Source: Roseiarcus sp. (GTDB taxonomy: Bacteria > Pseudomonadota > Alphaproteobacteria > Rhizobiales > Beijerinckiaceae). Taken from it: DNA of 64,000 nt. Positions 1 to 64,000 of the stretch are shown here, piece after piece; the stretch's first letter is position 1; the number at the start of each line of letters is the position of its first letter. The translations under genes were made by a program, and so were the position numbers. Under the pieces are notes generated by a model. The model was not told the DNA's origin and did no database searches. It saw nothing but the letters and a program-made list of their open reading frames with translations. The DNA is taken from positions 1,316-65,315 of the forward strand of contig NZ_JBEKVH010000012.1 of NCBI RefSeq assembly GCF_049514155.1, given 5' to 3'.

Positions 1-248
1 GGAGCGGTCAGCGTCGGCTGGGCGTCGTTCGATTCGACGATCAGCGGCCGCGAGCCGTCCGGCTCGGCGCGGGCCGAGAAGAGCCGCCAGTGCAGCCCGC
101 CGGTCAGGGGCGTCGTCGCGCCGGAAAGGCTCGCCGAAAGGCGCAGCGTGCCGAGGCCGCCATCCAGCGTCCCGGCCGTCTGGGCAGCGGCGGGCGCGCC
201 GGCGCTGACCGCCAGCCCCAGCGCCAGGAGAAACGTCAAGCGAAACAT
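1..248 (-). CDS. exported hypothetical protein, N-terminal fragment (gene runs off the left edge)
   Basis: ATG at 248-246 (minus) opens an uninterrupted frame to position 1. The translation MFRLTFLLALGLAVSAGAPAAAQTAGTLDGG... has a Sec-type signal peptide and GC-rich third positions. It is absent from the ORF track because no stop lies in the window. Confidence 0.5.
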   Translation of the reverse strand, partial: MFRLTFLLALGLAVSAGAPAAAQTAGTLDGGLGTLRLSASLSGATTPLTGGLHWRLFSARAEPDGSRPLIVESNDAQPTLTA

Positions 249-428
249 GGTCGATTGCCTTGCCGCGATCCTCGATGCCGGTCAATCCTCGACGCCGGCC
301 AATCTTCGTCGCGCGCCCTGGCTGGTGGCGCGACAATGAGGCGGATCGAGGGCGGTTTACGCGCGGCGAAAATGCCGCCATGGATGGCTTCGCCCGAACG
401 GGGCGGCAATTGCGGAGCCTGAGCAGCC

Positions 429-998
429 ATGAACGAGACGATTCGCCTTCTTCAGCGCCGGCGGTCGCTCGCTCCCGCCAACCTGACTGAGCCGGGTCCG
501 AGCGCAGCTGAGGTCGAAACGCTGCTGACCGTCGCCTCGCGGGTTCCCGACCACGGCAAGCTCGCACCGTGGCGCTTCATCGTGTTCCAAGGCGAGGCGC
601 GCGAACGGGTGGGGCGGATCGCCCTGCAGATCAAGCTCGCCGACGATCGCGGTCTCGCCGAAACGGCGCGATCGGCCGAACTCGCGCGCTTTACGCTGGC
701 GCCGCTGGTCGTCGCCGTCGTTTCGCGCGCCGCCCCACACGTCAAGATTCCCGAGTGGGAGCAGGTCTTGTCGGCCGGCGCGGTTTGCATGAATCTGACC
801 GTCGCCGCTAGTGCGCTCGGCTATGCGACGACCTGGTTGACCGAATGGTGCGCCTACGACCGGCGCTTCGCGACGGCGATCGGGCTTTCTGACCATGAAC
901 GGATCGCCGGCTTCATCCACATTGGCCGACCGAAGGTCGAACCGCAGGACCGGCCGCGACCGCCGCTGGCGGAAATCGTAACCACGTTCGCGCCCTAG
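429..998 (+). CDS. nitroreductase family protein
   Basis: 189-aa ORF. The N-terminal LLQRRRS motif and PDHGKLAPWRF segment are typical of the NAD(P)H nitroreductase fold. Coding-type GC3 bias. Confidence 0.8.
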   Translation: MNETIRLLQRRRSLAPANLTEPGPSAAEVETLLTVASRVPDHGKLAPWRFIVFQGEARERVGRIALQIKLADDRGLAETARSAELARFTLAPLVVAVVSRAAPHVKIPEWEQVLSAGAVCMNLTVAASALGYATTWLTEWCAYDRRFATAIGLSDHERIAGFIHIGRPKVEPQDRPRPPLAEIVTTFAP

Positions 999-1010
999 AG
1001 GGAGGCGCTC

Positions 1011-1637
1011 ATGTTTTACGAGACCGCGCTGCGCGACAAGGCGCTGCTGCCGCGCGACCCGTTCAAGGCGATCGTCGCGCCCCGGCCGATCGGTTGGATC
1101 TCGACCCGCGCCCCCGACGGGCGGGTCAATCTCGCCCCCTACAGCTTCTTCAACGCCTTCAATTCGGCTCCGCCGATCGTCGGCTTTTCCAGCGAGGGCT
1201 GCAAAGATTCAGCCTCGTTCGCGCGCGACAGCGGCGAGTTCGTCGCCAATCTGGCGAGCCGCGATCTGATGCAGGCGATGAACTTAACTTCGGCGCCGCT
1301 GCCGCGCGGCGACAGCGAATTTGTCCACGCCGGCCTAGCGATGGCGCCGTGTCGGCTGGTCAAGGCGCCGCGGGTCGCCGAGGCGCACGCTGCGCTGGAG
1401 TGCAAGGTCATCGGCGTCGTGCCTTTGAAGGACTCGGCCGGCGAAGCGATCGACTCCTATCTCGTGCTCGGCGAGGTCGTCGGCTTCCATATCGACGACG
1501 CGCTGATCCGCGACGGGCGCTTCGACACGGCTGCGGCGCAACCGCTGGCGCGATGCGGCTACCAGGATTACGCCGTCGTCGAGTCGCTCATCGCGCTGGC
1601 GCGTCCGCCCGGCGGCGAGGGCCGCAACGCGAGCTGA
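1011..1637 (+). CDS. flavin reductase family protein (FMN-binding split-barrel)
   Basis: 208-aa ORF 12 nt after the nitroreductase stop. PIGWISTR...NLAPYSFFNAFNSAPPIVGFS resembles the flavin reductase-like domain. Confidence 0.8.
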   Translation: MFYETALRDKALLPRDPFKAIVAPRPIGWISTRAPDGRVNLAPYSFFNAFNSAPPIVGFSSEGCKDSASFARDSGEFVANLASRDLMQAMNLTSAPLPRGDSEFVHAGLAMAPCRLVKAPRVAEAHAALECKVIGVVPLKDSAGEAIDSYLVLGEVVGFHIDDALIRDGRFDTAAAQPLARCGYQDYAVVESLIALARPPGGEGRNAS

Positions 1638-1661
1638 GCGCGCCTGCTTGCGGCGGCGCTA

Positions 1662-2174
1662 TTAGCCGGCGCATTCGTTCACGTGCGTCCAGCCGACGAA
1701 CTGGTGACGACTGTTGTAGGCCTTGCGGTAGACCCAGCAGTGGCTCACGTCGGTTTCGTCGTAATCATAATCGTCGCCGTAGGAATAATACGGGCCGGTG
1801 GGCACGAAAACCGGGCCGCCGGGCCACGGGTGATGACGCCGCCAGACGTCGCCGCCAGAGGGCTTGCCGCCGACCCATCCGCCCGACAACCTCTGCTGCA
1901 CGAAGCCGCCGTTGGGGGTCGCCTGCGAGCGCGGCGTAAAGACGCCGCCCGAAACGTGACCGCCAAGGCCTGGGACCACGCCGCCGCCGGTCGGTGCGCC
2001 GCCCCCGCCGGCCGGTGGGCCGCCCCCGCCGCCCGGCAGGATTGCGCCGCCGCCTCCGCCTACGCCAGCGCCTCCGCCTGCGCCACCCCCGCCTCCCATC
2101 GGCCCCGCGTAGGCGGGCGCGACGAGCATCGTCGTGGCGAGCGAGAGAGCGAAGATTTTCGCCAATGTGCGCAT
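1662..2174 (-). CDS. glycine-rich exported protein with C-terminal Cys pair
   Basis: ATG at 2174 is preceded by a strong SD (GAGGAGGAGG). Signal peptide MRTLAKIFALSLATTMLVAPAYA, then long GGGGG/GGGA tracts, a Tyr/Asp-rich segment and a C-terminal CWVYRKAYNSRHQFVGWTHVNEC. Confidence 0.65.
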   Translation of the reverse strand: MRTLAKIFALSLATTMLVAPAYAGPMGGGGGAGGGAGVGGGGGAILPGGGGGPPAGGGGAPTGGGVVPGLGGHVSGGVFTPRSQATPNGGFVQQRLSGGWVGGKPSGGDVWRRHHPWPGGPVFVPTGPYYSYGDDYDYDETDVSHCWVYRKAYNSRHQFVGWTHVNECAG

Positions 2175-2265
2175 GGAAGCCTCCTCCTCAAAGGACGCGG
2201 CGCTCGTTGGCGGCGAAAAGCCTGACGTCTGGTCCGCCGCCGAAGGCGCGCGCCGCTACGTCGTG

Positions 2266-2281
2266 ACGCGAACGTTCGCGT
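2266..2281. repeat. perfect 16-bp palindrome ACGCGAACGTTCGCGT
   Basis: Read directly from the sequence. It lies between the two Gly-rich protein genes, about 90 nt upstream of the 2174 start. No U-tract on either strand. Confidence 0.6.
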
Positions 2282-2344
2282 AGAATATGTGTTCCGCATG
2301 GGGCGACAGCGAGAGGCAGTCGCGCAGGATTGATCGCGGCCGCC

Positions 2345-2662
2345 TTATTGGCCCTTGCAGAAGTCGGGGCGCGCCCAGCAATCAACGTTGGAGCCGTGAC
2401 CGGCCAAGCTTGGGGGCGCGGGAGACGGCGTCGCGCCGGGATGCGGCGCTGGGGGATCGGAATTTGGTTCGCCCAAGGTCGAGGGCGATACGATTCCAGC
2501 TCCCTGACCGGAAAGGCCGCGCGAGTGCGGAATCGGCCCGTTATTGGCGCCCGACGAACCGCCGCCGCCGGAGGGGCCAGCGCCGGACAGGCCGCCGGCC
2601 GCCGGCGACGCGAAGGCGAGCGAGACCAGCGTCGCACCGAAAAGCCTCGAATAACCGCGCAT
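2345..2662 (-). CDS. small Gly/Pro-rich exported protein with C-terminal Cys pair
   Basis: ATG at 2662 with SD GGGAGG. Signal peptide MRGYSRLFGATLVSLAFASPAAG, Gly/Ser/Pro-rich body, C-terminal CWARPDFC. Confidence 0.6.
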   Translation of the reverse strand: MRGYSRLFGATLVSLAFASPAAGGLSGAGPSGGGGSSGANNGPIPHSRGLSGQGAGIVSPSTLGEPNSDPPAPHPGATPSPAPPSLAGHGSNVDCWARPDFCKGQ

Positions 2663-2909
2663 GTTCGCCTCCCGACGGGGCCAGTCGAACGCCGGCGATA
2701 TTTGAAAGGCGGCTGGCGGTCAGAGCGAGCCCAGCCGCCTACTTAGGCGCGAAGCGGCGGTTTGTCATGATGGGCCCGCTCCGCCCATGATAGAATCGCG
2801 TTGGCCCAAGGCGCGATGGCGCGATGTTTTCGACGCCGCTAAGGTCGCGCCTAATCGGCGGCGCCTTCTCGTGACGGAAGCGCGCGCCATCGCGCGAGAG
2901 GAGCGCCAT

Positions 2910-3386
2910 ATGAGATTTCGCAGCCTGACGATCGCGATCGCCGCCGTTGTCCTTCCGGCGCTAGCGGCGCCGTTCCCTGCCGAAGCCGCGGTGAAGATCG
3001 GCGCGTTGCGTTGCGACGTTTCCGGCGGGCTCGGCCTGATCATCACTTCTTCGAAAGAGATGCGCTGCTTCTTCAGTTCCGCCCACGGCTATCGCGAGTG
3101 GTATTACGGCACGATCCGCAAGTTCGGCCTCGATCTCGGCGCGACCAGCCGCGGCGTGCTTGCCTGGGCGGTGTTCGCGCCGACCGCCGGGGCGCGGCGC
3201 GGCGCGCTCGCCGGCGACTATGTCGGCGCCGACGCGTCGGTGGCGGTGGGGGCGGGGGTCGGCGCCAACGCGCTGGTCGGCGGCTTCGATCGCTCGTTCA
3301 CCCTCCAGCCGCTTTCGGTCGAGGTGCAATCGGGCGTCGCGCTCGCCGCCGGCGTTGCGTCGCTGTCGCTGCGGACCGCACCCTGA
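2910..3386 (+). CDS. DUF992 family exported protein
   Basis: Internal ATG at 2910 preceded by GAGGAG. Signal peptide MRFRSLTIAIAAVVLPALAAPFPAEA, then GALRCDVSGGLGLIITSSKEMRCFF...EWYYGTIRKFGLDLG, which matches the DUF992 pattern. The upstream part of the track ORF (2787-) looks non-coding. Confidence 0.75.
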   Translation: MRFRSLTIAIAAVVLPALAAPFPAEAAVKIGALRCDVSGGLGLIITSSKEMRCFFSSAHGYREWYYGTIRKFGLDLGATSRGVLAWAVFAPTAGARRGALAGDYVGADASVAVGAGVGANALVGGFDRSFTLQPLSVEVQSGVALAAGVASLSLRTAP

Positions 3387-3407
3387 GGCGAGCCGCAACG
3401 ATCCGCG

Positions 3408-3755
3408 TCAGGCCGTGACGGCGCCGCCGCGCGCCCGCCAGCCATTCATGCCGCCTGGATAGTGTCGGACGTGGGTCGCGCCGGCGGCGTGCGCCTGGCG
3501 CAACGCCGCGCCCGAGCGCGCGCCCGCCTGGCAGATCAGCACCGGCGGCTTGCCGGCCGGAATCTGATCGGGTTTGAATCGCGATAACGGCAAATTGATC
3601 GCGCCTGGGATATGGCCGCCGGCGAATTCGTGCGGCTCGCGCACGTCGACGACGGTCACGCCGCCCTCGCTGACCGCCTTCTGCAACTCGTCATGGCCGA
3701 CGTCGCGCGGCGACGCGTTCGGATCGGACTTGCCGAATAGACTGGAGAAGATCAT
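3408..3755 (-). CDS. single-domain rhodanese (sulfurtransferase)
   Basis: 115 aa. VVDVREPHEFAGGHIPGAINLP and the active-site loop ICQAGARSG (Cys-X5-type rhodanese loop). Starts 6 nt after the upstream CMD gene stop. Confidence 0.85.
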   Translation of the reverse strand: MIFSSLFGKSDPNASPRDVGHDELQKAVSEGGVTVVDVREPHEFAGGHIPGAINLPLSRFKPDQIPAGKPPVLICQAGARSGAALRQAHAAGATHVRHYPGGMNGWRARGGAVTA

Positions 3756-3761
3756 CGCAGG

Positions 3762-4133
3762 TCATCCACGGTTGGCCGAAGCGGCTTTGGCCGCCTCGAA
3801 CTGGGTGAAGGCGCCGAGGGCGTGGCTCGCGTACATGGCGGAAGGTCCAGCCCCCATGTAGATCGCCATGCCGAGGGTTTCGAGGACTTCGTCGCGCGTC
3901 GCGCCCTGTTCGACCGCCGCCTTGGTGTGGAATGCGACGCAATCGTCGCAGCGGGTCGCCACGGCGATCGCCAGAGCGATGAGCTCCTTGGTCTTGACGT
4001 CGAGCGCCCTGGGGGTGAGCGCGGCCTGGGCGATCGTTGAAAACGCCTTCATCACGTCGCTCGCGCCGGCGCGCAAATTCTTGAGTTCGGCGCTGAGCTC
4101 CTGCGCCGTCTCCGGCCAATCGGTCTTGCCCAT
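3762..4133 (-). CDS. carboxymuconolactone decarboxylase (AhpD-like) family protein with CxxC
   Basis: ATG at 4133 preceded by AAGGAG. 123 aa containing the AhpD-core motif RCDDCVAFH (CxxCxxxH). The longer track ORF (to 4688) overlaps the RND gene and is Arg-rich junk upstream of this ATG. Confidence 0.85.
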   Translation of the reverse strand: MGKTDWPETAQELSAELKNLRAGASDVMKAFSTIAQAALTPRALDVKTKELIALAIAVATRCDDCVAFHTKAAVEQGATRDEVLETLGMAIYMGAGPSAMYASHALGAFTQFEAAKAASANRG

Positions 4134-4156
4134 GGGGTTACTCCTTTGCTTTCGAG

Positions 4157-7100
4157 TCACGAAGAGGTCGGGGCGGGGCGCTCGTCGTCGCGCAGCCAGA
4201 CGTAGATCGCCGGAATGACCAGCAGGGTCAGCGCGGTCGACGAAGCGAGTCCGAACACCAGCGAAATCGCCAGGCCCTGGAAGATCGGGTCGGCGAGGAT
4301 GAAGGCCGAGCCGATCATCGCCGCCGCAGCGGTGAGCACGATCGGCTTGACCCGCGCCGCGCCAGCGTCGATCAGCGCTGCGCGCAGCTCGGCGCCTTCG
4401 GCGCGCCGGCGACGAATAAAGTCGACCAGCAGGATCGAGTTGCGCACAATGATGCCGGCGAGCGCGATGAAGCCAATCATCGAGGTCGCGGTGAATGCGG
4501 CGCCGAGCCACCAATGGCCGAGCAAGATGCCGATCAGCGTCAGCGGCACCGGCGTCAGGATCACCAGCGGCAGCTTGAATGAACCGAATTGCGCGACGAC
4601 CAGCAGATAAATGCCGAGGATCGCCACCATGAACGCCGCGCCCATGTCGCGGAAGGTCACATAAGTGACCTCCCATTCGCCATCCCACAGCAGGGTCGGC
4701 GCGGCGTCGTTTTCCGGTTGGCCGTGATAGCGGATCGCCGGCGCGCCGTCCTTGCCCCAGTCCTGCCTCGCCATTTCGCCTTCGATCGCCAGCATGGCGT
4801 AGATCGGCGCCTCGAAGCGGCCGGCGACATCGGCCGTCACCATCTCGGCGAAGCGTCCGTTGTGGCGGAAGATCGGATAGGAGGCGGGCTCGCGCGTCAG
4901 CCTGACGACGTCGCCGAGCTCGACGTTGGCGCCTTGGCGAACTGTGCCGCCCGCCGGCAGCGGGGTCGACAGGATGCGCTCGTCGGGCGTGCGCGCCGAG
5001 AGGGGTAGGGCGACGGAGATGTCGATCGGCTTGAGTCCGTCGCCGCGCTGCGAAAAGCCGATCGGCGCGCCGCCGAGCAAGCCGGCGATGGTGTCGTAGA
5101 CCGCCTGTTCCTCGACGCCGTGAAACTCGAGCGCCTCCTGATCGATCGAGATGCGCAGGCGTTCGGCCGGCTTGGGAAAACTGTCGTCGACGTCGACGAC
5201 GAAGTCGACCGCCGCGAAGGCCTTTCGCACTTTCGCCGCGATCGTGCGACGGCTCGCCGCGTCGGGGCCATAGATCTCGGCGAGCACCGTGGCGAGCACC
5301 GGCGGACCGGGCGGGACCTCGACCACTTTGAGGGCCGTGCCGGCGGGCAGCGGCAGGTCGGCGAGGCGGCGCCGAATGTCGAGGGCGATGGCGTGGCTCG
5401 CGCGCCTGCGCATCCCTTTGTCGACCAGATTAACGGCGAGATCGCCCTGCTGCGGTTCGTCGCGCAGGTAGTAATGGCGCACCAGGCCGTTGAAGTTGAA
5501 CGGCGCCGCCGCGCCGACGTAGGCTTGGATCGAGGTCAGCTCCGGGAGGTTCTTGAGCCGCTCGGCGGCGGCCATCAGCGCGCGGTCGGTCTCCTCCAGC
5601 GCCGTTCCTTGCGGCAGGTCGAGCACGACCTGGATTTCCGACTTGTTGTCGAACGGCAGTAGCTTGACTCGCACGTTCTCGGTGGCGAACAGCGCGCAGG
5701 CAGCGACGGTCGCGAGGCCGACAGCCAGCAGGAAGACTTGCGAGCGGCGTCGGCCGCGCAAGAGGGGAGTGGCGACCCTCGAATAGAGCCGGCCGAGCGC
5801 GCCGATGTCGTGCGCATGGCCCTCGCTGTGTTCGATCTTGCCGGCGTGACGGCCGGCGATGTGCAGTAGCAGCCACGGCGTGACTGTGACCGCGACGCCG
5901 AACGAGAACAGCATCGCGATCGAGGCGTTGGCCGGGATCGGGCTCATGTAGGGGCCCATCATGCCGCTGACGAACATCATCGGCAGCAGCGCGGCGACGA
6001 TCGTCAAGGTCGCGATGACGGTCGGATTGCCGACTTCGGCGACGGCCTCGACCGCAGTCTCGACCAAGCCGCGCTCGCCGCGCATCGACCAATGCCGGGC
6101 GATGTTCTCGACCACCACGATCGCGTCGTCGACGAGAATGCCGATCGAAAAGATCAGTGCGAACAGGCTGACGCGGTTGATCGTGTAGCCCATCAGCCAC
6201 GAGGCGAACATCGTCATTAGGATGGTGGTGGGGATGACGATGAACACCACCACGCCTTCGCGCCAGCCGATGGCGAAGGCGATCAGGGCGACAATCGACA
6301 GCGTGGCGAGGCCGAGATGGAACAGCAATTCGTTGGCCTTCTCGGTCGCGGTCGCGCCGTAGTTGCGCGTGACCGTGACTTCGAGACCTGGCGGAATGAT
6401 GCGGCCCTTGACGATCTCGAGGCGATGCAGCGCGTCGTCGGCCACCGCGACAGCATTGGCGCCTTTTCGCTTGGCGATCGCGAGCGTGACGGCTGGTCTG
6501 CGCTGAAGATCGCCGTTGTCGAGCTTGGTCATCGTCCAAGCGCGATGATCCGGCTCGGCGGCGCCGACCACGACATTGGCGACGTCCTTGACGTAGACGG
6601 GTCGGCCGTCGCGCGTGGTCAGCAGCAGCAAGCCGATGTCGGGCACGCCCTGCAAGGTCTGGCCGACGACGACGGGCAGCGAGCGGCCGTCCTCGCGCAG
6701 CGCGCCGACGACGAACGAGCGGTTGGCGTTGGCGAGCTTGTCGACCAGCTGGTTGAGCGTGACGCCGTAGAGCGCGAGCCGCTCGGGGTCGGGCTCGACG
6801 CGGATCTGGTTGCGGCTGCCGCCGACGATGTAGGTTCCGCCGACGTTGTCGACTTTGGCGAGTTCGTGCTGCAGCTCGTCGGCGACCTGATAGAGGCCGT
6901 TATCGGTCCATTGGCCGGCGTGGGCGGGGTCCGCCGACAGCGTCAGGTCGACGATGGCGACGTCGTTGACGCCGCGACCGACAATCACCGGCTCGGGGAT
7001 TCCCTTGGGCAGCGCGACGATGTTGGCGCGGATCTTCTCGTGGATGCGCAGGAGCGCGACGTCTTCGTCGGTCCCGACCAGGAAGCGCGCGGTGACGACG

Positions 7101-7381
7101 ACCTTATCGTCCTGGGTCTGCGAATAGACGTGCTCGACGCCGTCGATGCCCTTGACGATGTCCTCGAGCGGTCGGGTGACGAGCTCGACCGCATCTGCGG
7201 CCTTGTAGCCGTTGGTCGTCACCATGATGTCGACCATCGGCACGCTGATCTGCGGCTCTTCCTCGCGCGGCAGCGAAACGAGGGCGAGGGCGCCGGCGGC
7301 GAGCGCCGCCAGCAGCAGCAGCGGCGTCAGCGGCGAATTGATGAAGACGCGGGTCAGCGCGCCAGAGATGCCGAGCTTCAT
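4157..7381 (-). CDS. RND efflux transporter permease subunit (AcrB/HAE-like)
   Basis: 1074 aa with a 12-TM/two-large-loop architecture. TM4 proton-relay motif GILVDDAIVVVEN. Its start overlaps the adaptor stop (ATGA). Confidence 0.95.
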   Translation of the reverse strand: MKLGISGALTRVFINSPLTPLLLLAALAAGALALVSLPREEEPQISVPMVDIMVTTNGYKAADAVELVTRPLEDIVKGIDGVEHVYSQTQDDKVVVTARFLVGTDEDVALLRIHEKIRANIVALPKGIPEPVIVGRGVNDVAIVDLTLSADPAHAGQWTDNGLYQVADELQHELAKVDNVGGTYIVGGSRNQIRVEPDPERLALYGVTLNQLVDKLANANRSFVVGALREDGRSLPVVVGQTLQGVPDIGLLLLTTRDGRPVYVKDVANVVVGAAEPDHRAWTMTKLDNGDLQRRPAVTLAIAKRKGANAVAVADDALHRLEIVKGRIIPPGLEVTVTRNYGATATEKANELLFHLGLATLSIVALIAFAIGWREGVVVFIVIPTTILMTMFASWLMGYTINRVSLFALIFSIGILVDDAIVVVENIARHWSMRGERGLVETAVEAVAEVGNPTVIATLTIVAALLPMMFVSGMMGPYMSPIPANASIAMLFSFGVAVTVTPWLLLHIAGRHAGKIEHSEGHAHDIGALGRLYSRVATPLLRGRRRSQVFLLAVGLATVAACALFATENVRVKLLPFDNKSEIQVVLDLPQGTALEETDRALMAAAERLKNLPELTSIQAYVGAAAPFNFNGLVRHYYLRDEPQQGDLAVNLVDKGMRRRASHAIALDIRRRLADLPLPAGTALKVVEVPPGPPVLATVLAEIYGPDAASRRTIAAKVRKAFAAVDFVVDVDDSFPKPAERLRISIDQEALEFHGVEEQAVYDTIAGLLGGAPIGFSQRGDGLKPIDISVALPLSARTPDERILSTPLPAGGTVRQGANVELGDVVRLTREPASYPIFRHNGRFAEMVTADVAGRFEAPIYAMLAIEGEMARQDWGKDGAPAIRYHGQPENDAAPTLLWDGEWEVTYVTFRDMGAAFMVAILGIYLLVVAQFGSFKLPLVILTPVPLTLIGILLGHWWLGAAFTATSMIGFIALAGIIVRNSILLVDFIRRRRAEGAELRAALIDAGAARVKPIVLTAAAAMIGSAFILADPIFQGLAISLVFGLASSTALTLLVIPAIYVWLRDDERPAPTSS

Positions 7382-8343
7382 GGCGCGACCAGCGCGTCGC
7401 CGTCGGCGAGGCCGGCGAGAATCTCGATCGCGTCGCCGTGGCGCTCGCCGGGCTGGACGACGACCTCGGACCCGTCCGCGGTCTTGACGTAGTTGACCCC
7501 GGCGCGGCGGAAGACGAAGGCGGCGGGCACGACAATGACGCGCCGCGCCCCGGCCGAGACCCAGGCCAGCGTGCGTTCGCCGACGAAATAGTCACCGAGG
7601 CCGGGCACTTCGACGTCGGCGATGACGCGGCCGCCCTGAATCTCGGGGTACACGGTCGTCACGCGGCCTTCGCGCCGGGTTTCGTCCGTCAACTCGGTGA
7701 GGCCGCGTGAGCCGATCTGCACCTTGTCGCCGGCGCGCATGAACTGCGCATGGCGTTCAGGCAGTTGCAGGCGCAGGATGTAGCGATCCTCGGCGAGGGT
7801 GGCGACGGTTTCGCCGGGCATGACGACGCGCCCTTCTGAAACCGGTACCGAGAGAATGCGGCCGGCGCCGGGCGCGAGCACAGCGCCCTCGCTCATCTGC
7901 TGGGCGATGACGCTGCGGTCGCCGCGCATCGCGTCGAGATTGCGTTCAGCGACATCGTAGGCGGTGCGGGCGGCGTCGACCTGGACCTGCGCGCTGACGC
8001 CCTTGCGCAGCAATTCGTCAACGCGGTCGAGATCCGTCTTGGCCTTGTCGACCTGCGCCTGCTGCGATTCAATGCGGGCGTCGAGCGCCTGCATCTGCAG
8101 CACGAGCTTGGGGTCGGCGACGGTCGCGAGTTCCGCGCCGGCCTCGGCGCGTTCGCCCTCTTTTGCCTTGAGCGAGACGATCGTGCCGCCGAGCCGCGCA
8201 CGGGCGACGAGCTGATGGACGGGCTCGACGGTGGCGACGACCGCCTTCTGATCCTGGACCTCGACCGCATGGACGACGATTCGATCCGCCGCAAAAGCGG
8301 CCTGAGGCAAGGCGATGGCGGCGATCAGCAACAGGCGGCGCAT
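7378..8343 (-). CDS. RND efflux periplasmic adaptor (MFP/HlyD family)
   Basis: ATG at 8343 preceded by GGAGGGGAG. Signal peptide MRRLLLIAAIALPQAAFA, coiled-coil hairpin region and C-terminal beta-barrel-like region typical of membrane fusion proteins. The GTG at 8370 in the track would sit inside the promoter. Confidence 0.9.
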   Translation of the reverse strand: MRRLLLIAAIALPQAAFAADRIVVHAVEVQDQKAVVATVEPVHQLVARARLGGTIVSLKAKEGERAEAGAELATVADPKLVLQMQALDARIESQQAQVDKAKTDLDRVDELLRKGVSAQVQVDAARTAYDVAERNLDAMRGDRSVIAQQMSEGAVLAPGAGRILSVPVSEGRVVMPGETVATLAEDRYILRLQLPERHAQFMRAGDKVQIGSRGLTELTDETRREGRVTTVYPEIQGGRVIADVEVPGLGDYFVGERTLAWVSAGARRVIVVPAAFVFRRAGVNYVKTADGSEVVVQPGERHGDAIEILAGLADGDALVAP

Positions 8344-8363
8344 GGGCTCCCCTCCAGCGAGGC

Positions 8364-8397
8364 TTGACACATATATTCGGATATTCTAATTTAGCAA
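8364..8397. promoter_or_regulatory. overlapping divergent sigma70-like promoters sharing an AT-rich operator (arsR1 operon / RND operon)
   Basis: Plus strand: TTGACA (8364-8369), 17 nt, TAATTT (8387-8392), which puts the TSS at or next to the arsR1 ATG at 8400. Minus strand: TTGCTA (8397-8392), 16 nt, TATATG (8375-8370). Both spacers contain ATTAGAATA (minus, 8390-8382), identical to an arm of the sqr palindrome. Confidence 0.5.
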
Positions 8398-8399
8398 GC

Positions 8400-8744
8400 A
8401 TGAATTTAGAGGAGCTGGAAAGTCAGGCGGGCGCGGCGGAGGGCCTGCTCAAGGCGGTCGCCAATCGCCGCCGGCTGACGATCCTGTGTGAACTGTCGCG
8501 CGGCGAACGTTCTGTGTCGGATCTGGGCGAGGCGATCGGACTGAGCCAATCGGCGCTGTCGCAGCATCTCGCGCGGCTGCGCGCCGACCGCATCGTCGCG
8601 ACTCGGCGCGAGTCGCAGACGATCTACTATTCGCTGGAGAGCGAGCGCGTCAGGAAGCTGATCGACCTGCTCTACCAGCTCTATTGCGCGCCCGAATGCG
8701 GCGTCGAAACGAAAGCCAAAGAACAAGGAGAGGCGAAGCGATGA
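8400..8744 (+). CDS. ArsR-family regulator, two-Cys YgaV/BigR/SqrR type (paralog 1)
   Basis: 114 aa. wHTH core RRLTILCEL...LSQSALSQHLARLR. Cys30 (ILC) and Cys96 (LYCAP) are 66 residues apart, as in BigR C42/C108 and SqrR C41/C107. There is no ELCVCDL metal site. No SD upstream, so the transcript is possibly leaderless. Confidence 0.85.
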   Translation: MNLEELESQAGAAEGLLKAVANRRRLTILCELSRGERSVSDLGEAIGLSQSALSQHLARLRADRIVATRRESQTIYYSLESERVRKLIDLLYQLYCAPECGVETKAKEQGEAKR

Positions 8745-8944
8745 CGATCGACAAGGCGGTGATGGCGTTCGCGGGGACGGTGGTTCTGTTTAGCTTGGGG
8801 CTTTCGCTGTGGCTCAGCCTCTATTGGCTGCTGCTGACAGCTTTCGTCGGGCTCAATCTGCTGCAGGCCTCGTTCACCGGCTTCTGCCCGCTGGCGATTG
8901 CGCTGCGGTGCGTCGGCGTGCGGCCCGGTCAGGCGTTTCGCTGA
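8741..8944 (+). CDS. YgaP-like transmembrane domain protein (DUF2892)
   Basis: The ATG at 8741 overlaps the arsR1 stop (ATGA). 67 aa with two TM helices and the FTGFCPLAIAL motif characteristic of DUF2892, the C-terminal domain of E. coli YgaP. Confidence 0.6.
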   Translation: MTIDKAVMAFAGTVVLFSLGLSLWLSLYWLLLTAFVGLNLLQASFTGFCPLAIALRCVGVRPGQAFR

Positions 8945-8972
8945 CGCGCGGGCCGCGCAAAGGAGGTCAGTG

Positions 8973-9359
8973 ATGAACTACTATCTCTCGCGTTCGGTCG
9001 CGCTGGATTTCGAGGCGGCGGTCGCCAAGACGATCGCGGCGCTCAAGGCCGAGGGCTTCGGCGTGTTGACCGACATCGACATCGCCGCGACGCTGAAGCA
9101 GAAGCTCGGCGTCGACTTCCGCAAGTATCGCATTCTCGGCGCCTGCAATCCTCCGCTGGCGCACAAGGCGCTTTCCGCCGACGACAAGATCGGCGTGATG
9201 TTGCCGTGCAACGTCATCGTGCAGGAGAGGGCGGAAGGGGGCGCGGAACTGGCAGCGATCGATCCGCGCGCGGCGATGCAGCGGGTCGGCAACCCGGCGC
9301 TCTCGGCGGTCGCCGAAGAAGTCGCTGAGCGACTGTCGCGCGCGCTGCAAGCGGTCTGA
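8973..9359 (+). CDS. DUF302 domain protein
   Basis: ATG at 8973 preceded by AAAGGAGG. FGVLTDIDIAATLKQKLG...YRILGACNPPLAHKAL...IGVMLPCNVIV fits the DUF302 pattern. Confidence 0.8.
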   Translation: MNYYLSRSVALDFEAAVAKTIAALKAEGFGVLTDIDIAATLKQKLGVDFRKYRILGACNPPLAHKALSADDKIGVMLPCNVIVQERAEGGAELAAIDPRAAMQRVGNPALSAVAEEVAERLSRALQAV

Positions 9360-9371
9360 TCGACCTGCGCA

Positions 9372-9399
9372 GGCCGACGAAATCCTTGGGTCGGCTTTT
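9372..9399 (+). terminator. Rho-independent terminator of the arsR1-DUF2892-DUF302 operon
   Basis: GCCGAC (9373-9378), an 11-nt loop, GTCGGC (9390-9395), followed directly by TTTT (9396-9399). Lies 13 nt after the DUF302 stop. Confidence 0.55.
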
Positions 9400-9485
9400 G
9401 GCGGCGCTCGTTTGCGTGTAATGAGGACCCAGGCGCGAAAAGCGCGCCCGCCGCGGCTGCGCCGCGGTCTCGCACGGGAGCGATC

Positions 9486-9866
9486 ATGGACAAGCGCGTC
9501 GCAGCTAAGGCGCAGGTCGCGCCCGGCGGAGCGCGCTTGGCGATTGATCCGACCGAACTCGGCGCTCACGCCGAAGCCGCAGCGGCGTTGTTGCGCGCGA
9601 TGAGCGGCAAGGCGCGGCTGCTGGTGCTGTGCAATCTCGTGCACGGCGAGCGTTCGGTCGGCGAGCTGCAACGCATCGTCGGCCTCAGCCAGTCGGCGCT
9701 GTCGCAGCATCTGGCGGTGCTCAGGCGCTCGAAGTTGGTCGAGACGCGCCGCGAAACGCAGACGATCTATTATCGCTTGGCCGGCGGCGCGGCTGCGGCG
9801 GTGCTCGAGACGCTGCACGGCATCTATTGCGCGCCCCCGGCGGGCGGCAAATCGCGCGGCCGCTGA
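9486..9866 (+). CDS. ArsR-family regulator, two-Cys YgaV/BigR/SqrR type (paralog 2)
   Basis: 126 aa with SD GGGAG. ARLLVLCNL...LSQSALSQHLAVLR...GIYCAPP. Cys49 and Cys115 are again 66 residues apart. Confidence 0.85.
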   Translation: MDKRVAAKAQVAPGGARLAIDPTELGAHAEAAAALLRAMSGKARLLVLCNLVHGERSVGELQRIVGLSQSALSQHLAVLRRSKLVETRRETQTIYYRLAGGAAAAVLETLHGIYCAPPAGGKSRGR

Positions 9867-11308
9867 GTCGCGCCCTCCGGCGCGTACCAGTTCAGCTTCT
9901 CGCGCAGCGACACGACTGTGCCGACGATGACGATCGTTGGGCCACGCAGGTTCGCCGCGCGCGCCTTGGCGGCGAGGTCGGCGAGCGTCCCGACGACGAC
10001 GCGCTGGTTCACGCGCGCGCCGTTGTCGATGATCGCCGCGGGCAGGGCGGGGTCGCCGCCGCGGGCGACGAAGGCCTGCATCAGCTCTTCAACACGGTCG
10101 AGACCCATGTAGATCGCGACGGTCTGGTTGGGCTTGATCAGCGTTTCCCAGTCGAGATCGAGCGGGCCGTCGCGGCCATGACCGGTGACGAAGACGCAAG
10201 CCTGGGCGTGGTCGCGATGGGTCAGCGGGATGCCGGCATAGGCGGCGCAGGCGGTCGCGGCGGTGACGCCGGGACAGACCTGGAACGGGATGCCGTGTTC
10301 GGCGAGCTTTTCGATCTCTTCGCCGCCGCGGCCGAAGATGAATGGGTCGCCGCCTTTGAGCCGCAGCACCCGCTTGCCCTCGCGCGCGAGCCTGACCAGC
10401 AGATCGCTGATCTCTTCCTGTGGCAGCGCGTGGTCGGCGCGGCGCTTGCCGACATAGATGCGCTCGGCCTCGCGCCGCGCGAGATCGACGATGCTCGGAT
10501 CGACCAGCCGGTCGTAGAGCACGACGTCGGCCTTCTGCATCAGTCTGAGCGCGCGGAAGGTCAACAGGTCGGCATCGCCCGGACCGGCGCCGACGAGATA
10601 GACCTCGCCGAGCCACGGGCCTTCGCCGCTTTCCGTAGCGCGATCGAGAGCCTCGACGAGTGCGGCCTCGGCGGCCGGTTCGTTGCGGGCGAGCGCCAGC
10701 TCGGCGATCGGCCCGTCGAGGACGCGCTCCCAGAAGCGCCGCCGCGCGACCGGCGAGCGCAGCTTGCTGTTGACCTGCGCGCGCATGCGGCCGGCGAAGG
10801 CGGCGAGCCGGCCGTAGGCGGCGGGGATCAGCGTTTCCAGCCGAGCGCGCAGCATTCGCCCAAGAAGCGGCGAAGCGCCGCCGGTTGAGACCGCGACGAC
10901 GAGCGGCGCGCGGTCGAGGATCGAGGGTGAAATGAAATCGCTGAGATCGGAGCGGTCGGCGACGTTGATCGGCGGGCCGGCGCCGGCGAGCGCGGCGTGG
11001 AGCCGTTCGTCGGCGGCGGGATCGCCGGTCGCGATATAGCAGACGAGGCAGCCGGCGAGATCGGCGTGCGCCGGCTCGCGCGCGACATGGGTGAAGGCGA
11101 AGCGCTCGCTGAGCGGCGCGAACTCCTCCTCGTCGAGCCGCGGCGCGTAGATCGAGACGAGCGCGCCGGCGCGCGCCAGCGTTTCGACGCGGCGCGCCGC
11201 GACAAGACCGCCGCCGACGACCGCCGCTTTCTGACCGCAGGCGCGCAGGAACATCGGCAGGTAGGGCGTCGTCGCCGCGGCCGCGGGATCGGGACCGTCT
11301 TCGCTCAT
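9824..11308 (-). CDS. cysG: siroheme synthase (uroporphyrinogen-III C-methyltransferase / precorrin-2 dehydrogenase / ferrochelatase)
   Basis: 494 aa. N-terminal Rossmann segment KAAVVGGGLVAARR and C-terminal SUMT domain VYLVGAGPGDADLLTFRALRLMQKADVVLYDRLV...GGDPFIFGRGGEE. Confidence 0.9.
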   Translation of the reverse strand: MSEDGPDPAAAATTPYLPMFLRACGQKAAVVGGGLVAARRVETLARAGALVSIYAPRLDEEEFAPLSERFAFTHVAREPAHADLAGCLVCYIATGDPAADERLHAALAGAGPPINVADRSDLSDFISPSILDRAPLVVAVSTGGASPLLGRMLRARLETLIPAAYGRLAAFAGRMRAQVNSKLRSPVARRRFWERVLDGPIAELALARNEPAAEAALVEALDRATESGEGPWLGEVYLVGAGPGDADLLTFRALRLMQKADVVLYDRLVDPSIVDLARREAERIYVGKRRADHALPQEEISDLLVRLAREGKRVLRLKGGDPFIFGRGGEEIEKLAEHGIPFQVCPGVTAATACAAYAGIPLTHRDHAQACVFVTGHGRDGPLDLDWETLIKPNQTVAIYMGLDRVEELMQAFVARGGDPALPAAIIDNGARVNQRVVVGTLADLAAKARAANLRGPTIVIVGTVVSLREKLNWYAPEGATQRPRDLPPAGGAQ

Positions 11309-11335
11309 CAGCGCCTCATGGAGTCGCGCATCGGC

Positions 11336-12337
11336 TCAGGCCGCATCGGCGAGGCGGGCGCGATTGCGCGCGCGCCACAGCGCCTTGGCCCGCGCCCCGG
11401 CAGCGGCGGGATCGCGCTCGACGCCGAGCGTCGCCAGCGCGATCGCGACGGTGCCGATGATCGCCGCGGTCGCGTATTCGTCCTGTGTCTCGCCACGCCA
11501 CAGCGCCGCGAGGCGGTCGAGATCGAGGTTTTCATCGGGAATTGCGTGTGGGTCATCGAGCAGCGGCGGCCAGCGCGTTTCGCCGGCTGCGCCGTCGGCG
11601 ACGGTGAGTGTTTCGCACGGCTTGTTGGGCCGCCGCTCCGCTTCGCCGCCTTCGCCGCGGAACACCGTCATGCGCGCTTCGTCGAGCCTGAGCGCGGCGT
11701 CGCGGTGGATCGCCATGTAGCCGGGATGGAACACCGACTGGATCGAAGCCGGCGCGCCAAATGGATTGACGAGCCGCGCCAGCGTGTGGACCGGCGAGCG
11801 CAGGCCGAGGATCGTGCGCAAGGCGAATAGCTCGGCGAGCCGCGGGCAGAAGGCGTCGAGCGGCAGATAGACGAAATTGCGCGCTTCGAGATGGGCGGCG
11901 GCTTCGTCGAGGTCGGCGGCGATCGGCAGGCCGAGGCGGGCGATCGCCTCGCGTGTGTAAAGGCGCCCGGCGGTGTGGCCTTCGAGCCCGTGCATCGCGA
12001 CGCGCCAGCCGGCGTCGGCGAGCGTCAGCGCCGCGAGCAGGAACCACGGCAGGCGCCGGCGCTTGCCGGCGTAGCTCGGCCAGTCGAGGTCGGCGCGGAT
12101 CGCCGGCTTGGACAGGGTCGCGCGGACAGCGCGCACGAAACCAGCGATCTCGTCGCCGGTCTCCTCCTTGACCCTGAGCAGCATCAGGAAGGCGCCGATC
12201 TGCTCGGGTCGCGCGCCGCCGGCGAGGATCATCGCCATCGCTTCTTCGGCCTCGGCGAGCGTCAGGGCGCGCGTCAGCGACTTGCCGCGACCGAGAACGG
12301 CGATGAATCGCGCGAAAGGATGCGGTTCGGTTGCCAA
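11336..12337 (-). CDS. TrpD-like glycosyl transferase family 3 protein (anthranilate phosphoribosyltransferase-like), start uncertain
   Basis: The C-terminal roughly 330 aa of the 791-aa track ORF look genuine (PFARFIAVLGRGKSLTRALTLAEAEEAMAMILAGGARPEQIGAFLMLLRVKEET...). I chose the TTG at 12337. The only in-frame ATG (12520) would translate through the AT-rich sqr operator, and a GTG at 12445 has no SD. The gene stops 27 nt before cysG. Confidence 0.6.
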   Translation of the reverse strand: MATEPHPFARFIAVLGRGKSLTRALTLAEAEEAMAMILAGGARPEQIGAFLMLLRVKEETGDEIAGFVRAVRATLSKPAIRADLDWPSYAGKRRRLPWFLLAALTLADAGWRVAMHGLEGHTAGRLYTREAIARLGLPIAADLDEAAAHLEARNFVYLPLDAFCPRLAELFALRTILGLRSPVHTLARLVNPFGAPASIQSVFHPGYMAIHRDAALRLDEARMTVFRGEGGEAERRPNKPCETLTVADGAAGETRWPPLLDDPHAIPDENLDLDRLAALWRGETQDEYATAAIIGTVAIALATLGVERDPAAAGARAKALWRARNRARLADAA

Positions 12338-12476
12338 GGGAATCGATTGCGTTTCCGGGCGTCGTGCGCCGGCGGCGACGCTAGCGGAATGCGCCGGGGC
12401 GGGGAAGGGCGCCGGCGCCGCGACCGCCGCCGGGCCGCCGCCCACGCCGAAAGACGCACAGGGCGACCCTAGACAA

Positions 12477-12500
12477 ATTAGAATAACATGATATTCTAAT
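12477..12500. promoter_or_regulatory. perfect 9-6-9 inverted repeat ATTAGAATA-acatga-TATTCTAAT, candidate ArsR/SqrR-type operator in the sqr / trpD-like-cysG divergent region
   Basis: Read directly from the sequence as an AT-rich island in GC-rich DNA. It overlaps a plausible sqr promoter: TTAGAA (12478-12483), 16 nt, TATATG (12500-12505). The minus-strand 11-mer TATTCTAATTT (12485-12475) is identical to plus-strand 8382-8392 at the arsR1 promoter. Confidence 0.6.
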
Positions 12501-12556
12501 ATATGCAGCAGGCCGACCATGGCCGCGCGAGACGGGGAAACGCAGGAGAGGGAAAG

Positions 12557-13840
12557 GTGGCTGAAATCGTCATCATGGGCGCCGGACTTGGCGGCGCCGT
12601 CATGGCCTACGAAATGAAGGACCAGATGCGGCCGCAGGACAAGCTGACGGTCGTCACCAAGGACCCGATCTATCATTTCGTCCCGTCGAACCCGTGGGTC
12701 GCGGTCGGTTGGCGTTCTCGCCAGGCGGTCGAGGTCGACCTCGCCCCGACGCTGGCCAAGCGCGGGATCACCTTCAAGCCGGTGCCGGTGGTCAAGGTGT
12801 TTCCCAACGAGAACCGCCTGGAGCTCGCCGACGGTTCGGCGATCCGTTACGACTACCTCGTCATCGCTACCGGTCCCGAGCTCGCCTTTGACGAGATCGA
12901 GGGCCTCGGTCCCGACGCCAACACCTCGTCGATCTGCCACATCGACCACGCGTTGAAGGCCGGCGTCAGCTTCGAGGAGTTCTGCAAGAATCCCGGCCCG
13001 ATCGTCACCGGCGCGGTGCAGGGCGCCTCGTGCTTCGGCCCCGCCTACGAGTTCACCTTCATCCTCGAGACCGAACTCAGGCGTCGCCGCATTCGCGACC
13101 GCGTGCCGATGACCTTTGTCACCGCCGAGCCGTATATCGGCCATCTCGGTCTCGATGGCGTCGGCGACACCAAGGGCCTGCTCGAGAGCGAAATGCGCGA
13201 GCACCACATCAAGTGGATCACCAGCGCGCGGGTGAAAAAGGTCGAGCCGGGCAAGATGACGATCGAGGAAGTCGCCGACGACGGCTCGGTCAAGGCGACG
13301 CGCGAGTTGCCGTTCGCCTATTCGATGATGCTGCCCGCCTTCCGCGGCATCGCGCCGCTGCGCGGGATCGACGGCCTCGTCAATCCGCGCGGCTTCGTCG
13401 TCGTCGACAAGCACCAGCAGAACCCGAAATATCCGAATGTCTTCGGCGTCGGCGTGTGCGTCGCGATTGCGCCGGTCGGACCGACGCCGGTGCCATGCGG
13501 CGTGCCGAAGACGGGCTTCATGATCGAGTCGATGGTCACCGCGACCGCGCTCAACATCGGCCAGATGCTGCGCGGCGAGAAGCCGACCCACCAGGGGACC
13601 TGGAATGCCGTCTGCCTCGCCGACTTCGGCGATTCCGGCGTCGCCTTCGTCGCCCAGCCGCAAATCCCGCCGCGCAACGTCAACTGGTCGTCGTCGGGCC
13701 GGTGGGTGCACGCGGCCAAGCTGGGTTTCGAGAAGTATTTCCTGCGCAAGATGCGCAAAGGCGCGAGCGAGCCCTTCTACGAGTCGGCAGCGTTGAAGAT
13801 GCTCGGTATCGACAAGCTGAAGACGGTGACGACCGACTGA
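12557..13840 (+). CDS. sqr: sulfide:quinone oxidoreductase, type I
   Basis: GTG at 12557 preceded by GGAGAGGGAAAG. FAD fold IVIMGAGLGGA. Three Cys in SQR-typical contexts: SSICHIDH, GASCFGPAYEF and WNAVCLADFG (about positions 127/159/353, against 128/160/356 in the A. ferrooxidans enzyme). Confidence 0.9.
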   Translation: MAEIVIMGAGLGGAVMAYEMKDQMRPQDKLTVVTKDPIYHFVPSNPWVAVGWRSRQAVEVDLAPTLAKRGITFKPVPVVKVFPNENRLELADGSAIRYDYLVIATGPELAFDEIEGLGPDANTSSICHIDHALKAGVSFEEFCKNPGPIVTGAVQGASCFGPAYEFTFILETELRRRRIRDRVPMTFVTAEPYIGHLGLDGVGDTKGLLESEMREHHIKWITSARVKKVEPGKMTIEEVADDGSVKATRELPFAYSMMLPAFRGIAPLRGIDGLVNPRGFVVVDKHQQNPKYPNVFGVGVCVAIAPVGPTPVPCGVPKTGFMIESMVTATALNIGQMLRGEKPTHQGTWNAVCLADFGDSGVAFVAQPQIPPRNVNWSSSGRWVHAAKLGFEKYFLRKMRKGASEPFYESAALKMLGIDKLKTVTTD

Positions 13841-13862
13841 TTGCGGCCGGGGCGGCGTGCGG

Positions 13863-14213
13863 TCACGGGCCCGCGCCGTCCTTGGGCGCGCAAAACATCT
13901 CGTGGACCGCCGCCAGCATCGTTCGGATTTCTTCGTTCGCCAGGCGATAGTGGACGGTCGCGCCGTCGCGCCGGGCGGCCACCAGATTCTCGAGCCTGAG
14001 CCGCGCCAATTGCTGCGACACGGTCGACTGCCGCTGCGACAGGAACGCCTCCAGCTCGCCGACCGATTTCTCGCCGCCGGCGAGCGCGCACAGGATCAAC
14101 AGCCGCGATTCCTGCGCCAGCGCCTTGAGGAACACGCTCGCCTCGCGCGCCTTGCCGACCATCGCATCGAGGTCGACCGGCGTTTCGAACGCGCGCGGCG
14201 GTTGGGGCTTCAT
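13863..14213 (-). CDS. ArsR-family regulator, two-Cys YgaV/BigR/SqrR type (paralog 3)
   Basis: 116 aa. SRLLILCAL...QRQSTVSQQLARLR...EMFCAPKD. Cys42 and Cys108 match BigR in both numbering and 66-residue spacing. Convergent with sqr across a 22-nt gap. Confidence 0.85.
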   Translation of the reverse strand: MKPQPPRAFETPVDLDAMVGKAREASVFLKALAQESRLLILCALAGGEKSVGELEAFLSQRQSTVSQQLARLRLENLVAARRDGATVHYRLANEEIRTMLAAVHEMFCAPKDGAGP

Positions 14214-14287
14214 CGGCTTCGTCCCGGCGATTCAGAGGTCCGAGCCGAAGCTAGCGGCGACATCGAGGTCGGTAAAGCCGGCCGCGA

Positions 14288-15142
14288 TCACGCGGCGAGC
14301 CGCCAGATCCGCGTCGCGTTGCCGCGGAACAGTCGCGTCTGTTCGTCGAGGCTGCTGCCCTTGACGATGGCGTGAGTCGCCGCGACCCAGATCGACAGCG
14401 AGGCGGTCTGCGTGCATACCGGCCAGTCGCTGCCCCAGACGACGCGGTCCCAACCGAAGCTGGCGATCGCGTGCTCGACGTAGGGGCGAATGTCATCGAG
14501 CGTCCAGCTTTCCGCGTCGGCGTAGGCGACGACGCCGGAAATCTTCACCGCAACGTTCGGTCGACGCGCGATCTCGACGATCCGCTCGCGCCACAGGTGC
14601 TCCTCGCGCTCTTTGATCTTCGGCGCGCCGCAATGGTCAAGGACGAACTGCACGTCAGGGCAGAGGTCGACGAGCGCAATCGCTTTGTCGATCTGGTCGG
14701 AGCGGACGCAGAGGTCGAACGGACGTCCGGTCCCCGAGAGCCGCGCGACGTTGACGCGGAAGAGCGGCGACAGACTCACGCCGTCGGGGACGACATGCAG
14801 CACGCGGCGGAAGCCCTTGACCAGCGGATTGGCGAGCTGGCGCTCGAGAAAGGCAGGAAAGTCCGCGCGCTCGGGTCGGCATGAGCTGATCGCGCCGATC
14901 AGCGGGCTCTTTGGCCGGGCCGCGAGGCGCTTCACCTGTTCCGACTCGGCCTCGATCTGATTTTCGGCGACGTCGACTTCCATGTGCAGCGCCGATCCGA
15001 TGCCGCAGCGAAACGCTTCCGCCTGATAGCGTTCGAGCCGGAAGTCGTGGTTCAGCGCCGGAACGTCGGCGAGCCAGGGATAGGCGAGGACGCTGCGGTC
15101 GATGAGGTGGAGGTGGGTGTCGAGGATGCTCGGATAGGTCAT
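14288..15142 (-). CDS. amidohydrolase family protein (amidohydrolase_2 / lactonase-like)
   Basis: 284 aa. N-terminal ILDTHLHLID metal-binding motif and C-terminal WGSDWP motif typical of the amidohydrolase 2 family. Confidence 0.75.
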   Translation of the reverse strand: MTYPSILDTHLHLIDRSVLAYPWLADVPALNHDFRLERYQAEAFRCGIGSALHMEVDVAENQIEAESEQVKRLAARPKSPLIGAISSCRPERADFPAFLERQLANPLVKGFRRVLHVVPDGVSLSPLFRVNVARLSGTGRPFDLCVRSDQIDKAIALVDLCPDVQFVLDHCGAPKIKEREEHLWRERIVEIARRPNVAVKISGVVAYADAESWTLDDIRPYVEHAIASFGWDRVVWGSDWPVCTQTASLSIWVAATHAIVKGSSLDEQTRLFRGNATRIWRLAA

Positions 15143-15307
15143 CGGATCCGACTCGCGGGCCAGAAGCGGCGGGCGCAGAAATAGGCGCGGCGCGAGGCGG
15201 GGTCAAAAGAGCGCCGGCTCTTGCGCGCCGCGCGCCGATGTGTTGATCGGTTGGACGCGAGACCGACTGTAAGGCGCTCGGCGACATTGAGGGAGCGGAG
15301 CAGGACC

Positions 15308-16051
15308 ATGGCCGGCAGGCTCGAAGGAAAGGTTGCGTTGCTGACCGCGGCGGCGGCGGGCATCGGCCGCGCTGCCGCCGAGGCGTTCGCCGCCGAAGGG
15401 GCGAAGATCGTCGCCACCGATCTCAATCTCGACGGGCTCAAGGGGCTCGCCGGCGCGACGCGCCAACTCGACGTGCGCTCGAGCGAGGCGGTCGGCGCGC
15501 TGGCGCGCGAGATCGGTCCGATCGACGTTTTGTTCAACTGCGCCGGCTTCGTCCATCACGGGACGATCCTGGATTGCACCGAAGGGGATTGGGACTTTTC
15601 CTTCGACCTCAACGTGAAGTCGATGCACCGAACCATCCGCGCCTTCCTGCCAGGCATGCTGGAGAAAGGCGGCGGCTCGATTGTCAACGTCGCCTCGGCC
15701 GCTTCCTCGGTGCGCGGCATTCCCAACCGCTATCTCTACGGCGCCTCGAAGGCGGCGGTGATCGGCTTGACCAAGGCCGTCGCGGCCGATTTCATTCGCC
15801 GCGGAATCCGCTGCAACGCGATCTGCCCGGCGACGGTCGAGAGCCCGTCGCTCGACCAGCGCATCGCGACGCTCGCCGCCCAATCAGGGCAGAGCGTCGC
15901 GGATGTGCGCAAGGCGTTCATCGATCGCCAGCCGATGGGCCGGATCGGCAAACCCGAGGAGGTGGCGGCGCTCGCCGTCTATCTCGCTTCGGACGAAAGC
16001 GCCTTCACCACCGGCCAGGCTCACATCGTCGACGGCGGCTTCGCGCTCTGA
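15308..16051 (+). CDS. SDR family oxidoreductase
   Basis: ATG at 15308. GKVALLTAAAAGIGRAAA cofactor motif and YGASKAAV catalytic YxxxK. Confidence 0.85.
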   Translation: MAGRLEGKVALLTAAAAGIGRAAAEAFAAEGAKIVATDLNLDGLKGLAGATRQLDVRSSEAVGALAREIGPIDVLFNCAGFVHHGTILDCTEGDWDFSFDLNVKSMHRTIRAFLPGMLEKGGGSIVNVASAASSVRGIPNRYLYGASKAAVIGLTKAVAADFIRRGIRCNAICPATVESPSLDQRIATLAAQSGQSVADVRKAFIDRQPMGRIGKPEEVAALAVYLASDESAFTTGQAHIVDGGFAL

Positions 16052-16057
16052 CGCCTC

Positions 16058-16855
16058 TCAGCCGGCGCGCTTCGGCAGCGGCGGGGTGAAGCGGCCGTCA
16101 GCCGCCGTCCAGCCGCCATCGACCAGCAGGTACGAGCCGGTGACGTAGGAGCTCGCGTCGGAGCAGAGGAACACCACCGCGCCGGCCATCTCGGCCGGGC
16201 TCGCCCAGCGCTTCAGCATCGATTTGTCGGCGTAGGCGCGATACCAGGCCTCGTTCTCGATGATCTGCTTGGTCAGCGGCGTCTCGACCACGCCCGGCGC
16301 CACGGCGTTGAGCCGCACGCCTGAAGTCCCGAGCTCGGCGGCGAGCGCGCGGATCATTTGCAAGGTGCCGGCCTTGGTCGCAGCGTAGACCCCCTGGCCG
16401 GGCTCGACGACCTGGGCGCGTACGCTCGAGAAGGCGACGATCGAGCCCCTGCCGCGCGCCGCCATTGGCGGGGCGAACGCGCGAAGGACGCGGAACACGC
16501 CCTTGAGGTTGAGGTCGACGACGCGGTCGAATTCGTCGTCGGTGAGATCGAGCAGCGGTTTGCGCACATTGATCGACGGCGTGACGACCAGCGCATCGAG
16601 CGCGCCGAGGCTTTGCGCCACCGCCTCGATGATCGCTTTGTCTCGCATGTCGATCTTCATCGCTGCGCCCTTGCCGCCGCCCTTGTTGATTTCGTGGACT
16701 GTCTCCTCGGCGAGCGCGACGTTGACGTCGGCGACGACGACCTCCGCGCCGTGAGCGGCAAGGCCGAGCGCGCTCGCCTGGCCGATCCCGCTCGCCCCGC
16801 CGATCACCAGCGCGCGGCGCCCGGAAAGATCGAACATCTTTGAGTAGTCGAACAT
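16058..16855 (-). CDS. SDR family oxidoreductase
   Basis: ATG at 16855 preceded by GAGGAA. ALVIGGASGIGQA motif and YAATKAGT (YxxxK). Confidence 0.85.
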   Translation of the reverse strand: MFDYSKMFDLSGRRALVIGGASGIGQASALGLAAHGAEVVVADVNVALAEETVHEINKGGGKGAAMKIDMRDKAIIEAVAQSLGALDALVVTPSINVRKPLLDLTDDEFDRVVDLNLKGVFRVLRAFAPPMAARGRGSIVAFSSVRAQVVEPGQGVYAATKAGTLQMIRALAAELGTSGVRLNAVAPGVVETPLTKQIIENEAWYRAYADKSMLKRWASPAEMAGAVVFLCSDASSYVTGSYLLVDGGWTAADGRFTPPLPKRAG

Positions 16856-16866
16856 CGCGTTTCCTC

Positions 16867-18264
16867 TCAGTTTTGATTGGGCGGCTCGGGCCACGGGCGC
16901 GCTTCGCCGGCGCGCATTTCCTCGAACGCCATCGCCGCGCTCAGCACGCCGAGGTCGTCGAAGCGGCGGCCGACGATTTGCAGTCCGATCGGCAGGCCGT
17001 CACGGTCATAGCCGCAATTGACCGTCGCCGCCGGCTGCTCCGACATGTTGTAGGCGACGGTGAAGCCGATGTGGGCCATGGCGTTGTAGGGGTCGTTGCT
17101 CGGCATCGCCCATTCGGCGGGGTAGGTTACGTCGGGCGAAGTCGGCGAAATCACGAAGTCGTAGGGGAGGGTCGCGGCGACCGTCGCCTTGGCCATTTCC
17201 CGCATCTGATTGAAGCCGCGAAACACGGTCTCGCCGTCGAGGCCAGTCGCCGCCTCCGCCCAGGCGCGGATGAACGGAAGCACTTTGGCGCGCTTCTCGA
17301 TCGGCAGCGCGGTAAGGTCGATCAGCGAGCGCACGCGCCAGAAGCGGTCGAGGCCGTCGAGCATGTCCTGGGTCAGGAACGGCGCGAGTGGCTCGATGAC
17401 GGCGCCCGCCGCAGCGATGTCGCGCGCCGCGCGCTCGATTTCGCGCCTGACCGTCGGCGTCGGCTTGTCGCCGCAGCCCGCCTCGACAAGCAACCCGACC
17501 TTGCGGCCGCGCCAATCGAGCGGCTTGACCCGCCAGTCGAGCGTCTGCGGCGGCAGGCTCGAATAGTCGCGCGCGTCGGGCTTGGTCAGCGTCGCCATCA
17601 TCAGCGCCGCGTCTTCGACCGTGCGCGTCAGTGGCCCGGCGGCGCGGCCGTAATAGGACGGATCGATCGGGACGCGGCCGCCGCTCGGCTTGAGGCCGAT
17701 GAGGCCGCACCAGCCGGCCGGCAGGCGAATCGAGCCGCCGATGTCGGTGCCGACGTGCAGCGGCCCATAACTCGCCGCGGCGGCGGCGGCGCCGCCGGCC
17801 GACGAGCCGCCGGGGTTGCGCGCGACGTTCCATGGATTGCGCGCGAGCTTGTGGAAGCTCGACAGGCCGGACGACAGCATGCCGTAGTCAGGCATCGTCG
17901 TCTTGGCGAACAGGATCGCGCCAGCTTCGCGCAAGCGCGCCGCCGGCGGCGCGTCGGCGGCGGCGGGCGCCATGTCGCTCGCCGCCGTGCCGACGGGAAT
18001 CGGCTCGCCCTTGGTGGCGATGTTGTCCTTGATCGTCGCCGGCACGCCGTCGAGCGGACCGATCGGCTGGCCGCGTCGCCAGCGCTCTTCCGACGCGTTC
18101 GCTTCTGCGAGCGCGCGCTCAGGCGAGAGGAGATAGGTCGCCGAGATATGCGGCTCGAAGCGCGCGACCCTATCGAGCACGCTGCGCATCGCCTCGAGCG
18201 GCGACAACGCGCCGCTCTTGTAAGCCTCGAGCAGCGCGGTCGCGCTCATCCGGAACGGTTGCAT
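16867..18264 (-). CDS. amidase (amidase-signature family)
   Basis: 465 aa. GGSSAGGAAAAAAS plus GTDIGGSIRLPA amidase signature. Stops 11 nt before the SDR start. Confidence 0.85.
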   Translation of the reverse strand: MQPFRMSATALLEAYKSGALSPLEAMRSVLDRVARFEPHISATYLLSPERALAEANASEERWRRGQPIGPLDGVPATIKDNIATKGEPIPVGTAASDMAPAAADAPPAARLREAGAILFAKTTMPDYGMLSSGLSSFHKLARNPWNVARNPGGSSAGGAAAAAASYGPLHVGTDIGGSIRLPAGWCGLIGLKPSGGRVPIDPSYYGRAAGPLTRTVEDAALMMATLTKPDARDYSSLPPQTLDWRVKPLDWRGRKVGLLVEAGCGDKPTPTVRREIERAARDIAAAGAVIEPLAPFLTQDMLDGLDRFWRVRSLIDLTALPIEKRAKVLPFIRAWAEAATGLDGETVFRGFNQMREMAKATVAATLPYDFVISPTSPDVTYPAEWAMPSNDPYNAMAHIGFTVAYNMSEQPAATVNCGYDRDGLPIGLQIVGRRFDDLGVLSAAMAFEEMRAGEARPWPEPPNQN

Positions 18265-18329
18265 CTATGAACCTGTTTCACCTCTCAAGGCCGCGCCGCC
18301 CCCGCCCGGATCGGGTGCGGCCGCGATCT

Positions 18330-19814
18330 CTACTGCTTCCACGACATCGCGCCGACGTCGTTGGCGAAGATCGGCGCGTTTTTCCACAGGCCCTGCAAAT
18401 GCGCGTCGGCGATCGTCACGTCGGGGAGTTGGAAGAGGAATCCGTTGACGCAGTCCTTGACGATCTGTCGCTGTGCGTCGCCAATCGCTGTCTTGAAAGC
18501 GTCGAGATCCGGCGCCGCCTGGATGCGGGCGAAGATGTCGCGGAACGCCTGGCTATCATACTGGAAGTAGTAGTCGGGATTGGCGTAGATGCCGATGTCG
18601 AGCGGCTCGACGTGGCTGATGATCGTCAGATCGAAGTTGTGGCCCTTGTAAACGTTTGACAGCCACTGCGCCCATTCAACTTCCTCGATCTTGGCCTGGA
18701 CGCCGACTTCGGCGAGCTCGGCCGCGATGATCTCGCCGCTCTTGCGGGCATAGTCTGGCGGCGGCAGCGTCAGCGTCACCTGCAGCGGCGTCGTCACGCC
18801 CGCTTCCTTGAGCAGCGCCTTGGCCTTCTCGGGGTCGTGCGGATAGGCGCCGGTCAAGTCGACGTAGCCGGGGTCGTTGGGGACGAGGTGGCTGCCGATC
18901 GGCGTCGCCAGACCATTCTGAGCGCCGTCGATGATCGCCTTGCGGTCGATCGCATAGGCGAGCGCCTGACGCACGCGCAGGTCGTCGAACGGCTTCTTCT
19001 TGTTGTTGATGGCGAGGATCGTCTTGCCGTCGGTGCCGCCAGTGAGTACCTGGAAGCGCGGATCAGCCTGGAACTGGGCGACGTTCTGCAGTCCTTGGAA
19101 GCGCGGGAAGGCGTCGATGTCGCCGGCGAGCAGCGCCGCCATTTCGGCCGATGGGTCGCTGATGAATTTGAAGGTGACGTGCTTGATCGCGATCTTGGCC
19201 GCGTCGCGGAACCCGTCCCACTTCTCCAGAGTCGCCGAGGCGCCCTTGTTCCAGGAGACGAACTTGTAGGGGCCGGTGCCGACCGGAGCGGTCGCGTCGG
19301 TCGCGGCGCTCTTTTCGTCGACGATCACGGCGGTGTTGAGGCCGAGGTGATAGAGCGCCTGGAAGCTCGGGTCCTTGAACGTCAGCGTAATCGTCGCCGG
19401 GTCGCTGGCGTCGATCGACTGGATCGAGGCGAAGAACGCTTTCTCCTTGTTGGTCGAGTCCTTGCCGGCGGCGCGCTCGAACGCGAATTTGACGTCCTTG
19501 GAGCTGAAAGGCTCGTCGTCCTGGAACTTGACCCCTTGGCGCAGCGTGAAAGTCAGCGTCTTGAGGTCGGGTGAGAATGCCCATTTCTCGGCGAGGAGCG
19601 GCGTAACATTGAAATTGTCGTCGAGCTTAACCAGCCCTTCGAAGATGTTGTAGTGGGTGATCTCGCCGATCGCAGCGGCCGCGCCGGTGGTTGGATCGAG
19701 CGTCGGCGGTTCGAGCGCCATGCCGATCGTCACGCCGTCCTTGTCGGCGGCGAAGGCCGTCGAAGCGGCGATCACTGCGGCGAAAGCAAAAAGCAATGAG
19801 AGGGGCTTGCGCAT
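18330..19814 (-). CDS. ABC transporter substrate-binding protein (family 5, peptide/nickel type)
   Basis: ATG at 19814 preceded by AAGGAG. Signal peptide MRKPLSLLFAFAAVIAASTAFA. Length (about 494 aa) and sequence pattern fit family-5 SBPs. No permease or ATPase genes are adjacent. Confidence 0.8.
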   Translation of the reverse strand: MRKPLSLLFAFAAVIAASTAFAADKDGVTIGMALEPPTLDPTTGAAAAIGEITHYNIFEGLVKLDDNFNVTPLLAEKWAFSPDLKTLTFTLRQGVKFQDDEPFSSKDVKFAFERAAGKDSTNKEKAFFASIQSIDASDPATITLTFKDPSFQALYHLGLNTAVIVDEKSAATDATAPVGTGPYKFVSWNKGASATLEKWDGFRDAAKIAIKHVTFKFISDPSAEMAALLAGDIDAFPRFQGLQNVAQFQADPRFQVLTGGTDGKTILAINNKKKPFDDLRVRQALAYAIDRKAIIDGAQNGLATPIGSHLVPNDPGYVDLTGAYPHDPEKAKALLKEAGVTTPLQVTLTLPPPDYARKSGEIIAAELAEVGVQAKIEEVEWAQWLSNVYKGHNFDLTIISHVEPLDIGIYANPDYYFQYDSQAFRDIFARIQAAPDLDAFKTAIGDAQRQIVKDCVNGFLFQLPDVTIADAHLQGLWKNAPIFANDVGAMSWKQ

Positions 19815-20017
19815 GCGGCGCTCCTTTGGCGGCTGGCGGGGTCCGCCAAACTCTAGCATCTTGGGCGATGAGGGCGTCAAGCACGGAAAAGGCGGCCGGA
19901 GAGGGCGCCTGCCTTGCCCCGCGGCATGGACGCCTTTATGCCCCGGTCCAAACGGCGACCGGCCTCAAACGGTCGCCGCAAGCGGCGCGGGCGCGCCGCC
20001 AGCATGGTGAGCCGCCT

Positions 20018-21547
20018 GTGACCGAACGCGCCATATCTCCGCCGGTCTCGCTGCGCAGCGAGGCCGCGCCGCCCGCGCGTTGGGCGCCTGTCGCGCTAGT
20101 CGCCGTGCAGATCTGCGCTTGGACAGCGCTGGGCGCGCTGTTCGAAGGGTCGATCGACGCCGACGTCGCCGAAGGGGTGGTCGACGGCCCGGAATGGCGG
20201 CTCTCCTATTTGCGCCACCCGCCGCTGTCGTCGTGGCTCAGCGGCGTCGCCTCGACAACCGGACCGTGGCGCTACCTTGTTCTGTTTGCAATCGCGGTCG
20301 CCTTCGGTTGCTGCGCGTTCGCGCTGGTCTCGCTGTTCATCCGTCGCGTCGATGGATCGGCCGCGAGCCTCGTCGCTTTGCTGGCGGGCCTCGGCTCGCC
20401 CTACGCGACCTACTGGCCGCTCAAGTTCAACCACAACATCGGCGTGATGCCGTTCTGGGCGCTCGTCCTGTGGACGGCGTGGAACGCCTTCGAGGGCGGA
20501 TCGCTGGCGAGCTGGGCGCTGTTCGGCGCGGCGGTCGGCTTCAGTCTGTGGGCGAAATACGCGATCCTTCACCTCGTCGCTCCGCTCGGTGTGGCTTTCC
20601 TTCTGACGCCCGAATGGCGCAAGCGGCTTGCCGGGCCGGGTCCGTGGCTGGCGGCGGCGATCGCCGTCGCGATCGTCGCGCCGCAGGCGATCGACGTCGC
20701 GCGCCACGGCGCCACGACCCTCAAGTGGGCGACCCACACGACGCATTCGGGCGCGGGCGAGCGCATCGGCTGGATGGCGGCGTTCGTTATCGACGCGGCG
20801 CTCGCCAATGCGCCGATGGCCCTGATCGCCTGGTTGGCATGCGGAGGCGAGCGGCTCAAGGCGGCGATCCGGGCGATGATCGCGCCGGCGACGCGCACCC
20901 GGCTCGACCTCTTTCTGCATTTCGCCGTCGTTGGCCCGGTCGTGCTCATCATTCTCGCCGCGCCGTTCGGCGTGCGCGTCTTCTATCATTGGCTGACGCC
21001 GGTCACGGTCGGCTTCGCCGCCTGGTGGGGCCATGCGGCGGCGCGGGCGGGCCTCCAGGTCCTGCCACGCCGCGTCTGGTTCGTCTTCGCAGCCTGGGCC
21101 GTCGTCGTCGTCGTCGGCTATGTCGGCGAGCGTGAAGCCTGGCGCCTGCAGGCGCCGCTTAGCACCGGCGCCTATCCTGAAATGGACGGTCCGGCGCTCG
21201 CGGCGCTCGCCGAGCGCTATTGGGCGGGCCACGGCGGCGGCCCTATCCCCTACCTCGTCAGCTACGACGGCAAGATCGGCTTCCAGGCGGCGGGGTCGAT
21301 CGTTTTCGATCTTCCTTACCGGGTGCGGGCGCTAGACGGGGGCGACACGCACAACGCGCCTTGGCTCGACGTCGCCGATCTCAAGCGGCGCGGCGCGCTA
21401 GTGGTCGCCGCCGGGCCAGACTTGAAGGCGACGATCGACGGCGCGCCGATCGAGGTTCTCGACCTGACGGCTTTCGTCCGGCCGACCCTGCCTGGGGTCA
21501 AGGCGCCGCCGCAGATCTATTTTGGCGTGATTTCGCCACAGCCTTAG
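20018..21547 (+). CDS. glycosyltransferase family 39 (ArnT/PMT-like) membrane protein, start uncertain
   Basis: Polytopic membrane protein with YLRHPPLSSW near the N-terminus, the PMT/ArnT-type loop motif. I chose the GTG at 20018, and the ATG at 19868 is an alternative. The upstream part of the track ORF is Arg-rich. Confidence 0.65.
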   Translation: MTERAISPPVSLRSEAAPPARWAPVALVAVQICAWTALGALFEGSIDADVAEGVVDGPEWRLSYLRHPPLSSWLSGVASTTGPWRYLVLFAIAVAFGCCAFALVSLFIRRVDGSAASLVALLAGLGSPYATYWPLKFNHNIGVMPFWALVLWTAWNAFEGGSLASWALFGAAVGFSLWAKYAILHLVAPLGVAFLLTPEWRKRLAGPGPWLAAAIAVAIVAPQAIDVARHGATTLKWATHTTHSGAGERIGWMAAFVIDAALANAPMALIAWLACGGERLKAAIRAMIAPATRTRLDLFLHFAVVGPVVLIILAAPFGVRVFYHWLTPVTVGFAAWWGHAAARAGLQVLPRRVWFVFAAWAVVVVVGYVGEREAWRLQAPLSTGAYPEMDGPALAALAERYWAGHGGGPIPYLVSYDGKIGFQAAGSIVFDLPYRVRALDGGDTHNAPWLDVADLKRRGALVVAAGPDLKATIDGAPIEVLDLTAFVRPTLPGVKAPPQIYFGVISPQP

Positions 21548-21550
21548 CGC

Positions 21551-21919
21551 TCAGGTCGTCGCGGCGCCGCTCAGCGCCGCGGCGAGCTTCTCGATCCGCT
21601 GGCTGAGGTCGCCAAACGCCTGGGCGACGGCGACGGCCTGGATTTCGGCGTCATGCCGGCCGGCCCGCTCGCGATCGGCGCCGCGCCCCGCTTCCGCCTC
21701 GAGAGTGGCGATCTGGGCGCGCGCCTCGGTGAGCTCATCGGCGATCGTGAGGGCCGCCATGACAATCAGCCGCTGGTCGCCGATCTCACCGAAAGACTTG
21801 TGAATCGTATCGAATTTGCTGTCGACCAAGCGCGCCAGCGACTCCAAATGCTCTTCTTCGCCCTCATTGCACGCCAGGCGGTAGGTGCGTCCGCCGATCG
21901 TGACCGCCACTTGCGCCAT
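21551..21919 (-). CDS. zapA: cell division protein ZapA
   Basis: 122 aa. VTIGGRTYRLACNEGEEEHLESLARLVDSKF...DQRLIVMAALTIADEL is the ZapA pattern. Confidence 0.85.
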   Translation of the reverse strand: MAQVAVTIGGRTYRLACNEGEEEHLESLARLVDSKFDTIHKSFGEIGDQRLIVMAALTIADELTEARAQIATLEAEAGRGADRERAGRHDAEIQAVAVAQAFGDLSQRIEKLAAALSGAATT

Positions 21920-21943
21920 CGCCGCCCGCCTTTCGAAAACGCG

Positions 21944-22234
21944 CTAGTCGCCGTCGGCGGCGAGCATGCGCTCGATCACCGCTTCGAGCGCAGCGGTGGC
22001 GTGCGCCAGGGTCTTGGCCGCTTCGGAATTGGCCGCCTCCAGGGCGCGATTGCGGCTGAGCGCGCTGTCGAGCTCGACCGCGAGCTGGTCGCGATCGTCC
22101 TGCATCAGCGCCAGCTCCTCATCGGAGTCGCCGCGCTTGGCGTCGCGCCGCACGCGACGCTCGACCGCCGCCTCAAGCAGATCGACCGCCGCCCGCATCC
22201 GCTTCAACGACGGCTCGAAAGGACCGAGGGCCAT
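21944..22234 (-). CDS. DUF4164 coiled-coil protein
   Basis: ATG at 22234 with GGAG upstream. Small coiled-coil protein immediately upstream of zapA, as is usual in Alphaproteobacteria. Confidence 0.7.
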   Translation of the reverse strand: MALGPFEPSLKRMRAAVDLLEAAVERRVRRDAKRGDSDEELALMQDDRDQLAVELDSALSRNRALEAANSEAAKTLAHATAALEAVIERMLAADGD

Positions 22235-22291
22235 TGGACTCCATCCCTTAGAGCCCAACGTTTACGCGACGCATGAAGCGCGCGTCAACGC

Positions 22292-22334
22292 GTCAATGCT
22301 GCAATTGACAGGAGAATGCAGCCACGCCTATCAA
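22292..22334 (+). promoter_or_regulatory. candidate tkt-operon promoter with overlapping inverted repeat
   Basis: GTCAAT-gctgca-ATTGAC (22292-22309) overlaps TTGACA (22305-22310). TATCAA (22329-22334) follows after 18 nt, about 50 nt upstream of the tkt ATG. Confidence 0.3.
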
Positions 22335-22386
22335 CGCGGCGCAATGAAGCGCGGCCGACGCGCCGCGCCTTTTCCTCGGAGAAAGC

Positions 22387-24378
22387 ATGACGGCTCAGGT
22401 CTCTCACGACGCGATGGCGAACGCGATCCGCTTCCTGTCGGTCGACGCGGTCGAGAAGGCCAAAAGCGGTCATCCCGGCCTGCCCATGGGCGCGGCGGAC
22501 TTCGCCACGGTGCTGTTCCGCGACGTCCTCAAGTTCGACGCCGCCGACCCGAAATGGCCCGACCGCGACCGCTTCGTACTGTCGGCCGGCCACGGCTCGA
22601 TGCTGCTCTATTCCTTGCTCTATTTGACCGGCGTTGGCGGCCGCGACGGCCTGACGATCGCCGACCTGCAGGCGTTCCGCCAGGTCGGCTCCAAGACCCC
22701 CGGCCACCCGGAATACGGCCATACGCTCGGGGTCGAGACGACGACCGGTCCGCTGGGCCAGGGGCTCGCGACGGCGGTCGGCATGGCGCTCGCCGAGCGG
22801 ATGCTGGCGGCCGAATTCGGCGAAGTGGTCGACCACCACACCTACGTGCTCGCCTCGGACGGCGACCTGATGGAGGGCGTCAGCCAGGAAGCGATCGCCA
22901 TCGCCGGCCATCTCAGGCTCGCCAAGCTGATCGTGCTTTACGACGACAACGGCATATCGATCGACGGCAAGACCTCGCTCTCCGACTCGGTTGACCAGCT
23001 CGTGCGCTTCCGCGCCGCCGGCTGGCGGTCGCTGCGCATCGACGGCCACGACCCGCAGGCGATTCTCAAGGCGATCAAGGCCGCTAAGCGAGCTGACAAG
23101 CCGACGCTGATCGCCTGCCGCACGACGATCGGCTTCGGTCTCCCCACCAAGGCCGGCACCAACAAAGCCCACGGCGAGGCGCCCGGCGCGGCCGAGATCG
23201 CCGGCGCGCGCGCCGCGCTGAAGTGGCCCTATGACCCGTTCGTCGTGCCCGACGACGTGCTCGCCGCCTGGCGCGACGTCGGCGCGCGCGGCAAGGGCAA
23301 GCGCGCCCGCTGGCGTCGGGCGCTGGCCGCGCTCCCGCCGGAGCGGCGCGCCGAGTTCGAGCGACGTATACGCGGCGATCTGCCGCCCGCTTTCGATGCA
23401 GCGGTCGACGCCTACAAGCGCCAACTCGCCGCCGACGCGCCGGAGATGGCGACGCGCAAGTCGGGCGAGGCTGCGCTCAAAGTCCTTGCACCCGCCATTC
23501 CGGAGCTCATCACCGGCTCGGCCGATCTCACCGGCTCCAACAACACCAAAGTGCCGGCGACGCCCGAGATTTCTGCTGGCGACATGTCCGGCCGCTACGT
23601 CCATTGGGGCATCCGCGAGCATGGCATGGCGGCGGCTTGCAACGGCATGGCGCTACACGGCGGCTTCATCCCGTCGGGCGCGACCTTCTTGGTCTTCACC
23701 GACTACGCCCGGCCGTCGCTGCGCCTGGCGGCGCTGATGGGGGCGCATGTCGTCCATGTCTTCACCCACGATTCGATCGGCCTGGGCGAAGACGGGCCAA
23801 CGCATCAGCCTGTCGAGCATCTTGCCGCGCTGCGCGCGATCCCGAACCTGCTGCTGTGGCGGCCGGCCGACGCGGTCGAGACCGTCGAATGCTGGCAGGC
23901 GGCGCTGGCGGCGTCGCGCTCGCCCTCGATCCTTGCGTTGACGCGACAGAACCTGCCGGCCCTGCGCAAGGTTCATGTCGCGGAGAACCTCTGCGCGCTC
24001 GGCGCATACGAAATCGCTGCGGCGCCGGAGAAGGCGGCGGTGTCGATCTTCGCCTCGGGTTCGGAGGTGTCGATCGCGATCGCCGCCCAGAAGCTGCTGG
24101 CCGAAAAGAACGTCGCCGCGCGCGTCGTCTCGGTGCCGTGCTTTGACCGGTTCTTCGAGCAGAGCGAGAGTTACCGCAAGCAGGTGATCGGCGACGCGCG
24201 GGTCAAAGTCGGCGTCGAGGCGGCGGTGCGGCAGGGGTGGGACGCGCTGATCGGCGACGGTCCATTCGTCGGCATGACGACATTCGGCGCCAGCGGGCCG
24301 TACAAACAACTTTACGAGCTCTTTGGCATAACTGCCGCGAAAGTGGCTGAAGCGGCGCTCGCTCGGCTCGGCGCCTGA
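22387..24378 (+). CDS. tkt: transketolase
   Basis: 663 aa. [22 protein letters not shown] and [12 protein letters not shown] motifs. Confidence 0.95.
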
Positions 24379-24454
24379 CGAGAAATGCGGCAAAAAGACA
24401 CGCGTTTCTGGATTTGGATCAATCCGCGGGCGCCGACTCGCTGCTAATCGACGC

Positions 24455-24481
24455 CCTCGCCGCTCTTTGAGAGCGGCGAGG
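24455..24481. other. perfect 11-bp stem-loop (CCTCGCCGCTC-tttga-GAGCGGCGAGG) in the tkt-gap intergenic region
   Basis: Read directly from the sequence. No adjacent U-tract, so the function (attenuator or processing site) is unknown. Confidence 0.5.
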
Positions 24482-24612
24482 TCGGGCGTGCGAGGACGCT
24501 GAGAAAGCGCTGTGCGCACTAGACTTTAGACTGAGGATCGTCGAAAAGGCGCGCTGTTTGCGCTTCGCCCCGGCGTGTGTCGAGGGCCCTGAGACCAACT
24601 GGAGGTAACAAG

Positions 24613-25620
24613 ATGGCGGTAAAGGTTGCGATCAACGGGTTCGGACGCATCGGGCGACTGGTGCTGCGCGCCATCGCCGAGTCCGGCCGCAAAGACATTG
24701 ACGTGGTGTCGATCAACGATCTCGGCCCGGTCGAGACCAACGCCCATCTGCTGCGCTACGACAGCGTGCACGGCCGCTTCCCCCACGAAGTGGGCGTCGA
24801 CGGCGACTCGCTCGTCGTCAACGGCCACAAGATCAAAGTGACGGCGATCAAGGATCCGACCCAGCTGCCGCACAAGGCGCTCGGCGTCGACATCGCGATG
24901 GAGTGCACCGGCATCTTCACCACGCGCGACAAGGCCGCGATGCACCTGACCGCCGGCGCCAAGCGCGTGATCATCTCCGCGCCGTCGGAAGGCGCCGACC
25001 TCACGGTCGTCTATGGCGTCAATCACAGCAAGCTGACGAAGGATCATCTCGTCATCTCCAACGCCTCGTGCACGACCAACTGTCTGGCGCCGGTGGTGAA
25101 GGTGCTCAACGACGCGATCGGCGTCGACCACGGCTTCATGACGACGATCCACTCCTACACCGGCGATCAGCCGACGCTTGACACGCTGCACAAGGACCTT
25201 TACCGGGCTCGCGCCGCGGCGTTGTCGATGATCCCGACCACGACCGGCGCCGCCAAGGCGGTCGGTCTGGTTCTGCCCGAGCTCAAGGGCAAGCTCGACG
25301 GTTCGGCGATCCGCGTGCCGACGCCGAACGTCTCGGTCGTCGACCTCAAGTTCGTCGCCAAGCGCGCCACGTCCAAGGAAGAGATCAACGCCGCGATCAA
25401 GGCGGCGGCGGACGGCCCGCTCAAGGGCATCCTCGGCTACACCGAACGTCCCAATGTCTCCATCGACTTCAACCATGACAGCCGCTCGTCGGTCTTCCAT
25501 ATGGACCAAACCAAGGTGATCGAGGGCACGTTCGTGCGCATTCTGTCGTGGTACGACAACGAGTGGGGCTTCTCGAACCGCATGGGCGACACCGCCGTCG
25601 CGCTCGCCAAGCTGATCTAA
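24613..25620 (+). CDS. gap: glyceraldehyde-3-phosphate dehydrogenase
   Basis: ATG at 24613 after [20 protein letters not shown] and the active site [12 protein letters not shown]. Confidence 0.95.
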
Positions 25621-25629
25621 CCAATAGTG

Positions 25630-25655
25630 CGGAGCCGGCGGCTTCGCCGGCTCCG
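25630..25655. other. perfect 11-bp stem-loop (CGGAGCCGGCG-gctt-CGCCGGCTCCG) between gap and pgk
   Basis: Read directly from the sequence, 10 nt after the gap stop. No immediate U-tract, so it is probably an intra-operon attenuator or stabiliser. Confidence 0.5.
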
Positions 25656-25705
25656 TCGACGTCAACAGTGGCTTTTGTCGCGCCGCTTAGCCATGGAGCT
25701 TGGCG

Positions 25706-26902
25706 ATGTCCGCCTTCCGCACTCTCGATTCCGCCGACGTCAAAGGAAAGCGCGTCCTGTTACGCGTCGACCTCAACGTTCCTATTGAAAACGGGCGGGT
25801 GACCGATCTCACCCGCATCGAGCGCGTCGCGCCGACGATTCTCGAGATCGCCGACAAGGGCGGCAAAGTCATTCTTATGGCCCATCTGGGCCGTCCCAAG
25901 GGCAAGCCTGATCCGGCGTTCACCCTCAAGCCCGTCGCCGCGGCGGTGGCGGGTGTGGTCAAACGGCCGGTCGCCTTCGCCTCCGATTGCATCGGCGAAC
26001 CGGCCGCCAAGGCGATTGCGGCGATGAAGAACGGCGACATTCTCTGCCTCGAGAACACCCGCTTCTACAAGGCGGAAGAAAAGAACGAGCCGGAGTTCGT
26101 CGCTGAGCTCGCCAAGCTGGGCGACATCTACGTCAACGACGCCTTCTCCGCCGCCCATCGCGCCCATGCCTCCACCGAGGGCCTCGCCCACCACATGCCG
26201 GCCTACGCCGGCCGGGCGATGCAGAAGGAGCTCGACGCGCTGACGCTGGCGCTGAGCTCGCCGATCCGCCCGCTGGCGGCAGTCGTCGGTGGCGCGAAGG
26301 TCTCCGGCAAGCTCGAGCTGCTCGGCAATCTGGTCAAGAAGGTCGACATCCTGATCATCGGCGGCGGCATGGCCAACACGTTCCTGTTTGCCCAGGGCAA
26401 GGCGGTCGGCGCGTCGCTGTGCGAGAAGGATCTCGCCGGCACGGCGCGGGAAATCCTCGCCGCCGCCAAGGCGGCGAACTGCAAGATTCTGCTGCCGGTC
26501 GACGCCAATGTCGCCAAGGAGCTCAAGGCGCAAGCGCCGGCGCGCTTCGTCGACGTCGATCACGTCGGCGACGACGAAATGATCCTCGACATCGGGCCGA
26601 AGTCGATCCTCGCCGTCGAGGACGCCCTCAAGAGCGCGAAGACCCTGGTGTGGAACGGTCCATTTGGCGCCTTCGAGACGCCGCCGTTCGACGCGGCGAC
26701 GATGCAGATCGCCAAGACCGCCGCTTTCTTGACCATCGACAACAAGCTTAAGTCCGTTGCGGGTGGCGGCGACACGGTGGCGGCGCTCAACGCGGCGGGC
26801 GTCGCCGATCAATTCACCTACGTCTCGACCGCCGGCGGCGCCTTCCTCGAGTGGATGGAAGGCAAAGCGCTGCCTGGCGTCGAAGCTTTGCGCGCGAAAT
26901 AA
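25706..26902 (+). CDS. pgk: phosphoglycerate kinase
   Basis: ATG at 25706 (the track start at 25700 is TTG). [19 protein letters not shown] and GGGDT motifs. Confidence 0.95.
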
Positions 26903-26921
26903 GGTCTGGAAGGAAGCACAA

Positions 26922-27989
26922 ATGTCCCGTATCACACTTCGTCAATTGCTGGATCACGCCGCCGAACACGGCTACGGCGTGCCGGCATTCAACATCAACA
27001 ACATGGAGCAGGCGCTGGCGATCGGCGAGGCGGCGAACGCCCTCGAAGCGCCGGTCATCATCCAAGCCTCGCGCGGCGCGCGCTCTTACGCCAACGACAT
27101 CATGCTCCGGCATATGATGGACGCGCTGACCGAAATGTATCCGCAGGTTCCGATCTGCGTGCACCTCGACCACGGCAACGGCCCGGCGACGTGCGTCACG
27201 GCGATCCAGGCCAACTTCACCTCGGTGATGATGGACGGCTCGCTCAAGTCCGACGGCAAAACGCCGGCCGACTGGGCCTATAATGTCGGCGTCACCAAGA
27301 CGGTCGCCGACATCGCCCATCTCGGCGGGGTGTCGGTCGAGGGAGAACTCGGCGTGCTCGGCTCGCTGGAGACCGGCACGGGCGACAAAGAGGATGGCCA
27401 CGGCGCCGAAGGCAAGCTCAGCCACGACCAGCTGCTCACCAACCCAGACGAAGCGGTGAAGTTCGTGCGCGAGACCAAGGTCGACGCGCTCGCCATCGCG
27501 ATGGGCACCTCGCACGGCGCCTACAAGTTTTCGCGCAAGCCGACCGGCGACATCCTCGCGATGACCGTGATCGAGCAAATCAACAAGAAGCTGCCGAACA
27601 CCCACCTCGTCATGCACGGCTCGTCGTCGGTGCCGCAGGATTTGCAGGACATCATCAACAAGTTCGGCGGCAAGATGCCGCAGACCTACGGCGTGCCGAT
27701 CGAAGAGATCCAGCGCGGCATCAAGCACGGCGTGCGTAAGGTCAACATCGACACCGACAACCGCATGGCGATCACCGGCCAGATCCGCCGCGTGTTCCAG
27801 GAGCATCCGGAAGAGTTCGACCCGCGCAAGTACCTGAAGCCGGCCGAAGACGCGATGATCAAGATCTGCAAGCTGCGCTTCGAGCAGTTCGGCACGGCTG
27901 GACAGGCGCCGAAGATCAAGAAGGTCCTTTCGCTCTCCGAGATGGCCAAGCGTTACGCGAGCGGCGAGCTCGACCCCAAGTTCGCTTGA
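26922..27989 (+). CDS. fba: class II fructose-bisphosphate aldolase
   Basis: ATG at 26922. [35 protein letters not shown] and MHGSSSVP motifs. 355 aa. Confidence 0.9.
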
Positions 27990-27996
27990 GGGAGGC

Positions 27997-28040
27997 GCGG
28001 CCTCTCTTCCTCAATTGAGGGGAGAGGCCGCGACGTTTTG
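27997..28040 (+). terminator. Rho-independent terminator after fba
   Basis: GCGGCCTCTC (27997-28006), loop, GAGAGGCCGC (28022-28031), then gacgTTTTg. Confidence 0.7.
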
Positions 28041-28055
28041 CCTTCTAGCCTCGGC

Positions 28056-28271
28056 TCAGGCGTCGCGTTTCGACGCCTGGCCGGCGTAGACGATCAGGCC
28101 GGCGCCGATGAGCGCGCCGAACGCGCCGACCGCAATCGCGTCGAGCGCGTCGAAGAGCGCATCGGCGTCAGGACCGCTGGGCAAGCGGAAATAGATAAGA
28201 CAGCCGACGACGACGAAGGCGACGCCGCCGAGCAGCGCGAGTGCGCCGGCGAGTCTCAGCGCCAATTTCAC
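28056..28271 (-). CDS. small two-TM membrane protein (hypothetical)
   Basis: GTG at 28271 preceded by GAGGAA. 71 aa with two hydrophobic helices (LRLAGALALLGGVAFVVVGCLIYF and AIAVGAFGALIGAGLIVYA) and good GC3 bias. The rest of the 252-aa track ORF is Ser/Arg/Ala junk overlapping pirin. Confidence 0.5.
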   Translation of the reverse strand: MKLALRLAGALALLGGVAFVVVGCLIYFRLPSGPDADALFDALDAIAVGAFGALIGAGLIVYAGQASKRDA

Positions 28272-28381
28272 GACTTTTGCGTTCCTCTGATGCGTTGCCG
28301 ACGTCGCCAGAATAGGCCGCCGCGTGAAGGCCGCGGTGCGGCCCGATGTCGCGCAAAGTCGCGAGGTGGCCACGCTATCCG

Positions 28382-28399
28382 CCGTCATTGCAATGACGG
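28382..28399. repeat. perfect 18-bp palindrome CCGTCATTGCAATGACGG
   Basis: Read directly from the sequence. It lies 15 nt downstream of the pirin stop and about 110 nt upstream of the small membrane-protein gene. No U-tract. Confidence 0.6.
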
Positions 28400-28413
28400 G
28401 AAGGAGAGCCGGA

Positions 28414-29346
28414 TCAGGGCGCCGGGATGAATTCGTCGCGATCGTCGGGCGGAAGGTCGAACAGGCCTTTGCCCCAATCGGCCTTGCGCCATTCCTCTTT
28501 GGCCGCCTCGATCCGCTCGCGGCTCGAGGCGACGAAGTTCCACCAGATGTAGCGCGGGCCGCCGAGCGTCGCGCCGCCGAGCAGCAGCAGGCGCGCGCCA
28601 GCTTCGCCCGCGCCGATCGTGATCGGATCGCCGGGACGGAAGACCAGCATGCGGCCCGCTTCGAACGTCTGGCCGGCGACCGTCGCCGCGCCTTCGACGA
28701 TGTAGAGCCCGCGGTCCTCGTGATCGTCCGGCAGGGGCAGGCGCGCGCCTGCGTCGAGCACGGCGTCGACATAGAACGTGTCCGAGAACACGCTGGCGGG
28801 CGCGCGCTCGCCATAGGCGTTTCCGAGGATCACCCTCAGCCGCGCGCCGTCGGCTTCGAGCGTCGGCAGCGCCGCCTTGGCGTGGTGTTCGAAGCTCGGC
28901 GCGGCGTCCTCCTGCGCCTCGGGTAAGGCGACCCAGGTCTGAACGCCAAACAAGCTGTGCGGGCCGCGGCGCGTCTCGGCGCTGGTGCGCTCGGAATGGG
29001 TGACGCCGCGTCCGGCGACCATCCAGTTCAGCGCGCCCGGACGAATGATCTGGTTTGAGCCGAGGCTGTCGCGGTGCTGGAATTCGCCGCGATAGAGGTA
29101 GGTCACGGTCGCCAGGCCGATGTGGGGATGCGGCCGTACGTCGACGCCCTGCCCGGTGACGAATTCGGCCGGGCCCGCCTGGTCGAAGAAGATGAACGGC
29201 CCGACCATCTGCCGCTTCGGCGCGGGCAGGGCCCGCCGCACCTCGAAATTGCCGATGTCGCGGGCGCGCGGCACGATCAGGGTCTCGATCGCGTCGGCGC
29301 CGACGGCGTCGGGGCATCTCGGTTCGAGAGAAGGGTTCCAACTCAT
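28414..29346 (-). CDS. pirin family protein
   Basis: ATG at 29346. 310 aa with HPHIGLATVTYLYRGEFQHRDSLG, the pirin metal-binding His cluster and bicupin layout. Confidence 0.85.
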   Translation of the reverse strand: MSWNPSLEPRCPDAVGADAIETLIVPRARDIGNFEVRRALPAPKRQMVGPFIFFDQAGPAEFVTGQGVDVRPHPHIGLATVTYLYRGEFQHRDSLGSNQIIRPGALNWMVAGRGVTHSERTSAETRRGPHSLFGVQTWVALPEAQEDAAPSFEHHAKAALPTLEADGARLRVILGNAYGERAPASVFSDTFYVDAVLDAGARLPLPDDHEDRGLYIVEGAATVAGQTFEAGRMLVFRPGDPITIGAGEAGARLLLLGGATLGGPRYIWWNFVASSRERIEAAKEEWRKADWGKGLFDLPPDDRDEFIPAP

Positions 29347-29452
29347 GCGCGTCTCCGGCCTCCGTCCCATTCCATATGGGCAAGGCGCCGTCGCGCGCAA
29401 AGCCGAGAAAGCGCGAGTCGGACGGCGTCGAGGTCGAGGACGCGACGTCCGC

Positions 29453-29749
29453 TCAGCCCTTTCGCGCCAGCAATGCGGCGGCGATCGTCGCCCATTCCTC
29501 GACGAGCGGCGCGCGGCTCGCCGGCTTGCTGGCGCGGCGGTACCAGTAGCCGGCGTTGCCGGCGTCGCCCTCTTTGCGGTGGAGATAGGCATGAACCCAA
29601 TCGCCGGCGCCGCCCTCGTCGGCCTGCGCCAACTCATGCGCACGGTCCCAGTCGCCCTTGGCCTCCCACCACAGCGCCTGCAGCGCCTGACCCAGGCCCT
29701 CAGGCGGCGCGGCGACGGCGAGCGAAGCGCGAAAGGCTGCGAGATCCAT
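29453..29749 (-). CDS. conserved hypothetical protein (98 aa, Trp/His-rich helical)
   Basis: ATG at 29749. MDLAAFRASLAV...WWEAKGDWDRAHELAQ...WVHAYLHRKEGDAGNAGYWYRRA, with coding-type GC3. No family name recognised. Confidence 0.55.
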   Translation of the reverse strand: MDLAAFRASLAVAAPPEGLGQALQALWWEAKGDWDRAHELAQADEGGAGDWVHAYLHRKEGDAGNAGYWYRRASKPASRAPLVEEWATIAAALLARKG

Positions 29750-29949
29750 GGCCGGCTCCCGGCGAAGCGGCGACCAAGGTCGCGCGCTTGCGCCGCCAGC
29801 CTTCCCCACCTGGGCGCGATTGTCCAGGCGCGGCGAGCGGACGGCGTCGGCGACGCCGAGGGGAGAGAATCCGACGCTTGATCCGAGGCTCCGCTCGTCG
29901 ACCAGTTTGCAGGAGGCGGTCAAACGTCGCCGACAGGCGTAGGTGTTCC

Positions 29950-30687
29950 TCAGTAGACCTGTGCGGTTGGCCTGAAGAGGATCTCGTTGATGTCGACGTT
30001 CTCCGGCTGGCTCATGGCGAAGACGACCGCACGGGCGAAGGAGTCGGCGGGAATCGCGTTCTCGTAGGTCTTGCGCATCCCCTCGGCGACCACCGGATCG
30101 GTGACGGTGTGAGTCAACTCGGTTGCGACCGCGCCCGGCGAGATGATGGTGGTGCGGATGTTGTAGGGCTTCACCTCCTGCCTCAGCCCTTCGGAGAGTG
30201 CGCGGACCGCGTGTTTGGTCGCGGCGTAAACCGCCCCGCCGGGGCCGACCTTGTGGCCGGCGACCGAGGACACGTTGATGATGTGGCCGCTCTTCTGAGC
30301 GATCATGTGGGGCAGGGCGGCGGCGACGCCGTAGAGCACGCCCTTGATGTTCACGTCGATCATGCGATCCCACTCGTCGACGTGAAGGCGTTCGAGGCGC
30401 GAACTCGGCATGAGGCCGGCGTTGTTGATGATCACGTCGATGCGGCCGTGCGATTGCACCGCGCGATCGACTAGGCGTTTGACCTGATCGCGCACGGTCA
30501 CGTCGGTTTGGACGACGGCGTCGGGCCCAAGCGAAAGTTCCTTCGCCAGCGCCTGCAGCCGGTCGATGCGCCGCGCGCCCAGCACGAGCTTGGCGCCGTT
30601 CTTGGCGAGAAGCCGGGCGGCAGCCTCGCCAAGCCCGCTGCTCGCGCCGGTGATGACGACGACTTTGTTTTCGATGCCTAGCGTCAT
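29950..30687 (-). CDS. SDR family oxidoreductase
   Basis: 245 aa. [14 protein letters not shown] and YAATKHAV (YxxxK). Confidence 0.85.
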
Positions 30688-30699
30688 TGTTTTTCCCTT

Positions 30700-31119
30700 T
30701 CACAGATCGGAGTGCGGCTCGGCGCGGCCGGCGTACTGAGCATCCGTGACATGCTCCATCCAGTCGACCGCTTTGCCGTCGAGAGACTCCTGGATGGCGA
30801 TATGGGTCATGGCGGTCGTCGGCGAGGCGCCGTGCCAGTGCTTCTCGCCGGGCGCGAACCAGACGACGTCGCCGGGACGGATTTGCTCGATCGGGCCGCC
30901 CTCCCGCTGCGCAAGACCGAAGCCGGCGGTGACGATCAGCGTCTGGCCGAGCGGATGGGTGTGCCAGGCGGTCCGTGCGCTTGGCTCGAAGGTGACGCAG
31001 GCCCCGCCGACGCGGGCCGGGGCGGGGGCGCTGAACAGGGGATCGATTCGAACCGTCCCGGTGAACCAGTCCGAAGGTCCTTTGCCGGACGGCCGCGAGC
31101 CGCCTCGCTTGATTTCCAT
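30700..31119 (-). CDS. cupin domain protein
   Basis: ATG at 31119. 139 aa with [12 protein letters not shown]...[16 protein letters not shown], the two cupin motifs. Confidence 0.8.
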
Positions 31120-31194
31120 GGTCGAAATCCTTTCAGCCTCCAGGAGACGCCCTTGACGACCCAAACATAGGCTAGAAGCATTGCCGCGATTAGA

Positions 31195-31212
31195 CGCTAT
31201 ATCGAGATAGCG
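31195..31212. promoter_or_regulatory. inverted repeat CGCTAT-atcgag-ATAGCG, candidate LysR-type operator
   Basis: Lies in the 113-bp divergent region between the cupin-SDR operon and the LysR gene. Its AT-rich core between GC arms is typical of LTTR sites. Confidence 0.35.
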
Positions 31213-31232
31213 GCCATATTGGAGATTCATCA

Positions 31233-32126
31233 ATGCGACGCGAGGAGCTAGGCGATCTGACGGCCTTTCTCACCGTCGCCGAGGAACGGAGTTTTACGCG
31301 CGCGGCGGCTCGGCTAGGAACTTCGCAGTCAGCGCTGAGTTATACGGTCCGGCGGTTGGAGGCGAGGCTCGGCATGCGTCTGCTGACCCGCACCACCCGC
31401 AGCGTCTCGGCCACTGAAGCGGGCGAACGTCTGCTCGGCGCGCTCGGCCCGGCGATCAGCGACATCGAGGCCGTGCTCACGGCCTTGAACGAATTTCGGG
31501 ACAAGCCGGCGGGAAGCTTCCGGATCACGGCGGGCCAGCACGCGATCGATACGATCCTCTGGCCCGTCCTGTCGAAGCTGCTCAAGGACTACCCCGACAT
31601 CAAGGTCGAGCTGAACGCGGAATCCGCCCTGACCGATATCGTTGCGGAGCGTTTCGACGCCGGCGTGCGCCTCGGCGAGCAGGTGGAGAAGGACATGATC
31701 GCGGTCCGCATAGCGCCCGACGCCCGCATGATCGTCGCCGCCGCGCCGTCGTGTTTCGAGACCCCTGCCCGACCTGTGACGCCGCGGGAGCTGACCCATT
31801 ACCCCTGCATCAACCTGCGCCTGCTGACTTACGGCGGCTTCTACGCTTGGGAGTTCGCCAAAGACGGCGAGGAGGTCAGGGTTCGCGTCGACGGACAACT
31901 CGCCTTCAACGGCGTCCCCCAGATCCTGGCCGCGGCGCTGGACGGCTACGGCCTGGCCTACCTGCCGGAGGACGTTTGCACGAAGCCCATCGCCGAGGGG
32001 CGGCTCGTCCAAGTTCTCGATGATTGGTGCCCGCGGTTCCCCGGCTATCGCCTCTATTATCCGAGCCGTCGTCAGCCTAGCCCCGCCTTCACGCTGATAC
32101 TGGACGCGCTTCGCTACCGGTCGTAG
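31233..32126 (+). CDS. LysR family transcriptional regulator
   Basis: 297 aa. N-terminal w[38 protein letters not shown] and a C-terminal substrate-binding domain. Divergent from the cupin-SDR genes. Confidence 0.9.
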
Positions 32127-32155
32127 AGCGCCAACGGCGTGAATGGGATAAAACG

Positions 32156-32857
32156 ATGGACGAGCAAAGCGCGCTGGTGCTGTTCTCCGGCGGACAGGAT
32201 TCGACGACGTGTCTGGCCTGGGCGCTCGACCGTTTTGAGCGCGTCGAGACGGTCGGCTTCGACTATCGCCAGCGCAACCGCGTCGAACTCGAAGCGCGCC
32301 CCAAGCTGCGCGCGGCGATCGCGGCGGCGTTTCCGCATTGGCGGCGCAGGCTTGGCGAGGACCATGTCCTCGACCTCGCCGCGCTCGCCGAAATTTCCGA
32401 CAGCGCAATGACGCGCGACGTCGCCATCGCCGCACGCGCCGACGGCCTGCCCAACACCTTCGTGCCCGGCCGCAATCTGGTGTTTCTCACCTTCGCTGCG
32501 GCGCTCGCCTATCGTCGCGGCGCCCGGCGGCTGGTCGCCGGCATGTGCGAGACCGACTATTCGGGCTATCCCGACTGCCGCGACGACGCGATCAAGGCGA
32601 TGCAGGTCGCGCTCAACCTCGGCATGGCGACGCGGCTCGTGGTCGAGACGCCGCTGATGTGGATCGACAAGGCGGCGACGTGGCGGCTTGCGCGCGATCT
32701 CGGCGGCGAAACGCTGGTCGACATCGTGCGCGAAGTGACTCACACCTGCTACGAAGGCGATCGCAGCCGCCGCCACGAATGGGGGTTTGGCTGCGGCCAT
32801 TGTCCCGCCTGCGCGTTGCGCGCCGCCGGCTACGCGGCGTTCCGCGCCGCCGGGTGA
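32156..32857 (+). CDS. queC: 7-cyano-7-deazaguanine synthase
   Basis: 233 aa. [15 protein letters not shown]-loop and a C-terminal Zn-binding Cys cluster CGHCPAC. Confidence 0.9.
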
Positions 32858-32869
32858 AGCGCGCGCGCC

Positions 32870-33592
32870 TCACTCAGGCGCCAGCGCCCAGCTCGCCGAG
32901 ACGGTTTCGGTCAGGGTGATCAGCCCGGGCTCGATCGGCGGCGGTTTCGCCGCGCCGCCGCCCACAGGGCCGCGCGCCAACTCCATGAGCGGTCGGAACG
33001 CCGGCTGCGTCGCGTCGGCGCGGATCGCTTGCAACGGCCCGAGCTTCATCGCCGCGCCGCGCGCGTAAAGCTCGGCGCGATGGGCGGCGTTCTCGACCGC
33101 TTTGGCGCGCAGCGCGTCCTCGCGCGCCTCGCGGTCGGCGACGTCAAAGCTGAGGCCCTGGTAATCGGCGCCATTCTGCACCGCTTGGGCGATCAGCGCG
33201 CCGGCCTTGTCGAGCGGCTGCACCCGCACGGCGATGCGGTTGATCGCCTGATAGGCGGAAACGGCGCGCGTCTGGCCCTGGCTGTCCCATACCGGGTAGA
33301 GCGACAGGCCGACGGTCGCGATGTCCTGGGCCGCGATTCCGGCGCTCTTCAGTCCAGCGACCACCGCCTCGGCGCGGCGCGCGTTCTCGTTGGAAGCTTC
33401 GGCGACGGTCGGCTTCTCGACTTCTATTGAAAGGCTGATCGTCGCGACGTCGGGCTTGGCGTCCTCGCTCGCCTGGCCGACGACGGCGACGGTCGGCGGC
33501 GCGCCCGCGGCCACGGGTGCGCGCTCCTCGGCGGCGGCAGTGGCCGCGACGAAGACGAGGGCGGCGGCGAGCGGGACGGGGACGGCGTTCAT
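32870..33592 (-). CDS. SIMPL domain (DUF541, BP26-like) periplasmic protein
   Basis: 240 aa with a signal peptide. The repeated alpha/beta pattern and the C-terminal segment IEPGLITLTETVSASW fit SIMPL proteins. Confidence 0.7.
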   Translation of the reverse strand: MNAVPVPLAAALVFVAATAAAEERAPVAAGAPPTVAVVGQASEDAKPDVATISLSIEVEKPTVAEASNENARRAEAVVAGLKSAGIAAQDIATVGLSLYPVWDSQGQTRAVSAYQAINRIAVRVQPLDKAGALIAQAVQNGADYQGLSFDVADREAREDALRAKAVENAAHRAELYARGAAMKLGPLQAIRADATQPAFRPLMELARGPVGGGAAKPPPIEPGLITLTETVSASWALAPE

Positions 33593-33754
33593 TGGTTTCC
33601 TCCCGCGCCGGAGCGAGACCGGAGTCGGCTTACGCAGCGGCGGCGCGGCCCGCGGCGCGCGAAGGACCCATTTTCTAACCGAGTCTTAACCCTAACAACC
33701 CCTAATGGACGGCGCAGCCGCGCCTGCGGTCGGTGCGGCCGGAGTTTCGTTGAC

Positions 33755-33780
33755 GCCCATAGCAGCCCATGATAGCCCAT
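33755..33780 (+). promoter_or_regulatory. three phased GCCCAT direct repeats (TGGGC on the other strand), candidate MraZ operator at the dcw promoter
   Basis: GCCCAT at 33755-33760, 33765-33770 and 33775-33780 gives an exact 10-bp periodicity. The repeats start at the last base of a TTGACG -35-like hexamer (33750-33755), about 100 nt upstream of mraZ. Confidence 0.5.
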
Positions 33781-33877
33781 GAAATCCCGCATGAAGGCCG
33801 CTGCGCGCGGTCGGCGGCGCGCTGGAGCGCGCCGGCCCCGGCTATGGCCGGACTCGGCCTCGCGGGAGGGCGGGCCC

Positions 33878-34342
33878 ATGGATCTCTTCCTCTCGCACTT
33901 CGTCAACCGCTTCGACGCCAAGGGGCGCATCTCGGTTCCGGCGCCATTTCGGGCGGTTCTGGTCAAGGACGGGTTCGACGGGCTGTTCGTTCAGCCCGCG
34001 CTCGACGCGCCGGCGCTCGATTGCGGCGGCAAAGCGCTGCTCAAGGAAATCGACGCGCTGCTCGAATCGAAACCGCCTTACTCGCGCGAGCGCGAAGACC
34101 TGGCGACGGCGCTGCTCGGCGCGAGCGAGATCCTGCGCCTCGATTCCGAGGGACGCATCGTCCTGGGCGATCGCCTGCGCGCCACCTTGGCGCTGACCGA
34201 CGAAGCAGCCCTCGTCGGCCAGGGCCACAAGTTTCAGATCTGGGAGCCGTCGCGCTTCGCCACGCATCTCGAGGAGGCCAAGGCTCGGGTGCGGCGGCTG
34301 CGGGCGGAACTCGGCGTCAAGGCGAAGGAGGCGGGCGCATGA
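33878..34342 (+). CDS. mraZ: transcriptional regulator MraZ
   Basis: ATG at 33878 after [21 protein letters not shown] and [12 protein letters not shown] are the two SpoVT/AbrB-like repeats. Confidence 0.9.
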
Positions 34343-35373
34343 CAGCGGGCCGCGGCGAAGACAGGATCGCCGCCGGCGGACCGGCCCGCCATATTCCCGT
34401 GCTCCTCGCTGAGACCTTCGGCGCGCTGGCGCCGCGTCCCGGCGGCGTCGCCGTCGACGGCACCTTCGGCGCCGGCGGATATTCGCGCGCGCTGCTCGAA
34501 GCCGGCGCGCGCGTCGTTGCGATCGACCGCGATCCCGCGGCGATCGCCGGCGGGGCGCCGCTCGTCGCCGAATTCGCCGGCCGGCTGACGCTGGTCGAGG
34601 GCCGCTTCGCCGAGCTCGACGCGATCGCCCGCGGCTGCGGCTTCGCCGTCGTCGACGGCGTCGCGCTCGACGTCGGCGTCTCGTCGATGCAGCTCGACGA
34701 GGCCGAGCGAGGCTTCTCGCTACGTCGCGACGCGCCGCTCGACATGCGCATGGAAGGCAAGGGCCGCAGCGCCGCTGACGTCCTGCGCGAGGACGACGAA
34801 GCGACAATCGCCGATATCCTGTTCTACTTCGGCGAGGAGCGCGCCGCGCGCCGCATCGCCCGCGCGATCGTCGCCGACCGCAAGACGTCGCCCTATGTCT
34901 CGACGCTCCAACTCGCCGAAATGATCGCCCGCGTCGCGCCGGCGCGGCCGGGCGAAGCGACCCATCCGGCGACGCGCGCCTTCCAGGCGTTGCGCATTGC
35001 GGTCAATGACGAGCTCGGCCAACTGCTCGGCGGCCTCGAAGCGGCCGAGCGGATTCTCTCGCCGGGCGGCCGGCTCGCGGTCGTTACGTTCCATTCGCTC
35101 GAGGATCGCATCGTCAAGCAGTTCTTCGCCCGGCGCGGCGGGCGGGGCCGCGCCGCTTCGCGCCTGTTGCCGGGCGAGCCGGCGCCGCCGCCCGCGACCT
35201 TCCGCCTCGCCGGGGGACAGCCGGTCACGCCGGGCGCCGCGGAGCTCGCCGCCAATCCGCGCGCCCGTTCGGCCAAGCTGCGCTTCGCCGAGCGCGCCGA
35301 TGTCCCGCCGCAGGGGCGCGACGTCGCCATCGAGGCGCTGACAAGGCCGCCGCAGCGACCGGGGAGGGGCTGA
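34339..35373 (+). CDS. rsmH: 16S rRNA (cytosine1402-N4)-methyltransferase
   Basis: The ATG overlaps the mraZ stop (ATGA). [32 protein letters not shown] and [10 protein letters not shown] motifs. Confidence 0.9.
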
Positions 35374-35753
35374 TGTGGCGCCTGTTGCACGTCTTCGCCA
35401 TCGCCGCGCTGATCGGTTCGGCGGCATACGTCTATTCGGTCAAGTACCAGACGATCTACGCCTCCGAGCAGATCGTCAAAACGCGTCACCAGATCGCCAG
35501 GGAGCGCGACGCAATCAATCTGCTGCGCGCCGAATTCGCCCATCTGACGCGCCCCGATCGCTTGCAGGCGCTCGCCGACGCGCAGCTCGACATGCAGCCG
35601 CTGGCGCTCAACCAGATCGTCAAGGCCGACGACTTACCCGACCAGGCCCCGAAGGTCGACTCGATTGGCCGCAAGCTCGAGTCGCTCGGCCTGCTGGGCG
35701 AATCGGCGACGCCGAGCGCCGGCGTCACCGGCGCAACGCCGGCGGTGAGGTAG
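35373..35753 (+). CDS. ftsL: cell division protein FtsL (alphaproteobacterial type)
   Basis: 126 aa with a single N-terminal TM helix followed by a coiled coil. Sits between rsmH and ftsI, and its ATG shares one base with the rsmH stop (TGATG). Confidence 0.75.
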   Translation: MWRLLHVFAIAALIGSAAYVYSVKYQTIYASEQIVKTRHQIARERDAINLLRAEFAHLTRPDRLQALADAQLDMQPLALNQIVKADDLPDQAPKVDSIGRKLESLGLLGESATPSAGVTGATPAVR

Positions 35754-35756
35754 GTC

Positions 35757-37559
35757 ATGATCGAGACGCCGGGTCCCGAAGCCGACGAGATCGCCGCCCA
35801 CCAAGCGGCGGCGAGGCGCGCCGGGCTCATCGCGCGCCTCGGCGGACTTGCGCGCCGGCTGTTTTCGGCTCGTCTCGACAAGAGCGCCGGCCGCATCCGC
35901 TTCATCGCCCTGGCGATGGCGCTCGCCTATGTCGGCATTGGCGTGAAACTGGTCTCGCTCGGCGTCTCCCACGATCCGCCGCAGACCCTCAGGGTGGCGG
36001 CCGACCAGGCGGTCTCGGGCGCGCGGCCCGATCTTCTCGACCGCAACGGCGAGATCCTGGCGACCGACGTCAAGACGATGTCGGTCTTCGCCGAGCCGCG
36101 CCGCATCATCGACAAGGACGAGGCGGTCGAGCTGATCACCGCCGTCCTGCCCGACGTCGACGCTAAGGAACTGCGCGAGCGGCTCGGGTCGAAGAAGGGC
36201 TTCGTCTGGGTCAAGCGCCAGGTCACCGCCAAGGAGCAGGAGGAAATCTTTCATCTCGGCCTGCCCGGCGTCGGCTTCCTGCCGGAGAACAAGCGCGTCT
36301 ATCCCAATGGCCCGATCGGCGCCCATGTGATCGGCTTTGTCGACACCGACAACATCGGCATCGCCGGCATGGAGAAGTATCTCGACCAGCAGAGCCTCAC
36401 CGATCCGCACGTTCCGGGTTTCGTTCTCGATCCCGCGGCGCTGAAACCGGTCAAGCTGTCGCTCGACCTCAAGGCGACCCACGCCTTGCGCGACGAACTC
36501 GTCGCCGGCCTGGCGCGTTTCAAGGCCAAGGCGGCCGCCGGGGCGATCCTGGACGTCACCACAGGCGAAGTCATCGCATTGGAATCATTGCCGGATTTCG
36601 ATCCGAACGATCCCGCCGACTTCATCAAGGACCCAACGCGGATCAACCGCCTCAACGTCGGCGTCTACGAGATGGGTTCGACCTTCAAGGCGCTGTCGCT
36701 GGCGATGGCGCTCGACTCGGGCAAGGTCACGCTCAATTCGCGCATCGACGCGCGCGACAGCCTGCGCTACGGACACTTCACCATCCACGATTTTCACGCC
36801 ACCCATCGCGTTTTGACCGTGCCTGAAGTGTTCACCCATTCCTCCAACATCGGCGCCGCACGACTGGCGCTGATGGTGGGCGTTGAGGGTCACCAGGCGT
36901 TCCTGCGGAAGATGGGGCAGCTCGATCGGCTGCGCACCGAGTTGCCGGAGAGCGCCGAGCCGCTGGTGCCCAAGCACTGGGGCGAGCTCAACACGATGAC
37001 GATCGCCTTCGGTCAGGGGCTCAACGTCGCGCCGTTGCAGGCGATGATGGCGGTGGCGGCGCTGGTCAACGGCGGCGAAATGATGACGCCGACATTCCTG
37101 CCGCGTAGCGCAGCCGACGCGCGCGCCGCCAGCCGTCCCGTCATCAGCCCGCAAACCTCCGAGTCGATGCGCTATCTGATGCGGTCCAACGCCACGCACG
37201 GCTCGGCCGGCTTCGCCAACATTCCCGGCTATTACGTCGGCGGCAAGACCGGCACGGCCGACAAGATCGTCAACGGCCGCTATTCGCAGGACAAGGTCTT
37301 CACCACCTTCATGGCCATCGCGCCGTCCGACAAGCCGAAGTATCTTTACCTCGTGATGTACGACGAGCCGCAAGGCCTGCCGGAGGATGGCGGCTACCAC
37401 ACCGCCGCCCACAACGCTGGGCGCACCACCGGGAATCTGATCACGCGGATCGAGCCGCTCGAGGGCGTGCCGCCTGCCGACCATTTCCCCGACCAGCCGT
37501 TCCCGATCCTCGCGCGCCTGGGGCTGGGCGGGGACGCCGACCGGATAGGCAAAGAGTGA
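35757..37559 (+). CDS. ftsI: peptidoglycan D,D-transpeptidase FtsI (PBP3-type)
   Basis: 600 aa. STFK, SSN and KTGT penicillin-binding motifs are all present. dcw context. Confidence 0.9.
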   Translation: MIETPGPEADEIAAHQAAARRAGLIARLGGLARRLFSARLDKSAGRIRFIALAMALAYVGIGVKLVSLGVSHDPPQTLRVAADQAVSGARPDLLDRNGEILATDVKTMSVFAEPRRIIDKDEAVELITAVLPDVDAKELRERLGSKKGFVWVKRQVTAKEQEEIFHLGLPGVGFLPENKRVYPNGPIGAHVIGFVDTDNIGIAGMEKYLDQQSLTDPHVPGFVLDPAALKPVKLSLDLKATHALRDELVAGLARFKAKAAAGAILDVTTGEVIALESLPDFDPNDPADFIKDPTRINRLNVGVYEMGSTFKALSLAMALDSGKVTLNSRIDARDSLRYGHFTIHDFHATHRVLTVPEVFTHSSNIGAARLALMVGVEGHQAFLRKMGQLDRLRTELPESAEPLVPKHWGELNTMTIAFGQGLNVAPLQAMMAVAALVNGGEMMTPTFLPRSAADARAASRPVISPQTSESMRYLMRSNATHGSAGFANIPGYYVGGKTGTADKIVNGRYSQDKVFTTFMAIAPSDKPKYLYLVMYDEPQGLPEDGGYHTAAHNAGRTTGNLITRIEPLEGVPPADHFPDQPFPILARLGLGGDADRIGKE

Positions 37560-38995
37560 AGCGGCTTGACGAAATTCTCGACCTCGGCCCTAGCGAAGCG
37601 GCGGTGGCCGAGCGTCCGATCGGCGGGCTGACCGCCGACAGCCGCAAGGTGCGGCCCGGCGACGCCTTTTTCGCCCTCGCCGGGGCCAAACAGGACGGCC
37701 TCGCCTTTGTCGCCGACGCGCTCGCCAAGGGCGCAGCGATCATCGTCGGCGAGCGCGCGCCGGCAGGCGGCGCGCCCTTCGTCAAGGTCGCCGACGCGCG
37801 CGCGGCGCTCGCCAAGGCGGCGGCGCGCTTCTATCCGCGCCAGCCCGATTGCATCGTCGCCGTCACCGGCACCAGCGGCAAGACTTCGGTCGCCGCTTTC
37901 ACTCGGCAGATCTGGATGGCGGCCGGTCGCGAAGCCGCTTCGCTCGGCACGCTCGGCGTCGTCTCGCGCCCGCTCGAAGTCTACGGCTCGCTGACGACGC
38001 CCGATACGGTCGCGCTGCACCAGACGCTCGACAAACTTGCCGGCGTCGGCGTCACCCATCTCGCGCTTGAAGCCTCCTCGCACGGCCTCGATCAGAAGCG
38101 GCTCGACGGGGTGCGGCTCGCCGCCGGCGCCTTCACCAACCTGTCGCGCGACCACCTCGATTATCACGCGACGAAGGAAGCCTATCTCGACGCCAAGCTG
38201 CGCCTGTTTCGCGAGTTGCTCCCGAGTGGAACGCCGGCGGTGATCGACGCCGACAGCGATGTTGCGCCGCGCGCGATCGAAGCGGCGCGCGCGCGCGGTC
38301 TGTGGCTCTACGTGGTCGGGCGGCGCGGCGGCGCGTTGCGGCTGATCGACGCCGTGCGCGACGGATTCTCGTCGCGCATCGTCGTCGAGCACAGCGGGCG
38401 CGCGCATCCGCTGAGGCTGCCGCTGCCCGGCGACTTCCAGGTCTCCAACGCCTTGGTTGCAGCCGGCTTATGTCTGGCGACGGGAACCGATCCGGAGACG
38501 GTGTTCGCCGCGCTGGAGCGGCTCGAAGGCGCGCCGGGACGGCTCGAGCGGGTCGGCGACAAGGACGGCGCGCCGGTCTTCGTCGACTACGCCCACAAGC
38601 CCGACGCGCTGGAGAAGGCGCTTGCGGCGCTGAGGCCCTTCGTCTCAGGACGGCTCGCCGTCGTCTTCGGCTGCGGCGGCGAACGCGACATCGGCAAACG
38701 GCCGATGATGGGGGCGATCGCCACCCGTGCCGCCGATCTCGTCTATGTTACTGACGACAATCCACGTTCCGAGAATCCGCGGGCGATCCGCGCCGCCATT
38801 CTCGCCGCCGCGCCGCGGGCGCGCGAGTTCGCCGATCGCGGCGAGGCGATCCGCGCCGCGATCGAAGCGCTCAATCCCGGCGATGCGTTGTTGATTGCCG
38901 GGAAAGGCCACGAAACCGGCCAAATCGTCGGCGATCGGACCTTGCCGTTCTCGGACGCGGAAGCCGCGCGGGCGGCGCTCGAGGGGGCGGAATGA
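37556..38995 (+). CDS. murE: UDP-N-acetylmuramoyl-L-alanyl-D-glutamate--2,6-diaminopimelate ligase
   Basis: The GTG start overlaps the ftsI stop. GTSGKTS P-loop and the DDNPRSE (DNPR, meso-DAP specificity) motif. Confidence 0.9.
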   Translation: MKRLDEILDLGPSEAAVAERPIGGLTADSRKVRPGDAFFALAGAKQDGLAFVADALAKGAAIIVGERAPAGGAPFVKVADARAALAKAAARFYPRQPDCIVAVTGTSGKTSVAAFTRQIWMAAGREAASLGTLGVVSRPLEVYGSLTTPDTVALHQTLDKLAGVGVTHLALEASSHGLDQKRLDGVRLAAGAFTNLSRDHLDYHATKEAYLDAKLRLFRELLPSGTPAVIDADSDVAPRAIEAARARGLWLYVVGRRGGALRLIDAVRDGFSSRIVVEHSGRAHPLRLPLPGDFQVSNALVAAGLCLATGTDPETVFAALERLEGAPGRLERVGDKDGAPVFVDYAHKPDALEKALAALRPFVSGRLAVVFGCGGERDIGKRPMMGAIATRAADLVYVTDDNPRSENPRAIRAAILAAAPRAREFADRGEAIRAAIEALNPGDALLIAGKGHETGQIVGDRTLPFSDAEAARAALEGAE

Positions 38996-40407
38996 CCGCG
39001 CTGTGGACCGAGGCCGAACTGACGCGCGCGCTCGGGGCGCCGAGCGCGAAGCTCGCCGCGCCGGTCGGCGGCGTGTCGATCGACACCCGCACGCTTGCGC
39101 CCGGCGACCTGTTTTTCGCCATCAAGGGCGAAGCGAGCGACGGCCACGATTACCTCGCGCGCGCCTTCGAAGCGGGGGCCGCCGCAGCGGTCATCGCCAA
39201 GTCGCGCGGCGCAGGCCTCGCCGCGCACGAGCCGACCTTTGCCGTCGACGACACTTTGGCTGCTATGGAGCGGCTTGGGCGCGCCGCCCGGGCGCGCGCG
39301 AAGGCCCGCGTCGTCGCCGTCACCGGCTCGGTCGGCAAGACCAGCGCCAAGGAAATGCTGAGGGTCGCGCTCGGTCGCTTCGGACCGACCCATGCTTCCG
39401 CGGCCTCCTACAACAATCACTGGGGCGTGCCGCTGACGCTGTCGCGCCTGCCCGCCGGCGCCGTCTTCGCAGTGATCGAGATCGGCATGAACCACGCCGG
39501 CGAGATCACGCCGCTGGTCGCCATGGCGCGGCCGCATGTCGCGCTAGTGACGACGATCGCGCCGGTGCACATCGAGCATCTCGGCTCGCTCGAAGGAATC
39601 GCCAACGCCAAGGCCGAGATCTTCTCCGGGCTCGAGCCCGGCGGCGTCGCCGTGCTCAATCGCGACGCGCCGCAGTTCGAGCGGCTCGCCGCCGCGGCGC
39701 GGGCGCGGGCCGCGCGGGTCGCGACCTTCGGCGCCGACGCCGCCTGCGACGCGCAACTCGTGGAGGTCTCGGCGGTCGACGGCGGCTCGCGCGTCCGCGC
39801 GCGCGTCTTTGGGCGGGAACTCGATTTCGTCCTCGGCGCGCCGGGGCGGCACATGGCCGAGAACGCGCTCGGCGTGCTGCTCGCCTGCGACGCTCTGGGC
39901 GCCGACGGCGCCGGCGCGGCGGTGGCGCTCGCCGGATTCGCGCCGCAGCAGGGGCGCGGCGCGCGTCTCACGCTCACAAGCGCCAGCGGCCCGTTCACCG
40001 TCATCGACGAAAGCTACAACGCCAATCCCGCCTCGATGCGCGCCGCGCTGGCGCTGCTCGGCGCCGTCGAACCTGCCGCCGCCGGACGGCGCATCGCGGT
40101 GATCGGCGACATGCTCGAGCTTGGCCCAGACAGCGCGGATATGCACGCGGCGCTCGCCCCGGCGCTCGCACACAATCGCGTCGACCTGCTGTTCGGCGCC
40201 GGCCCGCTGACCCGTGCGCTCTATGACGCCGCGCCGGCGGCGATGCGCGCCGCCTGGGCTGAGCGGTCGAACGACATTCTTCCCCGACTCGTCGACGCTT
40301 TGCGCGGCGGCGACGTCGTCATGGTCAAGGGATCGAACGGCAGTCGCATGGGGCCGGTGGTGGCGGCCCTACGCGAACGATTCTCTTCCGCCGAAACGCG
40401 ACGTTAG
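38992..40407 (+). CDS. murF: UDP-N-acetylmuramoyl-tripeptide--D-alanyl-D-alanine ligase
   Basis: The ATG overlaps the murE stop. GSVGKTS P-loop, Mur ligase domains, dcw order. Confidence 0.9.
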
Positions 40408-40416
40408 GAAATCTCG

Positions 40417-41499
40417 ATGCTGACCTGGCTGGCCGATCTTTCACACGTCGCGGGCGTCTTCAACCTCTTCCGCTATCTGACCTTCCGCACCCTCGGCGCG
40501 GCGACGACCGGGCTGCTGCTCGTCTTCTTCTTCGGGCCGATGATCATCTCGGCGTTGCGCTTGAGACAGGGCAGGGGCCAGCCGATCCGCGCCGACGGGC
40601 CGGCTTCGCACCTGCTGACCAAGAAGGGCACGCCGACGATGGGCGGCCTGATGATCCTGTTCGGCCTGTTCGCCTCGTCGCTGCTGTGGGCGAGCCTCGA
40701 AAGCCCCTATGTCTGGATCGTGCTGTTCGTCACCGCCGGCTTCGCGGCGATCGGCTTTTACGACGACTATCTCAAGGTGACCAAGCAGTCGCATCTCGGC
40801 TTCTCCGGGCGCGCGCGCCTGGCGGCGGAGTTCGCGATCGCCTTTGTCGCCTGCTACGGGTTGATGCGCGTCGGCGCGGTCGGCGCGACCTCGCTGGCGC
40901 TGCCGTTCTACAACGGCTACGTCGTCGACCTCGGCTGGGGCTTCCTGCTGTTCGGCCCGTTCGTCATCGTCGCCTTCGGCAACGCGGTCAACCTCACCGA
41001 CGGGCTCGACGGACTGGCGATCGTGCCGGTGATGATCGCCGCCGCGACGCTCGGGCTGATCGCCTATTTCGCCGGCAACGTGCTCTATTCGCGTTACCTG
41101 CTGCTCAATCACGTCCCCTACGCCGGCGACCTGATGGTGATATGCGGCGCGCTGATCGGCGCGGGCGTCGGCTTCCTGTGGTTCAACGCGCCGCCGGCCC
41201 AGATCTTCATGGGCGACACCGGCTCGCTCGCGCTCGGCGGCCTGCTCGGCGTGACCGCGGTGGCGATCAAGCACGAGTTCGTGCTGGCGATCATCGGCGG
41301 GCTGTTCGTCATCGAGGCGCTGTCGGTGGTGGTGCAGGTCGCGTCGTTCAAGCTCACCGGCAAACGCGTGTTCAAGATGGCGCCGATCCACCATCATTTC
41401 GAGCAGCTCGGCTGGTCAGAACCGCAGATCGTCATGCGTTTCTGGATCATCGCCTTCGTGCTGGCGATGATCGGCCTCGCGACGCTGAAGCTGAGGTGA
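40417..41499 (+). CDS. mraY: phospho-N-acetylmuramoyl-pentapeptide-transferase
   Basis: 360 aa polytopic protein. [19 protein letters not shown] and PIHHHFE motifs. Confidence 0.95.
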
Positions 41500-41501
41500 C
41501 G

Positions 41502-42845
41502 ATGACGCCGGTCGAAACCTTTCGCGGTCGACGCGTCGCGCTGTTCGGCCTCGGCGGCTCGGGCCTGTCGACGCTCAGCGCGCTCGTCGCCGGCGGCGCC
41601 GAGGTCGCGGCCTGGGACGACGACGCGAAGGCGCGCGAGCGCGCCGTCGCGGCGGGCTTCGCGCCGGTCGATCTCGCCGCCGCCGACTGGCGCGGATTCG
41701 CGGCGTTGGTTCTCGCGCCGGGCGTGCCCCTCACCCATCCCAAACCGCACTGGACAGTCGACAAGGCGACAAACGCCGGCGTCGCGGTCATCGGCGACAT
41801 AGAGCTCTACGCGCGTGAGCGCGCCGCCCGCGCGCCCGAGGCGCCGCTGGTCGCGATCACCGGCACCAACGGCAAGTCGACCACCACCGCCTTGATCGCC
41901 CACGTTCTTCGCGAAGCGGGGCGCGACGTCGCGATGGGCGGCAACATCGGCGTGCCGATCCTCGATCTGCCGCCGCCGGCGCTCTCGCGAGTCCACGTCG
42001 TCGAATGCTCGACGTTCCAGATCGATCTCGCGCCGTCGCTCAAGCCGACGGTCGGCGCGCTAATCAATCTGACGCCCGATCATCTCGACCGGCACGGAAC
42101 AATGGAAAATTACGCTGCGATCAAGGAGCGCCTGGTCGCGCGGTCCGACGTGGCGCTGGTCGGGGTCGACGACGACTATTGCCGCGCAGTCGCCGAGCGA
42201 CTGGGCGCGGCGGGGCGGCGCGTCGTGACGATCTCGGCCGTGCCGTCGCCGCTCGCCGACGTCTGGGTCGAGGATCGCCTCGTCGTTGCGCGCGGCGAGC
42301 CTGAACGCGTCGATCTCAGGCAGGCGCCGGCGCTGCGCGGGGTCCACAACGGCCAGAACGCCGCCTTCGCTTTCGCCGCGGCGCGCGCGCTGGGCGTGAG
42401 CGGAGCCGAGATCGCGCGGGCGATGGCGAGTTTCCCCGGCCTTGCCCACCGCATGGAGCAGGTCGGGCGGCTCGGCCGCGTGCTGTTCGTCAACGACTCC
42501 AAGGCGACCAACGCCGATGCGGCGGAAAAGGCGTTGTTGAGCTTCAACGATATCTTCTGGATCCTCGGCGGCAAGGCCAAGGCCGGCGGCGTCGAGCCGC
42601 TGCGGCCGCATTTTCCACGCGTCGCGAAGGCCTATCTGATCGGCGCCGCAAGCGACGAATTCGCGCGTACGCTCGAGGGCGCGGTCGCGTTCGAGCGCTG
42701 CGGGACGCTGGAGAACGCGGTCGCCGCCGCCGCGCGCGATGCGCTAGCGAGCGCCGCGGCCGAGCCGGTCGCCGATCGCTTCCGCGCACTGGTCGCCGCG
42801 CGCATCGCCGCCGCGTCTGAGACGGGACAAAGGAGCGGGAGATGA
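41502..42845 (+). CDS. murD: UDP-N-acetylmuramoylalanine--D-glutamate ligase, atypical C-terminus
   Basis: ATG at 41502. GTNGKSTT P-loop and dcw position. The C-terminal end reads ...[14 protein letters not shown] and lacks the usually invariant [12 protein letters not shown] segment (see findings). Confidence 0.8.
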
Positions 42846-43984
42846 TGTCGAGAGCCGAGCGCGGGCCCGTCGCCGACTGGTTTCGTACCGTCGATCCCTG
42901 GCTGCTGGGATCCTTCTTCGCCCTGATGGTGTTCGGCTTGGTGATGGCGCTCGCCGCCAGCCCGGCGGTCGCCGAGCGACTCAACCTGTCGACCTTCCAT
43001 TTCGTCAACCGTCAGGCGGAGCTGCTCGCGCCGTCGGCCGCGGTGATGATCGGCGTCTCGTTCCTGACGCCACGCGGCGTGCGCCGCACAGCCCTGATCG
43101 TCTTCGCCGTCAGCCTGGCGCTGGTCGTCCTGGCGCTGATGTTCGGGGTCGAGGTCAAAGGCTCGCGGCGGTGGATCGGCGGCGTGCAGCCGTCGGAATT
43201 CGTCAAGCCGGCTTTCGTCGTGCTGTGCGCCTGGGCCTTCGCCGAGGGCGGTCGGGTCGGAGCGCCGACGCTCGCCGGCAAGCTGTTCGCGCTGCTGCTG
43301 TTGCCAGTGACCATCGTCCCGCTGATCCTCGAACCCGACTTCGGCCAGACGATGCTGATCTCGGTGGTCTGGGCGGCGCTGTTCTTCATGGCCGGGCTGC
43401 ACTGGTTCTGGGTGTTTGGCTTGGGGGGCGCCGGCGTGGTCGGCGGCTTCGCCGCGTTCAAGCTGTCGCCGCACGTGCATGAACGCGTGTTGCGGTTCCT
43501 CGATCCCGACTCGGTCGGCGGGGTCGTCGACACCTTCCAGGTGGACACGGCGCTGCAGAGCATTCTCTCGGGCGGCTGGTTTGGCCGCGGGCCAGGGGAG
43601 GGCGTGTACAAGCGCATCCTGCCCGATGCGCACACCGACTTCGTCTTCGCGGTCACCGGAGAGGAATTCGGCATGATCGCCTGTCTGGCGCTGATCGCCT
43701 TCTTCTGCTTCATCGTCGTTCGCGGCCTGTGGCTGGCGCTGCGCAACGAGGATCCGTTCTGCCGCTTCGCCGCCGCCGGCCTGACGCTGATGTTCGGCGT
43801 GCAGAGCTGGATCAACATGGCGGTCAACCTGCGCGCGATTCCCGCCAAAGGCATGACGCTGCCGTTCATCTCCTACGGCGGCTCGTCGCTGGTCGCGCTC
43901 GGCCTCGGCATGGGCTTCCTCATCGCGCTCACGCGCAGGCGGCCGCTCGCGGTTCTCGGCGCCCGGACGGCGGAGGCGGCGTGA
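42842..43984 (+). CDS. ftsW: SEDS-family peptidoglycan glycosyltransferase FtsW
   Basis: 380 aa polytopic protein. QPSEFVKP and ISYGGSS motifs. Its start overlaps the murD stop. Confidence 0.9.
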
Positions 43985-45081
43985 CCAGACCCCGGCCGAT
44001 CCTGCTCGCTGCGGGGGGCACCGGCGGCCATCTCTTCCCCGCCGTCGCGCTCGCCGCCGCGCTTCGCGAGCGCGGCGCCGCGGTCGAGCTCGTCACCGAC
44101 GCGCGCGCGCTCAAGTACGGCGGCGAAATTCCCGTCGACGCGATCCACAGCCTTCCCGCCGCGACCACCACCGGCGCGGGCGCGCTCAACAAGGCGCGCG
44201 CGACGCTCGTGCTCGGCCTCGGCCTTCTGGCGGCGCTGGCGTTGCTGCCGCGGCTGAAGCCACGCGCAGTCGTCGGCTTCGGCGGCTATCCGACAGTGCC
44301 GCCGCTGCTCGCCGCGTGGCTGCTGGGCGCGCCGAGCGTGCTGCACGAGCAGAACGCGGTCGTCGGCCGCGCCAATCGCTTTCTCGCCCCGCGCGTGTCG
44401 CGCATCGCGACTGGATTTCCCGAGATCAAGGGGCTTGCCGCCGCACTCGCCGCCAAGTCGCGCTACACCGGCAATCCGGTGCGCCCGGCGGCAATCGCCG
44501 CCGCTACGACGCCCTATCCCGGCTTCGACGACGGCTGCCTGCATCTCCTGGTCACCGGCGGCTCCCAAGGCGCGCGCGTGATGGCCGACGTCGTTCCGGC
44601 GGCGCTGGCGCTGCTCAGCGCCGAGGAGCGAGCGCGCATCCGTTTGACGATGCAGGCGCGCGGCGAGGACAACGGGCGCGTCGCCGACGCCTGCGCCGCG
44701 CTGCAGTTTCCGGTCGAGCTCGCCGAATTCTTCGCCGACCTGCCGGCGCGGATCGCCGGCGCGCATCTCGTCGTCGGCCGATCCGGCGCTTCGACCGTGT
44801 CGGAGCTCGCGGTCATCGGTCGGCCGTCGATCCTGGTGCCGTTCCCGCACGCGCTCGATCAGGATCAGGCCGCCAACGCCGCGATCCTCGCCGCCGCCGG
44901 CGCGGCGACCGTTCTGCCGCAGGCCGAGTTCACGCCGCAGCGGCTCGCCGACCTGCTGCGCGGCGCGCTCGCCGACCCGGCGGCGCTCGGCAAAGCCGCC
45001 GCCGCCGCCCAGTCCGTCGGCGTCGCCAACGCCGCCGACCGTCTCGCCGACGTCGTGCTCGAGATCGCCCGGCCGACCTGA
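43981..45081 (+). CDS. murG: undecaprenyldiphospho-muramoylpentapeptide beta-N-acetylglucosaminyltransferase
   Basis: The GTG overlaps the ftsW stop (GTGA). AAGGTGGHLFPA and GASTVSEL motifs. Confidence 0.9.
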   Translation: MTRPRPILLAAGGTGGHLFPAVALAAALRERGAAVELVTDARALKYGGEIPVDAIHSLPAATTTGAGALNKARATLVLGLGLLAALALLPRLKPRAVVGFGGYPTVPPLLAAWLLGAPSVLHEQNAVVGRANRFLAPRVSRIATGFPEIKGLAAALAAKSRYTGNPVRPAAIAAATTPYPGFDDGCLHLLVTGGSQGARVMADVVPAALALLSAEERARIRLTMQARGEDNGRVADACAALQFPVELAEFFADLPARIAGAHLVVGRSGASTVSELAVIGRPSILVPFPHALDQDQAANAAILAAAGAATVLPQAEFTPQRLADLLRGALADPAALGKAAAAAQSVGVANAADRLADVVLEIARPT

Positions 45082-45090
45082 GCGCAAGAC

Positions 45091-45945
45091 CTACGGATTG
45101 ACCGCTTCGACGATCCAGACCGCGGCCCCGAGCGGCAGCGTGTCGCCGCGGCGCAGCGGGGCCAGCGCGGCGCGGATCTCCGCCACGGCGGCGGCGCGCT
45201 CGTGGTCCGGCCGCCCTTCCATCGCTCGACTTGCCGCGCCAATCGACTGCGTCGTCGTCACCGCCGATTCGAAACCTAGGCCGGCGGCGATATCGATCTC
45301 GAGATCGAGTGCGGCGAGCTCGACTTTGACGAAGCCGGCGCGATCGAGGACGCGCCGCACGCGGGCCTCGTCGGCGAACGAGAAAGGGCCAGGGTCCTCA
45401 GGACCGCGTTCGGGCAGGCGCGGAACGCAGCGCAGCGCCGCTCTCAGAGGCGTCATCTGCCAGGCATTGAGCTTCGCCGCGCGCCAGCAGGTGAAGACGA
45501 CCCGTCCGCCGCGCCTGAGCGCGCCGCGCAGATTGGCGAAGGCGCCGGTAGGGTCGGCGAAGAACATCACGCCGAAGCGCGAGACGAGTGCGTCGAACGA
45601 CGCCGGCGCGAAAACGTGGGTGGCGGCGTCGGCGAGGATGAACGCGATTGGCGATTCGGGCGACGCGCGCCGGCGGGCCGCCTCCAGCATCGGTCCCGAG
45701 ACGTCGAGGCCGACCGCGCGCCCGCTCGGACCAACGCGGCGGGCGATCTCGATCGTCGTGCCGCCGCCGCCGCATCCGACGTCGAGGACCCGCTCGCCCG
45801 CGGCGAGCCGGGCGCGTTCGAACAGCGCCTCCGTGATCGGCGCGAATACGACGTCCTGCTTGGCGTCGAGGTCGAGCCAGCGCCGCGCGGCGGCGCCGTT
45901 CCAGAATGCGATCTGCTCGGAATTGTCCGCGGTGTCCGTCTTCAC
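45091..45945 (-). CDS. class I SAM-dependent methyltransferase
   Basis: 284 aa with motif I VLDVGCGGG. Its start overlaps the stop of the upstream MFS gene by 4 nt. Confidence 0.8.
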   Translation of the reverse strand: MKTDTADNSEQIAFWNGAAARRWLDLDAKQDVVFAPITEALFERARLAAGERVLDVGCGGGGTTIEIARRVGPSGRAVGLDVSGPMLEAARRRASPESPIAFILADAATHVFAPASFDALVSRFGVMFFADPTGAFANLRGALRRGGRVVFTCWRAAKLNAWQMTPLRAALRCVPRLPERGPEDPGPFSFADEARVRRVLDRAGFVKVELAALDLEIDIAAGLGFESAVTTTQSIGAASRAMEGRPDHERAAAVAEIRAALAPLRRGDTLPLGAAVWIVEAVNP

Positions 45946-47270
45946 AATCGCGCTTTTTCGGGAGCCTTCTCGAGTTGGCGATCATGTCCCAACGCCAGGG
46001 CGATGACCAGCGCCGCCGCAGCGCAGGCGGCGACCGCGGCCAGGCCCCAGGCGAACGATCCGGTCGCATCCTTGATCCAGCCGATGACGAACGGGCCGAA
46101 ATAGCCGGAAAGGTTGCCGATCGAATTGATCGCCGCGATGCCCGCCGCCGCGGTGGCGCCGGAGAGGATCGCCGTCGGCAGGGTCCAGAAGATCGGCAGC
46201 GAGGCGAAGACGCCGAAGGCGCCGAAGGTCAGCGCGACCATCTTCAGCAGCGGATCGTCGAGCGCCGCCGAGGCGCCGATGCCGATCGCGGCGATCGCCA
46301 GCGCGATCGAAAGGTGGCCGATGCGCTCCATACTCGAGTCCGAGCTCATGCCCCACAGGATCATGCCGACGAAGCCGACGGCGTAGGGAATGGCGGTGAT
46401 CCAACCGGTGAGGGCGATCGACACGCCGAAACCCTTGACGATCGACGGCAGCCAGAAGCCGACGCCGTAGAGCGCGGCGACGACGCCGAAATAGATCAGC
46501 GAAGCGGCGAGCACGCGGGGGTCGTAGAGGCTGCGCAGCACGCTGGCCGGCGAAACGTGAACACGCGCGTTGTCCTCAGCCGCGAGCCGGTCGATCAGCC
46601 ACTCGCGCTCTTCCGCCTCGAGCCAATGCGCGTCGGCCGGCCGGTCGGTGAGGTAGAAAAAGGTGACGATCGCGAGCACGAGCGCCGGCGCCGCCTCGGC
46701 GACGAACAGCCATTGCCAGCCCTTGAAGCCGAGCGCGCCGTCGAGCCCGAGCAGCGAAGCGGAGACCGGCGAGCCGAGCGCCGAGGAGAGCGGGATTGCA
46801 GCCATGAAATAGCCGATGATGCGCGCGCGATAGGCGGCGGGGAACCACAGCGTCAGAAAGAAGATGATGCCGGGGAAGAAGCCCGCCTCGGCGAAGCCGA
46901 GCAGCACGCGCAGGAAGTAGAACGTGTGCTCGCCGCTGAAGTCGGTTTCCTTGGCGATCGCCGGGATGAAGGCCATCGCGCCGGAGATCAGCCCCCAGGA
47001 GAACATGATGCGCGCGATCCAACGCCGCGCCCCGACGCGGTCGAGCACGAGATTGGACGGCACCTCCAACAGGAAATAGGCGAGGAAGAACACGCCGGCG
47101 CCGAAGCCGAACATCGTGTCGGTGATGCCGATGTCGGCGTCCATCGTCAGCTTGGCGAAACCGACGTTGACCCGGTCGAGATAGGCGATGAAGTAGCAAA
47201 GCACGAGAAACGGCACGAAACGCCAGGCGACCTTGGCCGTGACGCGTCGTTCGACGTCGTTGTCGTCCAT
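45942..47270 (-). CDS. MFS transporter (anion:cation symporter-like)
   Basis: ATG at 47270 after GGAGAGG. 442 aa, 12 TM helices, the YLDRVNVGFA motif in TM1-2. Confidence 0.8.
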   Translation of the reverse strand: MDDNDVERRVTAKVAWRFVPFLVLCYFIAYLDRVNVGFAKLTMDADIGITDTMFGFGAGVFFLAYFLLEVPSNLVLDRVGARRWIARIMFSWGLISGAMAFIPAIAKETDFSGEHTFYFLRVLLGFAEAGFFPGIIFFLTLWFPAAYRARIIGYFMAAIPLSSALGSPVSASLLGLDGALGFKGWQWLFVAEAAPALVLAIVTFFYLTDRPADAHWLEAEEREWLIDRLAAEDNARVHVSPASVLRSLYDPRVLAASLIYFGVVAALYGVGFWLPSIVKGFGVSIALTGWITAIPYAVGFVGMILWGMSSDSSMERIGHLSIALAIAAIGIGASAALDDPLLKMVALTFGAFGVFASLPIFWTLPTAILSGATAAAGIAAINSIGNLSGYFGPFVIGWIKDATGSFAWGLAAVAACAAAALVIALALGHDRQLEKAPEKARL

Positions 47271-47361
47271 CGGAATCCTCTCCCGTGGCTTTCGTTTACG
47301 ACCGAAAGCTCTTGCGTCAGTTGAGCGCCGTTTTCTTTGCCGCGCAACTGCTTTGTGGCCA

Positions 47362-48651
47362 TTACGCCGGCGCAGCCGCGACAGCGCGCCGCGCCCGGCC
47401 CGCATAAATGAACAAGGTGGCCGCGAGACCGCACAACGCGGCGAAGCTCATCCAGTAGCCCGGCGAGGCCTTGTCGCCGGTCTCGCGGATCAGCCAGGTC
47501 GAGATCGCCAGCGACGAGCCGCCGAGCGTCGTGGCGAGGCTGTAAGCCAGCGCGAAGCCCGAGGTGCGTACGTTCGCCGGCACGGCTTCGGTCAGCGCGA
47601 CGACCATCGCGCCGTTGTACCAGCCGTAGAGCGCCGACAGCCAAAGCTCGACCAGCGTCATCTTGCCGAACGTCGGGTCGCTGACCAGCCAGGACAGGGC
47701 GGGATAGGCGGTGGCGAGCGTCAGCAGAGTCGTGGCGACGAGGATGGGCCGGCGGCCGATCCGGTCGGAGAGCGCGCCGGAAATCGGCAGCCAGAAGAAG
47801 TTCGAGGCGCCGACTGCGATGGTCACCAGGAGACTGTCGGACGCGGCGAGCTTCAGGACATTCTTGCCGAAGGAGGGGGTATAGACGGTGATCAGGTAGA
47901 ACGACACGGTCGTCATCGCCACCATGCCGACGCCGCCGACGACCACGGCCCAATTGGCGGTCAGCGTACGCGTGATTTCCGCGAAGCTCGGATGATGAAC
48001 GCGGGCGAGAAATTCCTCCGTCTCCTGCAGCGAGGCGCGCAGCACGAACAGCAGCGGCACGATCAGGCAGCCGATGACGAACGGAATGCGCCATCCCCAG
48101 GCCGCGACGTCGGCCGGCGCCATCAATTTGGCGATGGCGAAACCGATCAGCGCGGCGACGACGATCGCGACCTGCTGGCTCGCCGATTGCCAGCTGACGT
48201 AGAATCCCTTCTGTCCCGGCGGCGCCATTTCGGAGAGGTAAACCGACACGCCGCCGAGTTCGACCCCGGCGGAGAAGCCCTGCAACAGCCGCCCGGTCAC
48301 CACCAGCAGCGGCGCCGCAAGGCCGATCGTGGCGTAGGCGGGCACGAAGGCGATCAGCACTGTGCCGCAGGCCATGATTGAGAGCGTGACGATCAGCCCC
48401 TTGCGGCGGCCGATCCGGTCGATGTAGGGGCCGAGAACGAGTGCGCCGATCGGACGCATCGCGAAGCCCGCCGCGAAGCTGAGGAACGCCGACATGAGGG
48501 AAACGAATTGGCTTTCGTTAGGAAAGAAAGCTTTGCCGATATAGTCGGCGTAGATGCCGAACAAGAAAAAGTCGAACATCTCCAGGAAATTGCCGCTCGT
48601 CACTTGGACGACGGTGCGAATCTTCCCGTGCCGTGGCGAAGCGGGCCCCAT
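47362..48651 (-). CDS. MFS transporter (metabolite:H+ symporter-like)
   Basis: 429 aa. [13 protein letters not shown] near the N-terminus is typical of MHS-family carboxylate/osmolyte symporters. Confidence 0.8.
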
Positions 48652-48750
48652 GGACAGTCCTCCCTCGCCGCGTTGGGCGCTGGAAGCGATCCTAAGCCAT
48701 TCGTCGTCCGATCCAAGCGCCTTTCACGCGGTCGTGACCACGGACTGGGG

Positions 48751-49482
48751 TCACGGCATGACGTAGGTCGCGCGGCCCTGGCCGAGCAGGGCGGCGCGAA
48801 TCGCGCCGGGCTCGTTGATCGAGAAGACGACAATCGGGATGCCATTGTCGCGCGCCAGCGCGAAGGCGGCGGTGTCCATGATCTGCAGGTTGCGGGCGAT
48901 CGCTTCGTCGTGGGTGAGGCGGTCGTAGCGTTTGGCGTTGGGGTCGCGCTTCGGATCGGCGGTGTAGACGCCGTCGACCTGGGTCGCCTTCATCACCGCC
49001 CCGGCGGAGAGCTCGCAGGCGCGCAACGAGGCGCCGGTGTCGGTGGTGAAGAACGGATTGCCGGTGCCGCCGGCGAGCACGATGACCCGTCCCTTGACGA
49101 GATGGCCGAGCGCCGCCTGGCGCGAATAGGGCTGGCACAGCGATGGCATCGCCGCCGCCGACAGCACGCGGGCCGGCTGGCCGAGCTGCTCGAGCGCGCC
49201 CTCCATCGCCAGCGCGTTCATCACGGTCGCGAGCATGCCGATCGAGTCGGCGCGGGCGCGTTCGATGCCCTTTTCGGCGCCGAGCAGGCCGCGGAAAAAA
49301 TTGCCGCCGCCGACCACCACCGCCACCTGGACGCCGAGCTCGGAGGCGGCCTTGAGATCGGCGCTGATGCGCTGCACCGTCGGCGCATTGAGGCCGAACG
49401 GGTCCGGCCCCATCAACGCCTCGCCCGACAGCTTGACGACGACCCGGTCGAACATCGGCTTTTCGCGCGCGCGGTCGGTCAA
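48751..49482 (-). CDS. pyrH: UMP kinase
   Basis: RVVVKLSGEAL, VVVGGGNFFRG and GTGNPFFTTDT motifs. I chose the TTG at 49482 (AGGAGA 6 nt upstream) over the ATG at 49455, which has a poor SD. The upstream part of the 390-aa track ORF is Arg/Ser junk. Confidence 0.85.
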   Translation of the reverse strand: MTDRAREKPMFDRVVVKLSGEALMGPDPFGLNAPTVQRISADLKAASELGVQVAVVVGGGNFFRGLLGAEKGIERARADSIGMLATVMNALAMEGALEQLGQPARVLSAAAMPSLCQPYSRQAALGHLVKGRVIVLAGGTGNPFFTTDTGASLRACELSAGAVMKATQVDGVYTADPKRDPNAKRYDRLTHDEAIARNLQIMDTAAFALARDNGIPIVVFSINEPGAIRAALLGQGRATYVMP

Positions 49483-49508
49483 CGCTCGTCTCCTGTCGTC
49501 GGCCCCTA

Positions 49509-49534
49509 AGAAAAGGGCGGCCCGCAGGCCGCCC
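49509..49534 (-). terminator. Rho-independent terminator after tsf
   Basis: The minus strand reads GGGCGGCC-tgcg-GGCCGCCC followed by TTTTCTT. Lies 16 nt after the tsf stop. Confidence 0.7.
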
Positions 49535-49549
49535 GCTCGATTCGGAAGT

Positions 49550-50443
49550 TTACCCTTCTTCGGCCGGTTTTTCGACGCCCTCGCCGAGCGCGAAGCGAAC
49601 GAAGCCTTTGACGGCGATCGGCGCGCCGACGCTCTTCTCCGCCTCCTTGACCGCCTGGGCGACCGATTTGGCGGGGTCGTGGACATACGCCTGATCGAGC
49701 AGGCAGACCTCCTTGTAGAAGGTCTTGAGGCCCGACTCGACGATCTTCTCGAGCACGTGCGGCGGCTTGCCGGCGTTCTTGTCGGCCAGCACCGCCTTCT
49801 CGCGGGCGATCGTCGCCGGGTCGACGCCGGCCGGATCGAGAGCGAGCGGACTCGCCGCAGCGACGTGCATCGCCACGTGGCGGCCGAGCGCCCGCAACGG
49901 CTCCGCCGCGCCGGTCGATTCAAGCGCGACGATCACGCCGATGCGCCCGAGCCCGTCGACGAGCTGGCTGTGGACGTAGTGTCCGATGACGCCGTTGGAC
50001 ACGTGCAGTCCGGCGGCCCGGCGCAGCGTTATGTTCTCGCCGATAGTGGCGACGGCGTTGGCGATCGCGTCGGCGACCGTGCCGCCGCCGGGATAATGCG
50101 CGCCCTTGACCGACTCGGCGTCGATGTCGGGCGCCTTGTCGAGCGCGACCGCGACGACGCCGTGGACCAGCGACTGGAAGTCGTCGTTGCGGGCGACGAA
50201 GTCGGTCTCGGAATTGACCTCGGCGACGACGCCGAGATTGGCTTCGACCGCGACGCCGACCAAGCCTTCGGCGGCGACGCGGCCGCTCTTCTTGGCCGCC
50301 TTGGCGAGACCCTTCTTGCGCAGCCAGTCGATGGCGGCTTCGATGTCGCCGCCGGTCTCGCCGAGCGCGGTCTTGCAATCCATCATGCCCGCGCCGGTTT
50401 TCTCGCGCAGGTCTTTCACCAGCGCGGCGCTAATCGTGGCCAT
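49550..50443 (-). CDS. tsf: translation elongation factor Ts
   Basis: 297 aa. [24 protein letters not shown]-like N-terminus. Downstream of rpsB. Confidence 0.95.
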
Positions 50444-50528
50444 GGCAGTATTCCCCAGAATGAAATCGAATGGAGCGGCGGAGTTGCGCCCCGTTGCGCG
50501 CCTTTCTCCCGTTTGCGGGAGAGAGAAA

Positions 50529-51572
50529 TCACGCCGATGCGAGCAGCGTGCGAGCCTGGTCGACCCAATTGTCGCGGGCGACGCGACCGTTGAACTTGAG
50601 GTCGGCGTCGAGCTTGTCGGCTTCGTCCTTGGTCATCGCGGCGATCTGCCAATAGTGGAAGACGCCGTGCTCGTTGAGCTTCTTGACGATCTGCGGGCCG
50701 ACGCCGGTCAGCTTGGCGAGGTCGTCGGGCGCGCCGCGCGGCGCGGCGAGCAGCTCGAACCGGTCGGTCGAGGTCGCCGGTTCCATCTCGCCGGCGGCAT
50801 CCGTCTCGCCAGCGGCGGTCGGTTCGGGCAGGGCCTCCGCGATCGGCGCTTCGGCCGCGCCGACGTCCATGCCCGCCGCGCCCTGGCTGCGCGAGATGCC
50901 GTCGATCGCCGCGCGCGCGACGAGGTCGCAGTAGAGATTGATGGCGCGGGCCGCGTCGTCGTTGGCGGGCACCGGATAAGTGATTCCGTCGGGATCGCAA
51001 TTGGTGTCGAGGATGGCGAAAACCGGAATCTTGAGCCGGTTGGCCTCCTTGATCGCCAGCGCTTCCTTGTTGGTGTCGATGACGAAGACGAGGTCGGGGA
51101 CGCCGCCCATGTCCTTGATGCCGCCTAGCGCCTTCTCCAACTTGTCGCGCTCGCGCGACATCATCAGACGCTCTTTCTTGGTCAGGCCCTTGGCGCCTTC
51201 GCCAAGCTGCTCGTCGAGCTTGCGCAGCCGCGCGATCGAACCGGAGATGGTCTTCCAGTTGGTCAGCGTGCCGCCGAGCCAGCGCGAGTTGACGAAATAC
51301 TGCGCCGAGCGCTTGGCGGCTTCGGCGATCTCCTCGGCGGCCTGGCGCTTGGTGCCGACGAACAGCACGCGGCCGCCCTTGGCGACCGTGTCGGATACAA
51401 CCTTCAGCGCCTGGTGCAACAGCGGCACCGACTGGGCGAGATCGATGATGTGGATCGAGTTGCGCGTGCCGAAGATGTACGGCGCCATCTTCGGGTTCCA
51501 GCGATGCGACTGGTGGCCGAAATGCGCGCCGGACTCGAGGAGTTGGCGCATAGTGAAATCAGGCAGCGACAC
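50529..51572 (-). CDS. rpsB: 30S ribosomal protein S2 with long C-terminal extension
   Basis: The GTG at 51572 (GAAAGGA upstream) gives (M)[28 protein letters not shown]. The S2 core runs to about residue 230. It is followed by an acidic/Ala-Pro linker and a 75-aa module, [29 protein letters not shown]... Confidence 0.9.
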
Positions 51573-51812
51573 TGCGGTGTCCTTTCCGGTTGAGCCTCGG
51601 CGGATCATGTCGGCCGGGCGAACCCGGCCACCGGAGCGAACCCTTGAAGCAGGGCGCGCAGAAATCCGCCTGTGGAATGGCCGCGGCTATAAGGGAGGCG
51701 GCCGCCAAAGGCAAGGGCCGCGACAGGTTTGGTCGGCGTCGCCGCGATTTCAAAGCGCTAGGCGCCAAATCACGCGCGGCCTAGCGTTGGTCGCCGACGC
51801 TGGGTGTCTCGA

Positions 51813-51845
51813 GACAATTACACGTAATAAACATGTGTATTTGTC
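51813..51845. repeat. AT-rich imperfect palindrome GACAATTACACGT-aataaac-ATGTGTATTTGTC
   Basis: 13-bp arms with one mismatch and one G-T pair, flanked by CTCGA/TCGAG. Lies 25 nt downstream of the tal stop and about 240 nt upstream of rpsB. No U-tract. Confidence 0.55.
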
Positions 51846-51869
51846 GAGGCGCGCCGCGACGTCGCGCAA

Positions 51870-52823
51870 CTACGCCGCCAGCGCCAGCTTGCGCGACACC
51901 AGTTCGCGCAGCGAGGCGAGGTCCTTGGCGAAAGCGCGGATGCCTTCGGCAAGCTTCTCGGTCGCCATTGCGTCCTCATTCATGAGCCAACGGAAGCTCT
52001 TTTCGTCGAGGGCGATCTTGGCCGGCGCCGGGCCGGGGGCCTGCGGCGAAAGTCGGCGCGCGAGCATGCCGCTGTCGTCGGCGAGCTTGTGCAACAAGTC
52101 GGGCGAAATGGTCAGCCGATCGCAGCCGGCGAGCGCTTCGATCTCGCCAGTGTTGCGGAACGACGCGCCCATGACGACCGTCTTGATTCCGTGGGTCTTG
52201 TAGTAGGCGTAGATTGACCGCACCGACGTTACGCCGGGGTCAGTGTCCCCGGTGTAGGGACCGCCGCCCGCCTTGACGTGCCAATCGAAGATCCGGCCGA
52301 CGAACGGCGAGATGAGGAATGCGCCGGCGTCGGCGGCCGCGACCGCCTGGGCCAGCGAGAACAACAGCGTCATGTTGCAGTCGACGCCCTCGCGCTGCAG
52401 CGTGGCGGCGGCCTGCGCGCCCTCCCAGGTCGAAGCGATCTTGATCAGGATGCGCTCGCGGCCGATGCCGCGCTCGGCGTAGGCGGCGATGATTTCACGC
52501 GCCTTGGCGATCGTGGCGGCGACGTCGAACGACAGCGTCGCGTCGACCTCGGTCGAGACCCGGCCGGGAACGATGCGCGTCAGTTCCGCGCCGAAGTCGA
52601 TGATCAGCCGCTCGGTCACCGCCACGGGCGACGCCCCAGTCTTGCGGCCCCAGCCGACCGCCTCGTCGAACAGATAGCTGTAGGCGGGAAGCTGCGCAGC
52701 CTTGAAGATCAGGGTCGGGTTGGTGGTCGAATCCGTCGGCTGGTAGGCGCGGATCGATTCCATGTCGCCGGTGTCGGCGACGATCGTCGTCATGGTCCGC
52801 AATTGGTCGAGCTTGCTCGTCAT
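51870..52823 (-). CDS. tal: transaldolase (TalB type)
   Basis: ATG at 52823. 317 aa with [22 protein letters not shown] and ISPFVGRI motifs. Confidence 0.9.
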
Positions 52824-52902
52824 GGCCGGGCTCCGAAAGTCGCGAGTTGAATATGGGGCGCAGCGGGGCGCGGGGGCAAGGGCCGCCTCTGCGGCGAACC
52901 GT

Positions 52903-54165
52903 TCAATTCGCCGTCGCCGTCGGCGCGGGAAGAGCGGCGGCCTGCGGCGTCGCAACGGAAGCTGGCGTTGCGGCAGGGACAGGCGTCCCCGCCGGGAGCG
53001 GCGCCGCGGTCACCGCCGACGCCTGACCCGGCGTCGCTGCGGGCGTCGGAACGGCGGCGGGGGGCGCCGACGGATCGATGTAGCCGCTCGCGTCGATGCT
53101 CGACATCGTGTTGGCGTCCTGCGGCCGCGGCGTCGCCATCTGCGCGCCGATCGCATGCAGCACGTCGGGCGCGTCGGCATAGGCGCCGTGGTCGATGAAG
53201 CCGTCGGAGAAATTGGTGAGGTCGTAGACCTTGGCGCCGAGCGCCTCGAGCCGCTCGCGGTCCTCGGGCTTCGACGGGTTGATCGCGCCGACCCGCTGGC
53301 GCGACTGGGCGATGGCGCTGGAGAGCGACAGCGCGCGATCGTTGGCGGTGGCGAAGACGGTGACGTTTGCTGGTCTCAGGCGCGCCATCTGCCCGGCGAA
53401 GACGTCCATGTCGATGTCGGGCGAGGCGAGCATGACATCGCCGAGATGGCCGGAGAGGTCGCGATCGCCGGCGATCGCCTCCTGGCGCAAAGCCTCCATC
53501 GCCAGCCAACCGCCCATCGAATGGGCGAGCACGTGGACTTTGCCGACGCCGGGCGTCGCACTGACGTCTTGCAGCAGCGCTTGCAACGCGTCGCGCGAGG
53601 CGGTGGCGTTGTCCTTGTCGGAGACGTAGCCGAACAGTTCGTGCTTGGTCGGCCAAGTGAACAGCACGGCGACGCCGCCGAACCGGCTGTCGGCCACAAT
53701 CTGCGCGGTGCGGTCGCGCGCCTCGTCGAATGGGGTGTTGAAGCCGTGGACGAAGACGAGCACGTCGCGGTTGACGCCGATGCGGCCGGAAACATGCGAA
53801 GCAAGCTCGGACTTGAATTCTTCGGAATCGAGCGTCCGCTCCTGGGCGAGAACGATGTGGTCGCGCGCGTTGGCGGCGCCGAACATCGGCTCTTCAATCG
53901 ATCCGGCGTGATGGCCGGGCGGGATCGTGAGGATGTCGAGCGCGTAGTGGACGCCGTCGGACGACAGCACCTGGGACGCCGCGCCGTGTTCGGCTTTGCG
54001 GGTCGAGGCGACGAAAACCTGCACCGGCCGAGCCGTCGTCGCCGCGACGGCCGGTCCGCCGAAAGCGCCGGCAAGGTCGGTCTCGCAGCCCGACAGCGTC
54101 AGCCCGGCGAGGCCGACGAGACCAAGAAAAACAAGCCCAATCGAGGCGCCACGCAGCCAAGCCAT
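52903..54165 (-). CDS. alpha/beta hydrolase lipoprotein (DUF900-like) with low-complexity tail
   Basis: ATG at 54165. Lipobox LTLSGC, FVHGFN and the nucleophile elbow AHSMGG. C-terminal Ala/Pro/Thr-rich tail of about 60 aa. Confidence 0.75.
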
Positions 54166-54291
54166 CGCTATCAGACTTTCCCGCTTGGTCGCTGCGGCCC
54201 CGCAGGCGCAGCGCGACTTAGCACGGTCCCTTCCGCCACGCATGTGGCGAGAGTGAGACGGAGCGGCCGGCGTGGCGCCGCCCCGCCCGCG

Positions 54292-55485
54292 TCAACGCTG
54301 TCGTTCGAACGCGAAGGCCGCGAGCGCGACGACTGGAAAGGCGAGGCCGATCGCGCTCGCCAGCCGCCAGCCGCCGTCGGCGTAGGCCCAGGCGCCGAGC
54401 GCCGAACCGAGCGCGCCGAACAGGAAGAAGCTCGCGATGTAGAGGCCATTGAGCCGACCGCGCGATTCGCCGCCGAGCGCGAATATGGCGCGGAACCCGA
54501 CGACCAGGTGGGCCTGCGCGCCAAAATCGAGCAGCACCGCCGCCGCGACCAGCAGCGCGAGCGCCATCGGGGCGCCGGCGGGGGCGAGATTGGCGATGAG
54601 AAAGGCGACGGCCGCGACAACCAGGGCCAACGCCGTCACCGCTCGGCTATGGCCGCTGTCGGCGAGGCGACCGGACAGCGGCGCGGCCACCGCGCCGGAG
54701 ACTCCAGCGAGCGCGAACAGCGCGATGCCGCGTTGGCCCAACCCGAAGGCGTCGGCGAGGAACAGCGGAACGGTCGTCCAGAACAACGAGAAGGCGGCGA
54801 ACAGGCAGGCTTGATAGAAGGCGCGCCGCTGCAACACCGGCGTCCGCGCGGCGAGCCCGATCAGCGACGCCATCAGCGCTCCATAGCCGACGCGAGACTC
54901 TGGCTGCCGTCGCGGCAGGCCGACCGCCAGCGCCGCCGCGGTCAGCGCCATCAGAGCGGCGGCGGCGAAAAAGACCGTACGCCAAGAGGTTTCCGCGGCG
55001 AGGAAGCTGGCGGCCGGCCGCGCCGCCATGATGCCGAGCATGATTCCCATCGCGATGTCGCCGACGACGCGGCCGCGTCGCGCCGCCGGCGCGAAATGGG
55101 CGGCGAGCGGCGCCAGCACCTGGACCGCGACCGAGCCGAAGCCGATCAGCAGCGCGCAGGCGAGAAACGCCGCCGGACCGTGCAACAGCCCTGCGCCGAG
55201 AAGACCGAGCGCAGCGAGCGCGATCGCGGCCAGCGTCAGGCGACGGTTCTCGACCAGGTCGGCGAGCGGAGCTATGAGCAGCAGGCCGGCGCCGTAGCCG
55301 AGCTGGGTCAGCGTGACGATCAGTCCGGCGCTGCGCGGCGGCAGGCCGAGCTCGGCGGCGATCGGCGCGATCAATGGCTGCGCGTAGTAGATGTTGGCGA
55401 CGATGACCCCGCAGGCGGCGGCGAACAGGGCCGTCAGGCGCGGCGAAAGCGTCGGCTCGTCGGACGGCGTCATGGCGGGCTCCAT
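54292..55485 (-). CDS. MFS transporter
   Basis: About 397 aa from the ATG at 55485 (the ATG at 55473 is also possible). 12 predicted TM helices. Confidence 0.75.
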   Translation of the reverse strand: MEPAMTPSDEPTLSPRLTALFAAACGVIVANIYYAQPLIAPIAAELGLPPRSAGLIVTLTQLGYGAGLLLIAPLADLVENRRLTLAAIALAALGLLGAGLLHGPAAFLACALLIGFGSVAVQVLAPLAAHFAPAARRGRVVGDIAMGIMLGIMAARPAASFLAAETSWRTVFFAAAALMALTAAALAVGLPRRQPESRVGYGALMASLIGLAARTPVLQRRAFYQACLFAAFSLFWTTVPLFLADAFGLGQRGIALFALAGVSGAVAAPLSGRLADSGHSRAVTALALVVAAVAFLIANLAPAGAPMALALLVAAAVLLDFGAQAHLVVGFRAIFALGGESRGRLNGLYIASFFLFGALGSALGAWAYADGGWRLASAIGLAFPVVALAAFAFERQR

Positions 55486-55563
55486 CCCAGCGCCGCTGCG
55501 GCGCTGCGCAAAGGGTCGCTGGATAGGGGACGATCGCGTCGCGATCAAGCGTCGAAGCGCGCG

Positions 55564-56592
55564 TCAGGCCGGCTGGCCGATCCGCACGGCGGCGCGGCAG
55601 GTCTCGATATGCTGCAGAAACTGGCGCGCGCTCTCGCGCCAGGTGAAGCGCAGCGAATGCTCGCGCGCCTTCTCGCGCGGAATCTCGAGGGCGGCCAAAC
55701 AGGCCGCGCCAAGATCGTCGTTGAGCGCGCCGGCGCCGCTTTCGCCGATCACGTCGAGCGGCCCGGCGACCGGATAGGCGGCGACCGGGATGCCGCTCGC
55801 CAACGCTTCGACCAGCACGATGCCGAATGTGTCGGTCTTCGAGGGGAAGACGAACACATCGGCGCTGGCGTAGACCCGCGCCAACGCTTCGCCGTGCAGC
55901 GCGCCGAGGAAATGCGCGTGCGGGAAGCGCCGCTCGAGGCCGGCGCGCGCCGGCCCTTCGCCGACGACGACCACCGATCCCGGCAGCTTGAGCTGCAGCA
56001 GCGCCTCGAGATTCTTCTCCACGGCGACCCGACCGACGCTGAGGAAGATTGGCCGCGGCAGGTCGAGCGCATCGCGCGAGCGCGGCCGATAGAGGCCATG
56101 GTCGACCCCGCGCGTCCACACCTTGACCTTTTCGAAGCCGCGACGCGTCAGCTCGTTGCGGATCGACAGGGTGGGCGCGAGCGTCGCCGCGGCGGGCGCA
56201 TGGAAGCGTCGCAGCGCCTCGTAGGAGACGGCCTCGGGCAGGCGGGTGCGCGCGGCGATATATTCGGGAAATCGGGTGTGATAGCTGGTGGTGAACAAGC
56301 GCCCGCGCTTGCGGCAATGGCGGCGCGCCGCCCAACCGATCGGTCCCTCGGTGGCGATGTGGATGTGGTCGGCGGCCGCGGCGTCGATGCGTCGCGAGAC
56401 CTCCCACGGAGGAGCGAGCGCGAGGCGGATGTCGGGGTAGGTCGGCAGCGGCAGGGAGGCAAAGCCCTGCGGCGTCAGGAAGACGAACTCGGCGTCGAGC
56501 TCGCGCGCCGCCGCCGACATGCGCTCGAGCGTATGGACGACGCCGTTGACTTGCGGCCGCCAGGCGTCGGTGGCGACGAGAATCCGGATCAA
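55564..56592 (-). CDS. GT4-family glycosyltransferase (Agt-like glycolipid synthase candidate)
   Basis: The TTG at 56592 overlaps the upstream stop (TTGA) and has GGAGG 5 nt upstream. N-terminus IRILVATDAWRPQVNGVVHTLE and the C-terminal E-x7-E-type region FPSKTDTFGIVLVEALASG. Confidence 0.75.
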   Translation of the reverse strand: MIRILVATDAWRPQVNGVVHTLERMSAAARELDAEFVFLTPQGFASLPLPTYPDIRLALAPPWEVSRRIDAAAADHIHIATEGPIGWAARRHCRKRGRLFTTSYHTRFPEYIAARTRLPEAVSYEALRRFHAPAAATLAPTLSIRNELTRRGFEKVKVWTRGVDHGLYRPRSRDALDLPRPIFLSVGRVAVEKNLEALLQLKLPGSVVVVGEGPARAGLERRFPHAHFLGALHGEALARVYASADVFVFPSKTDTFGIVLVEALASGIPVAAYPVAGPLDVIGESGAGALNDDLGAACLAALEIPREKAREHSLRFTWRESARQFLQHIETCRAAVRIGQPA

Positions 56593-57464
56593 GCCGCCTC
56601 CGCTTCCGCCTCCACCTCGGCGTCCGCCGCAATCGCGGCGACCGACGCGACCTCCTCGACCGGCGCGGCGAGGCGGGCGTCCTGCTCGCGCTCGCGGCGC
56701 GCCGCGGCGAACGTCTTCGACCACCGCATCACTTCGAGCCTGCCGTCGTCGTGCTCGACGACCAGCGAGCAGGATTCGACGAAGTCGCCGGTGTTGACAT
56801 AAGTGACGCCGTCGATCTCGCGGATCGCCGGGTGATGGATGTGGCCGCAGACGACGCCGTCGACGCCGTGACGCTTGGCTTCGCGCGCGAGCTCGGATTC
56901 GAACGAACCGATGAAATTGACCGCGTTCTTCACTTTGAGCTTGGCCCAGGCGGAGAACGACCAGTAGTTGAAGCCGAACAGGCGGCGGACGTCGTTGAAG
57001 CGGGTGTTGAGGAACAGCGCCACGTCGTAGGCCCAGTCGCCGAGGTGGGCGAGCCACTTCGAATGGCGCACGACGACGTCGAACTCGTCGCCGTGCATGA
57101 CGAGATAGCGCTTGCCGTCGGCGGCGACGTGGATCGCGTTGCGGACGATCTCGATGCCGCCGAACGAGAGGCCGACGAACTGGCGGGCGAATTCGTCGTG
57201 GTTGCCGGGCACGAAGATCATCCGCGCGCCGCGGCGCACCTTGCGCAGCAGTTTCTGAACGACGTCATTGTGCGCCTGCGGCCAGTACCAGCCGCTGCGC
57301 ATCCGCCAGCCGTCGAGGATGTCGCCGACCAGGAAGTAGGTGTCGGCCTCGTTATGGCGCAGGAAGTCGAGCGCCAGCTCGGCCTGACAGCCGCGCGTGC
57401 CGAGGTGAAGGTCGGAGAGAAAGATCGTCCGGTAACGCCGGGTCGTGTCTTCGGATTTTGCCAC
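56589..57464 (-). CDS. LpxH-like metallophosphoesterase (PlcP-like phospholipase C candidate)
   Basis: GTG at 57464. FLSDLHLGTRGCQAE, LVGDILDGW, PGNHDEF and GHIH are calcineurin-like phosphoesterase motifs in the LpxH/PlcP arrangement. Confidence 0.75.
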   Translation of the reverse strand: MAKSEDTTRRYRTIFLSDLHLGTRGCQAELALDFLRHNEADTYFLVGDILDGWRMRSGWYWPQAHNDVVQKLLRKVRRGARMIFVPGNHDEFARQFVGLSFGGIEIVRNAIHVAADGKRYLVMHGDEFDVVVRHSKWLAHLGDWAYDVALFLNTRFNDVRRLFGFNYWSFSAWAKLKVKNAVNFIGSFESELAREAKRHGVDGVVCGHIHHPAIREIDGVTYVNTGDFVESCSLVVEHDDGRLEVMRWSKTFAAARREREQDARLAAPVEEVASVAAIAADAEVEAEAEAA

Positions 57465-57862
57465 GCCAGCCTCGTGGGTCGCGAGCGGAACCAGTTTGCG
57501 TTCTCCTTGCGCAGATTCTCATGTCGCGGGCGTGACAACAGGTTGAGCAGGGAGCGAGGACAGAGCGCTAGCGGCGCGCCGCGGCTGCTTGCGATTTCGC
57601 GAAGCGGATTTCGCCGGTGTGTGACGCCGCCGCCACAGTCGTCCGCCGCGTCCAGGCGCATGTCGCGGCGCGATGCGCTGAGCCGGAAAGTACTGGAAGG
57701 TCAGTATGTTGGCCAAAATTGTGGACGTCGGGGGAATGCGCCGCAATCTTGAGCTTGGTCGGCGATGGGCGGCCGCGCTTAAGTTGGGCAATAGACTTGC
57801 AGGCGGCTAAAGATTAGAAGTGCGAAAGGTGCGTTGCTTTTGCGCAAGACGGGGGCCGACCG

Positions 57863-58600
57863 ATGAAGCATTCTCTCTTGGCGTCTACGGCGTTGTGCGC
57901 CGCCTTCGCTTCTGGCGCTCTCGCCGCCGACCTGCCGACCATGAAGGGGCCGCCGCCGGCGCCGATGCCGGTCGTCGCCCCATTCTCGTGGACGGGTTTC
58001 TACATCGGCGGCAACATCGGCGCCGTCTTCGACCCGGACAGCGTCCAGGATCTCGGTGGTAACTGCTGCCACTTTTACAATGGCGGAACCGACACGCTCA
58101 ACCCCACGGGGGTCGTCGGCGGTTTGCAGGCGGGATACAATTATCAGATTCAGAGCTTCGTCGTCGGCGTCGAGGGCGACCTCGATGGGACGAGCGCCAG
58201 CGCCAGCAGGGGCGGGGTGCTGGGCGGCAGCGGGGCGGGGCAGCCGGTTCATTCGGCGAGCCTGCCATTCTTTGCCGACTTGCGTGCGCGGTTCGGCATC
58301 GCTTTCGATCGCTTCCTGCCCTACGTGACGGGCGGCGTCGTCTTTGCAGATCTGACGAACAAGCTCAGTGATACGGGCTACACGCCGCCGCTTCCTGTGA
58401 GCCGCGGCAGCGAGGCGACGGGGTGGACGATCGGCGGCGGCGTGGAATACGCGATCGACAATCACTGGTCGGTCAAGGCCGAGTACCTCTATATGCAGTT
58501 TCCGGACGTGACGAAGAGCGTCACGGACGGCGCCACATACGCCTTCAAGTTCAAGGACTCCGCCCAGCTCGCCCGCGTCGGCCTCAACTACCGGTTCTAA
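57863..58600 (+). CDS. outer-membrane beta-barrel protein (Omp25/RopB/porin family 31)
   Basis: Signal peptide MKHSLLASTALCAAFASGALA, FSWTGFYIGGNIG, and a C-terminal ARVGLNYRF ending in Phe. Confidence 0.85.
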   Translation: MKHSLLASTALCAAFASGALAADLPTMKGPPPAPMPVVAPFSWTGFYIGGNIGAVFDPDSVQDLGGNCCHFYNGGTDTLNPTGVVGGLQAGYNYQIQSFVVGVEGDLDGTSASASRGGVLGGSGAGQPVHSASLPFFADLRARFGIAFDRFLPYVTGGVVFADLTNKLSDTGYTPPLPVSRGSEATGWTIGGGVEYAIDNHWSVKAEYLYMQFPDVTKSVTDGATYAFKFKDSAQLARVGLNYRF

Positions 58601-58603
58601 GCG

Positions 58604-60061
58604 ATGGAGGAGGCGCCGTCGCCGAGCGAGGCGCCTTCGACCTTCACCGACGGCATTGTCTCTCAAGCGCGGTTGCTTCCTGAGCAGCCCGCCGTCATCC
58701 TTCCCGACCGGCTGGCCACCTACGACATGATCGCGCAGGGAATCCTGCGCGTCGAGGAGCGCCTTCGCGCCGTGAACCTTCCGCCGGGCGAAGTCGTCTG
58801 CGTCGCGCTGGCGAGCCCGATCCGACACCTGATCCTGGTTGCGGCGCTCTTCCGTCTCGGCGTGCCCAGCGTGTCGGGCGAGACTGCCGAAAGCGTCATC
58901 GCGCTCCGGCTGCCGGTGCGGACCTACTTTCAAGACGCCGGCGGCGCCCTGACTCCTGGCCTCAACCGTATTTTGGTCGACGAATCTTGGTTCGCCGGGC
59001 CACGGCTCGCGGCGAACGCGGCGCGCGGCTTCGCTCGGGAGGACGACCTCTGTCGCATTGAGGTGACCTCCGGGTCGACCGGCGCGCCGAAAGCGGTTTC
59101 GACGACCGTCGCGGGTTTTCAGCAGCGCCTTGCGGCGCAGATCACGGCGGAGAGCCTGGGCGTGCGCGGACGCGTGCTCGTTCTGCCGCGGATCAGCGGC
59201 GGCCTGGGCTTTCGCGTCGCCGCGCGCGTCCTGTCGACCGGCGGGACGATCGTCTGCGCTGAATCGGCGCGCGAAGCGCTGCAGATGACGGCGGCCTACC
59301 GTGTCGACGCGATTGTCGCCTCGGTGCAGCAGGCGCGCGATTTGATCCGCGAGCAGAGAAGGGCGCCGATCCCATGCCCTTCGCTTGGCGCGCTGCTGGT
59401 GACCGGCGCGCTGCCGACGCGCGCGTTGCTGAACGAAGCGCGCGCCTGGCTGTGTTCGCGGACAATCGTTCATTATGGCGCGACGGAGACCGGCCCCATC
59501 GCCTCGACGCCGGCCGACCTGCTGATGGAGGAAGAAGGCGCAACCGGTTTTCCGCTGCCCGGAGCGACGATCGAAGTCGTCGACGCTGAAGATCGTCTGG
59601 CGCCGTCGGAGACCGTTGGCCTCGTGCGCGTGCGCACGCTGGCGATGGGCGAGCCCTATCCGCCAAGGCCGAAGGACGAGCATCCCAGTCTGCGCGGCGG
59701 CTCGTTCTATCCTGGCGATCGCGGCCGCCTGACCAAGGAAGGGATGCTGATCCTCGAGGGGCGCGCGTCGGAAATCATCAATACCGGAGGCGTCAAGCGG
59801 GCGCCGGAGTTGATCGAGGAACTCGTTCTGCGCCACCCGAACGTCGCCGAGGCCGCCGCCTTCGGCGCTGTCGGAGCGGACGGAATCGAGGAAGTCAATC
59901 TTGCCGTGGTGACGCGCGCGGCGATCGCCGAGAAGGCGCTGATCAATTGGTGCGCCGCGCGCGGCCTGGAAGTGGCGCGCGTCTTCGCCGTCGAGTCGTT
60001 GCCGCGAACGCAGATGGGCAAGATTCGCCGCGACGAGGTGAAGCGGTCGCTTATCGGTTAG
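58604..60061 (+). CDS. adenylate-forming enzyme (AMP-dependent synthetase/ligase family)
   Basis: 485 aa. A3-like core TSGSTGAPKAV, A5-like YGATETG, A8-like GRASEIINTGGVK and a C-terminal GKIRR motif. Starts 3 nt after the porin stop. Confidence 0.8.
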   Translation: MEEAPSPSEAPSTFTDGIVSQARLLPEQPAVILPDRLATYDMIAQGILRVEERLRAVNLPPGEVVCVALASPIRHLILVAALFRLGVPSVSGETAESVIALRLPVRTYFQDAGGALTPGLNRILVDESWFAGPRLAANAARGFAREDDLCRIEVTSGSTGAPKAVSTTVAGFQQRLAAQITAESLGVRGRVLVLPRISGGLGFRVAARVLSTGGTIVCAESAREALQMTAAYRVDAIVASVQQARDLIREQRRAPIPCPSLGALLVTGALPTRALLNEARAWLCSRTIVHYGATETGPIASTPADLLMEEEGATGFPLPGATIEVVDAEDRLAPSETVGLVRVRTLAMGEPYPPRPKDEHPSLRGGSFYPGDRGRLTKEGMLILEGRASEIINTGGVKRAPELIEELVLRHPNVAEAAAFGAVGADGIEEVNLAVVTRAAIAEKALINWCAARGLEVARVFAVESLPRTQMGKIRRDEVKRSLIG

Positions 60062-61422
60062 CGCGTCCTGTAGTTTTGCGGCTGTCGCAGAACGCCAAGC
60101 GCTCGTCCTTCGCCCGCGCGCCGCCGGCCCAGCGCGTAGAGGCTCGCGGCGGCAAACAGCGTCGGCATGGCGATGGCGGCGAAGGCGACCGCGAGGGATA
60201 CCCCGGTCGACAATACGGCCGCCCCCGCCATCGAGCCGACGATCGCGCCGAGCCGGCCAGCGCCATGCGCACAGCCGACGCCGGTTGCGCGGCAGTCGGT
60301 CGGATAGAAGGTCGCTGCGACGGCGTTGACGCCGATCTGACAGCCGGAGATGCATAGGCCCGCGCCGAAGACGATGCTCCCGAACAGGATCGGCGAGTAG
60401 GGCAACGCGCCGATCGTCGCCACCAGCGCGCCACCGAAGGCGTAGCTGATCGCCAGGACGTAGGCGGAATTGAACCGGTCCATCAGGACGCCGAGCAGGA
60501 TCGCGCCGAGCGTTCCACCGACCTGAAACATGCTGGTGACGACGAATGACGCCGGAAGCGAGGCGCCGACGCTCTGCAGGATCAGCGGCAGCCAACTCGA
60601 CAAGAGATATATGGTCAAGAGGCTGACGAAGAACGTCGACCACAGCATCAAAGTGCCAAACGCGAGATCGGGCGCAAAAAGACGGCCGATCGGCGCAGCC
60701 GGTTCGCGCTCCGCATGCGCGTAAAGGGCAGGCGCAATCGCCTCGCGCGGCGCAATGCGTCGCAGCGCTGAGACGATGCGCGGGTCAGCCGGATTGCGCA
60801 GGGCCAAGAACCGAGCCGACTCGGGCAATACCCACGCGGCGATCGGCAGCAGGGCGAGCGGCAGAACCCCGCCCACCGCCAATGGCGACCGCCAACCATA
60901 GGCGACGACCAGATGCGCCGAGGCGAAGCCGCCGAGCGCGGAACCGACGGCGAAGCCACAATACATTGCAGTGACGAGCGCGAGGCGATGCTTCTGTGGG
61001 CAATACTCGGAGGTCAGAGTCACGCAGTTTGGCATCGCGCCGCCCATTCCGAGGCCGGTGAGAAAGCGCAGCGCGATCAGCATTGGCGGCGAAGGCGAGG
61101 CTGACGCGGCCAGACTGGCGGCCCCAAGCAGCGCGACGCACAACAATAGAATCGTCTTGCGGCCGAACCTGTCCGACAACGGGCCGAAAATGATCGCGCC
61201 AGCCAGCAGGCCGAAGAGGCTGGCGGCCAACAGCGGCGCCAGTTGCGTCGGCGTTAGCCCCCACTCCGTTCGGATCGACGAGGCGAGAAATCCCATCACG
61301 GTCGCGTCGAAGCCGTCGATGGCGACAATGAGAAAGCAGATGGCGACGACCAAGACCTGGAACAGCGAGAGCTGTCGCCGATCGATGAAATCAGCCACAT
61401 CGACGACTTGGACGCTGGCCAT
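60058..61422 (-). CDS. MFS transporter (aromatic acid:H+ symporter-like)
   Basis: ATG at 61422. AIDGFDATVMGF in TM1, as in PcaK/BenK-type transporters. 12 TM helices. Its stop overlaps the stop of the convergent ligase gene. Confidence 0.75.
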   Translation of the reverse strand: MASVQVVDVADFIDRRQLSLFQVLVVAICFLIVAIDGFDATVMGFLASSIRTEWGLTPTQLAPLLAASLFGLLAGAIIFGPLSDRFGRKTILLLCVALLGAASLAASASPSPPMLIALRFLTGLGMGGAMPNCVTLTSEYCPQKHRLALVTAMYCGFAVGSALGGFASAHLVVAYGWRSPLAVGGVLPLALLPIAAWVLPESARFLALRNPADPRIVSALRRIAPREAIAPALYAHAEREPAAPIGRLFAPDLAFGTLMLWSTFFVSLLTIYLLSSWLPLILQSVGASLPASFVVTSMFQVGGTLGAILLGVLMDRFNSAYVLAISYAFGGALVATIGALPYSPILFGSIVFGAGLCISGCQIGVNAVAATFYPTDCRATGVGCAHGAGRLGAIVGSMAGAAVLSTGVSLAVAFAAIAMPTLFAAASLYALGRRRAGEGRALGVLRQPQNYRTR

Positions 61423-61553
61423 GGGTCTCTTGGTGATGAACAATCGTTTCCTTTAGCATGCTACGCGATTGACGCCTGCTGCGAAACTTCGGTTCCGCGC
61501 AGGCGAAGCCCCGCGGGACGGCGGTTGGGGCAGCCGGAGGAAAGACGATCCTG

Positions 61554-61847
61554 ATGAGCGAGGAGCCGCTGCTGGTCTGGCGCATCGTCGTCGAGGGCCA
61601 CGTCCAGGGCGTCGGCTACCGCCACTTCGCGCGCCGGATCGCGCTGCGCTTCGGCGTCGCCGGCTGGGTGCGCAACCATCGCGACGGGGCGGTCGAGATG
61701 CTGGTCGCCGGGCCTGCCGACCGGATCGAGGCTGCGCTCGCGGAACTGAGGCGCGGACCGCTCGGCGCGCATGTGCTCGACTTCCGCATCGTTTCGATCA
61801 ACGAGACGGAACGCCCGATCGGTTTTGAGATCCGCGGAACGATCTGA
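61554..61847 (+). CDS. acyP: acylphosphatase
   Basis: 97 aa. VEGHVQGVGYRHF and GWVRNHRDGAVE signatures. SD GGAGGAAAG. Confidence 0.9.
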   Translation: MSEEPLLVWRIVVEGHVQGVGYRHFARRIALRFGVAGWVRNHRDGAVEMLVAGPADRIEAALAELRRGPLGAHVLDFRIVSINETERPIGFEIRGTI

Positions 61848-61867
61848 ACGGGGCGCGCCGCTCGGCC

Positions 61868-62731
61868 TCACGCCGAATCGAGCAGCCGCTTCGCCCGCTT
61901 CAGGTGCGGCAGGTCGAGCATCTCGCCGTCGAGCGCGACGACCCCGGCGCCCGGCGCCGCCTCGAACGCGGCGACGACCGCCCGCGCCCGGGCGATCGCC
62001 TCGGGCGAAACGGAAAAGACTTCGTTGATGATCGGAACCTGCGCCGGGTGGATCGCCATCTTGGCGAGGAAGCCGTCGCGGCGGGCGGCGAGCGCTTCGG
62101 CGCGCAACCCGTCGAGATCGCGGAAGTTGGTATAGACGGCGTCGATCGGGCGCGCCTCCGCGGCGACCGCGCCGACCAGCGTCAGCGTCCGCGCCAGCGC
62201 GTATGGCGCGGCATAGGCGCCGTCGGGCAGGCGGTTCGTCTCGGCGCCGATATCGACCGACAGATCCTCGCCGCCCCAGGCGAGGCCCTCGAGCCGGCCG
62301 CTCGCGCCGCGATAGCTGGCGAAGCCGAACAGCGCGCGCGCCGACTCGGTGGCGATGGCGACGATGCGGGTCGAGCCGTCGATGAGGCCGTGCTCGGCCT
62401 CGCGCACCGCGAGATTCGCGCCAAGCCGCTGCACGTCGGCGCCGCCGCGGCATTTGGGCAGGACCACGCCGTCGGGAGCGGCGGGGATCACCGCGTCGAG
62501 ATCGGCCGCGGTCAACCCGCTGGCGAACGCGTTGACCCGAATGTAGAGCCTTGGGCGGGTTGCGAGCCGGCGCGCCTCGGCGACGAAGGCGGCGGCGAAA
62601 GTGCGCGCCGCCGGTTTGCGGGCCTCGGCGACCGAATCCTCGAGGTCGACGATCAGCGCGTCGGCGCCGCTCGTCAGCGCCTTGGCGAGCTTCTTGTCGT
62701 CGTCGCCGGGGACGAAGAGCAGCGAGCGCAT
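61868..62731 (-). CDS. HpcH/HpaI aldolase / CitE-like acyl-CoA lyase
   Basis: ATG at 62731. 287 aa with MRSLLFVPGDDDKKLAKALTSGADALIVDLEDSV, the typical CitE/malyl-CoA lyase N-terminus. Confidence 0.8.
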   Translation of the reverse strand: MRSLLFVPGDDDKKLAKALTSGADALIVDLEDSVAEARKPAARTFAAAFVAEARRLATRPRLYIRVNAFASGLTAADLDAVIPAAPDGVVLPKCRGGADVQRLGANLAVREAEHGLIDGSTRIVAIATESARALFGFASYRGASGRLEGLAWGGEDLSVDIGAETNRLPDGAYAAPYALARTLTLVGAVAAEARPIDAVYTNFRDLDGLRAEALAARRDGFLAKMAIHPAQVPIINEVFSVSPEAIARARAVVAAFEAAPGAGVVALDGEMLDLPHLKRAKRLLDSA

Positions 62732-62733
62732 GG

Positions 62734-63231
62734 TCAGACCGCCGTCGTCGCCAGCGGCCGCCGCCGCATGAACGCGGTGCGGCGGCATTCGGCGACCAGA
62801 GTTCCGTCCTGTTTGAAGGCGCGGTGCAGGAATTCGATCAGGCCGGCGTCGGGGCGCGACTTCGAGGCGCGCTTGGCCGTCACCTCCGTCGTCGCGCTGA
62901 CCGTGTCGCCCTCGAACAACGGCGCGGGAAACTTGACCTCGGACATGCCGAGATTGGCGATGGTCGTGCCGAGCGTCGTGTCGTTGACCGAAATGCCGAT
63001 CAACAGGCCGAGAGTGAACAGCGAATTCATCAGCGGCTGTCCCCACTCGGTCTCTGTGGCGCAGAAATGGGCGTCGATGTGCAGCGGCTGCGGATTGAGC
63101 GTCAGACTCGAAAACAACAGGTTGTCCATCTGGCTGACGGTTCGGGTCAGGCGGTGGCGGAAGACCCTCCCGACCTCGAAATCCTCGAAATAGAGTCCGC
63201 CGCGCGGATGGGTTGCGTGCATATCGGCCAT
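62734..63231 (-). CDS. MaoC-like (R)-specific enoyl-CoA hydratase/dehydratase
   Basis: 165 aa hot-dog fold. FEDFEVGRVF...NPQPLHID... SD GAGGAG. Stops 2 nt before the CitE-like start. Confidence 0.8.
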   Translation of the reverse strand: MADMHATHPRGGLYFEDFEVGRVFRHRLTRTVSQMDNLLFSSLTLNPQPLHIDAHFCATETEWGQPLMNSLFTLGLLIGISVNDTTLGTTIANLGMSEVKFPAPLFEGDTVSATTEVTAKRASKSRPDAGLIEFLHRAFKQDGTLVAECRRTAFMRRRPLATTAV

Positions 63232-63293
63232 TTCCTAACTCCTCGGCCGGCGTCTTAATCGCGCGTTTACCTTAAATCGGCGATGAATAGGCG

Positions 63294-64000
63294 ATGCAAA
63301 TGCTCGCCGAAGCCGCCGAGCCGCCCTTCGGGGCCGTCGAAACGGTCGCCGAACGGCCGCTGGCGCTTTGCGCCGGCGAGCCCGGGATCGTGCGCCGATT
63401 CCTCGCCTGGAGGCAACGGGCCGACGCGGGGGAGCGCGCCGAGGCGGCGAGCGCCCTGGCGCGGGCCTACCTCTACTCCGATCTTCCGGCTGACGAGCGC
63501 GCCGAAGCCGAGCTTGGCCTCGCCACCGTGCTCGACGACCCATCGGCCTTGGTGCGCCGGGCGCTCGCCGAGGCGCTCGCCGGCGCGTTCGAAGCGCCGC
63601 GCCCAATCGTGCTGGCGCTCGCCGCCGACCAATCCGACGTCGCCGGGGTGGTGCTCGGCCGCTCGCCGCTGCTGACCGAGGCCGAGCTCGTCGATTTCGC
63701 CGCGTCCGGCGACGCCGCCGCGCAGACCGCCATCGCCCGGCGGCCACGCCTGGCGGCGGGAATCGCGGCGGCGCTGGCGGAAGTCGGCCGCCGCGAGGCG
63801 GCGATCGCGCTTGCCGACAATCTCGACGCCGATGTCAGGCCGAGCGCGCTGTGGCGAATGTTCGGGCGCTTTGGCGACGATTGCGAGGTCCGCGACGCGT
63901 TGGCGTCGCGCGCCGATCTGCCGCCGGCGCTGCGCAATGAGCTTGCCGCCGCGACCGCGCGTGGGCTGGCCGCATTCGCCACGCACTGCGACTGGCTCTC
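63294..64000 (+). CDS. DUF2336 domain protein, N-terminal part (runs off the right edge)
   Basis: An open frame from the ATG at 63294 to the window end, absent from the track because it has no stop. The translation ...AEAASALARAYLYSDLPADERAEAELGLATVLDDPSALVRRALAEALA...PRPIVLALAADQSDVAGVVLGRSPLLTEAELVDF matches the HEAT-like DUF2336 pattern. Strong GC3 bias. Confidence 0.65.
   Translation, partial: MQMLAEAAEPPFGAVETVAERPLALCAGEPGIVRRFLAWRQRADAGERAEAASALARAYLYSDLPADERAEAELGLATVLDDPSALVRRALAEALAGAFEAPRPIVLALAADQSDVAGVVLGRSPLLTEAELVDFAASGDAAAQTAIARRPRLAAGIAAALAEVGRREAAIALADNLDADVRPSALWRMFGRFGDDCEVRDALASRADLPPALRNELAAATARGLAAFATHCDWL

Follow-up and report, generated by a model that had tools for sequence, protein, structure and literature searches.

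An RND pump operon beside a two-cysteine ArsR regulator in Roseiarcus and its association with sulfide-detoxification genes

A four-gene cluster and its divergent regulator

In Roseiarcus sp., an alphaproteobacterium of soil or peat, the minus strand between positions 3408 and 8343 of the window (the whole 64 kb stretch of DNA analysed) carries a tight cluster in which genes for an MFP adaptor, an RND permease, a CMD-family protein and a rhodanese form a single block. An operon headed by an ArsR-family gene diverges from it, and a sulfide:quinone oxidoreductase gene lies further along the plus strand. The features are as follows.

3408-3755 (-): single-domain rhodanese, 115 aa, terminal gene of the operon (PF00581, E=3e-19; loop CQAGARS)
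3762-4133 (-): AhpD-like CMD-family protein, 123 aa (PF02627, E=8e-24; TIGR00778; CDDCVAFH, of the form CxxCxxxH)
4157-7381 (-): RND permease, 1074 aa (PF00873 over the full length, E=6e-141; TM4 motif GILVDDAIVVVEN)
7378-8343 (-): periplasmic MFP adaptor, 321 aa (TIGR01730; HlyD_3 and HlyD_D23 domains)
8364-8408 (no strand): predicted divergent promoter/operator region (HlyU-operator-like boxes and promoter hexamers)
8400-8744 (+): ArsR1, two-Cys ArsR-family protein, HlyU/SqrR/BigR-like (HTH_5, E=2e-13)
8741-8944 (+): YgaP-like TM (DUF2892) two-helix membrane protein, 67 aa (PF11127, E=1e-9)
8973-9359 (+): DUF302 protein, third gene of the divergent operon (PF03625, E=4e-26)
9486-9866 (+): ArsR2, second two-Cys ArsR paralogue, 48% identical to ArsR1
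12477-12500 (no strand): perfect inverted repeat ATTAGAATA-N6-TATTCTAAT, upstream of sqr
12503-13840 (+): type I sulfide:quinone oxidoreductase, sqr (A. ferrooxidans SQR 3sz0, 2.5e-139; Aquifex SQR 3hyv, 6e-106); the true start is probably GTG 12557
13863-14213 (-): ArsR3, third two-Cys ArsR paralogue, convergent with sqr

How tightly are the four genes packed? The MFP stop overlaps the RND start in an ATGA (7381-7378), the RND-CMD gap is 23 nt with an AAGGAG inside it, and the CMD-rhodanese gap is 6 nt; a GGAGG ribosome-binding site precedes the MFP ATG at 8343. These spacings leave no space for internal promoters, and no internal promoter-like site was found within 3408-8343. Terminator-like sites are fewer than in shuffled sequences, the sole one being weak and situated within the RND gene (4438-4422). 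The MFP start and the divergent ArsR1 ATG at 8400 are separated by 56 bp. The gene, junction, motif and regulator features described in the first-pass annotation were all found where it had placed them, and its statement that no outer-membrane factor is encoded in the window agrees with a Pfam scan of 50 window ORFs, which gave no PF02321 match. Six species-level genomes have the same MFP-RND-CMD-rhodanese order, and so do 30 of the 62 informative metagenome contigs for which the CMD gene served as anchor; among 7 distinct CMD-anchored places, 6 share it. This recurrence takes the gene arrangement beyond chance; a CMD and a rhodanese gene downstream of an RND gene, a combination singled out in the earlier reading, are conserved within the clade.

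What might control this operon? ArsR1 matches Vibrio HlyU (3jth) at 5e-27 with 55% identity, and both of its cysteines align with the HlyU sensing cysteines. It also matches SqrR 6o8l (2e-21), BigR and YgaV, with a score against the NCBIfam BigR model of 86.7, under the equivalog cutoff of 155. The arsR1 gene is apparently leaderless, and its stop overlaps the DUF2892 start in a further ATGA. The cysteine of the DUF2892 GFCP motif is invariant (59/59 matches), and DUF302 genes recur near the pump in 10 loci as well as in L001, L006 and L090-L092. Three ArsR paralogues are candidate binders at the pump operator.

The pattern TAAATT-N9-TAAATTAG, derived from a tested V. cholerae HlyU operator (PMC10054925), has one exact match in the window, the box TAAATTCATGCTTGCTAAATTAG at 8386-8408 (-), and one match with two mismatches that overlaps the first at 8372-8394 (+), against 0.00 expected. 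Hexamers picked by eye suggest an arsR1 promoter of TTGACA (8364-8369), 17 nt and TAATTT (8387-8392), and a pump promoter of TTGCTA (8397-8392), 16 nt and TATATG (8375-8370). The HlyU-like box overlaps the -10/-35 elements of both predicted promoters within 8364-8408, which implies repression. Together with the likeness of ArsR1 to HlyU and SqrR, it supports the proposed control of the operon by an ArsR protein of the persulfide-sensor type. Fourteen related loci keep the operator-like block, and 17 species-level loci have it upstream of the MFP gene or of the gene that opens the operon; in two loci (L016 and L057) the box is duplicated immediately 5' of the MFP gene and a HiPIP-like gene is inserted. 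A half-site shared with the sqr operator, also noted at first pass, was recovered: TATTCTAAT has three exact copies in the whole 64 kb, one at 8382-8390 and two as the arms of the perfect inverted repeat 5' of sqr. With up to one mismatch allowed, 0.63 matches are expected, and three or more occur in 2 of 100 shuffles. The inverted repeat and the pump box also have the 11-mer AAATTAGAATA in common. The published SqrR box (ATTC-N8-GAAT) was not found in the window's clade.

Pump orthologues and their sulfide-gene neighbours

What kind of pump is this? The MFP adaptor, with a signal peptide (MRRLLLIAAIALPQAAFA) and a coiled-coil hairpin, scores 108.5 bits against the TIGR01730 cutoff of 94.9. 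The permease has an AcrB-type TM4 with a DD pair; in metal-pump RND proteins this segment takes the form DGA. It falls under every NCBIfam subfamily cutoff, far under that for CusA/CzcA, and its best solved relative reaches only 1.7e-64, the nearest solved proteins being multidrug HAE-1 pumps. Orthologues with 61-81% identity were identified at 585 or more genome loci across Rhodobacterales, Hyphomicrobiales and Rhodospirillales. By these sequence comparisons, the pump is a distinct, highly conserved alphaproteobacterial orthologous group.

Gene neighbourhoods were counted at 67 species-level pump loci. A DUF2892 gene lies no more than 2 kb from the pump at 44 of them, a two-Cys-type ArsR gene is near it at 34 and a type I SQR gene at 23 (homologues 56-76% identical). 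At least one of these three stands beside the pump in 48 of the 67 species, and 19 loci have no recognisable sulfur neighbour. Mesorhizobium and Rhodobacter carry sqr-DUF2892-MFP-RND chains with all genes in the same direction. The SqrR box (PMC9774250) occurs within 200 nt 5' of the chain's first gene at 13 of 74 loci, where about 0.2 would be expected from a background of 20 per 1.49 Mb; the loci with a box are orthologous sqr/DUF2892/pump operons of Rhodobacterales and Mesorhizobium. No outer-membrane factor was linked to the pump at any neighbourhood locus examined, nor was a conserved drug-type regulator (TetR, MarR) found near the orthologous pumps there. The link between this pump and sulfide-detoxification genes is widespread, in keeping with the sulfur connection drawn at first pass.

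Is such a link new? To the first-pass annotation, an RND pump as the cargo of a sulfide regulon was without known precedent. That view is not supported, as the pump-sulfur sensor link is already in print (Azospira 2017; Dahl laboratory 2025). In Azospira suillum PS, Dsui_3440-3443 encode an unknown protein, an RND pump, SQR and an MFP (Mehta-Kolte et al. 2017, PMC5358917). H2S strongly induced this sqr-RND-MFP operon, the only one that Bar-seq fitness data singled out; a DUF2892 protein was also induced about tenfold, and the authors favoured metal-sulfide export (PMC5358917). Deletion of the whole operon left the rate of perchlorate-dependent sulfide oxidation unchanged (PMC5358917), which counts against the reading favoured below. 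The likeness to our locus lies in operon content, an RND permease and an MFP grouped with sulfide-oxidation functions, which in Azospira are co-transcribed. Azospira is a betaproteobacterium, its sqr lies within the pump operon, and the description of that operon includes neither a CMD protein nor a rhodanese or an ArsR sensor. Li et al. (Dahl laboratory) 2025 reported two-Cys sulfane-sulfur-responsive ArsR sensors adjoining RND genes in Alphaproteobacteria, in hosts that include Hyphomicrobium 1NES1, Erythrobacter NAP1, Rhodopseudomonas palustris and Tsuneonella, and suggested that the pumps carry sulfur compounds (10.1101/2025.02.17.638619, PMC12423496). The same sensor class directly adjoins the RND operon here; that survey is confined to neighbourhoods, without an operator, a pump orthologous group, DUF2892 and SQR numbers or a CMD-rhodanese tail.

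The CMD-rhodanese cassette

Neither small protein has a signal peptide. Among solved structures the rhodanese comes closest to the rhodanese domains found in fusions with persulfide dioxygenase (3tp9, 1e-17), and it also matches YgaP (5hbl). Of 26 related-locus matches, 23 retain the catalytic cysteine loop and the other three are without the searched pattern. The best solved relative of the CMD protein is the AhpD-like protein 5dik (3e-30, CxxC aligned), a small CMD protein that shares its fold and its CxxCxxxH active-site motif; all but one of the 120 closest CMD homologues (119) carry this motif. A rhodanese gene lies directly 3' of the CMD gene at 48 of 66 metagenome loci, and sister loci have a Trx2-like thioredoxin gene after the pair; such a gene also lies near the pump in 7 loci. 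AhpD-like proteins can also be peroxidase partners. No AhpC-type peroxiredoxin was found among the 50 window ORFs scanned, and this, together with the rhodanese partner and the Trx2-like protein of the sisters, suggests a persulfide/dithiol relay rather than peroxide reduction.

How firmly is this pair tied to the pump? Where the CMD protein is more than 85% identical, the RND gene lies directly 5' of it in 11 of 12 loci. CMD-rhodanese is missing at 63 of 69 orthologous pump loci, the pair stands without a pump at 32 of 62 CMD-anchored loci, and as a tail on the pump operon it is limited to a Roseiarcus/Methylocystis-like clade. In a sister lineage (L002), MFP-RND has been cleanly deleted; the same promoter/operator and an intact CMD-rhodanese pair (81% and 70% identical) are kept, the box now lying 5' of CMD. 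The regulator left there, divergent from CMD-rhodanese, is ArsR2-like (66% identical), and ArsR2 is its orthologue. CMD-rhodanese is a separable cassette.

Alternative readings and a proposed mechanism

Does this separable cassette serve the pump? The first-pass annotation read the operon as one coupled pathway with four obligate genes, in which sulfane sulfur taken up by the rhodanese is resolved by the CxxC protein into a specific product for the pump to export. Translational coupling and tight packing, a gene order kept at 30 metagenome loci and in 6 species genomes of the clade, and the RND gene upstream of the most similar CMD genes speak for this chain; the many pumps without the pair, the many pairs without a pump, and the retention of CMD-rhodanese under the same promoter in L002 weaken it. 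Furthermore, both small proteins are cytoplasmic by sequence, and the normal site of substrate capture by RND pumps is the periplasm or the outer leaflet of the inner membrane. We consider the chain improbable; like the claim of novelty it is weakened, whereas the sensor wiring and the sulfur link of the first interpretation are supported. Mere clustering in a sulfur island, with no shared regulation, a separate promoter for CMD-rhodanese and a pump unresponsive to sulfur, is very improbable. Three ArsR paralogues, sqr and cysG lie within 11 kb, so the neighbours could be coincidental, but the gaps and ATGA overlap of the cluster, in which no internal promoter was detected, argue otherwise, as do the putative pump promoter/operator that directly precedes CMD-rhodanese after the deletion in L002 and the operator-like box kept at the pump promoter across genera.

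Could the pump be under reactive-sulfur control and yet have no sulfur-specific substrate, serving as a general hydrophobic-toxin or stress pump, or as an exporter of metal sulfides or thiophilic metals? This is conceivable, if rather unlikely. The AcrB-type TM4 and the multidrug HAE-1 relatives are in its favour, as are the 19 pump loci without sulfur neighbours, the reading of sulfide-induced RND pumps as metal-sulfide exporters by the Azospira authors, and the documentation, in several papers, of multidrug efflux controlled by sulfane sulfur through MarR-family (MarR/MexR-type) regulators. Against it, the group keeps 61-81% identity across three orders and stands at about 1e-64 from any characterised pump, which suggests one conserved substrate rather than broad xenobiotic specificity; the specific link to type I SQR and DUF2892, with no conserved TetR or MarR gene nearby, also weighs against it. 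The metal-export form is further opposed by the score far under the CusA/CzcA cutoff and by a TM4 with DD in place of DGA.

Several known systems resemble parts of the locus. In Vibrio, HlyU acts as an anti-silencer/activator and not as a classical repressor, which counts against a repressor model. ArsR1 shares both cysteines with HlyU, and its putative operator matches the HlyU/hlyA operator in repeated core and in spacing; the Vibrio protein activates toxin genes by countering silencing, whereas the cargo here is a pump and sulfur enzymes. The R. capsulatus SqrR regulon likewise combines a two-Cys ArsR repressor, type I sqr and a single-domain rhodanese (rcc01557) that shapes the polysulfide signal, shortening the sulfide response, with no sulfur acceptor assigned (PMC9995734); here a CxxC protein is co-encoded, and an HlyU-like box takes the place of ATTC-N8-GAAT. 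No pump is described in that regulon in the papers considered, and the R. capsulatus type I SQR was reported as periplasmic (Schutz 1999). Like E. coli ygaVP, the locus unites a YgaV-like regulator, a DUF2892 domain (PF11127, 'YgaP-like_TM') and a rhodanese with a CQAG-type loop, but YgaP is a rhodanese fused to the DUF2892 membrane domain, whereas the two are separate proteins on opposite strands here, and our locus adds an RND pump, a CMD protein and DUF302.

Given the observed gene content, motifs, packing, conservation, operator-like sequence and separability of the halves, we favour, with moderate confidence, a reactive-sulfur-inducible operon composed of two functionally independent halves under one sensor. 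ArsR1, a putative HlyU/SqrR-type two-cysteine repressor, would bind the HlyU-like operator and cover the face-to-face promoters of the arsR1-DUF2892-DUF302 and pump operons. On the model of SqrR and HlyU, its two cysteines would become bridged by persulfide or polysulfide, and ArsR1 would leave the DNA. The MFP-RND half, presumably joined to an outer-membrane channel encoded elsewhere, would most likely rid the periplasm or inner membrane of a hydrophobic compound formed by sulfide oxidation; polysulfide, elemental sulfur and organic polysulfanes are conjectural candidates. In the cytoplasmic half, the rhodanese may load sulfane sulfur as a cysteine persulfide and the AhpD-like CxxC protein may serve as its dithiol acceptor or reductant, probably regenerated in sister genomes by the Trx2-type thioredoxin. 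By lowering sulfane sulfur in the cytoplasm, this half would allow the sensor to reset.

Composition of the pump operon

The operon joins a pump, made up of an MFP adaptor and an RND permease, to a tail that encodes an AhpD-like CxxC protein (CMD) and a rhodanese. It lies divergent from ArsR1, a two-Cys ArsR regulator, and downstream of ArsR1 in the same region are a type I sulfide:quinone oxidoreductase gene (sqr) and two further ArsR paralogues. Pfam and NCBIfam matches confirm the four minus-strand genes where the first-pass annotation had placed them. The ATGA overlap of adaptor and permease (7381-7378) and the gaps of 23 nt and 6 nt between the genes that follow are also confirmed.

Features of the pump and sqr region
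3408-3755, minus strand, rhodanese, 115 aa, PF00581, catalytic loop CQAGARS
3762-4133, minus strand, CMD/AhpD-like protein, 123 aa, PF02627, motif CDDCVAFH
4157-7381, minus strand, RND permease, 1074 aa, full-length PF00873, TM4 motif GILVDDAIVVVEN
7378-8343, minus strand, MFP adaptor, 321 aa, TIGR01730 above cutoff
8400-8744, plus strand, ArsR1, two-Cys ArsR regulator
8741-8944, plus strand, YgaP-like TM protein (DUF2892), 67 aa, ATGA overlap with ArsR1
8973-9359, plus strand, DUF302 protein
9486-9866, plus strand, ArsR2, second ArsR paralogue
Between ArsR2 and sqr, cysG and then a Glycos_trans_3N protein
12503-13840, type I SQR, matching A. ferrooxidans SQR at 2.5e-139 and Aquifex SQR at 6e-106
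13863-14213, ArsR3, third ArsR paralogue

The adaptor starts at ATG 8343, with GGAGG just upstream, and ArsR1 at ATG 8400, leaving 56 bp between the two starts. A sigma-70 consensus scan of 3200-9600, cluster interior included, returned no promoter-like site. The single terminator-like site over the same span was weak, lay within the RND gene and was at or below shuffle expectation.

What kind of pump is this? PF00873 spans residues 11-1063 of the permease, and TM4 carries an AcrB-type proton-relay motif with a DD pair, presumably not the metal-pump signature. The permease scored at best 409.7 bits against the cutoff of 1250 for the named multidrug subfamilies (NCBIfam RND_permease_1/2, Mdt, Acr, Mex) and 261.7 against 701 for the CusA/CzcA heavy-metal model TIGR00914, and its best solved relative was found at only 1.7e-64. 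These family scores, together with a lack of metal genes, led us to reject a metal sensor paired with a metal pump. The co-encoded periplasmic adaptor has a coiled-coil hairpin, which fits docking to an outer-membrane channel. A Pfam scan of 50 window ORFs turned up no outer-membrane factor (OMF, PF02321), as the first-pass annotation had observed, and clustering of the neighbours of orthologous pumps gave no conserved OMF cluster. The sole outer-membrane protein among the scanned ORFs is a small beta-barrel at 57863-58600; the OMF partner may be encoded elsewhere in the genome.

The CMD protein matches TIGR00778 as well as PF02627, and its alignment to 5dik retains the CxxC; 119 of 120 homologues have the CxxCxxxH active site. 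Neither an AhpC peroxiredoxin nor pca genes were found as its partner among the window ORFs scanned, and its conserved neighbour is the rhodanese. The rhodanese loop CQAGAR is a six-residue catalytic Cys loop, and 23 of the 26 rhodanese matches at related loci retain a catalytic Cys loop. Since this loop is C-X4-R and not C-X5-R, the protein is not of the seven-residue Cdc25/Acr2 type, and a rhodanese-fold arsenate reductase was rejected.

The sulfide and persulfide stress regulons of SqrR, BigR, HlyU, CstR and FisR are an active field, and their described cargo consists of SQR, persulfide dioxygenase, rhodaneses and inner-membrane anion transporters. The cst and BigR-blh operons encode a persulfide dioxygenase (ETHE1, Blh, CstB) and a TauE/YeeE-type transporter, whereas metallo-beta-lactamase, TauE and YeeE domains were all absent from the locus and from the window ORFs scanned; the locus is therefore not of the cst or blh type. 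All three modules of E. coli ygaVP (regulator, DUF2892 and rhodanese) are present, but split.

The remainder of the 64-kb window (~68% G+C) holds housekeeping genes, with tkt-gap-pgk-fba, the dcw cell-division cluster and rpsB-tsf as well as several MFS transporters. Two glycine-rich minus-strand ORFs of no assigned family, with apparent signal peptides (1662-2174 and 2345-2662), sit between flavin reductase and DUF992 genes. The closest relatives of the window are Roseiarcus and Beijerinckiaceae-like genomes from peat and soil metagenome assemblies, and one peat-type metagenome contig (L094) encodes an identical CMD protein.

The predicted two-Cys sensor and candidate operators

ArsR1 has an ArsR/SmtB winged-helix fold (PF01022, E=2e-13; NF033788 above cutoff), and its solved relatives are HlyU (3jth, 5e-27, 55% identity), NolR, SqrR (6o8l, 2e-21), BigR and YgaV. 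Its ILC and LYC align with both HlyU cysteines, of which one is located in alpha-2 (LxC) and the other in the C-terminal helix. ArsR2 and ArsR3 also possess the two persulfide-clade cysteines, and the three proteins are 40-48% identical to one another. They score 84.9-93.6 bits against the cutoff of 155 for the BigR equivalog (NCBIfam NF040642), and by sequence they are relatives rather than orthologues of BigR, with ArsR1 closest to HlyU. HlyU, SqrR and BigR lose DNA binding once persulfides bridge their two cysteines (PMC10054925; 10.1101/2025.02.17.638619). The fold, both cysteines and the operator-type sequence place ArsR1 functionally, as a predicted sensor, in this SqrR/BigR/HlyU clade.

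The V. cholerae HlyU operator used for quantitative binding, ATAAATTAATTCAGACTAAATTAGTTCAAA, contains TAAATT-N9-TAAATTAG (PMC10054925). The window holds this pattern once without mismatch, on the minus strand (8386-8408), overlapped by a two-mismatch copy on the plus strand at 8372-8394; none arose in 100 shuffles. By sequence match, the box is a candidate cognate operator. It overlaps both putative promoters, whose hexamers were read by eye: TTGACA, 17 nt, TAATTT, ending 7 nt before the ATG, for arsR1, and TTGCTA, 16 nt, TATATG for the pump. There is no Shine-Dalgarno sequence for arsR1 (8364-8402), and because its putative promoter ends so close to the ATG, the arsR1-DUF2892-DUF302 transcript is probably leaderless. 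The whole promoter/operator block is retained in 14 related loci, and the HlyU-like pattern stands 5' of the MFP or first operon gene in 17 species-level loci, Azospirillum and Magnetovibrio included. A putative HlyU-type operator sequence at the promoter of this pump group is new here. In two Methylocystis MAGs a small HiPIP-like gene with a Tat signal is inserted between arsR and the pump (L016, ~8400-8950; L057, ~8540-8950), and these loci have a second operator-like box directly 5' of the MFP.

The sqr gene is preceded by a perfect 9-bp inverted repeat, ATTAGAATA-N6-TATTCTAAT, at 12477-12500, leaving 2 nt between it and the first ATG in frame (12503). When the ORF is aligned to solved SQR structures, the match starts at residue 20, and GTG 12557 has an AGGAGAG ribosome-binding site in front of it; this GTG is therefore probably the true start, placing the repeat 57-80 nt upstream. 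The half-site said in the first-pass annotation to be shared by pump and sqr is borne out: the 64 kb contain three copies of TATTCTAAT, one at the pump/ArsR1 region and two as the arms of the sqr repeat, and the 11-mer AAATTAGAATA is common to both sites. Its TATT part is not conserved in relatives. The three two-Cys paralogues are grouped around the pump, cysG and sqr, all within 6 kb. The HlyU-like box is present only at the ArsR1/pump intergenic region and sqr has a different palindrome, which suggests that the paralogues divide the labour between them.

Conservation of the pump and natural deletion of its genes

A search with an alignment of three pump sequences recovered orthologous pumps at no fewer than 585 genome loci (at least). 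The best 80 of these are 61-81% identical, almost all are alphaproteobacterial, and their carriers include Roseiarcus, Methylocystis, Rhodoblastus, Azospirillum, Magnetovibrio, Mesorhizobium, Xanthobacter, Rhodobacter and Cereibacter, among others. Such identity across orders, set against the distance from all characterised pumps, argues for one specific conserved substrate.

Linkage was counted at the 67 pump loci with enough upstream sequence. DUF2892 lies within 2 kb of the pump in 44, a two-Cys-type ArsR gene is nearby in 34 and a type I SQR, 56-76% identical to that of the window, in 23; at least one of the three accompanies the pump in 48. Mesorhizobium and Rhodobacter have sqr-DUF2892-MFP-RND on one strand; Mesorhizobium L049 shows this gene order. 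In Azospirillum brasilense ATCC 49958 (L028), sqr and DUF2892 diverge from MFP-RND-rhodanese. The SqrR box, published as ATTC-N8-GAAT (PMC9774250), occurs up to 200 nt 5' of the first gene of the chain at 13 of 74 loci, where a background of 20 per 1.49 Mb predicts ~0.2. Rhodobacterales and Mesorhizobium-type loci have it, and in Cereibacter johrii (L089) it stands 48 nt 5' of the MFP; the pump promoter of the Roseiarcus clade lacks it. Neighbourhood clustering found no other conserved genes around the pump, an OMF included. Newly defined here is a conserved group of pumps with linkage to SQR and DUF2892.

The tail has a narrower distribution. CMD-rhodanese directly follows RND at 6 of 69 pump loci, all in a clade with pumps at least 74.5% identical. 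A metagenome scan anchored on CMD placed RND directly upstream at 30 of 62 informative loci: 11/12 where CMD identity exceeded 85%, 7/11 at 79-85%, 12/25 at 74-79% and 0/14 at 74% or below. A rhodanese gene follows CMD at 48 of 66 metagenome loci. Long contigs were available for seven distinct CMD-anchored places; six have MFP-RND-CMD-rhodanese, with the pump disrupted in one of the six, and several of the others carry a Trx2-type thioredoxin 3' of the rhodanese. CMD-rhodanese pairs of distant lineages have no consistent neighbours beyond an occasional DUF302. This clade-specific CMD-rhodanese(-Trx2) tail is likewise new.

In a sister lineage from peat metagenomes (L002-L005, ~9880-10000), the flanking genes of the window (nitroreductase, flavin reductase, DUF992, cysG) are present without the pump. 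A 0.5-kb spacer 5' of CMD keeps a stretch with 82% identity to 8337-8408, which holds the promoter of the pump and its operator box, along with a remnant of the DUF2892 gene; the first MFP bases remain and the start codon is lost. This lineage has deleted MFP-RND and arsR1, a natural deletion that leaves CMD-rhodanese intact under the same control region and beside an ArsR2 orthologue. The deletion proves that the two halves of the operon are separable, and it is new here. By the same sequence comparison, it shows that CMD-rhodanese is driven from the putative pump promoter and that its predicted function does not depend on the pump.

One MAG (L090, 2809-7004) lacks the MFP, and its RND gene is broken into two pieces, of 245 and 464 aa, with ORFs on the opposite strand between them that have no Pfam match. 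CMD-rhodanese is intact; this looks like a second, independent pump loss. Just past DUF302, several sister loci encode a DsrE-like protein, TusA and a second Pyr_redox_2 flavoprotein (L001, 3785-4425; L090, 747-1387; L091, 933-1571). These genes extend the sulfur-trafficking island there, and none is found at the corresponding position of the window.

A proposed sulfur-responsive export step and its rivals

The first-pass annotation knew of no sulfide or persulfide regulon with an RND pump as its main cargo. This claim fails, as RND genes adjoining two-Cys ArsR sensors have been catalogued (10.1101/2025.02.17.638619), and Bar-seq flagged a single Azospira operon, sqr-RND-MFP, that is strongly induced by H2S, with tenfold induction of a DUF2892 protein (PMC5358917). 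Our literature search found no paper that assigns a function to these pumps or proposes sulfur export. Novelty is limited accordingly, since the sensor-RND link and the sulfide induction of a sqr-RND operon are already in print.

We propose that ArsR1, perhaps jointly with its paralogues, keeps both divergent operons repressed while sulfane sulfur is low. Once it rises, the pump, paired with an OMF encoded elsewhere, would clear a hydrophobic product of sulfide oxidation from the periplasm or membrane; candidates are polysulfide, S8 and organic polysulfanes. In the cytoplasm, the rhodanese would take up sulfane sulfur and either pass it to the AhpD-like CxxC protein or itself be reduced by that protein, which Trx2 would recycle in sister genomes. 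Together these cytoplasmic steps would lower sulfane sulfur and reset the sensor. In R. capsulatus, type I SQR was reported to be periplasmic (Schutz 1999), and a rhodanese under SqrR control, for which no acceptor is known, cuts the sulfide response short (PMC9995734).

Simple clustering of these genes without co-regulation is unlikely given the gene spacing and the L002 deletion. The same deletion, together with the distribution of CMD-rhodanese relative to the pump, weakens the obligate pathway first suggested for the operon, in which sulfur would run from rhodanese to CxxC protein to pump. It is possible that the pump serves general stress, multidrug or metal-sulfide export under reactive-sulfur control: its TM4 motif is AcrB-like, 19 of the 67 pump loci have no sulfur neighbours, and the Azospira authors took their own pumps this way.

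Rather improbable in our judgment is the proposal that the MFP-RND group is devoted to exporting zero-valent sulfur and that the co-transcribed rhodanese, CxxC protein and Trx2 of the Roseiarcus/Methylocystis clade form a new depersulfidation relay. Type I SQR would make polysulfur, which is hydrophobic, on the periplasmic side of the inner membrane, and the pump would capture it and expel it through a TolC-like channel, perhaps assisted by the DUF2892 membrane protein, whose cysteine is invariant. The CxxC protein would be the 'missing acceptor' of SqrR-regulon rhodaneses. If true, zero-valent sulfur export would explain how SQR-dependent alphaproteobacteria deposit sulfur externally without poisoning their membranes.

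The orthologous pump is carried by cultured bacteria (Azospirillum brasilense, Mesorhizobium, Xanthobacter, Cereibacter, Pannonibacter), so the hypothesis is directly testable by genetics. For sensor-regulated rhodaneses, the locus nominates a partner, the AhpD-like CxxC protein, which Trx2 would recycle in sister genomes. For many alphaproteobacteria, the tie between a highly conserved RND group and type I SQR suggests that sulfide detoxification includes an export step that has gone unstudied.

Follow-up and report, generated by a model that had tools for sequence, protein, structure and literature searches.

Persulfide-sensing ArsR repressors are a well-studied case of how a simple cysteine pair gives rise to ligand specificity. 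Most described systems were expected to use a single such regulator, a view that has to be qualified: in Hyphomicrobium denitrificans two related regulators cooperate and have overlapping regulons (PMC10451225, PMC12423496), which raises the question of how several sensors of this type divide the work in one cell. Here we describe a compact natural case, a locus with three regulators of this type within 6 kb. It lies in a 64-kb stretch of DNA, hereafter the window, which was analysed over its full length.

Three regulators of the persulfide-sensing clade

The three small ArsR genes of the original prediction are present. Regulator A (8400-8744, plus strand, 114 residues), regulator B (9486-9866, plus strand, 126 residues) and regulator C (13863-14213, minus strand, 116 residues) are ArsR/SmtB proteins, and the full 64-kb window holds exactly these three persulfide-sensor-type regulators. 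A, B and C scored 50.5, 41.3 and 41.0 bits with HTH_5 (PF01022), for a Pfam gathering cut-off of 22, and passed the generic ArsR/SmtB model NF033788 of NCBIfam with 78-84 bits (cut-off 55). For each of them the top NCBIfam match was the BigR model. However, all three fell below the cut-off of 155 bits of the BigR equivalog NF040642 (86.7, 93.6 and 84.9 bits), so that BigR orthology was rejected, and no blh/PDO gene lies next to any of them. Judged by their sequences, A, B and C are relatives of BigR and not its orthologues.

The predicted cysteine pairs were all found: Cys30/Cys96 in A, Cys49/Cys115 in B and Cys42/Cys108 in C. The common spacing of 66 holds as a difference in position, which leaves 65 residues, and not 66 as first worded, between the two cysteines. 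In gapless phmmer alignments both cysteines of each regulator share columns with the sensing cysteines of the solved structures of Rhodobacter capsulatus SqrR (6o8l), Xylella BigR (3pqj), Vibrio HlyU (3jth and 4k2e) and Escherichia coli YgaV (3cuo). The proposed homology to the BigR/SqrR sensing pair (C41/C107 in SqrR) was thus confirmed. The LxxLC motif of helix 2 and the (Y/F)CAP motif of helix 5 occur in 3 of the 3 regulators, as anticipated, and the sensing pair is kept in A, B and C and in their orthologues. Two details of the prediction were corrected. The recognition helix S(Q/T)(S/V)SQ(H/Q)L describes C (STVSQQL) but not A and B, which both carry SQSALSQHL, and the label of two-Cys protein fits B and C but not A, which has a third cysteine, Cys100 (YCAPEC), kept in its close orthologues.

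The best structural matches of the three proteins were HlyU, SqrR, BigR and YgaV (and NolR), with E-values from 1e-14 to 5e-27, while metal sensors matched with E-values of 1e-11 or worse. Similarity to solved structures at this level (E about 1e-27) settles the fold. Neither the helix-3 CxC nor the helix-5 D-x-H...H-x-x-E/H motif is found in A, B or C; their helix 3 is devoid of cysteine and their helix 5 contains at most one histidine. The sequences therefore rule out metal or arsenite sensing through these sites, as the prediction had held. A, B and C belong to the persulfide-sensing ArsR clade (SSN cluster 4: SqrR, BigR, HlyU, YgaV).

The regulators are deep paralogues

Pairwise identities are 48.5% between A and B, 39.6% between A and C and 38.9% between B and C. 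A is closer to an outside protein, V. vulnificus HlyU (56%), and so is C (55% to SqrR), while B shares 48-50% with HlyU, BigR and YgaV. In the tree A grouped with Roseiarcus L013 in 71% of bootstraps, and C with L007/L008 in 99.5% and with SqrR in 74%; the position of B was weakly supported (30%). A, B and C were recovered as sisters in 0 of 200 bootstraps. A recent tandem duplication was rejected on account of this result and of the mutual identities of 39-49%, as compared to 55-56% with SqrR and HlyU. The three proteins are thus deep paralogues drawn from three different subclades.

A falls into an HlyU-like subclade. C is identified as an SqrR orthologue: its best structural match (E 4.5e-27, gapless) is SqrR of R. 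capsulatus (6o8l and related), the persulfide-responsive repressor of sqr, and it adjoins a type-I-like sqr gene. The recognition helices of C and SqrR are nearly the same (QSTVSQQLARLR versus QAAVSQQLARLR). The nearest relatives of B sit in dsr-type sulfur-oxidation clusters. HlyU (Vibrio), YgaV (E. coli) and BigR (Xylella/Acinetobacter) have in common with A and B the fold and the cysteine pair, and the HlyU recognition helix SQSALSQHL is also that of A and B, whose 11-residue core LSQSALSQHLA is identical.

Each regulator has its own sulfur gene module

A heads an A-DUF2892-DUF302 unit, in which it is followed by a gene for a DUF2892/YgaP-like transmembrane protein (8741-8944, plus strand), whose synteny with sqr extends to most related loci, and by a DUF302 gene (8973-9359, plus strand). 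The YgaP-like gene recalls ygaVP of E. coli. This unit is divergent from a pump operon on the minus strand, which comprises genes for an RND periplasmic adaptor (MFP, 7378-8343, the first gene), an RND permease (4157-7381, syntenic with sqr across Alphaproteobacteria), a CMD/AhpD-like protein (3762-4133) and a single-domain rhodanese (3408-3755, the last gene). The module thus differs from the HlyU, YgaV and BigR systems in these partners as well as in the additional Cys100 of A, and from HlyU and BigR in that there is no hemolysin target and no blh/PDO gene.

B lies tail to tail with the siroheme synthase gene cysG (9824-11308, minus strand), which its 3' end overlaps by 43 bp; upstream of cysG is a gene for a TrpD2/YbiB-like glycosyl transferase family 3 protein (11336-12445, minus strand). 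The cysG-TrpD2-like pair is a candidate target of B. A terminator scan found no intrinsic terminator between DUF302 and B, and the hairpin in this interval was no better than in shuffled sequences (z -1.1). C is paired with, and convergent to, the sulfide:quinone oxidoreductase gene sqr (12557-13840, plus strand; 427 residues from the GTG at 12557; Pfam Pyr_redox_2). The SQR protein is 66-88% identical to those of 80 alphaproteobacterial loci, and the alignments all begin at residue 1 of the 427-residue form.

The sulfur context first noted is well documented by sqr, rhodanese, DUF2892/YgaP-TM and DUF302, to which CMD can be added, and the same synteny is seen in many genomes. Most related sqr loci have one regulator together with SQR-DUF2892-MFP-RND. 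Among 80 sqr loci of other species, inspected over 10 kb on either side of sqr as far as each contig reached, one such regulator was found in 47, two in 2 and three in none, so that the trio of the window goes beyond what chance would give.

The modules separate among close strains

The number of regulators varies between close relatives. A, B and C are all found in the window, L001 and L002; A and B with sqr but without C in L087 and two JGI contigs; A and B with neither sqr nor C in L090 and L091; and B alone in L088 and L089. In L090/L091 the block comprising the sqr operator, sqr and C (12414-14236) is replaced by a stretch of 24 bp (blastn of L090 against the window). B is the sole regulator present in all variants, and adjoins cysG each time.

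In other relatives the same regulators lie further apart. In L094 the A-like and B-like genes are separated by 6.6 kb that contain genes for DsrE, TusA, a flavoprotein and an outer-membrane protein, and DsrC, cysG and a DsrN-like gene follow beyond the B-like gene. A contig of a sister MAG carries DUF2892-DUF302, a B-like gene within a dsr-type cluster and, about 20 kb further on, sqr-SulP-C-amidohydrolase. The B-like gene is located in dsr-type clusters in both L092 and L094, and the distance between B-like and C-like genes in relatives is about 23 kb, inside a larger dsr-type island. Among the top 120 homologues of A there was none from the sister MAG (contig_83916); that this MAG has an A-like gene is deduced from DUF2892-DUF302 lying at the L092 edge and from the corresponding L094 locus. 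An ancestral trio would accordingly be reconstructed from L094 together with L092/L007.

As the same regulators are dispersed across a larger dsr-type island in relatives, the 6-kb trio looks like the product of compaction by gene loss. Since each regulator is tied to its own separable gene module, we regard the locus as a compacted sulfur island and not as a new kind of circuit. We therefore favour, with a probability of about 0.6, the reading that three persulfide-clade regulators from three subclades, each with its own sulfur module, were brought close together through gene loss. The proposal of a layered circuit purpose-built from three copies around one SQR is not supported in its original form, in view of the deep paralogy, the different subclades and the separable modules.

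Gene loss might have gone further and left B and/or C as redundant remnants on their way to elimination, their targets having disappeared with the decay of the dsr-type island. The dsr genes that accompany B-like genes in relatives are indeed missing from the window, operator-like sequences are absent upstream of B and C in the window, and several close strains keep sqr without C. However, B and C are free of frameshifts and stops. B, the regulator retained in every variant, has many full-length homologues at 84-97% identity, both cysteines being present in nearly all of the 120 listed, and C has kept both cysteines, and the nearest genomes have orthologues of it at 63-68% identity. This fate of B or C is highly improbable.

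Two operator-like sites at the pump and sqr promoters

The promoter-operator region shared by A and the divergent MFP-RND operon (8364-8399, hereafter the A-box) consists of TTGACA, a 17-nt spacer and TAATTT, followed by the ATG of A at 8400. It includes ATTCGGATATTCTAAT and the short palindrome CTAATTTAG, with an exact ATTCTAAT at 8383-8390, and is kept upstream of A-type genes in relatives (L013, L070, L078, L079, L087-L091 and L094). The sqr promoter (12470-12500) consists of TAGACA, a 16-nt spacer and TG-n-TATTCT, and is overlapped at 12477-12500 by a palindrome, ATTAGAATAACA/TGATATTCTAAT, that falls between the -35 and -10 elements. Both sites have the 11-mer GATATTCTAAT in common. The window contains 3 exact copies of ATTCTAAT versus 0.16 expected, a number that none of 100 shuffles reached, and all 3 lie inside these two promoters. 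Only two operator-like sites were thus found, at the A/pump and sqr promoters. In the window the upstream regions of B and C showed no AT-rich operator, and in a 4-strain alignment of the region upstream of B the only conserved block was GC-rich, TTTGCGTGTA(A/G)T.

Published work describes how SqrR and HlyU react with persulfides, and also the sqr box ATTC-x8-GAAT (10.1101/2020.03.22.001966, PMC10054925). An exact ATTC-N8-GAAT box does not occur in the 64-kb window, and one-mismatch matches are not enriched (8 found versus 13.4 expected); one of them, ATTCGGATATTCTAAT at 8375-8390, lies in the A/pump promoter. At the sqr promoter the half-sites stand in the reverse order, GAAT-N8-ATTC (TTAGAATA-N6-TATTCTAA), so that binding of C to this palindrome is not assured. 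C-only relatives (L007-L009) carry ATTC-N8-GAAT-like boxes. In a further difference from SqrR, no operator is visible at C itself, and C is dispensable in close strains that retain sqr. The deletion of sqr and C in L090 does not discriminate between possible binders of the palindrome, as the operator is lost with the promoter whichever protein occupies it; all that follows from the deletion is that trpD2-cysG can do without the sqr promoter palindrome.

By homology to SqrR, BigR and HlyU, reduced dimers would sit on the AT-rich operators that overlap the -35 and -10 elements of the sqr and divergent A/pump promoters. The sulfane sulfur that SQR produces from sulfide would bridge the cysteine pair as a tri- or tetrasulfide; the protein would then come off its operator, which would derepress sqr, the pump/rhodanese operon and DUF2892/DUF302. 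What the sequences show is the membership in the family, the homology of the cysteines, the modular arrangement, the variation between strains and the operator-like sites; the ligand, the repression and the pairing of regulators with sites are predicted.

Since three regulators face only two recognisable operators, which have an 11-mer in common, and A and B have identical recognition-helix cores, some cross-regulation, for example by A and/or B on sqr alongside C, is plausible. These same features could be pushed further, to an integrated three-tier circuit acting on one SQR-centred regulon through different sulfane-sulfur thresholds or A/B/C heterodimers. The A-box-like half-sites of the sqr operator in the lineage of the window, as opposed to the box of the C-only relatives, and the retention of sqr with A and B in strains without C, are consistent with such a circuit, which has a precedent in H. 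denitrificans, where the regulons of sHdrR and SoxR overlap and heterodimers have been discussed as a model. Yet close strains carry three, two or one regulator, which are hence separable, other genomes have each subclade on its own beside sulfur genes, and the regulators lie tens of kb apart in relatives. We consider an integrated circuit rather unlikely. Quite unlikely, too, is a specific rewiring of the sqr promoter, in which the SqrR box was exchanged for an A-box half-site palindrome and up to three sensors (C, A, B, possibly A/B heterodimers) converge on sqr and the pump/rhodanese operon. If true, this convergence could provide a graded or fail-safe response, and the circuit would already have its "deletion mutants" in the natural strains without C or without both A and C.

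At least one of the three might not sense sulfane sulfur at all, but be NolR-like and ligand-independent, respond to peroxide or disulfide stress, or control the RND pump in response to metals. NolR (Sinorhizobium, 4omy), an ArsR-type protein with no known need for a ligand, is among the top structural matches of A (E 4.6e-22) and also matches B (E 2.9e-19). ATTAG/CTAAT elements occur in the operators here, and the (A/T)TTAG elements of the A-box are similar to the NolR motif. Weak matches to CzcA/CzcB-type models are found for the RND and MFP genes, Cys100 lies close to Cys96 in A, and scores of 85-94 bits leave all three regulators below the BigR equivalog cut-off. A and B differ from NolR, however, in their sensing cysteine pair and their sulfur-gene neighbours, and the nodulation context is absent. 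The conservation of this pair in the three proteins and their orthologues, the absence of metal-site motifs, the rhodanese in a pump operon whose synteny with sqr extends over dozens of genomes, and the nearest characterised relatives SqrR, HlyU, BigR and YgaV, all reactive-sulfur sensors, make a non-sulfur sensor very unlikely.

Comparison with the two-regulator system

Related regulators associate with sqr, rhodanese and RND pumps in other systems (PMC10451225, PMC12423496). Precedents exist for the proteins, for their neighbours and for several regulators sharing one sulfur island, and no new mechanism is revealed by the locus alone. With sensors of three subclades, two recognisable operators and wild variants whose sensors number three, two or one, it is nevertheless convenient for the study of cross-talk, operator specificity and heterodimer formation. 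A close parallel is sHdrR/SoxR of H. denitrificans, a hyphomicrobial alphaproteobacterium that likewise has several two-Cys ArsR paralogues in one sulfur gene region. There, two regulators accompany sox and shdr genes; here, three accompany sqr, an RND pump and cysG. The sulfur-oxidation island of H. denitrificans is matched by the B-like genes inside dsr-type clusters of relatives. sHdrR and SoxR are 42% identical to each other, compared to 39-49% among A, B and C, and, going by their published features, their Cys50/Cys116 pair has the same spacing as Cys49/Cys115 of B.

Three persulfide-sensor-type regulators within 6 kb

The three small regulator genes of the original prediction proved to be real: A at 8400-8744 (+ strand, 114 aa), B at 9486-9866 (+, 126 aa) and C at 13863-14213 (-, 116 aa). 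All three products contain the Pfam HTH_5 ArsR domain and are recognised by the generic NCBIfam ArsR/SmtB model; the specific model that scores highest is BigR, at 85-94 bits, short of its equivalog cut-off of 155 bits in all three cases. Gapless alignments and a search of solved structures placed both cysteines of each protein (Cys30/Cys96 in A, Cys49/Cys115 in B, Cys42/Cys108 in C) on the sensing cysteines of known proteins. The top solved-structure match was R. capsulatus SqrR for C (E 4.5e-27) and Vibrio HlyU for A (5e-27) and B (1e-22), the latter two also matching NolR, SqrR, BigR and YgaV, and the metal sensors SmtB, CzrA, NmtR and CadC scored far worse than the HlyU/SqrR type. Inspection of the three sequences revealed neither a helix-3 CxC nor a helix-5 metal motif. 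With the sensing cysteines aligned to those of SqrR, HlyU, BigR and YgaV and the metal motifs missing, the predicted family assignment holds, and A, B and C belong by sequence to the persulfide-sensing ArsR clade, "SSN cluster 4" in PMC10054925. Two details had to be corrected: the cysteine pair is present throughout but A, with an extra Cys100, is a three-Cys protein, and the recognition-helix pattern proposed for the trio fits C but not A and B, which read SQSALSQHL. No further member of this subfamily was found in the whole 64-kb window.

A is divergent from a pump operon on the minus strand comprising genes for an MFP (7378-8343), an RND permease (4157-7381), a CMD/AhpD-like protein (3762-4133) and a rhodanese (3408-3755). 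It is followed on the plus strand by DUF2892/YgaP-TM (8741-8944), DUF302 (8973-9359) and B, then by cysG (9824-11308, -), a TrpD2/YbiB-like gene (11336-12445, -), sqr (12557-13840, +), C and an amidohydrolase gene (14288-15142, -). The sqr start was placed at GTG 12557 (427 aa, VAEIVIMGAGLGG), where all 80 homologues begin aligning and upstream of which lies a GGAGAGGG ribosome-binding site; a start at ATG 12503 (445 aa) is given by the longest ORF and by the metagenome gene call. The 3' ends of the convergent genes B and cysG share 43 bp (9824-9866), as they do in all strain variants, which could give rise to transcriptional interference or antisense effects. The 74 bp between the amidohydrolase gene and C contain, immediately upstream of C, a GC-rich inverted repeat (14216-14251) whose 12-nt arms are 83% complementary and separated by 12 nt; it could form a hairpin or be another regulator's site.

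A, B and C have separate affinities

Pairwise identities are 48.5% for A-B, 39.6% for A-C and 38.9% for B-C; A shares 56% with V. vulnificus HlyU and C 55% with SqrR. A neighbour-joining tree (200 bootstraps) was built from reference proteins and the regulators encoded at 80 related sqr loci. It joined C to regulators from the two nearest genomes (99.5%) and, at 74%, to SqrR; A fell beside a Roseiarcus regulator (71%), and the placement of B was weak (30%). The three never appeared as mutual sisters (0/200), which, together with identities of 38.9-48.5%, rules out that they are copies of one another. C is an orthologue of SqrR; A and B are related to HlyU, YgaV and BigR but are not their orthologues.

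Candidate operators and proposed mechanism

Only two AT-rich operator-like sites were found, in the A/MFP intergenic region and in the sqr promoter. In the 64 kb there are three exact copies of ATTCTAAT for 0.16 expected, a count reached in 0/100 shuffles, and all of them fall within these two promoters, which also have GATATTCTAAT in common. The A/MFP intergenic region, 56 bp long, has the sequence TTGACA-CATATATTCGGATATTC-TAATTT-AGCAAGC-ATG, and this promoter-to-ATG layout suggests that the A transcript is leaderless; at 8364-8402, a Shine-Dalgarno sequence is missing and the -10-like TAATTT ends 7 nt ahead of the A ATG. Other genomes keep the operator-like site of this region (A-box), notably CTAATTTAGCAAG(C/T)ATG, ahead of their A-type genes. 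At sqr, the promoter (TAGACA, 16 nt, TG-n-TATTCT) is overlapped by a palindrome, ATTAGAATAACA/TGATATTCTAAT, at 12477-12500. Its half-sites are in the opposite order to those of the published SqrR box, ATTC-x8-GAAT (10.1101/2020.03.22.001966), exact copies of which are absent from the window, where one-mismatch matches are not enriched. In the nearest genomes having C only, ATTC-N8-GAAT-like boxes lie between the sqr -35 and -10. No comparable AT-rich operator was found in the window upstream of B or C. The recognition helix of C is SqrR-like, and an 11-residue helix core, LSQSALSQHLA, is identical in A and B. Given the half-site order at sqr, the bare upstream regions of B and C and the common A/B core, either C or A plus B could act on sqr, as could all three together.

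By homology to SqrR, BigR and HlyU, reduced dimers would occupy the operators and repress transcription; sulfane sulfur generated from sulfide would bridge the cysteine pair, and the bridged repressor would come off DNA. Derepression would raise SQR, the DUF2892/DUF302 proteins and the rhodanese/CMD/RND operon for export or handling. B may control cysG and the TrpD2-like gene, its candidate target; no site found points to this.

Strain variants and a larger sulfur island

Homologues of B and A led to closer relatives. Among strains of the window's own lineage (B 84-86% identical), four regulator combinations were seen: A, B and C with sqr (the window, L001 and L002); A and B with sqr, lacking C (L087 and two JGI contigs); A and B without sqr and C (L090 and L091, where 24 bp stand in place of window 12414-14236); and B alone, A and the pump being deleted (L088 and L089). 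B is tail to tail with cysG in every variant. In L088 and L089, B is the sole regulator left, and a complete A-box and the first A codons are kept ahead of the DUF2892 gene (9540-9680).

In more distant relatives these genes belong to a larger sulfur island. At L094, the pump operon and A-like-DUF2892-DUF302 genes are followed by DsrE, TusA, flavoprotein, outer-membrane protein and DsrE genes, then by B-like, DsrC, cysG and a DsrN-like amidase. In the sister MAG, a relative whose contig includes L092, the B-like gene lies within the same dsr-type cluster, with TrpD2-like, DsrP-, DsrO- and DsrL-like genes, and sqr-SulP-C-amidohydrolase stand about 20 kb farther along the contig. The simplest reading of these variable combinations and of the larger island is that an ancestral sulfur island had three sub-modules, each with its regulator, and that loss of intervening genes drew these regulators within 6 kb. 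The cysG and TrpD2/YbiB-like pair (9824-12445, -) lies inside the dsr-type cluster in L092 (10367-19831) and L094 (17018-20339), with DsrE, TusA, DsrC, CbiA/DsrN-like, NrfD/DsrP-, DsrO- and DsrL-like genes in these relatives; none of the cluster's dsr genes is in the window, where the pair is what is left of the siroheme branch of such a cluster. We know of no role for the TrpD2-like protein in dsr-type clusters.

A rare arrangement of a known kind of regulator

With each species represented by a single genome, a scan for SQR relatives gave 80 loci, with one two-Cys ArsR within reach of sqr in 47, two in 2 and three in none, which makes the trio unusual. A, B and C are a known kind of regulator in a rare, compacted arrangement, and the comparative data lend no support to the layered circuit round one SQR that had been proposed, although cross-talk between the three may occur. 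H. denitrificans offers a precedent for several related sensors in one sulfur island: sHdrR and SoxR have overlapping regulons and may act either as two homodimers or as a heterodimer (PMC10451225, PMC12423496). Work on that organism had already noted such regulators beside sqr, rhodanese and RND pumps, the link with the pumps being mentioned in PMC12423496. The locus is of modest interest, its practical value being that of a natural test bed for sensor cross-talk.

SQR, DUF2892/YgaP-TM and an MFP-RND pump, together with one two-Cys ArsR, make up a module shared by many Alphaproteobacteria (window 3408-8343, -, and 12557-13840, +; L020-L086) and conserved in dozens of them, including Bradyrhizobium, Mesorhizobium, Rhodobacter/Tabrizicola, Xanthobacter, Alsobacter and Caulobacterales; the window operon additionally has the CMD/AhpD-like and rhodanese genes. 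In A-type orthologues of Hyphomonadaceae and Caulobacterales (L070 12008-12289, L078 11944-12240, L079 13222-13518), the canonical helix-5 cysteine is missing and a cysteine stands three residues earlier (VLCEFY), and in a Cypionkella regulator (L035 1467-2150) serine replaces the helix-2 cysteine; sensing may be altered or lost in these proteins.
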